Notes: generated from the sequence alone by a model not told the origin. DNA of 56,681 nt from Pseudonocardiaceae bacterium (GCA_035275565.1 DATEMN010000001.1:1-56681); one strand, 5' to 3'; shown: positions 1 to 56,681, numbered from the stretch's first letter. A program made the numbers and translations.

Positions 1-644
1 TTCTCCGTGACTGACCTGCCGCTGGTGCTCTGGCTCGTGTCGAGTACTCGGACCTCGGGGTGGCGAGAGTCACCCTGCTCGGAGTGCGTGATCGCGAGCA
101 GTTGTTCGTCCCGGGACAGTGCCCCCACCCCGGCGTCGTGCTCGCTGTGGTAAATGACCTCGGCGGGCTTGCCGTCGCGGGAGAACCACACCGTGGTGCC
201 CTCGTCGGTGGAGGCGCCGATCGCCACACTGTGTCGACCGATGTCCAGTCCAGCGGGGTAGCCGGGTTCGGTGCCCGCGACGGCTGACTGTGGCGGCTCA
301 CCGCTAGGCCGTCCGGCGAACGGCTCGACCACCCAGCTGCCGAATTCGTCACCGTCGGTGTCGGCGAACCACCACACCTGCTCACCGTCGGGGGTGACGG
401 TGGCGATGTGGGTGCCGTGCGGCCGGTCGGTGACCTGCCGGTGCGTGCCGGTGACGCGATCCCAGGCGTAGATCTCCCAGGTGCCCGACGCGTTGGAGGT
501 GTATAGGCAGCGGTCCGGGGCGTCTGGTGCCCATTGCGGCAGGCTGATCCGGGGTGCGGTAAACCGGGCGCGCCAGCGGGCTTCCGCCACCGGGTCGTCG
601 AACAGGGTGTCCGGGACGGTGGCCGAGTGCTGTCGTGAGTTCAT
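1..644 (-). CDS. S9 family serine peptidase (prolyl oligopeptidase / acylaminoacyl-peptidase type), N-terminal beta-propeller part; the 3' end lies beyond the window edge
   Basis: Not in the ORF track because it runs off the window. My own reverse-strand translation from ATG 644..642 is stop-free to position 1: MNSRQHSATVPDTLFDDPVAEARWRARFTAPRISLPQWAPDAPDRCLYTSNASGTWEIYAWDRVTGTHRQVTDRPHGTHIATVTPDGEQVWWFADTDGDEFGSW... This is the typical N-terminus of actinobacterial S9 peptidases. Confidence 0.6.
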   Translation of the reverse strand, partial: MNSRQHSATVPDTLFDDPVAEARWRARFTAPRISLPQWAPDAPDRCLYTSNASGTWEIYAWDRVTGTHRQVTDRPHGTHIATVTPDGEQVWWFADTDGDEFGSWVVEPFAGRPSGEPPQSAVAGTEPGYPAGLDIGRHSVAIGASTDEGTTVWFSRDGKPAEVIYHSEHDAGVGALSRDEQLLAITHSEQGDSRHPEVRVLDTSQSTSGRSVTE

Positions 645-860
645 CTTCTCGATAGTGCCGCACGCCCCTCCGCTGCCTCGGCCGGGCTCTACTGATCAGT
701 GGCGCAAGGCCGTGGGACCGAGATAGCTGATCAGCACGTCATCGAACGGGCGCCACCGCAAGAGCCCGCTCTCCGTGGAGGTGCGACCGGCACGGCCCAC
801 AGCAGGCGGTCAGCGAGATCACGCAGCGCGTTGTGGCAGGCGCCGCTGTTACCAGAACAA

Positions 861-958
861 CTCTGAATAGCACGCAGCGGGCCTCTGTGACCGCGGTTCG
901 GCTCCGATTGGCACGTAGGGGGTCTCTGTGACCGCGATTCGGCTCCGATTGGCAGTTG
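861..958 (-). repeat. Two tandem copies (881-916, 921-958), plus a degenerate third, of a dispersed palindromic intergenic repeat in reverse orientation
   Basis: gcctctgtgaccgcggttcggctccgattggcacg and ggtctctgtgaccgcgattcggctccgattggcag. Their reverse complements match GTGCCA(A/T)TCGGAGCCGAA(T/C)CGCGGTCACAGAG, seen at five other loci in the window. Confidence 0.75.
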
Positions 959-1124
959 GCGGTGCACGAAAAGGATAAACCAGTCTTTTGAGGCATGAGG
1001 CTGGGTCGGCGCGGAAGTCCTGTCGCGGCACGGCTTTGTGGCTGGGGTCTCGAACCAGCTGGACTGAGGGGGCTACCCCCTGGAGGCTCCGAACAGTGTC
1101 GGATCGTCCGGCTAGCATCTGGTC

Positions 1125-1694
1125 ATGGTCGCCCCACCGGTTCTGTCACGTGGACTGCTCGCTCGTGTGCTGGCGGACCGAGCGACCCATGGCGACGCCC
1201 TCGAATGGCTACCGCGGCTGCCTGGCCACAGTGTGGACCTGTTCTTCACCAGCCCTCCCTACGCCGACGCGCGTGTGTACAGCCGTATCCATCCGGATCG
1301 TTATGTCGACTGGTTCCTGCCGTTCGCAAGCACGATGCTCGATGCTGTGAGTGACACGGGAACTCTGGTCTTGAACATCAAGAATAGAGTGGCGAACCGA
1401 GGTGCCGTAAAGGGTCAGTGCCATCCGTATGCATATCAACCTGTTCTTGCTCCGCAAGAAATGGGCTGACGATGGTTCGAAACATACATCTGGGCGAAGA
1501 TGAACGCCGTTCTAGGACGATTCGGACCGCGAACTAAAGACAGTTTCGAGTACGTATACCATTTCGCTCGTAGGCCGAAGCCTTATTTTGCTCTCGATGC
1601 TCGGAGTCGGTTGACATGTCGGATGCCAGAGAGGCGGTCAATGGGATTATTGACGCGTCTACCTGGGATCAAAGGATTACCAGAATTCGTCTAA
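1125..1694 (+). pseudogene. Relic N4/N6 DNA methyltransferase (ParB-less PF01555-type): in-frame nonsense codon and loss of the C-terminal half
   Basis: ORFs 1125..1469 and 1500..1694 share a frame and are separated by TGA at 1467..1469 (...PQEMG*RWFETYIWAK...). The catalytic motif IV 'FTSPPY' and the family-typical 'KDSFEYVYHFA' are present. The C-terminal AdoMet motif (DPF-GSGTT) is absent, and the sequence after ...RRPKPYF looks unrelated. Confidence 0.65.
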
Positions 1695-2191
1695 TGCCAC
1701 GGAATCACGGTACCGCGGAGCACGCTCGAATCTTCGCTGAGGTCGCCCGTGAGGCGTACGCCCCACATCTCGCTGCCGACTTTGCTCACATCCACGAAGC
1801 TCCATTCTATGAGCAGAACTATTTTGAAGATTTCTACGTTGATGCCTGCGTTGCCACGAATGGTTTCGCTGACGTTTCTGAAGCACGGTTGGCTGAGGTG
1901 CTCTACAAAAGCCCCCGGACGCTGTTAGAAGGCTTAGACGGCCCGGCCGTCGATCTCGAGTCACCTGTGAGATCTGAGTCAACCCGGAGCGATGGTCAGG
2001 CGCGTGCCGTTGCCACGCCCGGTAAACCCTGTGAACGAGTTGTCCGGTCAAGTAGTGCGCAGGTGCCGTTACCAGCCCAAGACTCTGGTGTCGTTCGGCG
2101 GGCCGTCCACGCTTCGTCATCGGATAGCCGAGCATGCCAAGGGTATCTCGTCAGGTATTTCGAGCCTTGGTGTGGCACGTGTGGTTCGTAG
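1616..2191 (+). CDS. Hypothetical protein; only the first ~115 codons look protein-like and the 3' part may be degraded
   Basis: ORF track only: MSDAREAVNGIIDASTWDQRITRIRLMPRNHGTAEHARIFAEVAREAYAPHL... I recognise no family. It lies in AT-richer DNA, and the tail (after ...LEGLDGPAVDLES) is low-complexity. Confidence 0.25.
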   Translation: MSDAREAVNGIIDASTWDQRITRIRLMPRNHGTAEHARIFAEVAREAYAPHLAADFAHIHEAPFYEQNYFEDFYVDACVATNGFADVSEARLAEVLYKSPRTLLEGLDGPAVDLESPVRSESTRSDGQARAVATPGKPCERVVRSSSAQVPLPAQDSGVVRRAVHASSSDSRACQGYLVRYFEPWCGTCGS

Positions 2192-2423
2192 CCCTCCGAT
2201 CCGAGTAGGACCTTCACGCCCGCCTCGCGCAGTTCATTGACGTTACGGTTGGAGGCTGGGTGCGCCGCTTGGGTCGCGTTCAGAAATGGCAGCGCAGATC
2301 ACCATCGCCCGGCAGATGTGCGAGGTGTCTCGTTCAGCTTTGGCCGCTATGGGGTATGAGGCGAGTGCAGAAGACGTTCTCGAAGGTCAAGTCGGTCATT
2401 GACCTCGATTCCGAGCGTCCCGC

Positions 2424-2460
2424 CGAGTGCTATTCGGAGTCGACTCGCGGTCGCAGGGAC
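2424..2460 (+). repeat. Divergent copy of the dispersed palindromic repeat
   Basis: cgagtgctattcggagtcgactcgcggtcgcagggac versus the family consensus GAGTGCCATTCGGAGCCGAATCGCGGTCACAGAGAC. Confidence 0.6.
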
Positions 2461-2592
2461 GATGAACCCGGTATGCCGGGCGTGACGCAGCATCATCCGG
2501 CCACAGGATCACTCAGAGTGAAAGCCTGTAGTTCCAGTCACTTAGACAGTCAGAGGTGCTCATTTACCTCACCTGGCTCCGGCTATCGAGGG

Positions 2593-3042
2593 CTATCGAG
2601 CGAGGCGACGCGCGGTGTCCTTGATGACATCAGTGAGGCAACGCTGGGCCGCGCCGCCCATGCTATTCAGCACGATCTGGAGTTGCCGCGCGGTGTTCAG
2701 ATCGATCTTGCCGATCATCGTTGCTGCGGTACTGGTCAAGGCCAGGAGAACGCGTCTGAGGTCGTCGGGGTCCGGGGTGCGGCTGACCAGCCCGGCCCGG
2801 GTGAGTCGATCGACCATCGCGCAGGTGGCTGGTGGTCGGGTGCCCAGGGCCTGGGACAATGCGATCAGTGTGACCGGGGCCTTCGCGCTGATGTAGTGCA
2901 GTGCAATCAGCTGGGCCAGGGTCATCTCGCTGCCTGCCCAAGCGGCCGGCCGGGCCGACACCAGCCCTCGCAGGTGGCTTGCCAGCCAGCGGGCATCCTC
3001 CGTTGTCACCATCGACGGTCCTGCTCCGGGCCAACCGTCCAA
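2593..3042 (-). CDS. MarR family transcriptional regulator
   Basis: 149-aa ORF. Winged-HTH core ...LAQLIALHYISAKAPVTLIALSQALGTRPPATCAMVDRLTRAGLVSRTPDPDDLRRVLLALT... is typical of MarR. The start could be the downstream Met (MVTTED..., 3012). Confidence 0.8.
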   Translation of the reverse strand: MDGWPGAGPSMVTTEDARWLASHLRGLVSARPAAWAGSEMTLAQLIALHYISAKAPVTLIALSQALGTRPPATCAMVDRLTRAGLVSRTPDPDDLRRVLLALTSTAATMIGKIDLNTARQLQIVLNSMGGAAQRCLTDVIKDTARRLAR

Positions 3043-3990
3043 CTCTCCACCGGTTGACCTCCATTAGTCTTTGATGCTTCATGGAACCAACGAAAGCGCT
3101 CTAGCGCAAGAACCTGCTGGTGCAGTTCTTGGGGCGTGGGCTGGTCACTATCTGTGAATCAGCGATAGCTACGTCACCAGGCCCTCGAAAATAAGGATAA
3201 ATCGCCCTAATCGTCAGATACTGCCGTCCGGCGATGATCTCGGTCGAGACATCCTCAGCTGGCACCACCCTGCGCTCACCACCAAGTTTCATGGGGAGTA
3301 CCCCCACTGCCACCCCAGCTAAACCAGGATCACGCAGCCGGCGCGGCGACCGTCCACGCCGGCTGGTATCGTTAAAGATCGTCCGTGTGTCCAAGCGGTT
3401 CGGGCGACATCAAGGCTTACCTGCTTGGTGGCGCAGATCCGGGGACGGTGGGATCGGCAAGCCGGGGGTTCGCGATCCACGAAGCGTTCGTCCATAAAGC
3501 TCATCGACGAACTGCAGACAAGGTGGAGCGGAAGTTCCTCAATCATTGCTTGGAGCCGGCTGACACGGCAGTTACGGAACGGCAAGGCTGGACACAGGTC
3601 CGAAGATCTACGGCACAGGTCACGGACGGTGACATCATGTGCCCTGGTTCAGCCGTAAGCGGACTTCAAGAACATGAATCGCGAGGTGGTCGAGCACCGG
3701 ATTGAATCGGTCCGCACACGCGCCACAACGTAGCGCTATCGACGGTGGGACGCGTAACGCGCTCTTGCTGACAAACGATGGACATTACAAGGATGGCGCC
3801 ACAAGGTAGATCATGAAAACACGAACGGACTGGCGGCCCCTCGAACTGCGGCTGCGACTTACCGTGGCGGTCTTCCCGTGCCACCGTCTGAGGTGCGCAT
3901 TTCACAGGCAGTAGTAGTCTCGAGTGTGGTAACAATCGGTGTCTGCGCCGTCACTCGAACTTACTGGTAGACGAAACGGAAGGCGCTGAG

Positions 3991-4227
3991 ATGGGCAACT
4001 ACATAGTTAACGGCGAGGTGATCGACGTGCGTGAGGAGCTACCAACCGCCGCCGACCTCAAGCGTCACACCAGGAGCGTGCTGTCCGATTGGGTGATGGC
4101 GAGCATGCCCAATGGTCAGATCGTAAAACTCGAGGATCATAGGCCACTTCCTGCTGATGCGGTCGACTACTCAGTGGTGACGCCGTTCACCTATGGGTGC
4201 ATTGCCAGGTCGGAATGTCGTCCATAA
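3991..4227 (+). CDS. Small ubiquitin-like (beta-grasp, ThiS/MoaD/'multiubiquitin'-type) protein; the precursor carries a C-terminal tail
   Basis: 78 aa: MGNYIVNGEVIDVREELPTAADLKRH...GQIVKLEDHRPLPADAVDYSVVTPFTYG|CIARSECRP. The 'I-VNG-x-v', 'dl', 'l-dgD-v' pattern resembles ThiS-like Ubls. It has an RBS-like ggaagg upstream and is the first gene of an operon with E2 and JAB-E1. Confidence 0.6.
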   Translation: MGNYIVNGEVIDVREELPTAADLKRHTRSVLSDWVMASMPNGQIVKLEDHRPLPADAVDYSVVTPFTYGCIARSECRP

Positions 4228-4685
4228 CCCACGACCTCGACACCCGGCGCCGGATCGGTCGACTCAGGGCCGAGGCGTTGTTGCTTTCGCAGCGGTTCGG
4301 TGATGTCCGTTTCGACACGAAGAGCGGTACTTGGTTCTACGTCGAGCGATTTCCGATCCCCTCGGGCTGGAACAAGTCTCATATCGAGTTGCTGATCGAC
4401 ATCCCGCACGGTACCCCTGGTTACCCCTCGGTGCCGCCGGAATGGTTCTGGGCGGACCATGATCTCCGCACGGACAAAAAGCAACCGCTCAACCACTTCT
4501 TCACGCGTGGCCCGAGCAGCGACAAGGAACATCTCAATCATGGCTGGGGGCATTTCTGTGTACATCTTATCGGGTGGCGACCCATGGGTGGCGCCGACTT
4601 TCTGCGTGGACACAGTCTGGTGACCTACCTGAATCTGATCGCGGCTATCTTTCGCGATCGGCGCACGCTCAGTGGGGTAGGATGA
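4215..4685 (+). CDS. UBC-like E2 (prokaryotic E2 family; best guess is the 'Prok-E2_E'-type, given the operon context)
   Basis: ...IELLIDIPHGTPGYPSVPPEWFW... mimics the UBC 'fP-x-YP-x-PP' strand-loop. ...NHGWGHFCVHLIGWRP... mimics the UBC active site 'ICLDIL--W-P' (Cys codon 4557..4559). ATG 4215 overlaps the Ubl tail by 13 nt (alternative GTG at 4197). The stop overlaps the next start (ATGA at 4682..4685). Confidence 0.65.
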   Translation: MSSITHDLDTRRRIGRLRAEALLLSQRFGDVRFDTKSGTWFYVERFPIPSGWNKSHIELLIDIPHGTPGYPSVPPEWFWADHDLRTDKKQPLNHFFTRGPSSDKEHLNHGWGHFCVHLIGWRPMGGADFLRGHSLVTYLNLIAAIFRDRRTLSGVG

Positions 4686-6202
4686 TGAAGTTCGAAGTGC
4701 CTGACATCGTCCTGAGCTCGCGTCTCTGGTCACAACTCCGCGCTCATCTCCTGGCTAGCAATGATGAACTAAATCGGTCGGGAGACAATGAGCAGTCGGC
4801 GTTCATTCTTGCTGCGCCCAACGTGTCAGCCGGCAGGGTACGCTTGGTGGGTCATGAGCTGTTACGTGCCCAGTCGAGGGATTTAGATCAGCAGTCTCCC
4901 TCGAGTATCAGTCTGAACGGTCAATTCGTTGCGGCGGCTTTGACTCGGTGTCGGCGAGAAGGCTGGAGTCTGATCGAGGTCCACTCGCATCCCTTCGACT
5001 CAGGGTCTCGAACGACGTTCAGCGGTGTTGACTGGTCTAACGACCGGATGAAGATGCCCCGTCTTGCGTCGATGCTGCCCGCGCCGTTCTACCACGTCAC
5101 GATGGTCGTGGGACAGAACAGTCTCGACGCTCATTACTATCAACGTGCAACCGGGAAGATACTGCCAGTACGGAGAGTGACCATCGTTGGTAGCTCCGCC
5201 GAGGATTCACCAGTGCTGCGCTATCTCCCAGTATCCGGTTCTACTCCTGCGCCGGTCCACCCGCACGATGCGCACGATGTACGTCACAGCCGCCAACTGC
5301 CGCTGCTCGGCGCCGCCACGCAAGAGGCCCTCGCGCAAGCGCGAGTGGCCGTCGTCGGTGTAGGCGGACTCGGTTCGTTCGCTGCCGTAGAACTCGCCCA
5401 CCTCGGCGTCGGCCACCTGACTCTGATCGATCCTGATCGTATCGAGCTGAGTAATCTCAACCGTCTCATCGGCGCTAGACCGGACGATGTTGGACGGTAC
5501 AAGGTCGACGTCTTTCGAGAACTTATCGCCCGGGTGGCACCGGAGGTCGCGGTGACAGCCGTGGCGGCGCCGCTCCTCGACAGTGAAGCTCTCAACCATG
5601 CTAAAGCAGCGGATCTGCTGCTCGGCTGCGTGGACGGGCACGGTGCCCGGTTGTCCCTGAATCATTTATCTATCCGATACCTCATACCGCTCATCGATGC
5701 CGGTACCGGCGCCAGACTCGGGAGCGACAGTCTCGCCGCGAGACTCGGAGGGCAAGTCCATGTCGTTGCCCCGGGAGTCGGCTGCCTCGAGTGTCGTGGT
5801 TTCATTCATGCGCAACAGGCGGCGTATGACCTGGCGCCGCCGGAGGTGCAGGAGTACGAACGAGCACACGGCTACGGCACCGAGGAGGCCATGCCTTCGG
5901 TCATATTCCTGAATGGTGTCGTGGCGTCGATCCAGGTTGCGGAAGCCGTGCGGATCCTTGGCGTCGAGACAGGGCAGGAGTACGTCACGCCGAAGCTGAT
6001 CGTTTACGATGCACAAGCCCAGCGGATGTTCCCGGTGACTGTTCGCCACTCGCCTGAGTGCGCCACCTGCGGCAGTCACGGTGTGGTAGGCGTCGCTGAT
6101 CTGGCACCTTTGCAGGCTGCGTCGACGGCCGTGGCCGCTTTCGCACCGATATCACTAGCGCTAGCCGGAGTCGCACGTGCCGGATCCCATTCCGAGGAAT
6201 AA
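4682..6202 (+). CDS. JAMM/MPN+ metalloprotease (JAB) fused to an E1-like adenylyltransferase (ThiF/MoeB/HesA family)
   Basis: N-terminal domain: ...NEQSAFIL...EVHSHPFDSGSRTTFSGVDWSND fits E...HxH-x10-SxxD (HSH codons 4982..4990). C-terminal domain: RVAVVGVGGLGSFAAVELAHLGVGHLTLIDPDRIELSNLNRL (Rossmann GxGGxG plus D-x-D...SNLNR), with the two CxxC pairs GCLEC and ECATCG typical of the ThiF/MoeB Zn site. The true start is taken as ATG 4682 (MMKFEV...), not the track's 4574. Confidence 0.85.
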   Translation: MMKFEVPDIVLSSRLWSQLRAHLLASNDELNRSGDNEQSAFILAAPNVSAGRVRLVGHELLRAQSRDLDQQSPSSISLNGQFVAAALTRCRREGWSLIEVHSHPFDSGSRTTFSGVDWSNDRMKMPRLASMLPAPFYHVTMVVGQNSLDAHYYQRATGKILPVRRVTIVGSSAEDSPVLRYLPVSGSTPAPVHPHDAHDVRHSRQLPLLGAATQEALAQARVAVVGVGGLGSFAAVELAHLGVGHLTLIDPDRIELSNLNRLIGARPDDVGRYKVDVFRELIARVAPEVAVTAVAAPLLDSEALNHAKAADLLLGCVDGHGARLSLNHLSIRYLIPLIDAGTGARLGSDSLAARLGGQVHVVAPGVGCLECRGFIHAQQAAYDLAPPEVQEYERAHGYGTEEAMPSVIFLNGVVASIQVAEAVRILGVETGQEYVTPKLIVYDAQAQRMFPVTVRHSPECATCGSHGVVGVADLAPLQAASTAVAAFAPISLALAGVARAGSHSEE

Positions 6203-6434
6203 AAGCGCGCGTGGGTGGCGACCGCGCCGGCCTGCAGCCCGACGGGCTTGGCCGGGTCTGCCATTCCGGCGGCCTCCGGAGAATGTCGGACGGCATAGGC
6301 CGCAGCCAGGGCAGCCGCGGCCATCTGCGAGACAAGAAAGTCCGTTAGGTCAGCTGTTTCGGTGGCCCCAGGGCCACGTCGGACGGCATAGGCTGCTTCC
6401 CCCGTCGAGTCGCCTGCAACCCAGTACCGGGGTC

Positions 6435-7061
6435 GTGGTCGGTGTATTACTGTTGGTCGTCGCGGTGCTTGTGGTATGGATCGTCGTGCTGCCGCTTCTC
6501 CCCTCGGCAACATTCTCCGGCTCGATGGCTGCCCCGCCGACTCCCCCGGCGAGTGACCACGCCGATGCCGTGGGTGGCAATGATCCGGGCACTGTCGACA
6601 GCCGGCCGGAGGTGCCTGCGGCCATCGATCCCGGTCCCACACACGACAGTGCAGGTCGCGATGCGCTGAGCGTCACGCACCGTGATAGCGGGGTCCCGGT
6701 AGCAGGCAGTCAGCCCCGCTCAGTGGCACAGCCGTCCCAGCCCAATTCACCGGCGGCCGTCGCTGACCTCGGGCAGCAGGGCGGTCCAGCGGCGACAGAC
6801 CAGGTTCAGCGGCAGGTGGTACGACCAAGCGGGTCCGGTGCTGCCGAACCGGCCCCACGTCGAAAGCCTCAGCCCCCACCGGTCCACCCCCGCGGGAATT
6901 CCGGTTCGGAAACCGTGCCTGAACCGCCTGAGCCTGAACTCCCTGATCCCGACGAGCTGCGCGACCAGTTCAGCGCCGTGGCTCGAAAGCTCGCCGAGTT
7001 CCGGCCAGACCCTGACGGCACATTTCCCCAAGCCCCAGCGAGGGGCGCAGCGACACACTAA
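6435..7061 (+). CDS. Hypothetical membrane-anchored Pro-rich protein (start uncertain: GTG 6435, or ATG 6177 overlapping the E1 gene)
   Basis: One clear TM helix (VGVLLLVVAVLVVWIVVLPLL) is followed by a Pro/Ala/Ser-rich region. Third-position GC is only moderate, I recognise no family, and competing antisense ORFs exist. Confidence 0.3.
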   Translation: MVGVLLLVVAVLVVWIVVLPLLPSATFSGSMAAPPTPPASDHADAVGGNDPGTVDSRPEVPAAIDPGPTHDSAGRDALSVTHRDSGVPVAGSQPRSVAQPSQPNSPAAVADLGQQGGPAATDQVQRQVVRPSGSGAAEPAPRRKPQPPPVHPRGNSGSETVPEPPEPELPDPDELRDQFSAVARKLAEFRPDPDGTFPQAPARGAATH

Positions 7062-7196
7062 GCTGGCGAGAGGCACAGCGAGGGGGACAGCAGGCCCAAT
7101 GAGCCGGCCGGGGCACGCCAGTATTCGAAGGCACGTTCGCCGAGCGCCGCAGGCCCGACGATGCGGCGTGGAGCCCCAATCGAGCGTGGTCGCGCG

Positions 7197-8327
7197 ATGA
7201 GGGTGATCCGTTGTGACGGCTCCCCGGAGACGGTCTGGGAGCTGGACTCCGCGCTGCACGCCATGCTTTCCGGTGGCAGGGCAGTGGCCCCGCTGGGATC
7301 GGGACAGGCGGTCCCACCCCGCGACCCCGGACCCGGCCAGGCCGTGCTGGCTACCTCAGGCTCTACCGGACAGCCCAAGTGGGTACAGCTCAGTGCCGCG
7401 GCGCTGAGCGCCTCCGCCGCGGCCACCCAGACCCGGCTCGGGGGCCCCGGTCGATGGCTGCTGACGTTGCCTGCCCAGCACGTCGCCGGACTCCAGGTGC
7501 TGGTTCGGGCGACGCTCGCCGGCAGCCGGCCCGTGGTGCTCGACTTGCGCTGCAGGTTCGATCCGGCCGGGTTCGGCGCCGCTGCACGGCAACTGGCTGG
7601 CGAGGCCGGGCGGTGCTACACCGCACTGGTGCCCACCCAGCTGGCGCGACTGCTCGACACCGATCCCCACTCACTCGACGGGTTCAACGCGGTGTTGCTC
7701 GGCGGCGCCGCCACACCGGACGAGCTGCTGCGGCGGGCTCAGGCGGCAGGGGTGCGGGTGGTGACCACCTACGGCATGACCGAGACTGCGGGCGGCTGCG
7801 TCTACGACGGCTGGCCGCTGGACGGAACGCAGGTCCGGGTGGACGGCGAGGGGATCATCGCGCTGGCAGGTCCAATGCTGGCCACCGGATACCTCGATGC
7901 TCCCGAGGAGACCGCTGCGGCGTTTCGCGACGGCTGGTTCCAGACCTCCGATCTCGGGCGGTTCGATTCGCAGGGCCGGCTGCAGATCCTCGGCCGAGCT
8001 GATGACGTGATCGTTACCGGTGGGTTCAATGTCACCCCGGTTGCGGTGGAGGCGGTGCTCACCGGCCTGCCAGGGGTCGCCGCAGCCTGCGTGGTGGGCC
8101 TGCCCGACCCGGAGTGGGGCGAGCGGGTCACCGCTGTGGTGATACCCGCCGACCCTGCGCGACCCCCGGACCCCGACGCGCTGCGGGTGGCCGCCCGCCG
8201 CGTGCTGACCGGGGCGCAGGTCCCCAAGGAGATCGTCCTGCTCGACGCGTTACCGCTGCGCGGCGTCGGAAAACCCGACCGCAGTGCCGTCCGGACCATG
8301 CTGGCCGGGCGGGGAGGAATCGACTGA
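7197..8327 (+). CDS. menE: o-Succinylbenzoate-CoA ligase (AMP-binding enzyme)
   Basis: AMP-binding motif ATSGSTGQPKWV. The size (~376 aa) and domain order are typical of actinobacterial MenE, and it neighbours menD and menB. Confidence 0.8.
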   Translation: MRVIRCDGSPETVWELDSALHAMLSGGRAVAPLGSGQAVPPRDPGPGQAVLATSGSTGQPKWVQLSAAALSASAAATQTRLGGPGRWLLTLPAQHVAGLQVLVRATLAGSRPVVLDLRCRFDPAGFGAAARQLAGEAGRCYTALVPTQLARLLDTDPHSLDGFNAVLLGGAATPDELLRRAQAAGVRVVTTYGMTETAGGCVYDGWPLDGTQVRVDGEGIIALAGPMLATGYLDAPEETAAAFRDGWFQTSDLGRFDSQGRLQILGRADDVIVTGGFNVTPVAVEAVLTGLPGVAAACVVGLPDPEWGERVTAVVIPADPARPPDPDALRVAARRVLTGAQVPKEIVLLDALPLRGVGKPDRSAVRTMLAGRGGID

Positions 8328-8328
8328 G

Positions 8329-9126
8329 ATGGGTTCCTGCGCAGTCGATGTTCCCCACGAGATGATGAATGATGCGGCACTCGCCCGCGCCGTTGCCGAT
8401 GCGGCAGCGCACACCTTGCTGCGTCTGAGGCGTCGTGGGAGGGGCGAGAATCTGGGCCCCGAGGGGGATGCGTCGGCGAACGCGACGATCCTCCGCGCCC
8501 TGCGGGATGCCCGACCCGAGGATGCGGTGCTCAGTGAGGAAGCCGTCGACGACTCGGACCGGTTGTCCGCGGCCAGAGTGTGGATCATCGATCCGCTTGA
8601 TGGCACGCGCGAGTATGCGGAGGCCGGGCGGCTGGACTGGGCGGTCCACGTCGCCTTATGGTCCCGCGGCGGACTAGTCGCAGGTGCCGTCGCCCTGCCT
8701 GGTCTGGGCATCACCTTGGGGACCGATCGTCCGCCGGCGGTGCCCAAGCCCGGCCCCCGGCGGTTGCGCATCGCGATCAGCCGGACCCGTCCCCCTTCCT
8801 TCGTCGCTGTGCTCGCCCAACGCCTCGACGCCGAGTTGGTGCCCCTGGGCTCAGCGGGCTACAAGACCGCCGCGGTGATTCGTGGTGAGGTCGACGCCTA
8901 CGTCCACGCCGGTGGGCAGTACGAGTGGGACTCAGCGGCGCCGGTGGCTGTCGCGCAGTCGACGGGACTGCATGCCAGCCGGCTGGACGGGGCCCCACTG
9001 GTCTACAACTCGCCCGACCCGCTACTGCCTGATCTGCTGGTCTGTCGTCCCGAGTTCTCGGACGTCATGCTGAGGACGACGGCCGATGTGGTGGGGGGCG
9101 AAGCGCCGGTCAGTCCAGCCGGGTAG
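8329..9126 (+). CDS. cysQ: 3'(2'),5'-bisphosphate nucleotidase (inositol monophosphatase family)
   Basis: Motifs SEE..., WIIDPLDGTREY, and the C-terminal WDSAAP. ATG 8329 lies 1 nt after the menE stop. Confidence 0.75.
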   Translation: MGSCAVDVPHEMMNDAALARAVADAAAHTLLRLRRRGRGENLGPEGDASANATILRALRDARPEDAVLSEEAVDDSDRLSAARVWIIDPLDGTREYAEAGRLDWAVHVALWSRGGLVAGAVALPGLGITLGTDRPPAVPKPGPRRLRIAISRTRPPSFVAVLAQRLDAELVPLGSAGYKTAAVIRGEVDAYVHAGGQYEWDSAAPVAVAQSTGLHASRLDGAPLVYNSPDPLLPDLLVCRPEFSDVMLRTTADVVGGEAPVSPAG

Positions 9127-10753
9127 CCGCCACCGCGGTACGGATCCGATCGTGCAGTGCCCGCAGCCCGGTTCGCTCGGTGCGCACTTCCACCACACGT
9201 AGTCCCGGGGCCGGGGCTAGGGCGTCCGGCAGCTCGTCGGCCGACACCCGACGGTGCGGCACGTGGTGCGCAGCGCACAGGGCTGCCAGATCGGCGCCGT
9301 GGGGAGTGCCGAAGACCCGTTCGAAGGCGTCGGCGTATTCCGGGGCGCCCTGTTCGAGCAATCCGAAGATGCCCCCGCCGTCGTCGTTGGCGACCACGAT
9401 GGTCAGGTCCGGGCGGGGCTCGTCGGGTCCGATCAGCAGCCCGTTGGTGTCGTGCAGGAATGTGAGGTCGCCGATCAGGGCGTAACCCGGTCCCTCGTGT
9501 ACCAGCGCCGCCCCGGTGGCGGTGGCGATCGTGCCGTCGATGCCGGCGACGCCTCGGTTGGCCAGCACGGTCAGGCCGCGCCGGGGACGAGCGGCCAGTG
9601 CCACGTCGCGGACCGGGTTGGACGAGCCGAGCAGCAGCAGTGCCCCCGCCGGCAGTGCGGCGACCAGCAGCCGGGCTACCTCGAGACCGGTGGTGTCGGG
9701 GTGGCTTCGCATGGTGGCGTGTACGGCGGTGGCGGCGTGGGCGTCGGCTCGCTGCCACCGCCGCAGCCACTCCGGATCGGGTGCGCCGGTGCAGCGCAGC
9801 GCGGTACCTACCGTGATCGCGCTGCTCGGCACGTCGGTCCAATCCGGGCGGTCGGTGAGGACGGTGACCGCCACCTTCGGGTCCGCCAGCAGCCGCTGCA
9901 CCGGCCGGTGCAGGGTGAGGCGGCCCAGCACCAGCACCTGTTCGGGTCGCAGGTGCTCGAGCACCGGCGAGCCCAGCAGCCACGGCCCGGCCATCAGGGC
10001 ATCCGGCCAGTCGCGCGCACTGGGTTCGGCGACCAACGGCAGCCCCGGGGGAGCCGGTGGCGCGCCGTGGCCGGCGACCACCAGGGTGCGACGACCTACA
10101 TCCAGCTCCACCTCGGCGCGGACCGGTGGCGCGGTGCACACTGCGGTCCACGGCGCATGGGTTGGACGGCCTTCAAGAGCCCCCAACGTGTCCGGCCCGG
10201 TCTCGGGCACCAGCGGCTCGCGCAACGGGACGTTGAGATGCACCGGCCCCGGCTCACCGCCCAGCGCGCCCCGCGCGGCCGCCACCGCACGGTCCACCGC
10301 GGAGCGCCACTGTGCCTGCTGCTGTGGACCGGCCGGGTCAGGAGCCAACGACGGCGCCGCGCGCACCGCGGCACCGAACAGCCCGATCTGGCTCACCGTC
10401 TGGCTGGCCCCGGTCCCGATCAGCTCGACCGGGCGATCGGCAGTAACCGCGAGCAGCGCCACCCCGGCATGGTGCGCCTCCAACACCGCCGGGTGCAGAT
10501 TCGCCGCCGCCGTGCCCGACGTGCACACCACCGGCACCGGCAGACCGGACCGCAGCGCCAGACCCAACCCGAGAAAAGCTGCGGACCGCTCGTCGATCCG
10601 CACATGCAGCACTAGCCGTCCTGCCTGGTCAGCTGCATACAACGCGAAGGACAGTGGCGCGTTGCGTGACCCCGGGCACAGCACCGCATGCCGCACCCCA
10701 CACCGCACCAACTCATCGACCAGTACCACGGCCAGCGCGGTAGATGGGTTCAC
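9110..10753 (-). CDS. menD: 2-succinyl-5-enolpyruvyl-6-hydroxy-3-cyclohexene-1-carboxylate (SEPHCHC) synthase
   Basis: 547 aa. N-terminus NPSTALAVVLVDELVRCGVRHAVLCPGSRNAPLSFAL; ThDP motif GDLTFLHDTNGL. GTG start at 10753. Confidence 0.9.
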   Translation of the reverse strand: MNPSTALAVVLVDELVRCGVRHAVLCPGSRNAPLSFALYAADQAGRLVLHVRIDERSAAFLGLGLALRSGLPVPVVCTSGTAAANLHPAVLEAHHAGVALLAVTADRPVELIGTGASQTVSQIGLFGAAVRAAPSLAPDPAGPQQQAQWRSAVDRAVAAARGALGGEPGPVHLNVPLREPLVPETGPDTLGALEGRPTHAPWTAVCTAPPVRAEVELDVGRRTLVVAGHGAPPAPPGLPLVAEPSARDWPDALMAGPWLLGSPVLEHLRPEQVLVLGRLTLHRPVQRLLADPKVAVTVLTDRPDWTDVPSSAITVGTALRCTGAPDPEWLRRWQRADAHAATAVHATMRSHPDTTGLEVARLLVAALPAGALLLLGSSNPVRDVALAARPRRGLTVLANRGVAGIDGTIATATGAALVHEGPGYALIGDLTFLHDTNGLLIGPDEPRPDLTIVVANDDGGGIFGLLEQGAPEYADAFERVFGTPHGADLAALCAAHHVPHRRVSADELPDALAPAPGLRVVEVRTERTGLRALHDRIRTAVAATRLD

Positions 10754-10777
10754 AAGTCCTCAGCATGCCCTATTCGT

Positions 10778-11692
10778 ATGCTCACTGCTGTGACCGTCTC
10801 CGAGCTGTTCGATCCGTCCGTTTGGCGTTGCGTCGAGGGCTTTGACTTCGCCGACATCACCTACCACCGTGCGCGGGAGCACGGCACAGTCCGGATCGCC
10901 TTCAACCGGCCTGAGGTACGGAACGCCTTCCGCCCGTCCACTGTGGACGAGTTGTACTGCGCATTGGATCACGCTCGGATGACCTCTGATGTGGGATGTG
11001 TGTTGTTGACTGGCAACGGGCCCTCACCGCGCGACGGTGGCTGGGCCTTCTGCTCGGGCGGGGACCAGCGGATCCGAGGACGCTCGGGTTACCAGTACGC
11101 GTCCGGCGACACGGCGGACACTGTGGACCCGGCGCGCACCGGCCGGTTGCACATCCTGGAGTGTCAACGGCTGATCCGGTTCATGCCCAAGGTGGTCATC
11201 GCGGTGGTGCCGGGCTGGGCGGTCGGTGGTGGGCACTCCCTGCACGTGGTGTGTGACCTTACCCTTGCCTCGGCTGAACACGGCCGATTCAAGCAGACCG
11301 ACGCCGATGTGGGTTCCTTTGACGGTGGATTCGGGTCGGCCTACCTGGCCCGGCAGGTGGGGCAGAAGTTTGCCCGGGAGATCTTCTTCCTTGGGCGGGA
11401 GTACAGTGCCGACGACGGGCAGCGGATGGGCATGGTCAACGCCGTGGTGGCGCACGCCGCGCTGGAGACGACCGCGCTGGAGTGGGCGCGCGAGGTCAAC
11501 GGCAAGTCCCCCACCGCGCAGCGGATGCTCAAATACGCGTTCAACATGATCGACGACGGGCTGGTCGGCCAGCAACTCTTCGCCGGTGAGTCGACCCGGC
11601 TGGCGTACATGACCGACGAGGCCGTCGAAGGCCGCGACGCCTTCCTAGAAAAGCGCCCCCCCGACTGGTCCCCCTTCCCCTGGTACTACTAG
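10778..11692 (+). CDS. menB: 1,4-dihydroxy-2-naphthoyl-CoA synthase
   Basis: ...ITYHRAREHGTVRIAFNRPEVRNAFRP...AFCSGGDQRIRG...PWYY C-terminus. The start is taken at ATG 10778 (MLTAVTVSELFDP). Confidence 0.9.
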   Translation: MLTAVTVSELFDPSVWRCVEGFDFADITYHRAREHGTVRIAFNRPEVRNAFRPSTVDELYCALDHARMTSDVGCVLLTGNGPSPRDGGWAFCSGGDQRIRGRSGYQYASGDTADTVDPARTGRLHILECQRLIRFMPKVVIAVVPGWAVGGGHSLHVVCDLTLASAEHGRFKQTDADVGSFDGGFGSAYLARQVGQKFAREIFFLGREYSADDGQRMGMVNAVVAHAALETTALEWAREVNGKSPTAQRMLKYAFNMIDDGLVGQQLFAGESTRLAYMTDEAVEGRDAFLEKRPPDWSPFPWYY

Positions 11693-11710
11693 CAGGGGTT
11701 TCTTCCCCCA

Positions 11711-11797
11711 AGTGCCATTCGGAGCCGAATGGCTGTTCCGAGCACCCCTTTGGGCGCCATTCGGAGCCTAATCGCGGTGGTCACCGTCTCCGTGACC
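11711..11797 (+). repeat. Two copies of the dispersed palindromic repeat
   Basis: agtgccattcggagccgaatggc (11711-11733) and gggcgccattcggagcctaatcgcggtggtcaccgtctccgtgacc (11752-11797). Intergenic, between menB and the glycosyltransferase. Confidence 0.75.
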
Positions 11798-11884
11798 TGA
11801 GCCCGCTCTCCGTCAGCAAGGTTGTGGAACACGGCAGTGCAACCGAGGGCGCTCAGCGTGACGGTGATGGCTAAAATTCAACCA

Positions 11885-13048
11885 ATGCGGATGCTCTTCT
11901 CATCGACGTCTGGGCTCGGCCACGTGCAACCCATGCTGCCACTAGCCGCCGCGGCGCGAGACCGGGGACATGAGGTGTTGTGGGCGACCGCAGGCGATGC
12001 CTGTCCGCGGGTAGCAGCGGCGGGCATCCCGACTGCGTCTGCGGGGATGCCCGTCGCCGACGTTTTATGCGAGTACCACCGGCGCTATCCGCAGCCAAGC
12101 ACGCTCACCGGCGAGGCACTCGCTGACCACATGTTTCCGCAGCTCTTCGGTGCGATCGCGGCGCCGGCGATGTTCGACGCCGTTGTCGATCTGGCCACTC
12201 GATGGCAGCCTGATGTCGTCGTCCACGAAGCGGCTGAGCTCGCCGCACCGGTGGCCGCCGCTTTCCTCGGGCGGCCCCACGTCACGCACGGCTTCGGCCT
12301 GGTCTCCCCGTCGTATCGGGTTGCCCTCGCCACGGCCGAGGCCACTCATCTGTGGGATGCGGTGGGACTTGAGCCCCGCCCGTACGGGGGCTGCTACGAC
12401 CACCTCTACATCGACATCTACCCACCCAGCATGCAACCCGACGACCTCGGCCACGTAGGCCGCATTCAGCACCTGCGTCCCGCATCACTGACGCGGGTCG
12501 CTGGCGACGAGCTCCCGCCAGCGGTGGGCGAGGCTCTCGACGCCCGTTGTCCGGTCGTCTACCTCACCTTCGGCACGATCTTCAATGTCAACGATGCCTT
12601 CCGCACCGCGGTCGCTGCGGTGGGCAGGTTGCACGACATCGTGTGCGTCGTGACGGTCGGACCCCACGGCGACCTCGACGCGTTCGGCCCGCAACCCTCT
12701 CACGTCCACATCGCTCGTTACATCCCCCAGAGCGACCTTCTTCCCCATTGCGCCGCCGTGGTCTCCCACGGCGGATCTGGCACGCTGCTCGGCGCGCTGG
12801 CCCACGGCATCCCGCAGGTCTGCCTGCCCCAAGCAGCCGACCAGTTTCGCAATGCCGAGGCATGCGACGCCGCTGGCGCCGGCATCGCCCTGGTCGGCTC
12901 AGACGTCAGCATTGATCGCGGCGAAACCGCCGTGCGGCGCGTGCTCGATGATCCCCACCTGCGGCGCAATGCTGAGCGCCTCGCCGCCGAGATCGCCGAC
13001 ATGCCCTCCGTCGACGACGCCGTCACCGTCTTGGAACAGCTGTCCTGA
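11885..13048 (+). CDS. GT1-family (MGT/UDP-glycosyltransferase-like) glycosyltransferase
   Basis: MRMLFSSTSGLGHVQPMLPLAAAARDRGHEV...; C-terminal nucleotide-sugar motif VSHGGSGTLLGALAHGIPQVCLPQAADQFRNA. Alternative starts at 11867 and 11822. Confidence 0.8.
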   Translation: MRMLFSSTSGLGHVQPMLPLAAAARDRGHEVLWATAGDACPRVAAAGIPTASAGMPVADVLCEYHRRYPQPSTLTGEALADHMFPQLFGAIAAPAMFDAVVDLATRWQPDVVVHEAAELAAPVAAAFLGRPHVTHGFGLVSPSYRVALATAEATHLWDAVGLEPRPYGGCYDHLYIDIYPPSMQPDDLGHVGRIQHLRPASLTRVAGDELPPAVGEALDARCPVVYLTFGTIFNVNDAFRTAVAAVGRLHDIVCVVTVGPHGDLDAFGPQPSHVHIARYIPQSDLLPHCAAVVSHGGSGTLLGALAHGIPQVCLPQAADQFRNAEACDAAGAGIALVGSDVSIDRGETAVRRVLDDPHLRRNAERLAAEIADMPSVDDAVTVLEQLS

Positions 13049-13080
13049 TCATCGACCACATCCGGCGGGTTCAGTGACAT

Positions 13081-14364
13081 TCATACGTAGGGGAGTTGGT
13101 CTTTGTTCAGCTCTTCCCACCTGGTACGTAACTGTGCGAGCAGTTCGGGCCGCCGGGCCGCTATGTTCGCTTGTTCGCGTTGGTCGGTGGCCAGATCGAA
13201 AAGTGAGTCGACGGGCATACCGGTGGCGCCCGGAGCGCGCAGGTATTTCCACCTGCCCCGCCGCAGTGCCCGCGACGTGCGGGAACGCCAGAACAGGTCC
13301 ACCTCACCAGCCGGTTCACCGCGCAGCAGATAACCGGCGAGGCTGCGGCCGTCGAGCGGGTAATCCCGCGCCGGCTTCGCGCCCGCGACTTCCAGGAGCG
13401 TCGCTGTCCAGTCCTGGGTGACCACAGGGACGCTGCTGACCTGCCCCGGCCGGATCGCACGCGGCCAACGCACGATCGTGGGTACCCGGATACCACCCTC
13501 ATGGAGCGATCTCTTCGCGCCGATGAATGGCCACATGTAGGAGAATCGCTCGCCGCCGTTGTCGCTGGTGAAGATCACAAGGGTGTCCTGTTCCTGGCCG
13601 GTCTCGCGCAGCGCCGTCAGTACCGTGCCCACCGAGCTGTCCAGGTTCTCCACCATCCTGCGGTAGACATCGAGCGATCCACCATCGTAGTGGAACAGGA
13701 CTTTTGTCTCGCCGGCCAACTGCCGCGCAGTCAGCTCTTTGCTCACGTCCAGGTCGCCAGGCGCCTCCCACGGCCAGTGCGGGGTGGTGAAGTTCAGGTT
13801 CAACAGCCATGGCGCAGTGTGTTCCCGGTGCAGGAATTCCACGGTCCGCTCCGTGAGCGTATCGGTGTAGTAGTCCAGTGCGGTGACCTCCACCTCTACC
13901 TCGCCTTCGTACAGATCGCACTGGCCAAGATAGTTGATCTTCGAGTAGTAGTCGATGCCGCCGGAGAGGTTTCCGAAGAACTCCTCCCACCCCGATTTGA
14001 TCGGGCTGTACCAAGGTAGAAAACCGCAGTGCCATTTACCGTAAAACGCAGTGGTGTAACCGACGTCGCGCAACAACGAGGCCAGCGTGGGGTGCGATGG
14101 CGGGATGCCGGCTCGCTCGTCGACTGCGACGATCGGCTCTTCGAGCCCACCCCGTAACCGCCCGGGATATCTGCCGGTGTAGAGCGCGAACCTGGTCGGT
14201 GAGCAAGTAGCAGCCGCTGAGTAGCCGTCGGTGAACCGTATTCCCTCAGCGGCCAAGGTGTCCGAGTTCGGGGTGCGGATCGTCGGTGAGCCGTAGGATC
14301 CGAGGTCGCCCCATCCGAGGTCATCGGCGAGGATGAAAAGAAGATTGGGCCGTGGCGGTGGCAT
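13081..14364 (-). CDS. Cys-type arylsulfatase (formylglycine-dependent sulfatase family)
   Basis: NLLFILADDLGWGDLGSYG...AAATCSPTRFALYTGRYPGR (C-x-P-x-R formylglycine motif). Confidence 0.9.
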   Translation of the reverse strand: MPPPRPNLLFILADDLGWGDLGSYGSPTIRTPNSDTLAAEGIRFTDGYSAAATCSPTRFALYTGRYPGRLRGGLEEPIVAVDERAGIPPSHPTLASLLRDVGYTTAFYGKWHCGFLPWYSPIKSGWEEFFGNLSGGIDYYSKINYLGQCDLYEGEVEVEVTALDYYTDTLTERTVEFLHREHTAPWLLNLNFTTPHWPWEAPGDLDVSKELTARQLAGETKVLFHYDGGSLDVYRRMVENLDSSVGTVLTALRETGQEQDTLVIFTSDNGGERFSYMWPFIGAKRSLHEGGIRVPTIVRWPRAIRPGQVSSVPVVTQDWTATLLEVAGAKPARDYPLDGRSLAGYLLRGEPAGEVDLFWRSRTSRALRRGRWKYLRAPGATGMPVDSLFDLATDQREQANIAARRPELLAQLRTRWEELNKDQLPYV

Positions 14365-14591
14365 GACCGCATTCTGACACCCCCCGCCCCTTGGTTCTCG
14401 GAGAGTCGGAATCCAACTCGTCTGCGGTGGCCATCAGGTCCTGTGCCTCGCCGGCAACTCCGCTGAGTCACCTTCATCCCACAGTTCACTCGATCGAGAG
14501 TTCGACGGGGCGTAAGGAAGCCCATGTATCTGCCGGGAGTCGCCCGTCCTCTATCCAGTAGTCGCGTGGAGCGGAAGGGGATCGAGTCAGC

Positions 14592-16031
14592 ATGCAGGTA
14601 ATCGATGTTCGGTCGTACCAGCACAACGGTGGCGCCACGGTGGCGTCACCCGACAGGCACCGAGCCCTGGTGCACCAGGCACTCCCGTCGTGGCTACCCG
14701 CCTCGTGGCGCAGCTATCCCGCGTCACAGCAACCGGACTGGCCCGACCAGCGTGCAGCGGACCAGGTCGTCAGTGAGATCTCACGGCTGCCCACGTTGGT
14801 CTCGCCGGCTGAGATCCAGAACCTGCAGCGGTCATTGGCCGCGGTAGCAGCCGGCCAGGCGTTTTTACTGCAGGCGGGGGACTGCGCGGAGCGGTTCGAG
14901 TCCTGCACCGAGCAGGGCGTGCGCAGTAAGCTTCGAGTCATCCTCCAACTGGCCATCCTCCTGACCTATGGATCGGGCCTGCCGGTGGTGAAGATCGGCC
15001 GAATCGCCGGCCAGTTCGCCAAGCCCCGCAGCAAGCCGGAAGAGTTCGTCGACGGTATCGAGCTGCCGGTGTTTCGCGGCGACATCGTCAATAGCTCCGA
15101 GCCGACGCCGCACGCTCGACGCCCGCAGGCCGAACGCATGATCGGGGCTTACCACCACGCGTCTTCGACGTTGAGCATCTTGCGGGCGCTGACCACGGGG
15201 GGCTTCGCTGACCTCGATCAGATCCATGCGTGGAACCAGGAGTTCGTGCGTCGTAGCCCAGCCGGCCGGCTCTACGAGCAGGTCGCTGACGAGATCACCT
15301 GGGCGTTGCGGTTCATGTCGGCGTCCGGAGTCGATCTGGCGAGTTCGCAGGCGCTGCATCAGGTACACCTTTACACCTCACACGAGGCGCTGCTGCTCCA
15401 GTTCGAGCAGGCCCTGACCCGTTTCGCTCCCGATGTCAATGGCTGGTTCGACACCAGTGCCCACATGGTGTGGATCGGTGACCGGACCCGGCAGCTCGAC
15501 GGCGCGCACGTGGAGTTCCTGTCCGGCATCGCCAATCCGATTGGCGTCAAGATCGGCCCGACGATGACACCGGCCGAGCTGTGTGAGCTGTGCGAGCGGT
15601 TGGATCCCGGTTTCGTGCCCGGCCGGCTGGTGCTGATCTCGCGTCTCGGCGCTCACCGGGTGACCGAGCTGTTGCCACCGTTAGTGGAGGCGGTGCACTC
15701 GAGCGGCCGTTCGGTGGTTTGGGCGTGTGACCCCATGCACGGCAACACCTTCCTCTCCGAGAGCGGCTACAAGACCCGACGATTCAGCGACGTGACCGCA
15801 GAGATCGCCGGTTTCTTCGCGGTGCACAAGGCGGCGGGAACGCACCCGGGTGGTGTGCATCTGGAGCTGACGGGGGACAACGTCACCGAGTGCCTGGGCG
15901 GCGCCGAGGAAGTACTCGACACCCACCTCGGCACCCGTTACGAGACGGCATGCGATCCGCGGCTCAATGCCAGCCAGTCCATCGAGCTGGCCTTCCGGGT
16001 GGCCGCGTTACTGCGGGAGCACCAGCTGTGA
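14592..16031 (+). CDS. Class II 3-deoxy-D-arabino-heptulosonate-7-phosphate (DAHP) synthase
   Basis: ...QQPDWPD...LPTLVSPAEIQNLQRSLAAVAAGQAFLLQAGDCAERF... and ...DPMHGNT... are hallmarks of plant-like class II DAHPS. The start may be somewhat downstream. Confidence 0.85.
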   Translation: MQVIDVRSYQHNGGATVASPDRHRALVHQALPSWLPASWRSYPASQQPDWPDQRAADQVVSEISRLPTLVSPAEIQNLQRSLAAVAAGQAFLLQAGDCAERFESCTEQGVRSKLRVILQLAILLTYGSGLPVVKIGRIAGQFAKPRSKPEEFVDGIELPVFRGDIVNSSEPTPHARRPQAERMIGAYHHASSTLSILRALTTGGFADLDQIHAWNQEFVRRSPAGRLYEQVADEITWALRFMSASGVDLASSQALHQVHLYTSHEALLLQFEQALTRFAPDVNGWFDTSAHMVWIGDRTRQLDGAHVEFLSGIANPIGVKIGPTMTPAELCELCERLDPGFVPGRLVLISRLGAHRVTELLPPLVEAVHSSGRSVVWACDPMHGNTFLSESGYKTRRFSDVTAEIAGFFAVHKAAGTHPGGVHLELTGDNVTECLGGAEEVLDTHLGTRYETACDPRLNASQSIELAFRVAALLREHQL

Positions 16032-16043
16032 GGAGGACATGAC

Positions 16044-16358
16044 ATGCGCGAACATCCCGATAATCCGTCCCACGCTCGCCGCTGGCTGGCCCGGGGCGCC
16101 ATGACGCTCGGGGCGTGGGTGGTGGCGTTTCTTATCATCATGGTGCTCTTCACCGTCTTCGGCGATGAGCTGGAATCGTTGCCGCTCACACTGCGTGCGC
16201 TGGTGATCAGCGGGGCACTGGCGGCGCTGATGGCGAACCTGGTGATGCCCGTCCTGAGCGTTGCCATCGCACGCTGGCTGGCCGGTCCGCCGCGGACGCA
16301 GACCCGCCCGCTCGAACCAGGTGTCAGCCAGGTGAAGCAGAGGGGATCGAGCGCGTGA
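16044..16358 (+). CDS. Small membrane protein (2-3 TM helices), function unknown
   Basis: 104-aa ORF between the DAHPS gene and cysD. Hydrophobic segments [17 protein letters not shown] and [23 protein letters not shown]. Confidence 0.45.
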
Positions 16359-16405
16359 TAGGTCACAACATCCAGCTCAACCAGATCTGCGAACGGACCC
16401 GAGTC

Positions 16406-17314
16406 ATGACCGCGTCGAGCGATGCGGTGCTCGACGCGTTGGAAGCGGAGGCGATTCACGTTCTGCGCGAGGCGGCGGGCGCGTTCCGTCGGCCGGTGTT
16501 GCTCTATTCGATCGGCAAGGACTCGTCGGCTTTGCTGCACTTGGCCCGCAAGGCGTTCGCGCCGGGGCGGATCCCGTTTCCCGTGCTGCACATCGACACC
16601 GGCTGGAAATTTCGCGATATGATCCGGTTTCGCGACGAGACCGCCGCGGAACTGGCGCTCGACCTTCGAGTGCACGTCAACGAAGAGGGGCGCTCCGAAG
16701 GCGTGACGCCATTCACTCACGGGGCTCACGAATACACGCGCATCATGAAGACGATGGCGCTCCGGCAGGCACTCGACGGTGGCGCCTACGACGCTGCTAT
16801 CGGTGGGGCGCGCCGTGACGAGGAGCGGTCACGGGCCAAGGAGCGAGTGTTCTCGCTGCGGGAGCCGGGTCATCGGTGGGAGCCGCGGCGGCAGCGTCCG
16901 GAGTTCTGGCGTTGGGTCAACACCGAGCTCGCGGAGGGTCAGACCATGCGAGTCTTCCCGCTCTCGAACTGGACTGAACTCGACATCTGGTATTATATCC
17001 GTCGTCATCGTATCCCGGTGGTGTCGCTTTACTTCGCCCAGCCGCGCCCCGTGGTCGTGCGAGATGGCCAGCTGATTATGGTCGATGATGACCGTTACCC
17101 GCTGACGGATGGAGAATGGCCGACGCTGCGCAACGTGCGGTTCCGGACACTGGGTTGCTATCCCCTCACCGCAGCGGTGGAATCGCACGCCGACGACCTC
17201 GAAGAAATGCTCGAGGAGATGCTTCTTAACCGGATATCGGAACGTTCCGGTCGCCTGATCGACGGCGAAGGCGGTGGCTCGATGGAGAGCAAAAAGACGG
17301 AAGGCTACTTCTGA
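16406..17314 (+). CDS. cysD: Sulfate adenylyltransferase subunit 2
   Basis: [35 protein letters not shown] (PP-loop SxGKDS)...HIDTGWKF.... The start is taken at ATG 16406. Confidence 0.9.
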
Positions 17315-19197
17315 TGGTGGCTATGGCAGCTGACTGCGCCGCCGCGGTGGCAGCCCACCCGATCATGCGGGTGGTGGCCTGTGGCTCGGTCGACGACGGG
17401 AAGTCAACTCTCATCGGCCGGCTCCTCGCGGAGACAGCCTCGGTTCCCGACGATTTGCTGGACTACGCCAGGAAGACCCGCCGGGGCGGATCCACCGTGC
17501 CGGCGGGCGAGGTGGATTTCTCGCTGCTCACCGACGGTCTGGAAGCCGAGCACGCCCAGGGCATCACGATCGACGTCGCTTACCGGCATCTGTACCTGCC
17601 GTCTGGTCGGCGGGCGATCATCGCCGATGCGCCGGGCCATGAGCAGTACACGCGCAACATGGCGGTCGCCGCCTCCACGGCGGACGTCGCGATCCTGCTC
17701 ATCGACGCCACCAAGGGCATCCGGCTGCAGACGCACCGGCACCTGACGGTGTGTGCGCTGATGCGGGTGCGCTCCGTGATCGTCGCGGTGAACAAGATGG
17801 ATGCTGTCGGCTACCGGCAGGCGATTTTCGAAGAGCTCGCCTGCGGTGTGTGCACCGCGGCCGCCGGTCTTGGGATCGATGACGTCACCGTGATCCCGGT
17901 GTCGGCGATTGCCGGTGACAACGTCGTGACCGCCAGCGCGGCCACTGCTTGGTACAACGGGCGGACGTTGCTCGACGCGCTGTCGCTGTGGAAGCCGTCC
18001 CCGTTGACCGAGGAGCCGGTGGGTCTGCGCCTGCCCGTCCAGTACGTCGTCCGTGCCGACGGGTTCCGTGGGTACGCGGGGACGCTCACCGCTGGGAGGC
18101 TGAGGGTCGGTGACGAGATCGCGGTCGCCCAAAGCGGTGTCGTCGCGAAGGTATCCCGGGTGCTGGCCGCGGGGTGGGACACCGCGGAGGTGGCGACCGG
18201 TACCGCAGTGATGGTCGAGTTCGACCGTGAGGTGGACGTCGGGCGAGGCGACCTGCTGATCGACGCGCCGCCGGCGGGCACGCTGGACTACCCCGCCAAC
18301 GCATTCTCCGCGGACCTGGTCTGGACCGGCGAGCAGCCGCTGATGCGCGGCCGTTCCTACCTGATGGTTGCCGGTGTCCGTACGGTGCCCGCGGTCGTCA
18401 CGGCCGTGCGCGGTCGCCGCGATGTGAGTACCGGCCAGGAGTTGGCCGCCCGGAATCTGACGATCAACGACATCGGTGTCGTCGAGATCGTTACCGACAC
18501 ACCGGTACCGTTGGACGAGTATCGGCGATGCCGGGACAGTGGTGGCTTCATTCTGGTGGACCGGTTGACCCGGGACACCGTCGCTGCGGGTATGACCCGC
18601 CACGCGTTACGCCGAGGCCGCACCGTCGCGCCGCAGGACTTCGTGGTCGACCGGGCGGCTCGGGGTCGTCTCATGGGTCAGCGTCCGCAGGTGGTGTGGT
18701 TGACGGGGCGACCAGGCGCTGGTAAATCGACGATCGCAGACGCTGTGGAGCGACGCTTGCACGCTAGAGGCCTGTACACCTATGTTCTTGACGGTGATAA
18801 TGTCCGGACGGGGCTCAACAAGGATCTCGGATTCACGCCCGAGGACCGCTCGGAGAATGTCCGTCGGGTCGCCGAGACAGCGAAGCTTATGCGAGATGCC
18901 GGGCTGATCGTCATAGTCTCGTTGGTCTCGCCGTTTAGATCCGACCGGCGCGCTGCGCGAGATCTCCTCAATGACGGCGACTTCGTCGAAGTTTTCGTCG
19001 ACACGCCCGCCGATGTTTGTGTCCAGCGCGATCCGAAGGGCCTATACGCCAAGGCGCACGCTGGAGCGATCCCCAACATGACCGGAGTCGGGCAGGCGTA
19101 CGAGCCGCCTGATGCACCAGAGGTGGTGCTGGACGGAACGGCTGATCTCGACGCTGCTACGGCACTTCTCATCAAGGTCATCATGCGCACGGACTGA
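17314..19197 (+). CDS. cysNC: Bifunctional sulfate adenylyltransferase subunit 1 (GTPase) / adenylylsulfate (APS) kinase
   Basis: GTPase motifs GSVDDGKSTLIGRLL, DAPGHEQY, NKMD. C-terminal APS kinase region VVWLTGRPGAGKSTIADAV...LDGDNVRTGLNKDLGF.... Confidence 0.9.
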   Translation: MVAMAADCAAAVAAHPIMRVVACGSVDDGKSTLIGRLLAETASVPDDLLDYARKTRRGGSTVPAGEVDFSLLTDGLEAEHAQGITIDVAYRHLYLPSGRRAIIADAPGHEQYTRNMAVAASTADVAILLIDATKGIRLQTHRHLTVCALMRVRSVIVAVNKMDAVGYRQAIFEELACGVCTAAAGLGIDDVTVIPVSAIAGDNVVTASAATAWYNGRTLLDALSLWKPSPLTEEPVGLRLPVQYVVRADGFRGYAGTLTAGRLRVGDEIAVAQSGVVAKVSRVLAAGWDTAEVATGTAVMVEFDREVDVGRGDLLIDAPPAGTLDYPANAFSADLVWTGEQPLMRGRSYLMVAGVRTVPAVVTAVRGRRDVSTGQELAARNLTINDIGVVEIVTDTPVPLDEYRRCRDSGGFILVDRLTRDTVAAGMTRHALRRGRTVAPQDFVVDRAARGRLMGQRPQVVWLTGRPGAGKSTIADAVERRLHARGLYTYVLDGDNVRTGLNKDLGFTPEDRSENVRRVAETAKLMRDAGLIVIVSLVSPFRSDRRAARDLLNDGDFVEVFVDTPADVCVQRDPKGLYAKAHAGAIPNMTGVGQAYEPPDAPEVVLDGTADLDAATALLIKVIMRTD

Positions 19198-19355
19198 TGT
19201 CGTGTAAGTTGCTCTGACCAAGCTCAGCTAGAAATAAATCATTCGATCGGGTGAAATAGTGAAACTTTTGGCTGCTGGCTGTCTCTTTAAAGATAGTGCC
19301 TCCCCCTGCGGGCGGGTGGCTGCTGCCGAGTCGAGGAGAAGTGGAGGCGCTGCCG

Positions 19356-20618
19356 ATGAACCACGTCCACACCAGGCGCGTGGGCTCGTGGATCGACCTG
19401 CTGGCCCATCTTCCGGAGACCGCGCCAGTAGTGGCCTGGCTCCGCAACGGTGAGGGGCTCGTCGGGTGGGGAGAAGCGATCCGTATCCCGGTCGGCACCG
19501 GGGATGACAGGTTCGCTCGGGCACAGGAGGATTTCACGGCTTTCTGCGCCAGTCTCCACATCGTGGATTTCGTCAACCGGGCCGGCACCGGACCGGTCGC
19601 GTTCGGCAGTTTCGCGTTCGACCCGCGTTCGTCGGATTCGGTGCTTGTTGTGCCGCGGGTGATCTTGGCCCACCGCGACGGCCACAGCTGGCTGACCACG
19701 ATCGGCGGATCAGAGCATTTCCTCGAGTCGATGCCCAGGATGGCGGACAGGTCCGCCTCCCGGATCCGCTACTTCGATGGCGCCCGGCCGGTCGATGAAT
19801 GGCTGGACACGGTGGAGACGGCGGTGGGCGTCATCCGCTCTGGCGCACTTGCCAAGGTTGTCCTCGCTCGCGACGAGATCGCGGTCAGCTCGGAGCGGAT
19901 CGACGTGCGTGTGCTGCTCCGCCGGTTGGTGCGGCGCTTTCCCGAGTGCTTCGCGTTCGCCTGCGACGGTCTGGTCGGCGCGACGCCCGAACTGCTGGTC
20001 CGGCGGACCGGTGCGGAGATCCACTCGATCGTGCTGGCCGGCTCCGCTAACCGCGGGACCAGCCCACAGGAGGACCATCGGATCGGCACGGCTCTGCTGC
20101 ATTCGCCGAAGAACCTGGAAGAACACCACCTGGCCGTGCAGTCGGTGGCCCGGACGCTGGAGTCGCATTGCGCGGTGCTCGACGTAGCCGCACATCCGTC
20201 CTTGTTGACCCTCACCAACGTGCAACATCTCGCGACGCAGCTGACCGGCCGGCTCGCCGCGGACGCCTCTGTGCTGGACCTGGTAGCGGCGCTGCACCCC
20301 ACCGCGGCGGTCTGCGGTACGCCGACCGCCGACGCGTTGGAGCTGATCCGAGGCATCGAGGGCATGGACCGGGGCCGGTACGCCGGGCCGGTCGGCTGGC
20401 TGGACGCCCGTGGTGACGGAGAGTGGGGCATCGCGCTACGCTGCGCTGAGATCACCGGCAACAAGGCCCGTTTGTTCGCTGGTTGCGGTATTGTGGCCGC
20501 ATCGTCCCCTTCAGCCGAATTGGAAGAGAGTGAGATCAAGTTGGGCGCGATGCGCTACGCGCTGGACGGCCTTGATGCGGATCAACGTGGTGCCGGCCTG
20601 AAAAACGAGTTCGCCTAG
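19356..20618 (+). CDS. Isochorismate synthase (MenF/EntC family chorismate-utilising enzyme)
   Basis: ...GATPELLVRR...HPTAAVCGTP...GRYAGPVGWLDARGDGEWGIALRCAEI...AGCGIVAASSPSAELEE. Start is ATG 19356 or GTG 19296. Confidence 0.8.
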   Translation: MNHVHTRRVGSWIDLLAHLPETAPVVAWLRNGEGLVGWGEAIRIPVGTGDDRFARAQEDFTAFCASLHIVDFVNRAGTGPVAFGSFAFDPRSSDSVLVVPRVILAHRDGHSWLTTIGGSEHFLESMPRMADRSASRIRYFDGARPVDEWLDTVETAVGVIRSGALAKVVLARDEIAVSSERIDVRVLLRRLVRRFPECFAFACDGLVGATPELLVRRTGAEIHSIVLAGSANRGTSPQEDHRIGTALLHSPKNLEEHHLAVQSVARTLESHCAVLDVAAHPSLLTLTNVQHLATQLTGRLAADASVLDLVAALHPTAAVCGTPTADALELIRGIEGMDRGRYAGPVGWLDARGDGEWGIALRCAEITGNKARLFAGCGIVAASSPSAELEESEIKLGAMRYALDGLDADQRGAGLKNEFA

Positions 20619-20657
20619 ATCGTGGGCACCATTTTTTCGGACAGGGGAAACATTAAT

Positions 20658-22163
20658 ATGATCGACCGACGTACTGCGTCGCGAAACCTCCGCATCCAGG
20701 CCGCGGAGAGCGAGTACGCGCGCCACGTGCCCGAGCAGCTCGCAAACGGTGAGGAGTTCACTTATCCGTACGTCGCCAGCTATTCGAAAGGTCTGCCGCA
20801 TGACACCTTCGGAGACGTCGAGCCGAGGGCGTACCGGCTGCTGCTGCGAGCGCTGGCCACGAAGCGGTTCGAGGACTTCGAGCAGATCCCGCTGGGTCGT
20901 CCGGATAGCAGGCGGCTGACGCACCCGCAGGCTGGGCTCGCCTTCGACTTGGAGGGCACGGACGCGCAAGCACTCACCATCCCGCCCGCGCCGCGGATCG
21001 ACGGGCCGCGTAACTCGGCGGAAATGGCCGAGCTGTACTGGATGGCGCTGTCCCGCGACGTTCGGTTCACCGATTTTCGCACCGACCGTGTCGTTGCCGC
21101 GGCCGCAGCCGATCTCTCGGCCATGTCCGACTTCCGTGGTCCGAAGCGCAACGGCAAGGTGACTCCAGGGACGCTGTTCCGCGGCTCCACGCCCGGTGAC
21201 CTGGCTGGCCCGTTCATCTCCCAGTTCCTCTTCGCGGATGTCCCGTACTGGACAACGCCGATGCGCCAGCACATCAGCACCGTCCAGGCTGGTGTCGACT
21301 ACCTCACCGAATTCGATGAGTGGTTGGCCGTGCAGAACGGCGCGCCGCGCGACCCCGGGCGCCCGAGCGGCCCGCTCCGCTACCTCCAGACGCCTCGCGA
21401 TCTGGCGACCTATGTCCACCTGGACGCGCCGCCGTATCAGGCGTACCTGAACGCCAACCTGATCCTCTTCGGCATGCGCGCACCGCTCGACCCGGGCAAC
21501 CCGTACCTGTACTCGAAGAACCAGGAAGCGTTGGTCGCCTACGGTCCGGCGCAAATCTTCACCCTCGTCGCCGAAGTCGTGGCGCGTGCACTCAAGGCGA
21601 TCTGGTATCAGAAGTGGTCCGTGCATCGCCGGCTGCGGCCGGAGGAGTTCGGTGGCCGAGTTCACCTGCACAAGACCGGGCGACGATCGTACCCGATGAT
21701 CGACGCCGAGGTCCTCAATTCCGGGGCGCTGCGGGCCACGCACGAGAAGTGGGGCACGTATCTGCTCCGGCAGGCATACCCTGAGGGCTCGCCCACCCAC
21801 CCCGCGTATGGGGCGGGACACGCGGTGATCGCCGGTGCCTGCGTCACGGTCCTCAAGGCATGGTTCGACGAATCGTACATCCTGCCCAATCCCAAGGTGC
21901 CGAACGATGCGGGTAGCGAGCTCGTCGACTACGACGGTCCGGACCGCGGCCGGCTCACCGTGGGCGGTGAGCTGAACAAGCTGGCGGCCAACATCTCAAC
22001 CGGCCGCAACATCGCGGGGATACATTGGAGAACGGACTACGATGAGGCTGTCACGCTCGGCGAGACCGTGGCAATCCGTCTGCTCCGTGAGCAGCAGCTG
22101 GCGGCGCACGAAATCGGAGCGTTGTCTCTGACCCGGTTCGACGGGACCACAGTCGTGATCTAG
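20658..22163 (+). CDS. Vanadium-dependent haloperoxidase-like / PAP2-superfamily protein
   Basis: Three vanadate/phosphate-site motifs: KAIWYQKWSVHRRLRPEE (K...RP), SPTHPAYGAGHA (variant of PSGH, Ser->Ala), and GRNIAGIHWRTD (R...H). An RBS-like aggggaa lies before ATG 20658 (the track start is 20622). Confidence 0.7.
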   Translation: MIDRRTASRNLRIQAAESEYARHVPEQLANGEEFTYPYVASYSKGLPHDTFGDVEPRAYRLLLRALATKRFEDFEQIPLGRPDSRRLTHPQAGLAFDLEGTDAQALTIPPAPRIDGPRNSAEMAELYWMALSRDVRFTDFRTDRVVAAAAADLSAMSDFRGPKRNGKVTPGTLFRGSTPGDLAGPFISQFLFADVPYWTTPMRQHISTVQAGVDYLTEFDEWLAVQNGAPRDPGRPSGPLRYLQTPRDLATYVHLDAPPYQAYLNANLILFGMRAPLDPGNPYLYSKNQEALVAYGPAQIFTLVAEVVARALKAIWYQKWSVHRRLRPEEFGGRVHLHKTGRRSYPMIDAEVLNSGALRATHEKWGTYLLRQAYPEGSPTHPAYGAGHAVIAGACVTVLKAWFDESYILPNPKVPNDAGSELVDYDGPDRGRLTVGGELNKLAANISTGRNIAGIHWRTDYDEAVTLGETVAIRLLREQQLAAHEIGALSLTRFDGTTVVI

Positions 22164-22207
22164 CGACCAGCCGCACGGGAATCTTCAGTTTGAGGTGGCG
22201 TGTTCCC

Positions 22208-24049
22208 ATGGTGCTCCATAAATCAATCTTGATTCGTCGTGGTGAGTCGGCCGCTGCCGATGTCACCGCACGACATCTTCGGGCACTCGGATGTGCGATC
22301 ACCGCTGGCCCCGGTCTTTCGGCCGCTGGCAGTGAGACTTGCAGTGCCGGCCATCTCAGCCTGAACGCAAGCGATAGCCGAGACGGTCCACCCCGGGTGG
22401 AATGCGCGATCGACTGGGCCGGTCCCGTCGATGCACCATTGTGCGACGAAGTCAGTGTCCAGGCCGCCTGCGGGATCATGCAGGTGCATGGACGCAAATC
22501 CGGCGCCCCTGAGGTCCTCGCTGTCGACTTCGCGTCGACCGCAGCCGGCGTGCTCGCCACGCAAGGAATTTTGGCTGCGCTGATCGGACAACTCCGCGGC
22601 ATCGATGTGCGTCATATCACCACCTCGGTCTCCCAAGCAGCGTTGCTGTGCGTGTCCCAGTACCTGGCAGCTGCGACCACCGACGATGATTGGACTGAAA
22701 CCGAACGTCCCGGCGGGCCGCCATTCGTGTCAGCAGACGAGGTGCGTTTCGAGATCGAGGTCCTTGAAGCCGATGGATGGCAACGCTTCTGGAGGCGTCT
22801 GGACGCCGATCATCTCTCCATCAGAAACGGTTGGCGTACGTTTTTGAATCGTTACGCCGTCGCGACTTGTCCACTGCCCGACGAGTTATGCGAAGCCGCT
22901 CTTCGTAACTGTTTCGCCGATGTGGTTGCGGCCGCAGTCGAAGCAGAGGTCAGCATTCTGCAACTGCGTACGCCGGCCGAGTGGAGGGCAGCGCGCGCCG
23001 CAGAGCGATCAGGCGACATTCCTCCTTGGCGGATCACGTCGATACCGGCTCGACCGGCGACGATGGCCTTGTCCCGCCCGGCGGCCGGAGTCGCGTCGCC
23101 GCTCGCGGGAATCCGGGTCATCGAGTCATGTAGACGGATTCAAGGCCCGCTCGCTGGACACATTCTCCAGCTTCTCGGCGCCCAGGTCATACGCATCGAA
23201 CCGCCGGGCGGGGATCCGCTTCGGGGCATGCCCCCGATAGCCGGCGACTGCTCGGCGCGTTTCCTGGCGCTCAACCAGAACAAGGAGGACATCCAGATCG
23301 ATCTCAAGTCGGCGACCGGGCGTCGGGAGGTATATGAACTGGTCGCGGAAGCCGACGTGTTCGTGCATAACTGGGCGCCGGGAAGAGCAGCGAAACTGGA
23401 ACTAGACGCCGAACAGCTCATGGCCGTTCGGCAGGGGTTGGTCTATTCCCACGCATCGGGGTGGGGTGACGCCTTCGATACCCGACCACCGTTGGGCACC
23501 GATTTCATGGTTCAGGCATACAGCGGTCTGGCAGCGATGGTGCGACCGCCTCATGAAGCTCCAGCGCCTTCTTTGATGACCCTTACCGACGTGTTGGGTG
23601 GTCTGGTCTGTGCTGAGGGAGTGCTCGCCGGCCTGCTCGCCCGAGCCCGCACCGGGGAAGGCCAACGGGTGGACTCCTCCCTGCTTTCCGCCGCCATGGT
23701 TCTCCAAGAGCCGGTTCGCCAAGAGCCGGTCTGGACGCCGTTGCACCAGGCATTGCCAACCAGTGACGGATATCTGGTGCTCTCGGAGCGGACCCGGGGT
23801 GTGCCAGACCAGGTGGCGGCAGTGTGCGGCGTCCGGCGCGCTGGCGGGCAGCCTGAGAGCACCGAGATCGCTGCCCGTTTTCAATGTGAGACCACGAACA
23901 CCTGGGTGGCACGGCTGCGTGCGGCCGGGCTGGGTGCTACCCCGGTGTGCACCGATCTGGCCGCGATGGCTGTCGATCCTCGGTTCGCTCGGGCGCTGTG
24001 CCGGCAGAGCTTCACCTTCCCACGGCTACCCTGGGAGTTCTCGCCTTGA
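22208..24049 (+). CDS. Family III CoA-transferase (CaiB/BaiF type), apparently a tandem double domain
   Basis: The C-terminal half has the canonical IRVIESCRRIQGPLAGHILQLLGAQVIRIEPPGGDPLR...LNQNKEDIQIDLKS...ADVFVHNW. The N-terminal ~290 aa look like a second, degenerate copy. Confidence 0.75.
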   Translation: MVLHKSILIRRGESAAADVTARHLRALGCAITAGPGLSAAGSETCSAGHLSLNASDSRDGPPRVECAIDWAGPVDAPLCDEVSVQAACGIMQVHGRKSGAPEVLAVDFASTAAGVLATQGILAALIGQLRGIDVRHITTSVSQAALLCVSQYLAAATTDDDWTETERPGGPPFVSADEVRFEIEVLEADGWQRFWRRLDADHLSIRNGWRTFLNRYAVATCPLPDELCEAALRNCFADVVAAAVEAEVSILQLRTPAEWRAARAAERSGDIPPWRITSIPARPATMALSRPAAGVASPLAGIRVIESCRRIQGPLAGHILQLLGAQVIRIEPPGGDPLRGMPPIAGDCSARFLALNQNKEDIQIDLKSATGRREVYELVAEADVFVHNWAPGRAAKLELDAEQLMAVRQGLVYSHASGWGDAFDTRPPLGTDFMVQAYSGLAAMVRPPHEAPAPSLMTLTDVLGGLVCAEGVLAGLLARARTGEGQRVDSSLLSAAMVLQEPVRQEPVWTPLHQALPTSDGYLVLSERTRGVPDQVAAVCGVRRAGGQPESTEIAARFQCETTNTWVARLRAAGLGATPVCTDLAAMAVDPRFARALCRQSFTFPRLPWEFSP

Positions 24050-24183
24050 CGAGGTCGTCCCGTCTCCATCCAGGGGTGGAAGTCCGGCGAGATGATCCAC
24101 CCTGCTGACCATGCGGGCGCTGCCGCCCGGCGTCCATCATAGGTGTCTGTCGGCGAGTTCAGTCCTGTGGAGAGGGAGTAGCG

Positions 24184-24267
24184 ATGACCATCGCGATATG
24201 TATCGTAGCGGCGATTGTGCTGGCGAGTTTGGTGACCTGGGGAATCCGGAGTAGGGGGCGGGGGTGA
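24184..24267 (+). CDS. Unannotated 27-codon hydrophobic micro-ORF
   Basis: My own reading gives MTIAICIVAAIVLASLVTWGIRSRGRG*. A strong SD-like ggagagggag (24169-24178) lies ~6 nt upstream. Its TGA overlaps the GTG start of the next gene (GTGA at 24264-24267). Confidence 0.3.
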   Translation: MTIAICIVAAIVLASLVTWGIRSRGRG

Positions 24268-24599
24268 CCGGCATGCTGGACGAGAGGCCGATGACCGACG
24301 ACGCACGGGGTATTCGCCGTGAGCGGCGGGGTTTGTGGACGGTGATCGGAGCATTCGCGATCTGTCCTTGTCACTTACCGATTACGTTGGCCCTGCTCGG
24401 CGTCGCCTTGGGTGGTAGTGCTGCCGGCGCCTTTCTTCGGGACAACGTCGTGCTGGCCGGTGCGGTTATTACGATCGTATGGGCGGCGTTGACCTGGCGT
24501 GGTGTCTGGCTGCTGCGCCACGGTCGCAGTTGCCCGTTACCCGGGACCACCCAGCCCGGTAAACTAGCGTGGATGGCCAGCATGCGTCGGCGCCGGTAA
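24264..24599 (+). CDS. MerE-like small membrane protein (CPCHLP motif)
   Basis: ...WTVIGAFAICPCHLPITLALLGVALGGSAAGAFL... closely parallels Tn21 MerE as I recall it (...LAVLTCPCHLPILAAVLAGTTAGAFL...). Two TM helices. Confidence 0.6.
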   Translation: MTGMLDERPMTDDARGIRRERRGLWTVIGAFAICPCHLPITLALLGVALGGSAAGAFLRDNVVLAGAVITIVWAALTWRGVWLLRHGRSCPLPGTTQPGKLAWMASMRRRR

Positions 24600-24606
24600 G
24601 GGCCAC

Positions 24607-25494
24607 ATGGTGATGACGGTTGAGCAGACGGTCGTGGCGGGTGCTGTATGTGCCGCGGCCGCTGGCTTGCTGCGGCTACGCTATGCAGTGTCAGCCCTGA
24701 TGGCGATTGTCGCGGGGCTGTTGGTGGCAGTGCCATCAGGTGAGCCCGCGGCCGCGTTACTGCCCACGTGTGCTTTCCTGATCGTGGCTCTGACGCGCGC
24801 GGTGATCCGTGAGCGGGCCGCCAAGCATAAGTTGCGGGAGTCGTTCGCGGCAGAGGCTGCGGCGAAGTCGCGGGCCGCGGTCCTCGCTGAGCGTACGCGT
24901 ATCGCAGGTGACATCCACGATGTCATCGCGCATTCCCTTGGCGCCATGCTGATCCACTTGATGGCCGCCCGGGCGTTACTGGAGGACGACCTGCCCGACC
25001 TGCCACGAATGGCGCGGATGATCGACCAAGCCGTCGACGTCGCCCGTTCAGCCGTCCACAAGGGGCAGACAGCGGTAGGTGCCTTGCGAGGCGACCCCCT
25101 GGGCTGGGCGGACATCCGCCGCATGGTCGAGGACTTCATGGTGACCAGTGGCATGCGGTGCACGATTGATCTGCCCGCCACCATGCCTCCCCTGACACCT
25201 GCGACGAGCCTGGCGATCTACTACACGGTTCAAGAGGCGTTGACCAACGCGGCCCGTCACAGTGGTGGCACGGCGGAGGTGGCGGTGAACATCACTGTCG
25301 ATGACGGCCGGGTGAGCGTCCGTATCCAGGACAATGGCACCGCGGAGTTCCCAAGTGGCCCACGTAGGCTCGGCACCGGGCAGGGACTGCGCGGGCTGCG
25401 GGAGCGCGCCGCCGATGTGGGAGGTGACTTGGTCGCCGGGCCCACCGGCAACGGATTCGTGGTGCGTCTCGAGGTGCCTCTGCAGAGGGGGTGA
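24607..25494 (+). CDS. Sensor histidine kinase, NarL/DesK class (HisKA_3)
   Basis: N-terminal TM helices; H-box RIAGDIHDVIAHSL; ATPase motifs EALTNAARHSG and GQGLRGLRERA...GF. Confidence 0.85.
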   Translation: MVMTVEQTVVAGAVCAAAAGLLRLRYAVSALMAIVAGLLVAVPSGEPAAALLPTCAFLIVALTRAVIRERAAKHKLRESFAAEAAAKSRAAVLAERTRIAGDIHDVIAHSLGAMLIHLMAARALLEDDLPDLPRMARMIDQAVDVARSAVHKGQTAVGALRGDPLGWADIRRMVEDFMVTSGMRCTIDLPATMPPLTPATSLAIYYTVQEALTNAARHSGGTAEVAVNITVDDGRVSVRIQDNGTAEFPSGPRRLGTGQGLRGLRERAADVGGDLVAGPTGNGFVVRLEVPLQRG

Positions 25495-25501
25495 GCTCTG
25501 A

Positions 25502-26173
25502 ATGAATAACATCCGTGTCCTGGTCGTCGATGACCAGCCACTGGTCCGCGAGGGTTTGGTCATTCTGCTGGAGCGGCTTGAGGGAATCGAGGTGGTAGGC
25601 AGCGCGGCCGATGGTCAGCACGCGCTGACACTACTGAACACCTTGCGCCCCCAGGTGATTCTCATGGACCTGCGGATGCCCGGCATGGACGGGATTGAGA
25701 CCACGCGACGCGCAGTCGCGGCCCATCCCGACATTGTCGTGCTAGCACTGACCACCTACCCTGACGACCGTTCTCTGTTCGCGGCGCTTCGTGCCGGGGC
25801 CCGTGGCTACCTGACCAAAGACGCCACACTCGAAGAAATCACAGCGGCGTTGCGTGCTGTCGCCTCCGGGGCAACAGCATTGGCGGCCGGTGCCCAGAGC
25901 AGACTCGTCGCGGCAGCGCTCCGGCCGACCCACCGACCCGGTGACGGGCCTGATGGCCTGACTCCTCGAGAAACGGAGGTACTACAGCTTGTCGCTGAGG
26001 GGCTGCGCAACGAAGACATCGCCACTCGCCTCACCATCAGCACCGTAACTGTCAAGACGCACATCAATCACATCTTCGGGAAGATCGGAGCAGCGGATCG
26101 GGCACAAGCCGTCGCCTACGCGTTCCGCAGTGGCCTGGTATGCTCAGTTGAGGGAACGAGACTCGACAGTTAA
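25502..26173 (+). CDS. Response regulator, NarL/LuxR family
   Basis: IRVLVVDDQPLVREG...VILMDLRMPGMDG... plus the LuxR HTH LTPRETEVLQLVAEGLRNEDIATRLTISTVTVKTHINHIF. Confidence 0.9.
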   Translation: MNNIRVLVVDDQPLVREGLVILLERLEGIEVVGSAADGQHALTLLNTLRPQVILMDLRMPGMDGIETTRRAVAAHPDIVVLALTTYPDDRSLFAALRAGARGYLTKDATLEEITAALRAVASGATALAAGAQSRLVAAALRPTHRPGDGPDGLTPRETEVLQLVAEGLRNEDIATRLTISTVTVKTHINHIFGKIGAADRAQAVAYAFRSGLVCSVEGTRLDS

Positions 26174-26180
26174 GGTCGAT

Positions 26181-26834
26181 ATGTCATCATTACGAGTGAT
26201 AGGTGTAGGGCTGGGGCGGACCGGAACGCACTCCTTGAAGCTGGCGTTGGAGCGGCTTCTGAATGCCCCTTGTTATCACATGTTCGAGGTATTCGACCAT
26301 CCTGGGCACATCGAGGTCTGGAAGGCGGCAATCGACGGTAGCCCGCCGGATTGGAACGAATTTTTCGCAGGGTACCAGGCTACGGTCGACTGGCCTGCGG
26401 CCGCATTCTGGACAGAGTTGATCGACGTTTACCCCGATGCGGTCGTCGTGCTCTCTGTACGACCGACGGCGGAATGGTGGCGCAGCGCTAGCCGTACGAT
26501 CTTTGCGGTGATCCAGAGTTTCGAGTTGTCGGCCGAGGGAGAGCCACCACGGAATCCCGTTGTCGCTGCTCAGCGTAAGATGGCCGGCGACCTGCTTCGA
26601 GCTCGATTCGTTCAGGACTTCGGCGACGAGCGCACAGCCTGCGAGGCGTACGAACGTCATAACGAGGCTGTACGCCTCCGGGTCCCGGCTGGGCGTCTCG
26701 TGGAGTGGACACCGGGTGACGGGTGGGAGCCGATTTGCGCCGCGCTTGGCGTGCCCGTACCCGAGGATGAATTCCCGCATACAAACACCACCGAAGAATT
26801 CCGCGTGGTGACACGATTGCCGCCCCTCGTGTAA
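26181..26834 (+). CDS. PAPS-dependent sulfotransferase family protein
   Basis: MSSLRVIGVGLGRTGTHSLKLALERLL (5'-PSB loop-like GxxGTxS)...VVLSVRPTAEWWRS... The start is taken at ATG 26181. Confidence 0.75.
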   Translation: MSSLRVIGVGLGRTGTHSLKLALERLLNAPCYHMFEVFDHPGHIEVWKAAIDGSPPDWNEFFAGYQATVDWPAAAFWTELIDVYPDAVVVLSVRPTAEWWRSASRTIFAVIQSFELSAEGEPPRNPVVAAQRKMAGDLLRARFVQDFGDERTACEAYERHNEAVRLRVPAGRLVEWTPGDGWEPICAALGVPVPEDEFPHTNTTEEFRVVTRLPPLV

Positions 26835-26843
26835 AACTTAAAG

Positions 26844-26960
26844 CTCTCCCGAGTGCAACCTAGCGGGTCGGAGCGCCCTCGCGCTCTCCGAGTGCCATTC
26901 GGAGCCGAATCGCGGTTTTGAGTGCCCCGCCGGGTGCCATTCGGAGGCTAATGGTGGTCG
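26844..26960 (+). repeat. Cluster of 2-3 copies of the dispersed palindromic repeat
   Basis: ctctccgagtgccattcggagccgaatcgcggtttt (26884-) and gggtgccattcggaggctaatggtggtc (26933-), plus a degenerate unit ctctcccgagtgcaacctagcgggtcggagcg (26846-). Confidence 0.75.
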
Positions 26961-27275
26961 TATCCGGTGGAGTTGGCGCGTTATTGCCGTTGACCTGTTA
27001 TGGCTGGATGTCGGCGGATGGAGTGACTGCTTTGGTGCACTTCTACGGCGCTGCGCTCGGTCGTAACACTCGCCACCTGAAGCATGATCTCGACGTAAGG
27101 AGCGGCAGCCTCGCTGAGGCCGCTCGGTGGCCTCAGCCAGTACCGGGCGGATTGCGGCCGCATCGGTGCGTCCCCAGGTTCATGATCGGAATTCTCGGGT
27201 CGGGGTGCGCAGAGATTGTCAGAGCCCTCCGCTAGCCTTAGAACGTATGTTCGACTATGTTACTGGGGGTGCAGG

Positions 27276-27572
27276 ATGGACGAGCGTTTAGGGCTGGTGC
27301 TGCGGAAGCGCGTGGAGGCGTATCTGCGCGAGGCCGAGCGGGTGCTCCGCGGAGCGGAGCCGGGAGTGGCCTGGCCAGTGGTCCGGGTCCGGCTGCTTCC
27401 CCTGGTCACGGCTTGGCGGAGTCTCCTGACGCAGCACGGTCTTGGTCTCCATGGCCGCTGTCAGCACTGCGATCGGGGGTTTCGCTTTGTGCGCAGCCAA
27501 CGCCTGCGGTGCTCGGTGTGGCGCACCGCTCATGCCTACTTGGGTGGTGGGTGGCCGTTGGATGGCGGCTAG
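27276..27572 (+). CDS. Small hypothetical Cys/His-containing protein
   Basis: MDERLGLVLRKRVEAYLREAERVL...HGRCQHCDRGFRF...CSVWRTAH.... I recognise no family. The start is chosen at ATG 27276. Confidence 0.35.
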   Translation: MDERLGLVLRKRVEAYLREAERVLRGAEPGVAWPVVRVRLLPLVTAWRSLLTQHGLGLHGRCQHCDRGFRFVRSQRLRCSVWRTAHAYLGGGWPLDGG

Positions 27573-27592
27573 TGACCCGGTGGTGGCTGCGG

Positions 27593-28462
27593 TCAGAAGT
27601 CGACGCCGTGGTTGTGCAGCCATGTGATCGGGTTGATCTTCTGGCCCGCCGCGTTCCACACCTCGAAGTGCAGATGTGGCCCGGTCGAGTGACCCCGGTT
27701 GCCCATTTCGGCGATCTTCTGGCCCGCCTGGACCAGTTGGCCTTCCGTGACCAGGGAGCGGTTGATGTGCCCGTAGACGGTCGTCGTGCCGTCGGTATGG
27801 CGCAGGCGCACCCACAGGCCGAAACCGCTGGCAGGTCCCGACTCCACGACCACACCGTCGGCAGCAGCGAGGATCGGAGTCCCGATGGCGTTGGCAATGT
27901 CGATCCCCCAGTGGAAAACGCCCCACCGCGCGCCGTATCCAGAAGTGAAGGTGCCCTTCGCCGGCAGTATGAAGCGGGTCCGGTGCGCCTCGGCCTCGAG
28001 GGCGACGCGCTGGTCAACGAGGCGCTGTCCCTTGACCATCGCTTGCACGGCCTCAGCTGCAGCCGGCTCAGCGGGTCGAGTCAACGGCAGGTACTCCGGT
28101 GCCGGGGCAGTCCCGCCCAGCCCTACCGCCCTCGCTCCTGCCGACCCCAGCCCTACCGCCGCCGGCCCTATCGCCGACGAGGTGTTATGGGCAGCGGCCA
28201 GCAACGTGGCGTCGTCGGAGATCACAGCGGTGGGGTTGTTGTCGATTGTCTGGCCTGCGGCTACGAAGGCACCAGCGGCTACGGCTGCTACAACCACCCT
28301 GCCGCGCACGGCAGGAGAAGGTGCCGTAAAGCGGTGCGCTGCCCGGGTAACCGAAGGGCTGGAACTCAGTGCCGCCTCGGGTACCGGGGATGGCCGTTGG
28401 CCGCCTGGGGAGCGGTGTCGAGCCAAGACCTGCCTTCCGTCAGGGGGAGTCCGTGCTGGCAC
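27593..28462 (-). CDS. M23 family metallopeptidase (peptidoglycan endopeptidase)
   Basis: ...FHWGIDIANAIGTPILAAADGVV... (HxxxD) and ...GNRGHSTGPHLHFEV... (HxH). It has an N-terminal membrane anchor, and the start may be downstream of 28462. Confidence 0.85.
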   Translation of the reverse strand: MPARTPPDGRQVLARHRSPGGQRPSPVPEAALSSSPSVTRAAHRFTAPSPAVRGRVVVAAVAAGAFVAAGQTIDNNPTAVISDDATLLAAAHNTSSAIGPAAVGLGSAGARAVGLGGTAPAPEYLPLTRPAEPAAAEAVQAMVKGQRLVDQRVALEAEAHRTRFILPAKGTFTSGYGARWGVFHWGIDIANAIGTPILAAADGVVVESGPASGFGLWVRLRHTDGTTTVYGHINRSLVTEGQLVQAGQKIAEMGNRGHSTGPHLHFEVWNAAGQKINPITWLHNHGVDF

Positions 28463-28973
28463 CGGGCGGGGGATCCCGGAGAGCTGATGGGTCCAGCTCC
28501 GTAGCCAGCTGTAATCGGACCGTGACCGTGGACCGGGGGACCGTAACGAAGGGCAACCCTCGCGGGCAAGGCGGCGAGCCGTGATGTGTTCCGTCGGATC
28601 GGCCAGCGTTGGCTCTTGCGCGCTGTGCGGTCGATCTGGCCGATCTAAGGGGTAGACGTGGAAGACGGGCCGATCGCGGTGCCGACCGTCAGGTCGGCCA
28701 ACGGCCTTCCGTCGGGCTGGCCAGCGCGTTCGCCACCAGATGGACGGCGCGCGAGTCGACTGGCAGCGACAAGTGCCCCACGTCGCTGGGCAGGTAGTTG
28801 GTCACCAGCAGGTCCGGATGGTCCAGCCTGGCATTGCGCTCCGCTCGACTTCACGACCCAGCTCGCGGGCTGTGCTGTGCACGTCACCGGTCAGCTCCCC
28901 GGCGGGGTTCATACCGTCACGATAAGTTATTCACGCGTCTTCGCAGGAAAGCAGGCCAGCTACCCTTGGATGA

Positions 28974-29378
28974 ATGAGTGGACGCATCCGGGTGGTTGTC
29001 GCCAAACCGGGGCTCGACGGGCACGACCGGGGCGCCAAGGTCGTCGCCCGGGCACTGCGCGACGCTGGCATGGAGGTCATCTACACCGGACTGCATCAGA
29101 CGCCGGAGCAGATCGTGGAGACCGCGCTGCAGGAAGACGCCGACGCGGTAGGACTCTCGGTCCTCTCTGGTGCCCACATGACCCTGTTCGCCCGGGTCGT
29201 CGAGTTGCTCCAGAGCAAAGGCGCGACGGACGTTCTGGTCTTCGGGGGTGGGATCATTCCCGTGGAGGACATCTCGAAGCTCGCCGAGCTCGGGGTGGCC
29301 AAGGTGTTCACCCCGGGTGCCACCACGCACGAGATCGTCGATTGGGTGCGCGCCGCCGTGGTCGGTCCGGTGGAGTGA
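28974..29378 (+). CDS. Cobalamin (B12)-binding domain protein (methylmalonyl-/isobutyryl-CoA mutase small-subunit-like)
   Basis: [35 protein letters not shown]... contains the DxHxxG B12-binding motif. Confidence 0.8.
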
Positions 29379-29471
29379 TCAGGTTCACTGGTCCCAGCAG
29401 GTCGCAGCCGCCCGCGGCTGGGTAGGGTCGGGCGGTCCATCGGTAGATCGGCCCACAACCTGGAGATTCGT

Positions 29472-30653
29472 GTGGATCTGTATGAGTACCAGGCGAGGGA
29501 TCTGTTCCACGCGCACGGCGTCCCGGTGCTTCCGGGCCACGTCGTCACCACCAGTGCGCAGGCCCGAGCCGCCGCGGTGGAGTTCGGTGCCACCGTGGTC
29601 GTCAAGGCCCAGGTGAAGGCCGGCGGCCGCGGCAAGGCCGGCGGTGTCAAGTTGGCCCGGACGCCGGACGAGGCGCAGCAGCAGGCGGCCGCCATCCTGG
29701 GTATGGACATCAAGGGTCACACCGTGCACCGCGTGCTGATCACCCCCGCGTCGGACATCGTCGAGGAGTACTACCTGTCCTTCCTGCTCGACCGCACCCA
29801 TCGCACTTTCCTCGCGATGGCCAGCGTCGAGGGCGGGATGGACATTGAGGACGTCGCCGCGACGAAGCCCGAGGCGCTGGTGAAGGTGCCGGTGGATCCG
29901 AGGTGCGGGGTCGATGCCGCGAAGGCTGCCGAGATCGTGCAGGCGGCCGGGTTCCCGGCGGAAGTGGCGTCGAAGGCCGCTGACACCGTCGTCACGCTGT
30001 GGAACGCCTTCGTCGCCGAGGATGCGACCCTGGTGGAGGTGAACCCGCTGGTCCGTGATCGGCACGGGGCGATCGTCGCGCTGGACGGCAAGGTGACCCT
30101 GGACGACAATGCCGGGTTCCGCCACCCCGATCACATCGACCTGGCCGATCCGGCCGCGCAGGATCCGCTCGAGGCCAGGGCCAGGGCCCGCAACCTCAAC
30201 TACGTCAAGCTCGACGGTCAGGTCGGCATCATCGGCAACGGGGCGGGACTGGTGATGTCCACTCTGGACGTGGTCGCCTACGCGGGCCAGGAACACGGGG
30301 GAGTGCGGCCGGCCAACTTCCTCGATATCGGTGGTGGCGCGAACGCGCAGGTGATGGCCGATGGGCTGGACATCGTCCTCGGTGATCCGGATGTGCGGTC
30401 GGTGTTCGTCAACGTCTTCGGTGGGATCACCGCCTGCGACGAGGTAGCCACCGGCATCGTCCAGGCGCTGAGTATTCTGGGTGCGGCCGCCACCAAGCCG
30501 TTGGTGGTACGACTGGATGGCAACAACGTCGAGCAGGGCCGCCGGATCCTCGCGCGCGCGGCCCATCCGCTGGTCACCATGGCCGACACAATGGATGCTG
30601 CCGCAGCCAAGGCCGCCGAGCTCGCCGCATCGACTCACGTCAAGGGAGCCTGA
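29472..30653 (+). CDS. sucC: Succinyl-CoA synthetase beta subunit
   Basis: [22 protein letters not shown]...; ATP-grasp plus ligase-CoA domains. Confidence 0.95.
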
Positions 30654-30656
30654 CCG

Positions 30657-31559
30657 GTGGCAATCTTCCTGACCAAGGACTCGAAGATCATCGTCCAGGG
30701 GATGACCGGCTCGGAGGGCCGCAAACACACCCAGCGGATGCTCGACGCGGGCAGTCAAGTCCTCGGTGGGGTCACCCCGGGCAAGGCTGGCCAGGTCGCC
30801 GACTTCCAGGGTGCGTCGCTGCCGGTGTTCGGTTCGGTCGCCGACGCGATGGCCACGACCGGTGCCGACGTGAGCGTCGTCTTCGTCCCGCCGCGCTTCG
30901 CCAAGGCTGCGGTCATCGAGGCGATCGATGCCGGCATCGGACTGGTTGTGGTGATCACCGAGGGGATCCCGGTGCACGACACCGTTGCGTTCTGCGCGCA
31001 CGCCGGCGCTACCGGGTTGACGGCTTCGGTGCGCACTCGCATCGTCGGCCCGAACTGTCCCGGGGTGATCAGTCCCGGCCTCGCGAATGCGGGCATCATC
31101 CCGGCGGACATCACCGGCACCGGCAAGATCGGGTTGGTGTCCAAGTCCGGCACCCTGACCTATCAGATGATGTTCGAGCTGCGCGATATCGGTTTCTCCA
31201 CCTGTGTAGGCATCGGTGGTGACCCGGTGATCGGCACCACCCACATCGACGCCCTGCAAGCCTTCGAGGATGACCCCGATACCGCGGCGGTGGTGATGAT
31301 CGGCGAGATCGGCGGGGACGCTGAGGAACGCGCCGCCGACTACATCAAGGCCAACATCACCAAACCGGTGATCGGTTACATCGCTGGCTTCACCGCCCCC
31401 GAAGGTAAGACCATGGGCCATGCTGGCGCCATCGTGTCCGGCTCGGCCGGCACTGCCGCAGCCAAAAAGGAAGCCCTCGAAGCGGCCGGTGTCCAGGTCG
31501 GCAAGACTCCCAGCGAAACCGCGGAACTGACCCGCGAGATCATGAAGTCGCTCCCCTAA
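30657..31559 (+). CDS. sucD: Succinyl-CoA synthetase alpha subunit
   Basis: ...[14 protein letters not shown]...[13 protein letters not shown]... (phosphohistidine loop). Confidence 0.95.
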
Positions 31560-31563
31560 CCCC

Positions 31564-31590
31564 GTTGGTGGCCCTTCAAGTACCGCCAAC
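31564..31590 (+). terminator. Hairpin just after sucD (possible terminator, no U-tract)
   Basis: gttggtgg (31564-71) pairs with ccgccaac (31583-90): 8 bp including one G-U, with an 11-nt loop. Confidence 0.3.
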
Positions 31591-31714
31591 CCGGCTGGCG
31601 GCGGCCTCAAACTGCTGCCAACCTCGTCAGCTGGGCGGTGCAGTACCCCGATCGGATTACATCAGGGGCGCGTCAGGCGGGTGTTCCCGGTGACGGTGCC
31701 ACCCGACTGCGAGG

Positions 31715-33001
31715 GTGGCGGTTGTGAGCCTGCTGCTGTCGCCGGTGTCCGGTGCTTCCGGGGCTGGCGGTACCCGGGCGGGTCAGGCCACCACCGGTTG
31801 GGGCGCGATGGTGGGCGTCGCCTGCCTGCCGGCCGTCGCCAGCTACCTTGCCGCCGTCGCGCTGCTCACCCTGCTCGGTGTCTCGAGTGGAGCCGCTGGC
31901 GGGGCAGACAGCTCGGTGACCAGTGTGGCTCGGGCCGGTGCAGTGGGCTGGCTGGTTGCGCACCACATCTCGCTGACCATTGATGGCGCACCGCTCGGTG
32001 TCCTACCGCTGCTGCCCACTCTGCTGCTCGGCGCGCTGGTGGCTCGCTGCGCGGCCCGGGTCGGGAGCCGGTGCGCGATCCACACAACTACCGACGCGGG
32101 GTGGGTGGCCGGGTCGATCGCTGGCATCCACGGCGTGCTGGGTGCCGTCCTGGCGCTGGTGGCGACCCCGGCGACAATGACCGTGGATCCCATGCAGGCC
32201 GCCGTCGGGTGCGCGTTGATCGCCGGTGTCGCTGCTGGTCTCGGTCTGGCCAAGCCCTGCGGGTTGCTGTCCGCGGCGCTGCGTCGGGCACCCGGCTGGG
32301 TACGACCTGGTCTGGTGACCGGGGGGTGGGGTCTGGCGGTCCTGCTTATCGCCGGCTTCACGGCGGTGCTGGTGGGTCTGGGCGTATCCGCGCCCGAGGC
32401 GTTCCAGATGTCGGGGTCTGACGCCGCTAGCGCCTTCGGACTGGTCGTCCTGTCGATCGGCTACCTGCCCAACGCGGCCATCGCTGGGCTGTCCTGGCTG
32501 GCGGGGCCGGGCTTCTCAATAGGGGCGTTGTCGGTCGGCCCAGTCACGATGGTGGCCGGACCGGTGCCAGCGGTGCCACTGCTCGCCGCGCTGCCGGAGG
32601 GTCCCGTGCAGCCCTGGTGGGGCGTCGCACTCGCGGTTCCCCTGCTGCTCGGTGTCGCGGTGGGGCGCCGGTGCGCCGCCGCGGCCCTCGACCTGTCATC
32701 CCGGCTTCGTGTGCTCGGGGTAGCCGCCACGGTGCTCGCTCTGGGCAGCGCGGTGCTCGCTACGCTGGCCGGCGGACGGCTGGGTGTCGCGGCATTCGAT
32801 CCCGTCGAAATCCCTGCTGGGTCGCTAGCAGTCGCCGTGCTGGGCGCGACGCTGCTGGGTGGCTGCGCCGTCACCCTGCTGTCCTCCCCGGTCACGCCGT
32901 CCCCGATGGGTGTGGAGGCCACCACCGCAGGCGCCGCCGACAAGGGGGCACACGAGCCGCATGCCGAACCAGATAACAACACGAAACTTCTACCGGATTA
33001 G
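31715..33001 (+). CDS. Polytopic integral membrane protein. Its position between sucD and purN matches Rv0954/PerM (Rv0955) of M. tuberculosis; assignment is by synteny only
   Basis: 428 aa, at least 8 hydrophobic segments, Ala/Gly/Leu/Val-rich. Confidence 0.5.
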   Translation: MAVVSLLLSPVSGASGAGGTRAGQATTGWGAMVGVACLPAVASYLAAVALLTLLGVSSGAAGGADSSVTSVARAGAVGWLVAHHISLTIDGAPLGVLPLLPTLLLGALVARCAARVGSRCAIHTTTDAGWVAGSIAGIHGVLGAVLALVATPATMTVDPMQAAVGCALIAGVAAGLGLAKPCGLLSAALRRAPGWVRPGLVTGGWGLAVLLIAGFTAVLVGLGVSAPEAFQMSGSDAASAFGLVVLSIGYLPNAAIAGLSWLAGPGFSIGALSVGPVTMVAGPVPAVPLLAALPEGPVQPWWGVALAVPLLLGVAVGRRCAAAALDLSSRLRVLGVAATVLALGSAVLATLAGGRLGVAAFDPVEIPAGSLAVAVLGATLLGGCAVTLLSSPVTPSPMGVEATTAGAADKGAHEPHAEPDNNTKLLPD

Positions 33002-33051
33002 AGCGCCCATCTGCATCCACATTGTGGGATCTCCCCGCGCATGATTCGCCC

Positions 33052-33075
33052 GCCCTCCATTCGGAGCCAACTCCG
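33052..33075 (+). repeat. Degenerate copy of the dispersed palindromic repeat
   Basis: gccctccattcggagccaactccg. Confidence 0.5.
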
Positions 33076-33299
33076 TAAGCGCTACGCGCCGCCCTGTCGA
33101 AATAGGGGTAGCCGGCATGGTCGGCGCTGCGACTCTAGTGCTCCGCATGCCCTGGGTTCCTGAACTCATCAGGAGAGCTGTCGCAGCTTGATCAAGCGAC
33201 TTCCCTGTTAAGTTCGGGAATCCGGCAGCGGCGCACTCGGGGTAGCTGCCAGGTCGTGACCACCCCATATTTCGAAGCGAATCGCTGCCGAGCACCCTG

Positions 33300-33330
33300 C
33301 TGAGTGCCACTCGGAGCCGAATGGCGGTCG
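33300..33330 (+). repeat. Copy of the dispersed palindromic repeat
   Basis: gagtgccactcggagccgaatggcggtcg. Confidence 0.7.
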
Positions 33331-33420
33331 GCGGAGACGGTGAAGCCGGCATGCGGCCGAGGCTGAGTCGGCGGCGGTTGCATGCTCCAGAATCCGCCGC
33401 CCGGCACGCCATGGAATATC

Positions 33421-33938
33421 CTACTTGAACTGCTCTTTAAGGAGATTCAGGATCTTCTCCTGGCTGCCGTCGAAGGTGAGAGGCTTGACGCAACCAGAAA
33501 GGATGAGCATCCTTGTCAAAAAGTCCATTGAACAGAAGGTCAATCTGGTAGTATGTCAAGATGCCGTCGCGTGAATCCAGGGAATCGGATTCATGCTTGG
33601 CCTGCTCGAATTTAAACAACTTGCGAGGTGTCTTTTGATGAAGTCTTCGTGCGGGAAGCGTTTGGTTGCGCCGATGGCTTTCTTGTCGCTCCAGTACGCC
33701 GGATGCTTGAAGTCGAACTGTCAAAGATGCAGCCCGTTAGAGAGCATGAGGGCGCTCCCCGTCGGCTCGTCTGGAAATTCGAGGGCTTGAAGGTTCGCAT
33801 CCGTTGAGCATTATGTCGCTCGTCTCCTATGGAATCGTCGATCGTATATTGATAACCATCAATCATATGGGGGCTACTGCTGACTGTCACCGCCTTTTCG
33901 AAATTGATGAGAAGGGTACGGTCGAGGGTGCTCGACAT
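33421..33938 (-). pseudogene. AT-rich, heavily disrupted gene of unknown function (~170 codons; about 3 frameshifts plus one in-frame TGA)
   Basis: My own three-frame reading of the minus strand finds protein-like segments that hop frames: MSSTLDRTLLINFEKAVTVSSSPHMIDGYQYTIDDSIGDERHNAQRMRTFKPSNFQ / ...ALMLSNGLHL*QFDFKHPAYWSDKKAIGATKRFPHEDFIKRHL (TGA at 33721-23) / KLFKFEQAKHESDSLDSRDGILTYYQIDLLFNGLFDKDAHPFWLRQ / LTFDGSQEKILNLLKEQFK* (stop at 33421-23). Confidence 0.45.
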
Positions 33939-34044
33939 TACGCCGACACCACCGGAACGATCGATGAATTTCAGCTCGAAGTGTTTCTCTCCACGCCATC
34001 AGCAGCAGGCGTCGGCTGGTCTAAGCGCGGTTTCCCACCCCGTG

Positions 34045-34638
34045 TCAGACCACCCACTTGGAGGCCAGGGCGTTGCGCAGCCCACCCAACGCATGATGCT
34101 GCGCGACTCGGACGGAGTTGGGGGTTGCTCCCACGGCCTCGGCGGTCTCCTCGACCGAGAGCCCCACCGCTACTCGCAGCACGAGAATCTCGCGCTGCTC
34201 ATCCGGCAGGGTGCTCAGCAGCGTGGACATCCGGTCGGCTAATTCACCCTGCGTCGCCTGCCGCTCCGGGCGGTCGACCGTCGCCGAGGAGTCGACCGTC
34301 GCCGAGGAGTCGGTTGACGCCGGGACTGGTTCGGTGCGATTGCGCACTGCAGACCGATGGGCGTCAGCCACCTTATGTGCCGCGATGTCGTACACGAAAG
34401 CAGGAAATGACCGGCTCTGCTCGTGGTAACTGGGCAGGGCGGCGAGCACCGTGAGACACACTTCCTGGGCTAGTTGATCCGCCGCGGCGAACGTCTTTTC
34501 GTGGCTGCTGCCGAGGCGGGCCCGACAGTACCTTATTACGAGACGGTGGACCTGGCCGAGCACACTTGCAACTGCATTTCGGTCACCGTTCACTGCGGCA
34601 CTCACGAGAAGGTTGAGGTCGTCCGCCACTACTGGCAT
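34045..34638 (-). CDS. ECF-type sigma-70 family RNA polymerase sigma factor
   Basis: Region 2 ...VIRYCRARL...AQEVCLTVLAALPSY...FPAFVYDIAAHKVADAHR. Region 4 ...LPDEQREILVLRVAVGLSVEETAEAVGATPNSVRVAQHHALGGLR. The start is taken at ATG 34638 (MPVVADD...), because the track ORF's 129-aa N-terminal extension looks non-coding. Confidence 0.8.
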   Translation of the reverse strand: MPVVADDLNLLVSAAVNGDRNAVASVLGQVHRLVIRYCRARLGSSHEKTFAAADQLAQEVCLTVLAALPSYHEQSRSFPAFVYDIAAHKVADAHRSAVRNRTEPVPASTDSSATVDSSATVDRPERQATQGELADRMSTLLSTLPDEQREILVLRVAVGLSVEETAEAVGATPNSVRVAQHHALGGLRNALASKWVV

Positions 34639-35265
34639 TGCAGGGCATGGTCCCCGGGTCTCTGTCCCGGTGACAGCGGGGACGGCACAGCGCTTAGTGA
34701 TCCACACGAGTACGTGCCTTCCTCTCGTCACCGAGCCCGCACTGCCCGGCACCTCCTCGGGCTGAATCGGCCGGTGTGCGATGGTGTCGGCCTGCATGAC
34801 GGGTCGGCAGGAGACGGCACGGTCATGCCGCTCTGCGGCGGCCATTGCGGATGGCGTCTCGGCGGTGCGTCTGCGGAGTAGGCGTGCTTTCTCAGTTCCC
34901 CGGGGCGCGCGTTCGGGGGGATCCAGGTTCATGGCAGTCCCCCTCCCGGGCTCAAGCTTCTTCCTGCGGATCCGGTGAAGTGCGTCCTCGACTGCGCTGG
35001 TAGTTGCCAGTTCGAGTATCTCCACGCGTTACGCCGGTGCGCCCCGTTGACGGCGGGGTTCGGAGCGAAACATCCTGTGTTGAGGATGCTGGACGCCCGG
35101 GGGCCGGTCATCGTCTCCGCAGGTGATCTTCAGGTACCTCAGGTCATGCAGTTCCGGTAAGGTAGGTGATGTAGCCCAGGAGGTTTTCTACATCTGGGGT
35201 TAGTGGGTGGATGGCTGCGGCTTCCTGGCTGCGGGGCGGCGTTCAGAGCGGGCACGTACCTTGCT

Positions 35266-36873
35266 CTACCTCGTGCGGTGCTGGTCCCGGTAGAGCAACT
35301 CCAGAGCAGCCGAGGTGATCCGGCGCCGCAGCCCGCCAAGTGCGCCGTGATCGGCCAAGGCGGCCCGGGCCGCCAGCCACCCGCAGGCGCCGTGCACGCC
35401 GCCGCCGGGATGGGCGGCAGCGCTGCCCAGATACAGCCCCGACACCGGCGTCTCCGGCCGCCCGAGACCCGGTACCGGCCGGAACACCAGCTGCTGGTGC
35501 AGCTGTGCGGTACCGCCGGCGACCGCACCACCCACTAGGTTGGCGTCAGCACGTTGCAGGTCACTGGGGCGTTGCACGGTCCGCTCAAGCACCCGGGCCC
35601 CGAATCCCGGCGCGAAGCGTTCCACCACGTCGTCCACTCGCGCTGCGAGCAGGTCCGCTGACGCGTCGTCGGAGCGGCCCCGGGGCAGGTGGGTGTAGGC
35701 CCAGGCGCTCTCGGTCCCAACGGGCGAGCGACTGGCGTCGGCCGTCGTCATTTGCCCCAGCAGCAGCAACGGTGTGCGGGGAAGGGTGGCGCCGTCGATA
35801 TCGGCGCACCAGTGCCCCATCTGGTTCTCGTCGCATCCCACGTGCACGGTGCCGGCGCCGCGCACACTCGGCGCCCGCCACGGGATCGGGCCGGACAAGG
35901 CCCAATTGACTTTCACCACTGGACTGTCCCACTGGAAGCGCCGCAGATCATCGTGCAGCGCAGCCGGTACGGCGTCGGGTGGCAGCAGGTCGAAGTACAG
36001 GCTGGGCGCCGATACGTCGGCGATGACGGCGCGGCGGGCGTGCACGGTCAAGCCGGCCGCGGTGCGCACTCCCACCGCGCGGCTGCCGGTCACGTCGATG
36101 CGCTCCACCCGTTGCCCGGTATGCAGCTGTGCACCTGCCGTTTCCGCCCGCCGGGCCAGCGCAGCCGCCAGCTCGCCGGCCCCCCCGACCGGCACTGGGA
36201 ATCCGACGTCTTGACCCAGCATCGCCAGCAGCCAGCCGTACATGCCGCTGACCGGTGCGTCCAGCGGGGCATCGCCGTGCAGCGCGTTACCGGCCAGCAG
36301 CAGCCGCCCGGATTCGCCGCGGAACAGCTCATGGCCCATCCGGCGGGCGGGCAGGGCCAGGAATCGGGCCAGTCGCAGCGTCCCGGCAGTGCCCAGCTCG
36401 CGTAGTAGTGCAGCGGGTCCGCGCACCGGTGGGAAGGCGGTGAACAGCGAGCGCAGCACGGGATCCCGCACCCGCTGCCACTGCTCGACCAGCTCACGCC
36501 AGGCCGTGCCGTCGGCCGGGTGCTCGGCGGCCAACCTGGCGGCGGTGTCCTCGGGCTCGCGGTGCAGCACGGCCGCCGCGTCGGAGTCGGGCCGCGGCGG
36601 GTGCGCGAGTACCACGGGGGCGTGCGACCAGCGCAGCCCGTGCTCGTGTAGCCGCAGCGAGCGCAGTACCGGTGAGGCGGCGGTAAGCGGGTAGAACGCG
36701 CTGTACAGGTCGGTGACATATCCCGGTCGCAGCTGCGCCGAGCGGATCGCGCCACCGACCTGGTCGGCGGCCTCCAGCAGGCAGACCTCCCATCCCGCAT
36801 CGGCCAGCACCGCCGCTGCGACCAGACCGTGGTGCCCGCCACCGACGACGACGGCGTCCACGCGCAATGCCAT
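35266..36873 (-). CDS. FAD/NAD(P)-dependent oxidoreductase, phytoene desaturase (CrtI)-like family
   Basis: [41 protein letters not shown] (GxGxxG)...; length ~535 aa; C-terminal ...[16 protein letters not shown] typical of the family. Confidence 0.8.
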
Positions 36874-36890
36874 AGGGTCACCTTGGCATG

Positions 36891-36938
36891 CCCCGTGAGT
36901 GGCGATGTGGGCTGTCACTCGCATCGCCACTCACGGGG
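36891..36938. promoter_or_regulatory. Perfect 17-bp inverted repeat (14-nt spacer) in the divergent crtI-like/purN control region, spanning the first candidate purN start codon
   Basis: ccccgtgagtggcgatg (36891-36907) ... catcgccactcacgggg (36922-36938). The function is unknown; the structure itself is certain. Confidence 0.5.
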
Positions 36939-37618
36939 CGCAGCCACTACGCTGGCGATTCCCGCCTGCCTATTCCTGCCGCCAGGAGCCCGCGCTGACC
37001 CAGCTTCACCTGCCGGTCCCGACCCGGGTCGTTGTCCTGGTGTCCGGCACCGGGACGCTGCTACAGGCATTGTTAGACGCCGCCGGCCCGGACTATCCCG
37101 CTCGGGTCGTCGCCGTCGGTACGGACCGGGCCGGCAGCGTGGCCCTGCGGCGCGCCGGGGATCGCGGGCTGCCCACCTTCGTCGTCGAGCTGGCCCAGCA
37201 TCCCGACCGGGTGTCCTGGGACGCCGCGCTCACCGGGGCGGTCGCCGCGCACCAGCCGGATCTGATCGTCACGGCCGGGTTCATGAAGCTGCTGGGCTCG
37301 GCGTTCCTGGACCGCTTCGCCGGTCGGATCGTCAACAGCCACCCCGCGCTGCTGCCCGCGTTCCCCGGCCCGCGGGCCGTGGCCGACGCGCTGGCGCACG
37401 GGGTCCGGGTGACCGGCACGACCGTGCACCTCGTAGATGCTGGCGTGGATACCGGGCCGATCCTGGCCCAGCGCGCCGTCGAGGTGCTCCCCGACGACAC
37501 CGAGGAGCGGCTGCACGAGAGGATCAAGGTGGTGGAGCGGCGACTGCTCGTCGAGGTCGTTGCCGAACTGGTCCGCTGTGGGTGCACTGTCACCGGACGA
37601 AAGGTGTCGCTGCCGTGA
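36899..37618 (+). CDS. purN: Phosphoribosylglycinamide formyltransferase (start codon uncertain)
   Basis: ...[19 protein letters not shown]...[12 protein letters not shown]...[15 protein letters not shown]... The conserved part begins ~40 codons after GTG 36899, with no other canonical start in between. Confidence 0.85.
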
Positions 37619-39174
37619 CCGCTGAAGATCGCAAGTTGGTGCGCCGGGCGCTGGTGAGTGTGTCGGCCAAACGCGGCTTGCTGGAGCTGGCCACCGGCCT
37701 GCACGCGGCCGGGGTGGAGATCGTCTCCACCGGCTCGACCGCGACCACGATCGCGGACGCGGGGGTTCCGGTGACCCGGGTCGAGGAGCTCACCGGTTTC
37801 CCAGAGTGCCTGGACGGGCGGGTCAAGACCCTGCATCCTCGGGTACACGCCGGGTTGCTCGCCGACACCCGCAAACCCGCTCACCTGACCCAGCTGGACG
37901 CGCTGGGCATCGCGCCGTTTGACCTGCTGGTTGTCAACCTGTACCCGTTCACGGCGACCGTCGCCGCCGGGGCTGGCGCCGATGAGTGCGTGGAGCAGAT
38001 CGACATCGGCGGACCGGCGATGGTGCGGGCCGCCGCGAAGAACCACGCATCGGTCGCCGTGGTGGTGGACCCAGCGGCCTACGTCGACGTGCTGGACGCG
38101 GTCAAGGCTGGCGGGTTCACCCTGACACAGCGCCGCGCGCTGGCCGTCACCGCGTTCCGGCACACCGCCGACTACGACATCGCGGTGGCGTCCTGGCTGG
38201 GTTCCACGACGCCGGAGGACGGTTTCGCGCCCTGGGTGGGCGCCTCCTGGCGGCGCGCTCAGGCGTTGCGCTACGGGGAGAACCCGCACCAGCGGGCCGC
38301 GCTGTACACCGCGGATGACCCGCCGAAGGGGCTGGCCGGCGCCCAGCAGTTGCACGGTAAGGAGATGTCCTACAACAACTATGTCGATGCCGACGCCGCC
38401 TGGCGGGCCGCCCACGACCACGCCGACACCTGCGTGGCGATCATCAAACACGCCAACCCGTGCGGTATCGCGGTGTCCCACGCTGGGGATGTCGCCGACG
38501 CGCACCGCCGGGCGCATGCCTGTGACCCGGTGAGCGCGTTCGGCGCCGTGATCGCGGTTAACCGCGAGGTCACTGTCGAGCTGGCCGAGCAGATCAGCGA
38601 GGTGTTCACCGAGGTGGTGGTGGCGCCGTCCTATGCTGACGGCGCGGTGGACGTGCTGGCCCGCAAGAAGAACGTGCGCCTGCTGGTGGCCTCGCCGCCG
38701 GACCGGGGCGATGTCGAGTTCCGGGCGTTATCTGGTGGGCTGTTGCTGCAGACCCGGGACGCACTCGATGCCCCCGGCGACGATCCGGCGACTTGGACGC
38801 TGGCCACCGGTGCGCCGGTGGACGCGGCGACGCTGGCCGATCTGGCTTTCGCCTGGCGAGCCTGCCGCGCCGTGCGCTCCAATGCGATCCTGCTTGCCGC
38901 CGGCGGGGCCACGGTCGGCATCGGGATGGGGCAGGTGAACCGGGTGGACGCGGCCCGGCTCGCGGTCAGCCGCGCGGCCGAGCGAGCGGCCGATGCGGTG
39001 GCCGCCTCCGATGCGTTCTTCCCGTTCTCCGACGGGCTGGAAGTGCTGCTCGACGCCGGGGTCCGCGCCGTGGTGCAACCCGGCGGGTCAGTCCGCGACC
39101 CCGAGGTCATCGCCGCCGCCGGGGTCGCCGGAGTGCCGCTTTACCTCACTGGCACCCGCCACTTCGCTCACTGA
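37615..39174 (+). CDS. purH: Bifunctional AICAR formyltransferase / IMP cyclohydrolase
   Basis: [26 protein letters not shown]...[15 protein letters not shown]...[11 protein letters not shown] 37615 overlaps the purN stop (GTGA). The track ORF from 36829 is an in-frame upstream read-through. Confidence 0.95.
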
Positions 39175-39213
39175 GCGTCCCCATCGCCCGGCACCACAGG
39201 ACACTCTCCAAAG

Positions 39214-39236
39214 CGCGACATGGTTGTCGCGATTTG
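39214..39236. terminator. Hairpin between convergent purH and the SAM-hydrolase gene (candidate bidirectional terminator)
   Basis: aaag-cgcgaca-tggt-tgtcgcg-atttg: 7-bp stem, 4-nt loop, with short A and T runs either side. Confidence 0.4.
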
Positions 39237-39346
39237 CGTGCAGACACAGTCCATGGCTAGCGCGGCACTCGCTCGATGACGTGCTCCGGAGCTGCACGAT
39301 TCGAAATCGATTCGATTGGCTGGTGGCCTCGGCAAGGCGAGGTTCG

Positions 39347-40165
39347 TCATCTACCGGGTGTAGCGATCAACTCGACCATGGCACCGGGCTGCAGACCGGT
39401 GTGGTGTGCCGCCGAGCCATCACGACGGGCCACCGCGAGGTGCCCGGCGGAGTCGATCAGCAGGACGAACTCCCCTTCAGGCACGTCCGCAAAAGTCCTG
39501 CCGAGCAGTACCGGCTCGGCGCCAGCCGACCACCGGAGAGTCGCCGCGGCACCGGTCCGCAACCCGACCGCGTGCAGCTCGGCCGCCCCGGCGGCCAATG
39601 CGACGTTGCCGAAGTGGTCGACGGTCAGCACCTCGACCCGGATCCGATCATTGTTCACCTCGCAGACCGGCGCCGGCAGGACGACCAGCGAGGCCGGGTC
39701 GACCGCGGGACCGAGTGCGTCGGGTGGCACGACGACGGCCAGGTGGGCGGCGGCCGGCGCGAAGACGTCGCGGCCGTGGAACGTGGCACTGACCGTCGGC
39801 AGCCGGTAGGCCGGTTCAGCCAGCTCATAGGCGGCGCGTACGCCGCCGAGGATCTCCGCCGCGGGGAGCAGTAAACCGTTGTCCGGGCCGATCAACACCG
39901 CGCCGCTGAGCACCAGCGCGAGCCCGCGCCGGGCCGTACCGACCCCAGGGTCGACCACGGCGACGTGTACTGCCGCCGGCAGCCAGGGCAGCGTGTCGGC
40001 AAGCAGCACCGAGCCGTGCCGCACGTCGCCCTGCGAGATCGTGTGCGTCACGTCCAGCACCCGTGCGTGCGGGGCGATCCGGGCTATCACCCCGTGGCAG
40101 GCGGCCACGAACCCGTCGGCGCAGCCGTAGTCGGTGCACAAGGAGATCCAGTCGAAACCCGTCAC
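39347..40165 (-). CDS. S-adenosyl-L-methionine hydroxide adenosyltransferase (SAM hydrolase; DUF62 / fluorinase-chlorinase superfamily)
   Basis: ...ISLCTDYGCADGFVAACHGVI...VAVVDPGVGTARR...GPDNGLL...ATFHGRDVFAPAAAHLA.... The start is taken at GTG 40165. Confidence 0.8.
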   Translation of the reverse strand: MTGFDWISLCTDYGCADGFVAACHGVIARIAPHARVLDVTHTISQGDVRHGSVLLADTLPWLPAAVHVAVVDPGVGTARRGLALVLSGAVLIGPDNGLLLPAAEILGGVRAAYELAEPAYRLPTVSATFHGRDVFAPAAAHLAVVVPPDALGPAVDPASLVVLPAPVCEVNNDRIRVEVLTVDHFGNVALAAGAAELHAVGLRTGAAATLRWSAGAEPVLLGRTFADVPEGEFVLLIDSAGHLAVARRDGSAAHHTGLQPGAMVELIATPGR

Positions 40166-40458
40166 GGCGTCGAGTGTGCGCCGTCGTCCCGAGCGAACGC
40201 GCAGCGACCAACACACGGGGATGCAGCCTGGCTAACGAAGCAGACCAGCGAGCAGCAGAGCGTTCCCGCCCGCGCTCGCGAGCCAGATCCGCCTTCCACT
40301 GCGGCGAGGGCGGCCGGTGACGGCGCGCTCGACGCGACTCTGGACACACTTTCATACGTCTCCTGAACGGCAAGCTGAGCCCGTAAAGCATCAGCCAGCG
40401 GCTGCGCTGAGGGCGCCAGCCAGAATGGCGGCGGCACTGCGCGCCATCGACAGTCACC

Positions 40459-40540
40459 GTGGTGGGCGGGTGGCGGTGGCGAGTTCGGCGAGGTCGAGTT
40501 CGACCGGGAACGGTTCAGCCAGGCATAGGGGCAGTTCTCA
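40459..40540 (-). pseudogene. Orphan 3'-terminal fragment of a Uma2 (DUF820, PD-(D/E)XK) gene; direct repeat of 43675..43741
   Basis: The minus strand reads ...LCLAEPFPVELDLAELATATRPPR* directly after an upstream stop. 67 nt (40459-40525) match 43675-43741 with 2 mismatches. Confidence 0.65.
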
Positions 40541-40736
40541 CCGCGCTGTCCTACGAGTCCCTCAGCTACGACTTCATGGTGTGCCGGGGTTTGGCGGCTG
40601 TCGTCGGGTGTGAGGTGCGTGGTCGTGAACCGCCTGGGGCGATGGCAGACATATCCCCTGAGATGCGTATCACAGCGCGGCTGAGCGCCCTCCATCTGGT
40701 GCGAGTCGTGAGCGGGTATCGAGAAGGTGGTGACGG

Positions 40737-41054
40737 GTGACTACACAAGACGAGCGTTCCGAGCGGCCTACCTTGTTCCAGGGCACGGTGTCGGCGAGCC
40801 GCGACGTCGTCCGGGCGCTCGGGGAGCTGGACATCGACCAGCTCCCCGGCACCGAGCAGGCCGACGAAACGCACACGTCCTTCGAGGCGCTGCTTCGACC
40901 CGACCAGGTTGAAGCGCTGGTCACGGCCGGCGCGGTGGTGACTTTGAAACGGACGATCGATCAGACATTCCCAACCGAACGGCTTATCGCGCAGGCCGAT
41001 CCACTCGAACGGCTGCGTTCGCTGGAGCCGTTCCGCGAGGATGGAGGACAGTAA
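40737..41054 (+). CDS. Hypothetical 105-aa protein translationally coupled to the M14 carboxypeptidase; possibly a stand-alone pro-domain or inhibitor-like partner
   Basis: GTG start preceded by gaaggtgg. The stop overlaps the next ATG (TAATG at 41052-41056). ...FEALLRPDQVEALVTAGAVVTLKRTIDQ... loosely resembles M14 activation peptides by pattern only. Confidence 0.45.
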   Translation: MTTQDERSERPTLFQGTVSASRDVVRALGELDIDQLPGTEQADETHTSFEALLRPDQVEALVTAGAVVTLKRTIDQTFPTERLIAQADPLERLRSLEPFREDGGQ

Positions 41055-42121
41055 TGTACACACGTTCCGCGGATATCGAGCTCATCAACCAGACCCTCGC
41101 CCAGTGGTTCCCGTCCATGATCGACCGCATTGTCCTCGCGGACTCGCGGGAGGGACGCCCGGTCAGTGCCCTGCGCATCCACGCCGGTGCTAAGACGAAC
41201 CGACGAGGCGTCGTGTTCGTGGGTGGCACGCACGCGCGTGAGCTACTCAACCCCGACGCGCTCATCGATCTGACGGTCGGGCTGCTGCGGCATTATTTGA
41301 CCGGCACTGATTGGGCCATCGGCGGCCGCACCTGGGATGCCGACACCCTGCGCAGCGTGATGCACACGCTGGACATCTTCATTCTGACCAACGCCAACCC
41401 CGACGGTCGCGAGTACGTGTTCGACACGAACCGGATGTGGCGCAAGAACCGGGCGCCGCTTGTGGATCCGAACTGCGTCGGTGTTGACCTCAACCGCAAC
41501 TTCGATTTGCTGTGGGGCATCGAGACCAGGTCATCGGGTAACGCGATCACGACGTCCAAGAGTCCCTGCGCAGACGTCTACTTCGGGCCGGGCGCGTTCA
41601 GCGAGCCCGAGACCCGCAACGTCAAGACACTGCTCGATAACCACCGCATCGACTGCCTCATCGACGTGCACTCCTTCTCCGAGCTGATCCTCTACCCGTG
41701 GGGACACGCGCCCAACCAGACCATCGATCCCAGCAAACGGTTCACCCTCGTCGATACCTCCACCTGGAAGGAGCTTCCCACTGACGCTCCCGACTACCAG
41801 GAGTACATCCCGCAGGCGGATCTCGAGCGGTTCGAGAAGGTCGGCGCCGCCGCCGCGAAGGCGATCAAGGACGTCCGTGGCCGTGCCTACACCGTCCAGG
41901 CCGGGACTGCCCTGTACGCGACCACTGGCACGACGTCGGACTACGCGTACGCCCGCCACGTGGCCAACCCGGGGCTGCGCAAGGTGTATGGGTTCACGTT
42001 CGAGACCGGACCATGGACCGGCAACGCCGAAGAGTCGTTCCAACCGCCGTTCCCCGAGGCGGACCGGATCATGGAAGAGGCGATCTCCGGTCTACTCTCG
42101 GTGCTCCACTCATTTGCGTGA
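41054..42121 (+). CDS. M14 family zinc carboxypeptidase (carboxypeptidase A/T-like), no N-terminal pro-segment or obvious signal peptide
   Basis: GGTHARELLNPD (HxxE), NANPDGREY, WRKNR, GVDLNRNF, DVHSFSELILYPWGH (third Zn ligand), GTTSDYAY, GFTFE (catalytic Glu). Confidence 0.85.
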   Translation: MYTRSADIELINQTLAQWFPSMIDRIVLADSREGRPVSALRIHAGAKTNRRGVVFVGGTHARELLNPDALIDLTVGLLRHYLTGTDWAIGGRTWDADTLRSVMHTLDIFILTNANPDGREYVFDTNRMWRKNRAPLVDPNCVGVDLNRNFDLLWGIETRSSGNAITTSKSPCADVYFGPGAFSEPETRNVKTLLDNHRIDCLIDVHSFSELILYPWGHAPNQTIDPSKRFTLVDTSTWKELPTDAPDYQEYIPQADLERFEKVGAAAAKAIKDVRGRAYTVQAGTALYATTGTTSDYAYARHVANPGLRKVYGFTFETGPWTGNAEESFQPPFPEADRIMEEAISGLLSVLHSFA

Positions 42122-42154
42122 GCCCGTCCACTTCATCGCAAGCGAGCGGATCTC

Positions 42155-43518
42155 TCAGTAAGGAGCTTCTGCGGCTTGGAAGAGTCCGTAGGCGTGCAGT
42201 TGGACGTCGAGTTCTTGGACGGCCTTGATGTTCTCCCAGGGTCGCATGAGGGCTCGGGTAGTGTGGAGTTCTGGGGTGAGTAGTGGTGAGAGGCGAGCGT
42301 AGCCGACGGCGTCGCCGAGAACGTGTGCGGCTTCGTTGATGTCTTTGTCGAGTATCAGCGCGTGGCTCGGCTGCACCTGGCAGAATCCATAACCGTCCAC
42401 AAAGGTGCGGTTGAATCGATCTCGGGCGTTGCGTTGACTGTCCAGCTTGCCCTCGTGTACCCAGTACGCCAGTGAATTAGCGGCACAACCGTTCGCGCTA
42501 GCGAGGAAGTCGTGGGCGCGGGCACAGGCGGCCATGCATGGTCCGTACTGGCCGTCGAGTGCATAGGCGGCTGCGGCCATCTGCTCGGCCAGTGCTTTGA
42601 GACGCACGTCATCGGTGCGTGCTGCCAGGCTGCGAGCAGCCGCAGCGGTGTCCAAAGCGGTGGGCGTGTCGCCGCGGAGGAATGCGGCCAAGCTGGCATT
42701 GGCTGCCGCATAAGCAGCACATGCGGGGTTGCCGGCGTGGTGACCGGCTATACGTGCGTGCTGAAAGTAGTCTCTGGCCGCCTCGGGACGGCTCATATCA
42801 AACAGGTAGCCACCGATTGCGGGACCGAGTTTGTCCTCTAAACGTTTGCAAGAGGCCAGCGTGACTGACAGGTTCTCCACTACTTGGGCATCCACCCGAT
42901 GGGGAGCCTCCACAGCTTGGGCTAGCCGCGTGTACTCGTCGGCATCCAGGCCGACAAGCCCACCGCCGCCAGCGTTCCGCTGATCATTCGAATCGCGTCG
43001 CGACGTCCCAGCGACCGGATTAACTTCGTGACCACCGCCATGAGCTCCTCGGCTAACTCACCGCTGACCCGTGTCCTCTCCTGCCACGCTACGTCCTGGT
43101 TGCGGTACCTCGCAGCAGGAGAGGACGCCGACTGGACCCGGGCCTCGGCGTATGCCGCCTGCCGCAGCCGGCGGCCGCGGGCCCGATAGTCCTGCTCAGC
43201 GTCGGTTAGCGCGCTGTACGCGGCCACCAGAGCACCATCGGCGCGGCACACCTCGTCGGTGATCTTCCACAATCTCGCGGGCATCCCCCGGGTGCCATGC
43301 TCGACTTTCGAGATCGTGCTGCGCGTTCTGCCTACGGCGTGAGCCAGTTCGGCTTGAGACACCCCGGCAGCCATGCGGTAGGCGACCAGCTGGGTACCGA
43401 GGTCACGTCGTAAGGACGCCAACTTGGCGCGATCAGCGGTCAGGTCCCCGGTTTCTCCTGCCCCGTCCACGGTCACGACCTTGAACCCTAGAGGGTGACA
43501 ACCAGCGTGACAGTCCAT
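42155..43518 (-). pseudogene. XRE-family HTH regulator with a C-terminal TPR-like domain, split by a single frameshift (or a sequencing error)
   Basis: ORF 42922..43518 has the HTH: ...GVSQAELAHAVGRTRSTISKVEHG.... ORF 42155..42913 is the helical-repeat domain. Reading the -1 frame across 42950-42975 gives a continuous ...LAAVG/LVGLDADEYTRLAQAVEAPHRVDAQVVENL..., as in intact members of this actinobacterial family. Confidence 0.6.
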
Positions 43519-43669
43519 CCAGAATACCCACTGTCGGCACGCTGGTTACTGCTGCCAGCGTGTTCCCTCAGCACCTGGCGCCGGGCCGCCGCAGCGCACG
43601 CCCTTGATACGTGATTTCGGTGATTCCAAACCCCCTACTCAGAATCTCGTCCTTTTGTGTGGTTTCCGC

Positions 43670-44126
43670 TCATTGTGGTGGGCGGGTGGCGGTGGCGAGT
43701 TCGGCGAGGTCGAGTCCGACCGGGAATGGTTCAGCCAGGCACAGCAGCTGCTCCGATTTTGATGACGTGATCTCGACGTAGTGCCCTTGGTGTAACCGGT
43801 ACGCCACCGCGCTCGGTGCCGGGCTGGTGAGCTCGATCCGTAGGTAGTGCTCGATGCCTGCGGCTGAGTAGCGCGGTGGCTTGAGCGCACGATCAGCGGC
43901 GACGCTGCTCGGGCTGACGATCTCGACGACCATCACCACATCGGCGGGGTCCCAGACCGTCTGGTCCAGCCCGGGCTTGGTCACCACGACGAGATCGGGA
44001 ATCAGAAACTAGTAACCCGCCGTCGAGAAGTTCGATGCGGCGGCGGTCCTCGGGCAGCGCGAGGTACTCCCGCTCTGTCCACGGCCCCACGTGGTCGAGC
44101 AGGCTAGCTTGGGCAGGCGACGACAT
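43670..44126 (-). pseudogene. Uma2 (DUF820) family endonuclease gene with an internal deletion and frameshift
   Basis: The N-terminal piece ...[26 protein letters not shown] (frame A) abuts [13 protein letters not shown]...[12 protein letters not shown]...YSAAGIEHYLRIEL...LAEPFPVGLDLAEL (frame B) at ~43990-44010. About 45 central codons are missing relative to typical ~190-aa members. Confidence 0.6.
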
Positions 44127-44359
44127 CCGCAGCTCACCTCCACGCGTTCCGGGAGCGACACCATGGTCGCATGCTGCCGGGCAGCACCGACAGTTCTCAC
44201 CACGCTCGCTGCCTGGCGAGGGGGTGCCGGGGGGAGCGGGGCCGTCACCCTAAACTGAGCACGAGGTGACGGCGTGGTGCCCGGGTGCTACGCCGGTGCG
44301 CTGGAGTGCTGGAGTGTTGACAGATCTGCTCGCTCATACCGACGAACGGAGTACCTGGC

Positions 44360-46309
44360 ATGACCGAGGTCTTGCCTCCAGTGACTGCCGCCGTTGGTTC
44401 CGCTCAGCATGCGTGGTTGCTTGTCGCGTTGCCGGCCTTCGGTGCGCTGGTGCTGCTGGTCGGTGGCCGCCGCACCAAGGCGTGGGGTCACCTGTTGGGC
44501 TGCGCGACGGTGCTCGCCGCCTTCGTCTACGGCGTGGTGCTGTTCTCCGAGTGGCTCGGCTTGGGTGCCGAGGAGCGGACCCGGGAGCTGGACCTGGGCA
44601 CTTGGTTCGCGGTCAACGCGCTCCAGGCCGACTATGGCCTGCGGCTGGATCCGCTGTCGCTGACGTTCGTGCTGCTGATCACCGGCGTCGGCGGGTTGAT
44701 CCACATCTACTCGATCGGCTACATGGCGCACGACCCTGGGCGGTACCGGTTCTTCGGGTACCTGAACCTGTTCGTCGCGGCGATGCTCGTCCTGGTTCTC
44801 AGCAACAACTTCGTCACGCTCTACCTTGGCTGGGAAGGCGTGGGGCTGGCCTCCTACCTGCTCATCGGCTGGTACCAGAACCGCCCGAGCGCGGCGACGG
44901 CGGCGAAGAAGGCGTTCCTGATGAACCGGGTCGGCGATGTCGGCCTGGCCCTGGCGATCTTCTTGATCTGGCGGTCGCTGGGCACCGTGCAGTTCTCCGA
45001 GGTGTTCGCTCGCGTGGGGCAGATCGACGGGCCCACTTTGCTGGCGATCACCCTGTTGTTGCTGCTCGGGGCCTGTGGCAAGTCCGGCCAGTTCCCGTTG
45101 CAGGCATGGTTGCCCGACGCGATGGAGGGCCCGACCCCGGTCTCGGCGCTGATCCACGCCGCGACGATGGTGACCGCTGGGGTGTACCTGATCGCCCGGT
45201 GCCACCCGCTGTACGACCTCAGCGAGACCGGCCGGCTGGTCGTCGCGCTGATCGGGGTGATCACTCTGCTGATCGGGTCGATCATCGGCTGCGCCTACGA
45301 CGACATCAAGAAGGTGCTGGCTTACTCCACGGTCAGCCAGATCGGTTACATGATCCTCGCGGTCGGGCTGGGCCCGGCCGGGTACGCGCTGGGCATCGCG
45401 CACCTGCTCACCCACGGCTTCTTCAAAGCCGGGCTGTTCCTCGGTGCGGGCTCGGTGATGCACGCGATGCACGACGAGGTCGACATGCGCCGGATGGGTG
45501 GGCTCGCGCGGCACCTGCCGATCACTTTCGTGATTTTCACCTCGGGTTACCTGGCGCTGGTCGGGTTCCCGTTCCTGTCCGGCTACTACACCAAGGACGC
45601 GATCATCGAAGCTGCGTTCGGTGCCGGTGGCTGGCAGGGCTGGACCTTCGGTGGTCTCGCGATGCTGGCCGCCGGGATCACCGCTTTCTACATGACCCGA
45701 CTGCTGCTTATGACGTTCTTCGGTGCGGAGCGCTGGCGTGACCTGCGCAGCCCCGATGGCCAGAGTTACCACCCGCATGAGTCCCCGCCGGTGATGTGGG
45801 CGCCGATGGTGCCACTGGCGATCGGCTCGCTGGTCGGCGGTTTCTTCCTGATCTCGGGTGAGCGGCTGGCGCACTGGTTGGAGCCGTCGGTGGGCACGTT
45901 GGCACACAGTGCCGAGGCGCCGTTTCCGCACGAGCTGGTCCCGCTGTTTACCGTGCTGATCTCCGCGGCCGGTGCGCTGCTGGCCTGGCTGGTCGTCGGC
46001 AAGCAGCCGGTGCCGGTGCAACGGCCGCAGCGGGTCTCGCTGCCGGTGGCCGCGGCCAGGGCCGACCTCTACGCCAACGCGATCAATGAGACACTCATCG
46101 CCCGGCCCGGTACCTGGCTCACCCGGGCGCTCGTTTTTGTGGACAACAAGGGCGTCGACGGGGTGGTCAACGGCACTGCGGCGCTGCTCGGCGGCACGTC
46201 GGGGCGGCTGCGCAGGTTGCAGACCGGATTCGTGCGGAGCTACGCGCTGGGCATGCTGGGAGGCTCGGTCGTGGTGATCGCCTTGCTGCTGGTGGTGAGC
46301 TACTCATGA
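44360..46309 (+). CDS. nuoL: NADH-quinone oxidoreductase subunit L
   Basis: 649 aa, antiporter-like. ...LGWEGVGLASYLLIGW...AFLMNRVGD...GKSGQFPLQAWLPDAMEGPTPVSALIHAATMV.... The long C-terminal extension is typical of NuoL. Confidence 0.95.
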   Translation: MTEVLPPVTAAVGSAQHAWLLVALPAFGALVLLVGGRRTKAWGHLLGCATVLAAFVYGVVLFSEWLGLGAEERTRELDLGTWFAVNALQADYGLRLDPLSLTFVLLITGVGGLIHIYSIGYMAHDPGRYRFFGYLNLFVAAMLVLVLSNNFVTLYLGWEGVGLASYLLIGWYQNRPSAATAAKKAFLMNRVGDVGLALAIFLIWRSLGTVQFSEVFARVGQIDGPTLLAITLLLLLGACGKSGQFPLQAWLPDAMEGPTPVSALIHAATMVTAGVYLIARCHPLYDLSETGRLVVALIGVITLLIGSIIGCAYDDIKKVLAYSTVSQIGYMILAVGLGPAGYALGIAHLLTHGFFKAGLFLGAGSVMHAMHDEVDMRRMGGLARHLPITFVIFTSGYLALVGFPFLSGYYTKDAIIEAAFGAGGWQGWTFGGLAMLAAGITAFYMTRLLLMTFFGAERWRDLRSPDGQSYHPHESPPVMWAPMVPLAIGSLVGGFFLISGERLAHWLEPSVGTLAHSAEAPFPHELVPLFTVLISAAGALLAWLVVGKQPVPVQRPQRVSLPVAAARADLYANAINETLIARPGTWLTRALVFVDNKGVDGVVNGTAALLGGTSGRLRRLQTGFVRSYALGMLGGSVVVIALLLVVSYS

Positions 46310-47898
46310 GTGGTGGCGGCCTGCTGCTGGCGATGCTGCTGGTACCCCTGGTGGGCAGCGTGGTGGTCGCGCCGATGCGTTCTGCTCCGGCCGCGGCCAA
46401 GGTCACCGCGCTGGTGTTCGCCTTGGGCGAGCTGGTGCTGGCCGCGCTGGCCTGGTCGGCGTACCAGCCGGAAGGAGGACGGCTGCAGCTGCTGCTGTCC
46501 ACCGAGTGGATCCCGGCCTTTGGCGCTCGTTTCGCGCTTGGCGTCGACGGCATCGCGCTGGTGATGATCGCGCTGCTCGCCGTGCTGGTGCCGATCGTGA
46601 TGGGCTCTTCCTGGGAGGAGAAGCTGCCCGAGGGGCGCACCGTGGCGGGTTTCTACGCCCTGCTACTGGCCGCTCAGTCGATGATGATCGGGGTTTTCGC
46701 GGCCACCGACGTGTTCCTGTTCTACCTGTTCTTCGAGGTCATGCTGGTGCCGATGTACTTTTTGATCGGCCGCTTCGGTGGGCCGCGACGGCAGTACGCG
46801 GCGGTGAAGTTCTTCCTCTACTCGCTGCTCGGCGGGCTGGTCATGCTGGCCAGTGTGATCGGCGTGTTCGTGGTGAGCGCCGATCAGCTGGGTCAGGGCA
46901 CCTTCGACTGGGCCACTCTGGTGCGCATCGCCAACGACATCCCGGAGAACACCCAGATCTGGCTGTTCCTCGGGTTCTTCGTCGCTTTCGCGATCAAGGC
47001 GCCGCTGGTGCCGTTGCACACCTGGCTGCCCGACGCCGGTGCGGAAGCCCCGGTGGGTGCTGGTGTGCTACTGGTCGGGGTGATGGACAAGGTCGCCATT
47101 TACGGTTTCCTGCGTTACTGCCTGCCGCTGTTTCCCGACGCGTCGCGCGCGCTGGCCCCGCTGGTGCTGGTGCTTGCCGTCGCCGGGATCCTCTACGCCG
47201 CGCTGCTCGCCGTCGGCCAGTCCGACCTGAAAAGGTTCGTGGCCTACACCTCAGTGGCGCATTTCGGTTTCATCGCGCTGGGGGTCTTCGCCTTCTCCAC
47301 CCAGGGGCAGGCCGGTGCGGTGCTGTACATGGTCAATCACGGCATCTCCACCGGGATGCTGTTCATCGTGGTCGGCATCCTGATCGCCCGCGGTGGCTCC
47401 CGGCTGATCAGTGACTACGGCGGGGTAGCCGCGCTGGCTCCGGTGCTGGCCGGGATGATGCTGATCGCCGGGCTGTCCTCGCTGGCGCTGCCCGGCACCA
47501 ACTCGTTCGTCTCGGAGTTCCTGGTGCTGGTCGGCTCCTACCCGCGCCAGCCGGTGTTCACGATCCTGGCCACGACGGGCATCATCCTGGCCGCGTTGTA
47601 CGTGCTGTGGGTCTACCAGCGGGTCATGCAGGGTCCGGTACGGGGCGCGGCCGTGGTCGGAGTGTTGGCAGAGGGGCCGGGGACCGCGACGGCCCCGGAA
47701 GCGGCGGTGCAGCGGCAGCGCGCCCGGTTCCCTGATCTGTCGATCCGCGAGGTCGTTGTGCTGGCGCCGCTGGTGGCGCTCATTCTGTTGCTCGGGTTCT
47801 ATCCACAGCCAGTGTTGGATGTGATCAACCCTTCGGTCGGGGCCACGCTTACCGAGGTCGGCCTCACCGACCCGGTCGTCGAGCAGGGAGGCAACTGA
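46306..47898 (+). CDS. nuoM: NADH-quinone oxidoreductase subunit M
   Basis: ...FYLFFEVMLVPMYFLIG...FAIKAPLVPLHTWLPDA.... The start overlaps the nuoL stop. Confidence 0.95.
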   Translation: MSGGGLLLAMLLVPLVGSVVVAPMRSAPAAAKVTALVFALGELVLAALAWSAYQPEGGRLQLLLSTEWIPAFGARFALGVDGIALVMIALLAVLVPIVMGSSWEEKLPEGRTVAGFYALLLAAQSMMIGVFAATDVFLFYLFFEVMLVPMYFLIGRFGGPRRQYAAVKFFLYSLLGGLVMLASVIGVFVVSADQLGQGTFDWATLVRIANDIPENTQIWLFLGFFVAFAIKAPLVPLHTWLPDAGAEAPVGAGVLLVGVMDKVAIYGFLRYCLPLFPDASRALAPLVLVLAVAGILYAALLAVGQSDLKRFVAYTSVAHFGFIALGVFAFSTQGQAGAVLYMVNHGISTGMLFIVVGILIARGGSRLISDYGGVAALAPVLAGMMLIAGLSSLALPGTNSFVSEFLVLVGSYPRQPVFTILATTGIILAALYVLWVYQRVMQGPVRGAAVVGVLAEGPGTATAPEAAVQRQRARFPDLSIREVVVLAPLVALILLLGFYPQPVLDVINPSVGATLTEVGLTDPVVEQGGN

Positions 47899-47899
47899 G

Positions 47900-49534
47900 G
47901 TGCTCGACGGTGAGTCGCTGGGGGTAGTTCTGACGCAGGTGCTGACCCAGGTGCTGACCCAGGTCTCGCAGGTGCAGGCGCCTGCGATCGACTACGGGGC
48001 GGTCGCTCCGGTGTTGGTGGTACTCGGGGCGGCCTGCATCTCCGTGCTGGTGGAGGCATTCGTCCCGCGCGCGGGACGGTGGCCGGCCCAGGTCGGACTG
48101 TGCCTGCTCACCCTGGTGCTGGCGGGTGCGGCGCTGGGCATGCACCTGTACTCGTTCTCCCGAGGCGACGTCGGCGACGTCGTGACGCTGTCCGCGACGG
48201 TGGCCGTCGACGGCCCCACGTTGTTCCTGTGGGGCACCCTGCTGGCGCTGGGTCTGGGCGCGGTGCTCCTCATCGCGGATCGGACGGTCGAACCCGGGGG
48301 TGCGTTCACCGCCGACGCCGCGGTGCGCCCGGGTACCGCAGCCGATCGTGCACAGACCGGTACCTCGACAGGCACGTTGACCGAAACCACGATGCAGACC
48401 GAGGTTTTCCCGCTGTTCTTGTTCTCGCTGGGCGGGATGATGGTCTTCACTGCGGCCAACGACCTGCTCACCATGTTCATCGCGCTGGAGGTGCTCAGCC
48501 TGCCGCTGTACCTGATGTGCGGGCTGGCCCGGCGACGCCGGTTGCTGTCTCAAGAGGCGGCCGTCAAATACTTTCTCTTAGGCGCATTCTCCTCAGCGTT
48601 TTTTCTTTACGGGGTGGCCCTGCTGTATGGCTACGCGGGTTCGGTGAACCTGGCTGCGATCGCCGAGGCGTCCGTCGGGAGCGACCGGCCGGACGCTCTC
48701 CTGCTGGTCGGGCTCGCGCTGCTGGTGGTCGGGTTGCTGTTCAAGGGCTCGGTCGGGCCGTTCCATACCTGGACTCCGGACGTCTACCAGGGCGCGCCGA
48801 CACCGGTGACGGCGTTCATGGCGGCCTGCACCAAGGTCGCGGCCTTCGGTGGCATCCTGCGGGTACTGACGGTGGGCTTTGAGGGCACCCGCTGGGAGTG
48901 GCGTGGCCTGCTGTGGGGGGTGGCGATCGTCTCGATGGTGATCGGCGCGGTGCTGGGGCTGACCCAGACCGACGTCAAGCGCATGATCGCTTACTCGTCG
49001 GTGGCACACGCGGGCTTTCTGCTGGTCGGGGCGATCGCGCTGACCGAGCAGGGCCTGTCCGGCACGATGTTCTACCTGCTCGCCTACGGTTTCACCACGC
49101 TGGCCGCGTTCGGTGTGGTCACCCTGGTGCGCGACGCCAACGGTGAGGCCACCCACCTGTCGCAGTGGGCGGGGTTGGCCAAGCGCTCGCCGTTGACCGC
49201 CGCGGTCTTCGCTTTCCTGCTCTTCGCGCTTGCTGGCATTCCGCTGACCAGCGGTTTCACCGGTAAGTTCGCGGTGTTCAGCGCCGCGCTGGCGGACGGG
49301 ATGGCGCCGCTGGTGGTGGTGGCCCTGGTGGCCAGTGCGGTGGCCGCGTTCTTCTATCTACGGGTGGTGGTACTGATGTATTTCAGCGAACCTGCCGCCG
49401 ACGGTCCGACGGTGAGCGTGCCGGGGGCATTCACCACTGCCGCGATCACGCTCGGCGTGGTGATCACCCTGCTGCTCGGGGTGCTGCCCGCCTTCGCCTT
49501 GGACTGGGCCGCGCTCGGCGTGTTCACCTCCTGA
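47900..49534 (+). CDS. nuoN: NADH-quinone oxidoreductase subunit N (start ambiguous: 47900, or GTG codons at 47939/47951/47972)
   Basis: ...NDLLTMFIALEVLSLPLYLMCG...KYFLLGAFSSAFFLYG...GPFHTWTPDVYQGAPTPVTAFM.... Confidence 0.9.
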   Translation: MLDGESLGVVLTQVLTQVLTQVSQVQAPAIDYGAVAPVLVVLGAACISVLVEAFVPRAGRWPAQVGLCLLTLVLAGAALGMHLYSFSRGDVGDVVTLSATVAVDGPTLFLWGTLLALGLGAVLLIADRTVEPGGAFTADAAVRPGTAADRAQTGTSTGTLTETTMQTEVFPLFLFSLGGMMVFTAANDLLTMFIALEVLSLPLYLMCGLARRRRLLSQEAAVKYFLLGAFSSAFFLYGVALLYGYAGSVNLAAIAEASVGSDRPDALLLVGLALLVVGLLFKGSVGPFHTWTPDVYQGAPTPVTAFMAACTKVAAFGGILRVLTVGFEGTRWEWRGLLWGVAIVSMVIGAVLGLTQTDVKRMIAYSSVAHAGFLLVGAIALTEQGLSGTMFYLLAYGFTTLAAFGVVTLVRDANGEATHLSQWAGLAKRSPLTAAVFAFLLFALAGIPLTSGFTGKFAVFSAALADGMAPLVVVALVASAVAAFFYLRVVVLMYFSEPAADGPTVSVPGAFTTAAITLGVVITLLLGVLPAFALDWAALGVFTS

Positions 49535-49538
49535 TCCG

Positions 49539-50549
49539 GTGATGAACGGGTCGACATCTCAGCAGGTCGCCGGTGTGGAGCTGGCCGACCCGGCGCTGCG
49601 CGCCTTCCTGGAACAGGGCTTGACTCGGGTCGAGGAGCTGCTGCACCGGGAGTTGCAGAGCGAGTTCCACTTCCTCACCGAGACCTCGCTGCACCTCGTC
49701 GACGCCGGAGGCAAGCGGTTCCGTCCGCTGTTCACCCTCCTTGCCAGCCAGTTTGGCTCCGACCAGGAGGCAACGGCGGACGTGGTGCGCGCGGCTGCGG
49801 TCGTGGAGCTGGTGCATCTCGCCACGCTCTATCACGACGACGTGATGGACGACGCCACCATGCGCCGGGGGGCGGCGAGCGCCAACGCCCGGTGGGACAA
49901 CACGGTCGCGATCCTTACCGGTGACTTCCTGTTCGCGCATGCCTCCCGACTGGTCGCCGACCTCGGACCGGAGGCGGTGCGGATCATCGCCTGCACCTTC
50001 GCCGAGCTGGTCACCGGCCAGATGCGCGAGACCCTGGGCCCGGTCTCCGGGGATGACCCGGTGGCGCACTACCTGGCGGTGATCGCGGAGAAGACCGGCT
50101 CGCTGATCGCCACCGCGGGCCGCTACGGCGCGATGTTCTCTGGTGCTTCCCAGGAGCGGATCGACGCGCTGCGCCGGTTCGGCGCGAAGATCGGCATCGC
50201 GTTCCAGATCTCCGATGACATTATCGACATCGCCTCGCCAGCCGCCCAGTCCGGCAAGACGCCGGGGACCGATCTGCGCGAGGGGGTCCGCACCCTGCCG
50301 ATGCTCTACGCCTTGACCGAACCCGGCGTCGACCGGCTCCACGTGCTGCTGGCTGGCCCGCTCACTGACGACACCCTGATCGCCGAGGCGTTGAACCTAC
50401 TGCGCAGCTCCCCCGGCCTGGACCGGGCGGCGGTCGCCCTACGCTCTTACACCGACTCCGCCCGCGCCGAACTAGCAGTGCTCCCTCCCGGCCCCGCCAG
50501 AGACGCCCTCTTCTCCGTCACCACCTACCTCCTAGCTCGCACCGCCTGA
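49539..50549 (+). CDS. trans-Polyprenyl diphosphate synthase (hepta-/nona-prenyl type; menaquinone side chain likely)
   Basis: First Asp-rich motif LYHDDVMDD and second Asp-rich motif FQISDDIID. It lies directly downstream of nuoN, as in many actinobacteria. Confidence 0.9.
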   Translation: MMNGSTSQQVAGVELADPALRAFLEQGLTRVEELLHRELQSEFHFLTETSLHLVDAGGKRFRPLFTLLASQFGSDQEATADVVRAAAVVELVHLATLYHDDVMDDATMRRGAASANARWDNTVAILTGDFLFAHASRLVADLGPEAVRIIACTFAELVTGQMRETLGPVSGDDPVAHYLAVIAEKTGSLIATAGRYGAMFSGASQERIDALRRFGAKIGIAFQISDDIIDIASPAAQSGKTPGTDLREGVRTLPMLYALTEPGVDRLHVLLAGPLTDDTLIAEALNLLRSSPGLDRAAVALRSYTDSARAELAVLPPGPARDALFSVTTYLLARTA

Positions 50550-50567
50550 GCCCCTTTGCTGCGCACT

Positions 50568-50620
50568 CTGGATGCAGACTGCGGTTAATTTCGGCCTCAA
50601 GAGGAGCGTTCTGCATCCAG
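50568..50620. terminator. 11-bp perfect inverted repeat between convergent genes (right arm inside the 3' end of the enoyl-CoA hydratase gene)
   Basis: ctggatgcaga (50568-78) ... tctgcatccag (50610-20), with a 31-nt spacer. Confidence 0.25.
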
Positions 50621-51418
50621 CCTGCGCGGGAAGGGGGGCTGGAGGGAGGCCAGTTGTGGGGCGGTTTCGTAGGTCACCGCGTCGGCGTGTAGGGGCATTA
50701 CGGCGGTGGCGCGGAGGGCTGCTTTGGTAGCGATCACGAGGTCGCGGGGGGATGCGGCGGCTCGGCGGGCGAGATTTACGGCGGCGGCCACCACAGCGTC
50801 GTGGGCGGCAGGTGAGCGGGGTTCGTCGCCGTCCGTCTCGATCAAGCGGTAGGCCAGGCCGGTGCGTACTGCTTCCCGGGCGTCCAGCGGCTCACCGAAC
50901 AGTGTCATCGCGGCGGCGGTCTGGGGGCCTGCGACGCGTTGCACCAGCCACGTCATGCCGCCGCCGGGATGGATGCCCAGTTGCAGGAAGCGGGCGTCGA
51001 AAAACGCGCCGGGGCCGACCAGACGCAGGTCGCAGGCCAGTGCCAGGTTGAGGCCAGCGCCCACGGCAGGCCCGTTGACCGCGGCGATAGTGGGCACCGC
51101 GGCGTTTGCCACCGCGAGGAAGCCGGCGTAGATGCGGTGCAGGTCGGTCGCCGAGCCGGACTTACCCGCGGCGGAGAGTGCGCCGAGGTCACCCCCAGCG
51201 CAGAACGCGGGCGGGGCGCCGGTGACCACGATGGCGTGCACTGATTCGTCGTGGTCGCATTCCTCGATGGTACGAGCCAACCGGTCGGACAGATCAAGGG
51301 TCAGGGCATTGCGGTGGGCCGGATCGGACACCGTCACCACAGCGACGCCACCCCGCCGCTCCACAAGTACCTCCACCCGTGAGTGTGTATCAGTGCCATA
51401 GGTCGCATCGCCACTCAC
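50597..51418 (-). CDS. Enoyl-CoA hydratase/isomerase (crotonase) family protein
   Basis: ...VVTGAPPAFCAGGDLGAL...AAVNGPAVGAGLNLALACDLRL.... The GTG start overlaps the Lrp stop (GTGA). Confidence 0.85.
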   Translation of the reverse strand: MSGDATYGTDTHSRVEVLVERRGGVAVVTVSDPAHRNALTLDLSDRLARTIEECDHDESVHAIVVTGAPPAFCAGGDLGALSAAGKSGSATDLHRIYAGFLAVANAAVPTIAAVNGPAVGAGLNLALACDLRLVGPGAFFDARFLQLGIHPGGGMTWLVQRVAGPQTAAAMTLFGEPLDAREAVRTGLAYRLIETDGDEPRSPAAHDAVVAAAVNLARRAAASPRDLVIATKAALRATAVMPLHADAVTYETAPQLASLQPPFPRRLDAERSS

Positions 51419-51861
51419 GGGTCGCGCAGCGGCACGCGTTCCAGCAGGGTGGAGAGAACCACGGTGGAGACCGTCCGGTCCACGAATTCCACCGCCCGGA
51501 GCCGTTCCAGCACGGTCTCCAGCTGCGCGATGCCCCCGGTGCGGAGGTGCACGATCGCGTCCGCCGCGCCGGACACCGTGTATGCTGCCACCACCTCGGG
51601 CAGCGGTGCCAGGCCGGCCCGGATTCGGGTGGGGGACACGTTGCCCCGGCAGTGCACCTCGACGAAGGCCTCAGTGCCCCAGCCCAATGCCCCAGGGTCG
51701 ACTACGGCGGTGAAGCTGCGCAGCACCCCGGCGTCAAGCAGCTTGTCCACCCGGCGCTTCACGGCGGGAGCCGAGAGCCCGACGATATTGCCGATCTCCG
51801 TGTAGCTGGAGCGGGCGTCAGCAACCAGCTGCGCCACGATCTGCCGATCAATCGCGTCCAT
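51415..51861 (-). CDS. Lrp/AsnC family transcriptional regulator
   Basis: MDAIDRQIVAQLVADARSSYTEIGNIVGLSAPAVKRRVDKLLDAGVL... plus a C-terminal RAM domain. Confidence 0.85.
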   Translation of the reverse strand: MDAIDRQIVAQLVADARSSYTEIGNIVGLSAPAVKRRVDKLLDAGVLRSFTAVVDPGALGWGTEAFVEVHCRGNVSPTRIRAGLAPLPEVVAAYTVSGAADAIVHLRTGGIAQLETVLERLRAVEFVDRTVSTVVLSTLLERVPLRDP

Positions 51862-51935
51862 GCGCAATATTCTGCGGGTCTCCAGGCAACACAAACACAT
51901 TGATCTCTGATAAAAGGGCTCTCTACCATCGAATC

Positions 51936-52775
51936 ATGTCATCTGCTCTGCGGTCGGTGCGGTCGGTGCGCTGGGGAACTGCCCGCCGGTACCTCATGTG
52001 CGCACCGCGCTACTTCGCGGTGAGCTACATGATCAATCCGTGGATGGATCCCAGCAGGCCGGTGGATGCTGCGCGGGCGATGGCGCAGTGGACAGCGCTG
52101 GCTGACACCTACCGCGCACTCGGGCATACCGTGGAGCTGATCGACCCCAAGCCGGGCCTGCCGGACATGGTGTTCGCGGCCAACGCCGCCACGGTGATCG
52201 GTGGTGTCGTATTGGGTGCCCGGTTCCGGGACGTGCAGCGGGCCACCGAGGCAGAGCATTACCGGCGCTGGTTCGGCGTACCCGACATGGTGATGCCCCG
52301 CGCGGTCAACGAGGGCGAGGGAGATCTGCGCTGGACCGGCCGGCTGCTACTGGCCGGCACCGGGTTCCGCACCGAACCTGCGGCACATCTAGAGGCGCAG
52401 GAGGTACTCGGGGTGCCGGTGATCTCACTGCGACTGGTCGACCCCTACTACTACCATCTCGACACCTGCTTGCTGGTGCTCGACGACTCCCCGTCACAAC
52501 CGCTGATCGTCTACTACCCGGCGGCGTTCTCGCCCGGCTCGCGGCGGGTGCTGGCGCGGCTGTTCCCCGACGCGATGATCGCCAGCGCGACGGACGCGGC
52601 GTGCCTGGGACTCAACGGCGTGTCCGACGGTCACTCAGTGGTGCTGCCCGTCGAGGCGGTGAATCTGGGCCGCGAGCTGGCCACTCGCGGTTTCGAGCCG
52701 GTGTTCGTCGACATCTCAGAACTCCGTCGGGCCGGTGGTGGCCCCAAATGCTGCACCCTGGAAATCCGTTCATAA
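51936..52775 (+). CDS. Amidinotransferase-fold enzyme (dimethylarginine dimethylaminohydrolase / arginine deiminase-like)
   Basis: ...RRYLMCAPRYFAVSYMINPWM...DMVFAANAA...EGEGDL...YYYHLDTCL...GGGPKCCTLEI (C-terminal catalytic Cys context). Divergent from the Lrp gene. Confidence 0.7.
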   Translation: MSSALRSVRSVRWGTARRYLMCAPRYFAVSYMINPWMDPSRPVDAARAMAQWTALADTYRALGHTVELIDPKPGLPDMVFAANAATVIGGVVLGARFRDVQRATEAEHYRRWFGVPDMVMPRAVNEGEGDLRWTGRLLLAGTGFRTEPAAHLEAQEVLGVPVISLRLVDPYYYHLDTCLLVLDDSPSQPLIVYYPAAFSPGSRRVLARLFPDAMIASATDAACLGLNGVSDGHSVVLPVEAVNLGRELATRGFEPVFVDISELRRAGGGPKCCTLEIRS

Positions 52776-52798
52776 TCCCGCGTGCCAGAGTTGTCGTT

Positions 52799-53785
52799 AT
52801 GGAAGCGAGGACGCGGTACGAGCAGGCCGCCGATCGTGCCGTGGAGTGGCTGGCGATCCGGTTGCGCGACGATGGCTCGTACGGTCCCGAAGCCGATGAT
52901 CTGGCCTGCTACTACAAGTCCCCGTACCTTTTTCAGTTGTCCGGCCGAGCTGGGGAAGCCGCTTGCCTGCTGACGTTCATCCGGGACCGGTTCATGCGCC
53001 CCGACCACGACTTCACCACTTCGGCCGGTCACAAGAGCGATAACGCCGTCTTTACCGAGTACTGGGCCTACCCGAACGGTTGGCTTGCGATGGCCGCACA
53101 ACGGATGGGTCGTTTTGACGTCGCCTATCCCGCCTTGGAGTATCTGCGGTCGTACCATGATCCTGAACAGGGCGGCTTTCTCGGCGCGAATGGGGCGGAT
53201 GCCCTCACTACCGCGCACCTCGGATTGGTCTGCCTGTACTTCGGTGATCTGGAGCGCGCGCACGGCGCGGGCCGTTGGCTGGCGCGGTTGCTCGCGATCC
53301 AGCCGGACCTGGGGGAAGGACTGTTGCTGCGCCGGGACCGCTCCGGGCACATCGTTCGTGACATACCCGAAGGCCAGGCCGTCTTCCACCTCGTGAGCGC
53401 CCACGAGCCGGACCAGGCGTACTTCATGATCGGCTACCCGGTCGCATTCCTGGCTAAGCTGTTTGAAGCAACAGCCGACGATGCGCACCTGCGGGCCGCC
53501 CGTGGCTACCTCGACTTCGGGCTGTCGTGCAACGGCAATCTTCGGTCCTGCCCCACCAGTCACAAGGTGGCTTGGGGAGCCGCCATCCTCGCCAGGATCA
53601 CCGGCGACGCGCGCTGCGCGGAGCTGGCGGTGTCCATCGCTGACCATTTACTCGATATCCAGGATTCCAGTGGTGCCTGGCTTGTCGACCAGCCGGCGCA
53701 CACCACGTTCGACCAAACCGCCGAGATCGCTATTTGGTTACAGGAGATCAGTGCCGAACTGCGGACACCGCGCGGAACCCGGTAG
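52799..53785 (+). CDS. Hypothetical protein; helical-repeat, (alpha/alpha)-toroid-like by pattern (prenyltransferase/terpene-cyclase-like), function unknown
   Basis: MEARTRYEQAADRAVEWLAIRLRDDGSYGPEADDLACYYKSPYLF... and repeated 'G-W' hairpin-like segments. The CDS call is solid, but the functional guess is weak. Confidence 0.45.
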   Translation: MEARTRYEQAADRAVEWLAIRLRDDGSYGPEADDLACYYKSPYLFQLSGRAGEAACLLTFIRDRFMRPDHDFTTSAGHKSDNAVFTEYWAYPNGWLAMAAQRMGRFDVAYPALEYLRSYHDPEQGGFLGANGADALTTAHLGLVCLYFGDLERAHGAGRWLARLLAIQPDLGEGLLLRRDRSGHIVRDIPEGQAVFHLVSAHEPDQAYFMIGYPVAFLAKLFEATADDAHLRAARGYLDFGLSCNGNLRSCPTSHKVAWGAAILARITGDARCAELAVSIADHLLDIQDSSGAWLVDQPAHTTFDQTAEIAIWLQEISAELRTPRGTR

Positions 53786-53839
53786 CCGGTGGGCGCGTTG
53801 CAGTGAGTGGGGCCCGAACACACCGGGAGGTCGACCACT

Positions 53840-54706
53840 GTGCATAACCACGTCAACGGGCTGAAGACTGCGCTGCTGCTCGGCGGGCTGTCGGCGCTGG
53901 TCGTGCTGATCGGGTCGTTCTTCGGCAGCACCGGAGTGCTCATCGCATTGGTACTCGTGGTCGGGATGAACGCCTACGCCTACTTCAACTCGGACAAGTT
54001 GGCCCTGCGAGCCATGCACGCGCGGCCGGTGTCCGAGCCTGAGCAACCCACGATGTATCGGATCGTGCGGGAGCTGGCTACTGACGCACGCCAGCCGATG
54101 CCGCGGCTGTACGTCAGTCCCACCCAGGCCCCCAACGCCTTCGCTACCGGCCGCAATCCGCGCCACGCGGCGGTGTGTTGCACCGTCGGGATCCTCGAAC
54201 TGCTGGATGAGCGCGAACTGCGCGGGGTGCTCGGTCATGAGCTGTCGCACGTCTATAACCGGGACATCCTGATCTCGTCGGTGGCCGGGGCGCTGGCCGG
54301 TATGGTGTCGGCGTTGTCGAACCTGGCGATGTTCGCGGGGATCTTCGGTGGTGGTGGCGACGATCGTCCGAACCCGGTCGCCATGATCCTCATCGCGTTG
54401 CTCGGTCCGATCGCGGCGGGCATCGTGCAGATGGCGGTGAGCCGATCGCGGGAGTACCAGGCCGACGCCTCCGGTGCGCAGCTCACCGGTGACCCGCTGG
54501 CGCTGGCCAGTGCACTGCGCAAGCTGGAGTACGGCACCCGGGCGGCGCCGCTTCGTCCGGAGCCAGCGCTGGCCTCGCAGTCCCACCTCATGATTGCCAA
54601 CCCGTTCCGGCCGGGTGACGGTGCCGCCCGGTTGTTCTCCACCCACCCACCGATCGCGGAACGGGTGCACCGCCTCGAGGAGATGGCTCGGCACCAACTG
54701 CCCTGA
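53840..54706 (+). CDS. htpX: Zinc metalloprotease HtpX (M48 family)
   Basis: [17 protein letters not shown]...; [10 protein letters not shown] (HExxH). An RBS gggagg lies ~10 nt before GTG 53840. Confidence 0.9.
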
Positions 54707-54708
54707 CG

Positions 54709-55581
54709 TCAGCGCGCGGAGCGGGCGACCTCCATGACGTACTGGCCGTAGCTGGACTTCGCCAGCGCCTGGCCCAGGGCAAAGCACGCTTCGGCGTCGA
54801 TGAAACCCATCCGCAGAGCGATCTCCTCCAAGCAGGCGATCCGCACGCCCTGGCGGTGCTCGAGTACCTGGACGAACTGACCGGCCTCCAGCAGTGACTC
54901 GTGGGTTCCGGTGTCCAGCCAGGCGAACCCGCGGCCCAGGTCGATCATCGTCGCCCGGCCTTCCTGTAGGTAGTGCAGGTTCACGTCGGTAATCTCCAAC
55001 TCGCCGCGGGTGGAGGGGGCGAGCGAGCGAGCGACCTTGACGACGTCGTTGTCGTAGAAGTACAAACCGGTGATCGCCCGGTTCGAGCGGGGCGCCGCCG
55101 GCTTCTCCTCAATGGAGATCAATTTGCCGGTGCCGTCGACCTCGCCGACCCCGTAGCGCTGCGGATCCTTGACCGGGTACCCGAACAGCACACAGCCGTC
55201 CACGGTGGCCACACATCGTTGGAGCGTGGTGGAGAAGCCGTGGCCGTAGAAGATGTTGTCGCCCAAAACGAGGGCTACCGGGTCGTCGGCGATGAAGTCC
55301 GCGCCGATCACGAATGCCTCGGCCAAGCCATTGGGCTGGGGCTGTTCGGCGTAGCTCAGCCGCAGCCCCAGCGTGGCGCCGTCCCCGAGCAGGCGGCGAA
55401 ACAGCGGCAGGTCCACCGGGGTGGAGATGATCAGGATCTCCCGGATCCCGGCCAGCATGAGCACCGAGAGCGGGTAGTACACCATCGGCTTGTCGTACAC
55501 CGGCAGCAGCTGCTTGGATACAGCTTGAGTGATTGGATGCAGCCGGGTGCCGCTGCCGCCGGCGAGGACGATCCCCCTCAC
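54709..55581 (-). CDS. rmlA: Glucose-1-phosphate thymidylyltransferase
   Basis: [39 protein letters not shown].... The GTG start overlaps the yajQ stop. Confidence 0.9.
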
Positions 55582-56069
55582 CGGTAGTTGGTGAACTGCA
55601 AGGCGACGCCGAAGTCGCGGCCCTTCAACAGGGCGATGACGGCTTGCAGGTCATCTTTCTTCTTGCCCGAGACACGGAGCTGATCGCCCTGGATCTGGGC
55701 CTGGACACCCTTGAGCTTCTCGTCGCGTACCGCCTTGGCGATCTCCTTGGCTTTGTCCTGGCTGATGCCCTGCAGGATGCGTCCGGTGGTCCGGTAGACC
55801 TTGCCCGAGACGGCTGGCTCGTCCACCTCGAAGGACTTCAGCGAGATGCCCCGCTTGACCAGCTTGCCCTGCACCACGTCGACGGCGGCGCGGCACCGCT
55901 CCTCGGTCTCGGCCTCGATAGTCATCGCCTCCTCACCGGCCCAGGTCACCTTCGCGCCGGTACCTCGGAAGTCGAACCGGGTCGACAGTTCCTTGGCCGC
56001 CTGGTTGAGCGCGTTGTCCACCTCCTGCCGGTCGACCTTGCTGACCACATCGAACGACGGATCCGCCAC
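55578..56069 (-). CDS. yajQ: YajQ family nucleotide (c-di-GMP)-binding protein (UPF0234)
   Basis: [37 protein letters not shown]...[12 protein letters not shown].... The start is taken at GTG 56069, because the track's longer ORF (to 56225) would run through the tRNA gene. Confidence 0.85.
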
Positions 56070-56164
56070 CGCATCCTCCTCCTGTTCCAGCTGGGTGCCG
56101 ACCTTACTCGCCAGGCCCGCATCACCCTGTGTATCGTTGCGCACGGCCGGCGCAACCGGCCCCA

Positions 56165-56247
56165 GGCGGGTTGCCCGAGCGGCCAATGGGAGCGGACTGT
56201 AAATCCGTCGGCTGATGCCTTCCAAGGTTCGAATCCTTGACCCGCCA
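56165..56247 (+). tRNA. tRNA-Tyr (anticodon GTA), class II with a long variable arm; CCA not fully encoded
   Basis: GGCGGGTTGCCCGAGCGGCCAATGGGAGCGGACTGTAAATCCGTCGGCTGATGCCTTCCAAGGTTCGAATCCTTGACCCGCCA. It has a 7-bp acceptor stem, anticodon loop CUGUAAA and T-loop GGTTCGAATCC, and is near-identical in layout to E. coli tRNA-Tyr. Confidence 0.85.
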
Positions 56248-56681
56248 CCCAGCAGGAACGGCTCCTGACCAGCGGAAACATGGTTGGGGTCCGGGTTTCG
56301 TCGTGTCCGGTGTTGTCCGATCGTGCCCGGCTGTCTACGGCTAGTCGCGCCCTATACGCGCCCTAGCGCCCGGCCCATGAGGCGACTGCTGGATTTTGTG
56401 GCTGTCTGGGCGGCGGTTCCGGCTGCGTCCGGCTTACAGGTCAGCTCGTCCGCCCTACGGTTTGCCACCGGCGCCAACGGGCCGAAGCGGCGGGGTTGAC
56501 TTGGAGGAACGCTCTCGTTACTTCTCCACGTTTCTCAGTACTTCTCGACGTTCGACAGCCCAGCGACGGCCCGAGTATCGATCTTGCACGCCGGGAGTCG
56601 TGTGGCGCACTCGACGGGATGCTACACGCTGCCCACCCGCCGCAGTTGCTCTTGCGGCTGGCCATCCCGAGACCTGCTCGC

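What the first reader, a model, noticed from the sequence alone, without database searches (positions are those of the whole stretch)
3991..6202. Compact Ubl - E2 - JAMM::E1 operon: a bacterial ubiquitination-like conjugation system (probable defence module)
**Seen in sequence.**
- Three same-strand genes are packed with overlapping stop and start codons. The E2 ATG at 4215 lies inside the Ubl tail, and there is an ATGA overlap at 4682-4685.
- Gene 1 is a 78-aa protein with a ThiS/ubiquitin-like pattern.
- Gene 2 is a ~156-aa protein with a UBC-like 'PGYPSVPPEWFW' loop and a Cys (codon 4557-4559) in 'HFCVHLIGWRP', which echoes the eukaryotic E2 active site 'ICLDIL..W.P'.
- Gene 3 is a 506-aa fusion. 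The N-terminal domain has a complete JAMM motif (E...HSH-x10-SGVD). The C-terminal domain is ThiF/MoeB-type E1, with GVGGLGS, DPD..SNLNR and two CxxC pairs.

**Established knowledge.**
- Comparative genomics (Iyer, Burroughs, Aravind) predicted bacterial operons combining Ubl, E2, E1 and JAB.
- Related modules (CBASS Cap2/Cap3, the four-gene Bil systems) have recently been shown to act in antiphage defence.

**Inference.**
- The gene order Ubl-E2-DUB-E1 mirrors Bil, but here the deubiquitinase is fused in front of the E1 and the Ubl is a single minimal domain.
- No cyclase, effector or obvious target gene is adjacent, so this is not CBASS.
- The operon lies in an AT-richer, partly degraded island next to a dead DNA methyltransferase, which suits a horizontally acquired defence island.
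- Target, trigger and biological role are unknown.
Basis: partly seen in the sequence, partly recalled or inferred. Interest (0 to 1): 0.88.

Follow-up and report, generated by a model that had tools for sequence, protein, structure and literature searches.

The report
Bub-like ubiquitin-type tagging operon, cysteine variant
This is an intact four-gene bacterial operon for attaching a small ubiquitin-like protein to targets; it is a relative of the recently described cysteine-free "Bub" pathway, but it keeps a cysteine in its E2 enzyme, lacks the usual Bub protease, and instead carries a conserved membrane protein that may be its partner or target.

Summary
In detail: every ORF, overlap and motif is at the stated coordinates.

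- **E1.** The JAMM::E1 fusion is a full-length homologue of Citrobacter BubCD (profile E 3e-47). Its crossover loop has no Cys and carries the invariant Tyr that BubCD uses as nucleophile.
- **E2.** It belongs to Pfam Prok-E2_E. Its best sequence and fold match in the PDB is BubB.
- **Ubl.** The model is a beta-grasp closest to Bub-type multi-ubiquitin proteins. It ends in an invariant Tyr-Gly followed by a variable tail.

This is therefore a Bub/"6E"-type system, not Bil or CBASS. It fails three defining Type I Bub features:

- The E2 nucleophile is Cys-x-His, not Ser-x-His.
- Ubl and E2 are separate genes.
- There is no DUF6527 (BubE) gene.

It is conserved in about 40 actinobacterial and Ktedonobacteria loci. 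It has an invariant N-terminal peptide (MP-D-P-IP-x-N-x-S), a nearly lysine-free, arginine-rich cytoplasmic tail, one TM helix and a variable ectodomain.

An antiphage role is unproven. Verdict: new variant of a known kind, moderately high interest.

The parts
3705..3833 (+). Conserved non-coding (or leader) element about 160-290 nt upstream of the Ubl start. Candidate promoter, operator or leader; function unknown.
   Evidence: blastn gives 71-78% identity to the equivalent position in L001/L031, L005, L006, L008, L015 and L029. A 17-locus alignment has invariant GTAAC and CGAT, and nearly invariant GGAT(CATGA) blocks. No credible Rfam match: the only hit is a chance one far below its gathering score. 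No sigma-70 consensus was found.
3991..4227 (+). Ubl precursor (BubA-like), 78 aa. A single beta-grasp domain ends in invariant Y68-G69, followed by a 9-aa tail (CIARSECRP) that is predicted to be removed.
   Evidence: ORF. The AF2 model has pLDDT 86 and beta-beta-alpha-beta-beta-beta topology. The best PDB folds are bacterial multi-ubiquitin/BubA proteins 8u38, 9cd2, 9d5b and 9ea8_B, with TM 0.60-0.69 and prob 0.95-1.0. In 19 homologues Y68-G69 is invariant, and the tail after it varies from 1 to 9 aa or is the E2 itself. There is no Pfam hit.
4215..4685 (+). E2 (BubB-like, Pfam Prok-E2_E), 156 aa. The predicted nucleophile is Cys115 (codon 4557-4559), with His117 two residues on.
   Evidence: PF14462 at 27.2 bits against a cut-off of 25. 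A profile of homologues finds Citrobacter BubB as the best PDB sequence (E 0.003). The AF2 model (pLDDT 78) best matches BubB 9eae_C (E 1.4e-4, prob 1.0), then Rad6, UbcH7 and Ubc6. Cys115 lies in the column of the Bub catalytic Ser.
4682..6202 (+). JAB/JAMM peptidase :: E1 adenylation-domain fusion (BubCD-like), 506 aa.
- JAMM residues: E37, H101, H103, S114, D117.
- E1 residues: G226xGGxG, R261, D318, Zn site C368xxC371 and C460xxC463, and crossover-loop Y398 (HGYG). The loop has no Cys.
   Evidence: ThiF at 158 bits. Citrobacter BubCD is the best PDB hit (E 6.5e-31 for the single sequence). The JAB part alone gives E 5e-6. The profile gives E 3.2e-47 over positions 6-417, with GY aligned to the BubCD GY (Y370). 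Invariant residues are listed. The crossover-loop Tyr is present in every related locus whose loop could be aligned.
6177..7061 (+). Fourth, translationally coupled gene ('g4'), 294 aa, GTG start overlapping the E1 stop by 26 nt.
- Conserved N-terminal peptide MPDPIPRNKSA.
- Arg/Pro-rich cytoplasmic tail with only one Lys, containing two ~31-aa repeats.
- One TM helix (about residues 84-108).
- Pro-rich extracytoplasmic region.
- Candidate partner, adaptor or target of the conjugation system.
   Evidence: An ORF with the same N-terminus directly follows the E1 in 41 loci, including Saccharopolyspora, Kribbella, Allokutzneria, Kitasatospora and Ktedonobacteraceae. Positions M1, I5, P6 and N8 are invariant and S10 is present in 40 of 41. 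In many loci the gene does not overlap the E1, so the conservation is not an overlap artefact. Cytoplasmic tails hold 12 Lys and 1051 Arg in 6533 residues, against 208 Lys and 378 Arg in the ectodomains. The DNA repeat is at 6255-6303 and 6348-6396. There is no Pfam or PADLOC hit.

Best explanation
The locus is an intact, co-translated four-gene cassette encoding a Bub-family (formerly '6E') ubiquitin-like protein conjugation pathway, in a subfamily that has not been characterised.

**Proposed mechanism** (steps marked shown or inferred)
1. The 78-aa Ubl is made as a precursor. The JAMM domain at the N-terminus of the E1 removes the 9-residue tail after Gly69. This is inferred from BubCD, which cleaves BubAB after its conserved Gly, and from the invariant YG plus variable tail or fused E2 in homologues.
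2. The MoeB/ThiF-like adenylation domain, probably a homodimer, adenylates Gly69. The ATP-binding and catalytic residues are shown to be conserved. The activity is inferred.
3. The E1 has no crossover-loop cysteine. The invariant Tyr398 takes the Ubl as an oxyester, as shown for BubCD Y370. Here this is inferred by alignment.
4. The Ubl passes to E2 Cys115 as a thioester. Cys115 sits in the column of the Bub catalytic Ser and is paired with His117. This makes a mixed oxyester-to-thioester relay (inferred).
5. The E2 transfers the Ubl to a target without an E3 (inferred).

**The fourth gene product** is a membrane protein with an invariant N-terminal peptide and a lysine-free cytoplasmic tail. 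It most likely docks the machinery at the membrane and/or is its dedicated substrate or regulator. It stands in the operon position that the BubE protease holds in canonical Bub.

**Biological role.** Stress or phage response at the cell envelope is the best guess. It is not established.
For: **Gene structure and coupling**
- The ORFs and their overlaps are confirmed.

**Homology to BubCD, BubB and BubA**
- Sequence evidence.
- Predicted-fold evidence.

**Catalytic residues**
- The JAMM, adenylation and Zn residues are invariant in 14 diverse homologues.
- The crossover loop lacks Cys, and its GY Tyr is conserved in every related locus whose loop could be aligned. These include bona fide DUF6527-linked Type I Bub loci.
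- The E2 Cys-x-His motif is invariant in about 45 loci of the clade. It aligns with Ser-x-His of the Bub-type relatives.
- Across 125 family representatives the column is either Cys (86) or Ser (39). A crude tree implies about 10 switches, as expected for an interchangeable nucleophile.

**Ubl**
- The YG end is invariant, followed by a 1-9 aa tail, or fused directly to the E2 in Streptomyces (P0143, P0148).

**Operon conservation**
- The same gene order, including g4, is seen in Actinomycetota and Ktedonobacteria.

**Published biochemistry**
- Type I Bub biochemistry is in bioRxiv 10.1101/2024.11.21.623953.
Against: - There is no experimental evidence for this clade. All chemistry is transferred by homology.
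- The E2 Pfam score is only just above the cut-off. The E2-BubB sequence alignment does not itself reach the active site. The Cys/Ser equivalence rests on profile alignment with Ser-type relatives.
- The Tyr could be structural here. The E2 Cys might instead attack the adenylate directly.
- g4 is low-complexity and Pro/Arg-rich in a high-GC genome. Its ectodomain is not conserved. Its link to the pathway is positional only.
- The lysine depletion is measured on related, non-independent sequences.
- No known defence regulator (CapH/CapP, WYL) and no BubE is present.
- The gene caller behind the protein database called only a 329-aa E1 here (P0054), so the true start of the fusion has not been verified experimentally.
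Confidence: 0.72

Rival explanations
1. It is a Bil-type (bacterial ISG15-like) antiphage system in which the DUB has become fused to the E1. It would work by a Cys-Cys thioester relay and tag phage structural proteins.
For: - The gene order Ubl-E2-DUB-E1 is the same.
- The E2 has a Cys followed by a His.
- Type II Bil Ubls also have a conserved Gly followed by up to nine variable residues (PMC10557695).
Against: - The E1 has a single adenylation domain with no inactive domain and no Cys domain. No Cys is present in its crossover loop.
- Its best structural relative by far is BubCD, across both domains.
- The E2 is PF14462, and its best match is BubB, not BilB.
- No Bil or ISG15-like model in PADLOC matched.
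Confidence: 0.05
2. It is a canonical Type I Bub operon that has simply lost or displaced its BubE gene and split its BubAB gene. It would then be an ordinary member with nothing new, and the Cys would be a neutral substitution.
For: - It has the JAB-E1 fusion, the crossover-loop Tyr, a PF14462 E2 and a Bub-like Ubl.
- Close relatives in Streptomyces do have a fused Ubl-E2.
- Cys and Ser interchange repeatedly in the family.
Against: - Cys-x-His is invariant through a deep clade spanning 45-80% identity and two phyla. The Bub Asp is replaced in that clade.
- DUF6527 is absent from all of about 45 clade loci within +/-6 kb and from the whole 56.7-kb window. It was readily found in the Ser-type Nocardioidaceae loci.
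- A different conserved gene, g4, occupies the downstream position.
- The published Bub catalogue was built from DUF6527-containing operons and reports an invariant Ser.
Confidence: 0.12
3. It is a sulfur-carrier or cofactor/metabolite biosynthesis module. A ThiS/MoaD-like protein would be activated by a MoeB-like E1 and trimmed by a JAB, as in CysO-Mec or PdtH systems. It would not be a protein-conjugation system.
For: - After BubCD, the nearest E1 relatives are MoeB and ThiF.
- The E1 keeps the MoeB/ThiF-type Zn CxxC pairs that Citrobacter BubCD lacks.
- JAB + E1 + small beta-grasp operons for sulfur transfer are common in actinobacteria (PMC1779556).
Against: - A UBC-fold E2 with a conserved nucleophile is an integral, translationally coupled part of the cassette.
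- No rhodanese, cysteine synthase, ThiG, MoaE or other sulfur acceptor gene is adjacent.
- The Ubl ends in YG, not GG, and its fold is closest to Bub-type Ubls rather than ThiS.
Confidence: 0.04
4. The cassette is a decaying remnant in a degraded island and is non-functional in this genome.
For: - It lies next to a frameshifted methyltransferase and a stretch of fragmentary ORFs at 1200-3900.
- In two related genomes the cassette is visibly damaged: the E2 is split in L026 and the E1 is out of frame in L046.
Against: - All four ORFs are open and full-length in the window.
- Every catalytic residue is retained.
- The proteins are 80-88% identical to intact relatives.
- The start/stop overlaps are preserved.
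Confidence: 0.05

Closest known systems
Type I Bub (bacterial ubiquitination-like; formerly '6E.1'/DUF6527) operons, e.g. Citrobacter sp. RHBSTW-00271 BubAB-BubCD-BubE (Ye, Gong, Chambers, Corbett, bioRxiv 10.1101/2024.11.21.623953; PDB 9ea4, 9ea8, 9eae, 9eav)
   Same: - An N-terminal JAB/JAMM peptidase fused to a single-adenylation-domain E1.
- A crossover loop without Cys and with the conserved Tyr.
- An E2 of Pfam Prok-E2_E with a truncated UBC fold and a His two residues after the nucleophile.
- A beta-grasp Ubl that must be cut after a conserved Gly.
- No E3.
   Different: - The E2 nucleophile is Cys, not Ser, and the accompanying Asp is Glu/Gln.
- Ubl and E2 are separate overlapping genes here, though fused in some relatives.
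- The Ubl is a single 69-aa domain.
- The E1 retains the Zn-binding CxxC pairs.
- There is no BubE (DUF6527) serine protease.
- A conserved single-pass membrane protein follows the E1 instead.
Operon type '6e' of Iyer, Burroughs and Aravind 2006 (PMC1779556)
   Same: - The comparative-genomic prediction of a JAB-E1 fusion with a Ubl of one to three repeats and an E2-like protein.
- It was reported in proteobacteria, cyanobacteria and 'certain actinobacteria'.
   Different: - There the E2-like protein was described as an inactive, RWD-like version.
- The partner was a Zn-finger protein (now DUF6527).
- A Cys-bearing E2 and the membrane partner were not described.
Type I/II Bil (BilABCD) antiphage systems
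   Same: - The order Ubl, E2, JAB, E1.
- An E2 Cys with a nearby His.
- A Ubl with a Gly followed by a short removable tail.
- No E3.
   Different: - The Bil E1 has an inactive plus an active adenylation domain and a mobile Cys domain.
- Its JAB is a separate protein.
- The E2 belongs to a different family.
- Bil has demonstrated antiphage activity.
MoeB/ThiF and CysO-Mec type sulfur-carrier systems
   Same: - A homodimer-type single adenylation domain with Zn CxxC pairs.
- A small beta-grasp substrate.
- JAB trimming in some systems.
   Different: - They have no E2.
- The product is a thiocarboxylate, not a protein conjugate.
- The genes are linked to sulfur or cofactor genes, which are absent here.

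Membership tests
Type I Bub (6E.1) | JAB/JAMM peptidase fused to the N-terminus of the E1 (BubCD), with an intact JAMM site | tested here: met
   The profile aligns to BubCD over both domains, E 3.2e-47. The JAB part alone gives E 5e-6. E37, H101, H103 and D117 are invariant.
Type I Bub (6E.1) | E1 crossover loop without Cys and with an invariant Tyr (BubCD Y370) | tested here: met
   The loop 372-411 has no Cys. HGY398G is invariant and aligns with the BubCD GY. It also aligns with the GY of DUF6527-linked loci.
Type I Bub (6E.1) | E2 of the BubB / Pfam PF14462 type | tested here: met
   PF14462 at 27.2 bits against a cut-off of 25. BubB is the best PDB match by profile and by fold.
Type I Bub (6E.1) | E2 catalytic Ser with His at +2 and a conserved Asp (cysteine-free pathway) | tested here: not met
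   The column holds Cys115 (GHFCVH), invariant in the clade. His117 is kept. The Asp column holds Glu or Gln.
Type I Bub (6E.1) | Ubl-E2 fusion protein (BubAB) cleaved by BubCD | tested here: not met
   The two are separate ORFs in different frames that overlap by 13 nt. They are separate in most relatives, and fused only in Streptomyces P0143 and P0148.
Type I Bub (6E.1) | BubE (DUF6527 / PF20137) gene in the operon | tested here: not met
   A jackhmmer search seeded with a PF20137-verified BubE found it only in L070-72 and L081-83. It found none among the window's ORFs or in the Cys-type loci. g4 has no Pfam hit.
Type I Bub (6E.1) | Ubl-target conjugation through oxyester intermediates | not testable with these tools
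   This needs biochemistry. Sequence predicts Tyr on the E1 and Cys on the E2.
Bil (BilABCD) | [quoted passage not shown] | tested here: not met
   The E1 part is about 310 aa, a single ThiF domain covering residues 203-460. It has no loop Cys. The JAB is fused.
Type II CBASS (Cap2/Cap3) | E2-E1 fusion (Cap2) next to a CD-NTase and an effector | tested here: not met
   The E2 is a separate gene. PADLOC Cap2 models match only the adenylation core. No cyclase or effector is among the neighbouring ORFs.
ThiS/MoaD sulfur-carrier systems | Linkage to sulfur acceptor or donor genes (ThiG, MoaE, CysM, rhodanese) and absence of an E2 | tested here: not met
   An E2 is present. No such neighbours are seen in the window or in L001 and L002.
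Anti-phage defence system (generic) | Demonstrated protection, or consistent residence in defence islands | tested here: inconclusive
   - The window copy is next to a dead MTase and has a lower GC than its flanks.
- One distant Cys-type operon lies next to HsdM.
- About 20 relatives share a fixed context with LytR and YkuD genes.
- No PADLOC system matched.
- Even Bub has no demonstrated phage phenotype.

The most novel reading that the evidence does not exclude
The cassette is a distinct third type of Bub-like pathway.
- It runs a hybrid relay: E1 Tyr oxyester, then E2 Cys thioester.
- It is physically wired to a dedicated transmembrane protein.
- That protein's invariant N-terminal peptide, on an otherwise lysine-free cytoplasmic tail, is the docking site or the actual non-lysine attachment site (N-terminal or Ser10) of the Ubl.
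- Ubl conjugation would thereby be coupled to something sensed outside the cell by the variable ectodomain.

This would be the first bacterial Ubl system with an identified cellular, membrane-bound partner.
Probability: 0.25. Interest if true: 0.85.

Novelty: new variant of a known kind. Interest (0 to 1): 0.62.

Why it matters
**Chemistry.** Bub pathways were reported in 2024 as the only ubiquitin-like cascades that work without any catalytic cysteine. Their targets and biological role are still unknown. This clade keeps the Bub E1 (Tyr, no Cys) but has a Cys E2. It offers a natural intermediate between thioester and oxyester chemistry. It allows a direct test of whether the nucleophile identity matters, since Cys and Ser swap about 10 times in the family.

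**Catalogue gap.** The published Bub catalogue was anchored on DUF6527, so it misses a large, diverse set of Cys-type relatives. Cys occupied the nucleophile position in 86 of the 136 best-matching E2 representatives that aligned well enough to score.

**Candidate partner.** The conserved membrane partner has an invariant N-terminal peptide and a lysine-free tail. It gives a concrete, testable candidate for the missing substrate or adaptor of such a system.

Tried and rejected
- **Frameshifted BubAB fusion.** I considered that Ubl and E2 were a frameshifted fusion, meaning a pseudogene or sequencing error. This was rejected. Homologues in about 40 loci also have separate genes, each with its own short post-Gly tail.
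- **g4 as BubE.** I looked for DUF6527 in g4 and elsewhere using a C-x-C-x-C regex (only spurious ORFs), Pfam and jackhmmer. It is absent.
- **Known defence regulators.** I looked for CapH/CapP or WYL next to the cassette. Only a MarR gene lies about 950 nt upstream on the other strand, and it is not conserved in relatives. CapH/CapP-like pairs do occur beside the distant Ser-type three-gene operons L050, L053 and L061. This was judged from ORF sizes and HTH-like sequences only and was not verified.
- **Island boundaries.** No tRNA lies within 12 kb, and no flanking direct or inverted repeats of note were found. The boundaries remain undefined.
- **Sequence searches that found nothing.** The single-sequence PDB search with the E2 found nothing. 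The Ubl search gave only chance hits. No Pfam, NCBIfam or PADLOC model matched the Ubl.
- **Upstream element.** The Rfam search of the upstream element gave nothing credible. The promoter and terminator consensus scan was uninformative.
- **Plasmid similarity.** A plasmid search of the upstream 3 kb hit only the methyltransferase fragment.
- **Literature.** No paper in the library describes a Cys-type or DUF6527-less Bub relative or the g4 protein.


Full report
**1. The observation**

The ORF table and the sequence show three same-strand genes exactly as described.
- The Ubl-like ORF is 3991-4227 (78 aa).
- The E2-like ORF has its ATG at 4215, inside the tail of the first gene, and its TGA stop at 4683-4685.
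- A 506-aa ORF starts at the ATG at 4682, forming an ATGA overlap.

All quoted motifs are present at the quoted codons: E2 Cys115 at 4557-4559, JAMM H101-S-H103 at 4982-4990, GVGGLGS, DPD..SNLNR and two CxxC pairs. Pfam gives ThiF (158 bits) for the third protein and Prok-E2_E (PF14462, 27.2 bits against a cut-off of 25) for the second. It gives nothing for the Ubl or the JAMM part.

**2. What the proteins are**

The fusion protein:
- Its best match among solved structures is Citrobacter BubCD (9ea4, 9ea5, 9eav), at E 6.5e-31.
- The N-terminal 203 residues alone still find only BubCD (E 5e-6). The JAMM Glu, HxH and Asp are aligned.
- A profile of 14 diverse homologues aligns to BubCD from residue 8 to 399, at E 3.2e-47. 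MoeB, ThiF and the eukaryotic E1s lie far behind.

The E2:
- It has no single-sequence PDB hit.
- A profile of 23 homologues finds Citrobacter BubB first (E 0.003).
- Its AlphaFold2 model (pLDDT 78) matches BubB 9eae_C best (E 1.4e-4, prob 1.0). Rad6, UbcH7 and Ubc6 follow.

The Ubl:
- Its model (pLDDT 86, beta-beta-alpha-beta-beta-beta) is closest to 'bacterial multi-ubiquitin domain' proteins. These include E. coli ZDHYS365 and Citrobacter BubA, with TM 0.60-0.69.

The reference system is therefore the Bub pathway of Ye et al. (bioRxiv 10.1101/2024.11.21.623953). This was formerly operon type '6e' of Iyer et al. 2006 (PMC1779556). It is not Bil, whose E1 has two adenylation domains plus a Cys domain and whose JAB is separate.

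**3. Related loci**

- The fusion protein has hundreds of relatives. A scan of one genome per species returned 80 loci.
- The order Ubl, E2, JAB::E1 is kept in about 45 loci. These come from Pseudonocardiaceae MAGs (72-82% identity), Kribbella, Allokutzneria, Saccharopolyspora spinosa, Kitasatospora, Streptacidiphilus and Ktedonobacteraceae.
- The Ubl always ends in Tyr-Gly. This is followed by 1-9 non-conserved residues, or in two Streptomyces proteins by the E2 itself, the BubAB architecture. The split in the window is therefore genuine and not a frameshift, and a processing step at Gly69 is expected.

**4. Where it departs from Bub**

The E1 crossover loop:
- Aligning all E1s shows no Cys in the loop and a Tyr (HGY398G) in every related locus whose loop could be aligned.
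- That set includes six Nocardioidaceae/Mycobacterium-type loci that carry a Pfam-verified DUF6527 gene and are therefore canonical Type I Bub.

The E2 nucleophile:
- Aligning all E2s shows that canonical and other distant relatives have the Bub motif Asp...Ser-x-His.
- The whole clade containing the window has Glu/Gln...Cys-x-His (G[WF]GHFC[VI]H) in the same columns.

The wider family:
- In the library of 1.84 billion cluster representatives the E2 family is small, with 470 representatives at E<=1e-3.
- Among the 136 best-aligned representatives the nucleophile column is Cys in 86 and Ser in 39.
- Nearest neighbours usually share the state, and a crude tree implies about ten switches.
- Other Cys-type operons (L055, L084, L086, L087) also have a JAB::E1 with the loop Tyr and no recognisable DUF6527.
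- The published catalogue was compiled from DUF6527-containing operons and reports the Ser as invariant. These Cys-type relatives fall outside it.

**5. A fourth gene**

- An ORF starting at GTG 6177, overlapping the E1 stop by 26 nt, runs to 7061.
- Its first residues, MPDPIPRNKSA, recur at the start of the gene that immediately follows the E1 in 41 loci. Examples are Kribbella (MPEPIPTNGSA), Allokutzneria, Kitasatospora (MADPIPTNRNV) and Ktedonobacter (MPEEIPWNSSV).
- M1, I5, P6 and N8 are invariant.
- In many loci the gene starts after the E1 stop, so the conservation is its own.
- The N-terminal peptide is followed by an Arg/Pro-rich tail with internal repeats (in the window, 6255-6303 and 6348-6396). 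Then come one TM helix (three hydrophobic segments in Kribbella and Allokutzneria) and a non-conserved extracytoplasmic part. That part is DUF4189 in Kitasatospora and a weak ConA-like match in Ktedonobacter.
- The cytoplasmic tails contain 12 Lys and 1051 Arg in 6533 residues. The ectodomains of the same proteins contain 208 Lys and 378 Arg.
- Lysine avoidance next to a conjugation machine, plus an invariant terminal peptide, makes this protein the best candidate for a docking partner, regulator or non-lysine substrate. That is inference from position and composition only.

**6. Context**

- The cassette has 57-63% GC against 65-72% in its flanks. The same holds in the relatives.
- In about 20 Pseudonocardiaceae genomes it lies downstream of LytR_cpsA_psr, AMP-binding and YkuD genes. 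None of the window's flanks occurs in any other locus. Those flanks are an MTase remnant at 1125-1694, MarR at 2593-3042 on the minus strand, and menE, menD and menB from 7161. The four genes therefore move as a unit.
- The methyltransferase is indeed broken.
- No tRNA, integrase or bounding repeats were found nearby.
- A stretch of about 130 nt (3705-3833) upstream of the Ubl is conserved in relatives and has no credible Rfam match.

**7. Mechanism and role**

The most likely mechanism has these steps:
- The JAMM domain trims the Ubl at Gly69.
- The E1 adenylates Gly69.
- Tyr398 carries the Ubl as an oxyester.
- The Ubl passes to Cys115 of the E2 as a thioester.
- The E2 transfers the Ubl to a target without an E3.

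The membrane protein would localise the reaction or receive the Ubl. The homology and residue conservation are shown. Each chemical step is inferred from the Citrobacter work. An antiphage role is possible, given mobility, low GC, an RM remnant, and one distant relative next to HsdM. It is unproven, and the Bub authors themselves found no phage protection.

**8. Verdict**

It works like Type I Bub but fails three of that family's defining features. I file it as a new variant of a known kind, of moderately high interest.

Noticed in passing
window 3705-3833: A stretch of about 130 nt upstream of the Ubl gene is conserved at 71-78% identity in at least seven related loci. In a 17-locus alignment it has invariant GTAAC and CGAT blocks and a nearly invariant GGAT(CATGA) block. 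The last block looks like a Shine-Dalgarno sequence plus an ATG, but what follows is not conserved as a reading frame. It may be a promoter, operator or leader.
   Followed up: partly
window 1125-1694: A broken type II DNA methyltransferase. The N-terminal ~90 aa, with the DLFFTSPPY motif, match MTase models. The frame then changes. DNA similarity to a Microbacterium plasmid methyltransferase spans both fragments.
   Followed up: partly
window 870-954: A 41-nt unit is repeated 2.1 times in tandem at 90% identity, in an apparently non-coding stretch at the GC-rich left edge of the low-GC region.
   Followed up: no
L004-L033 (about 20 loci), 2-6 kb upstream of the cassette: In Pseudonocardiaceae MAGs the cassette sits at a fixed chromosomal site downstream of LytR_cpsA_psr, a short AMP-binding gene and a YkuD L,D-transpeptidase. 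An acyl-CoA dehydrogenase-like gene lies downstream in about 10 of them. The window's copy is at a different site, next to menE, menD and menB.
   Followed up: partly
L026:5303-5995 and L046:5992-7607: In two related genomes the cassette looks damaged. The E2 is split into two ORFs in L026, and the E1 and g4 are out of frame in L046 (Streptacidiphilus). This could be pseudogenisation or assembly error.
   Followed up: no
L048, L050, L053, L054, L061 (Nitrospirae, Aminicenantales, Neomarinimicrobiota, Thaumarchaeota, Planctomycetota MAGs): These are compact three-gene Ser-type operons. The Ubl ends exactly at ...RG, the E2 is 125-130 aa with D...S-x-H, and a JAB::E1 follows. No DUF6527 lies within the fetched flanks. 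Several have a divergent HTH plus a ~200-290 aa gene pair upstream that resembles CapH/CapP. DUF6527-less Bub relatives are therefore not confined to the Cys type.
   Followed up: partly
L084:2684-8138, L086:1-6829, L087:901-4636: Other Cys-type Ubl/E2/JAB::E1 operons sit in varied company. L084 has two AAA/ClpB-like genes upstream and an E1 with a C-terminal DegT-like extension. L086 lies next to a type I restriction HsdM gene. In L087 the E1 has its own N-terminal Ubl-like domain and is followed by an AAA/Clp-like protein.
   Followed up: no
window 4682-6202: The protein database holds only a 329-aa product for this gene from this contig (P0054). The original gene call evidently started inside the ORF and missed the JAMM domain. 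This may be why such fusions are annotated simply as 'HesA/MoeB/ThiF family protein'.
   Followed up: no
window 44360-49534 and 56165-56247: Three consecutive long ORFs (649, 530 and 544 aa) have strongly negative AT skew. Their sizes are reminiscent of nuoL, nuoM and nuoN membrane subunits. A tRNA gene lies at the right end of the window. Both are unrelated to the finding.
   Followed up: no
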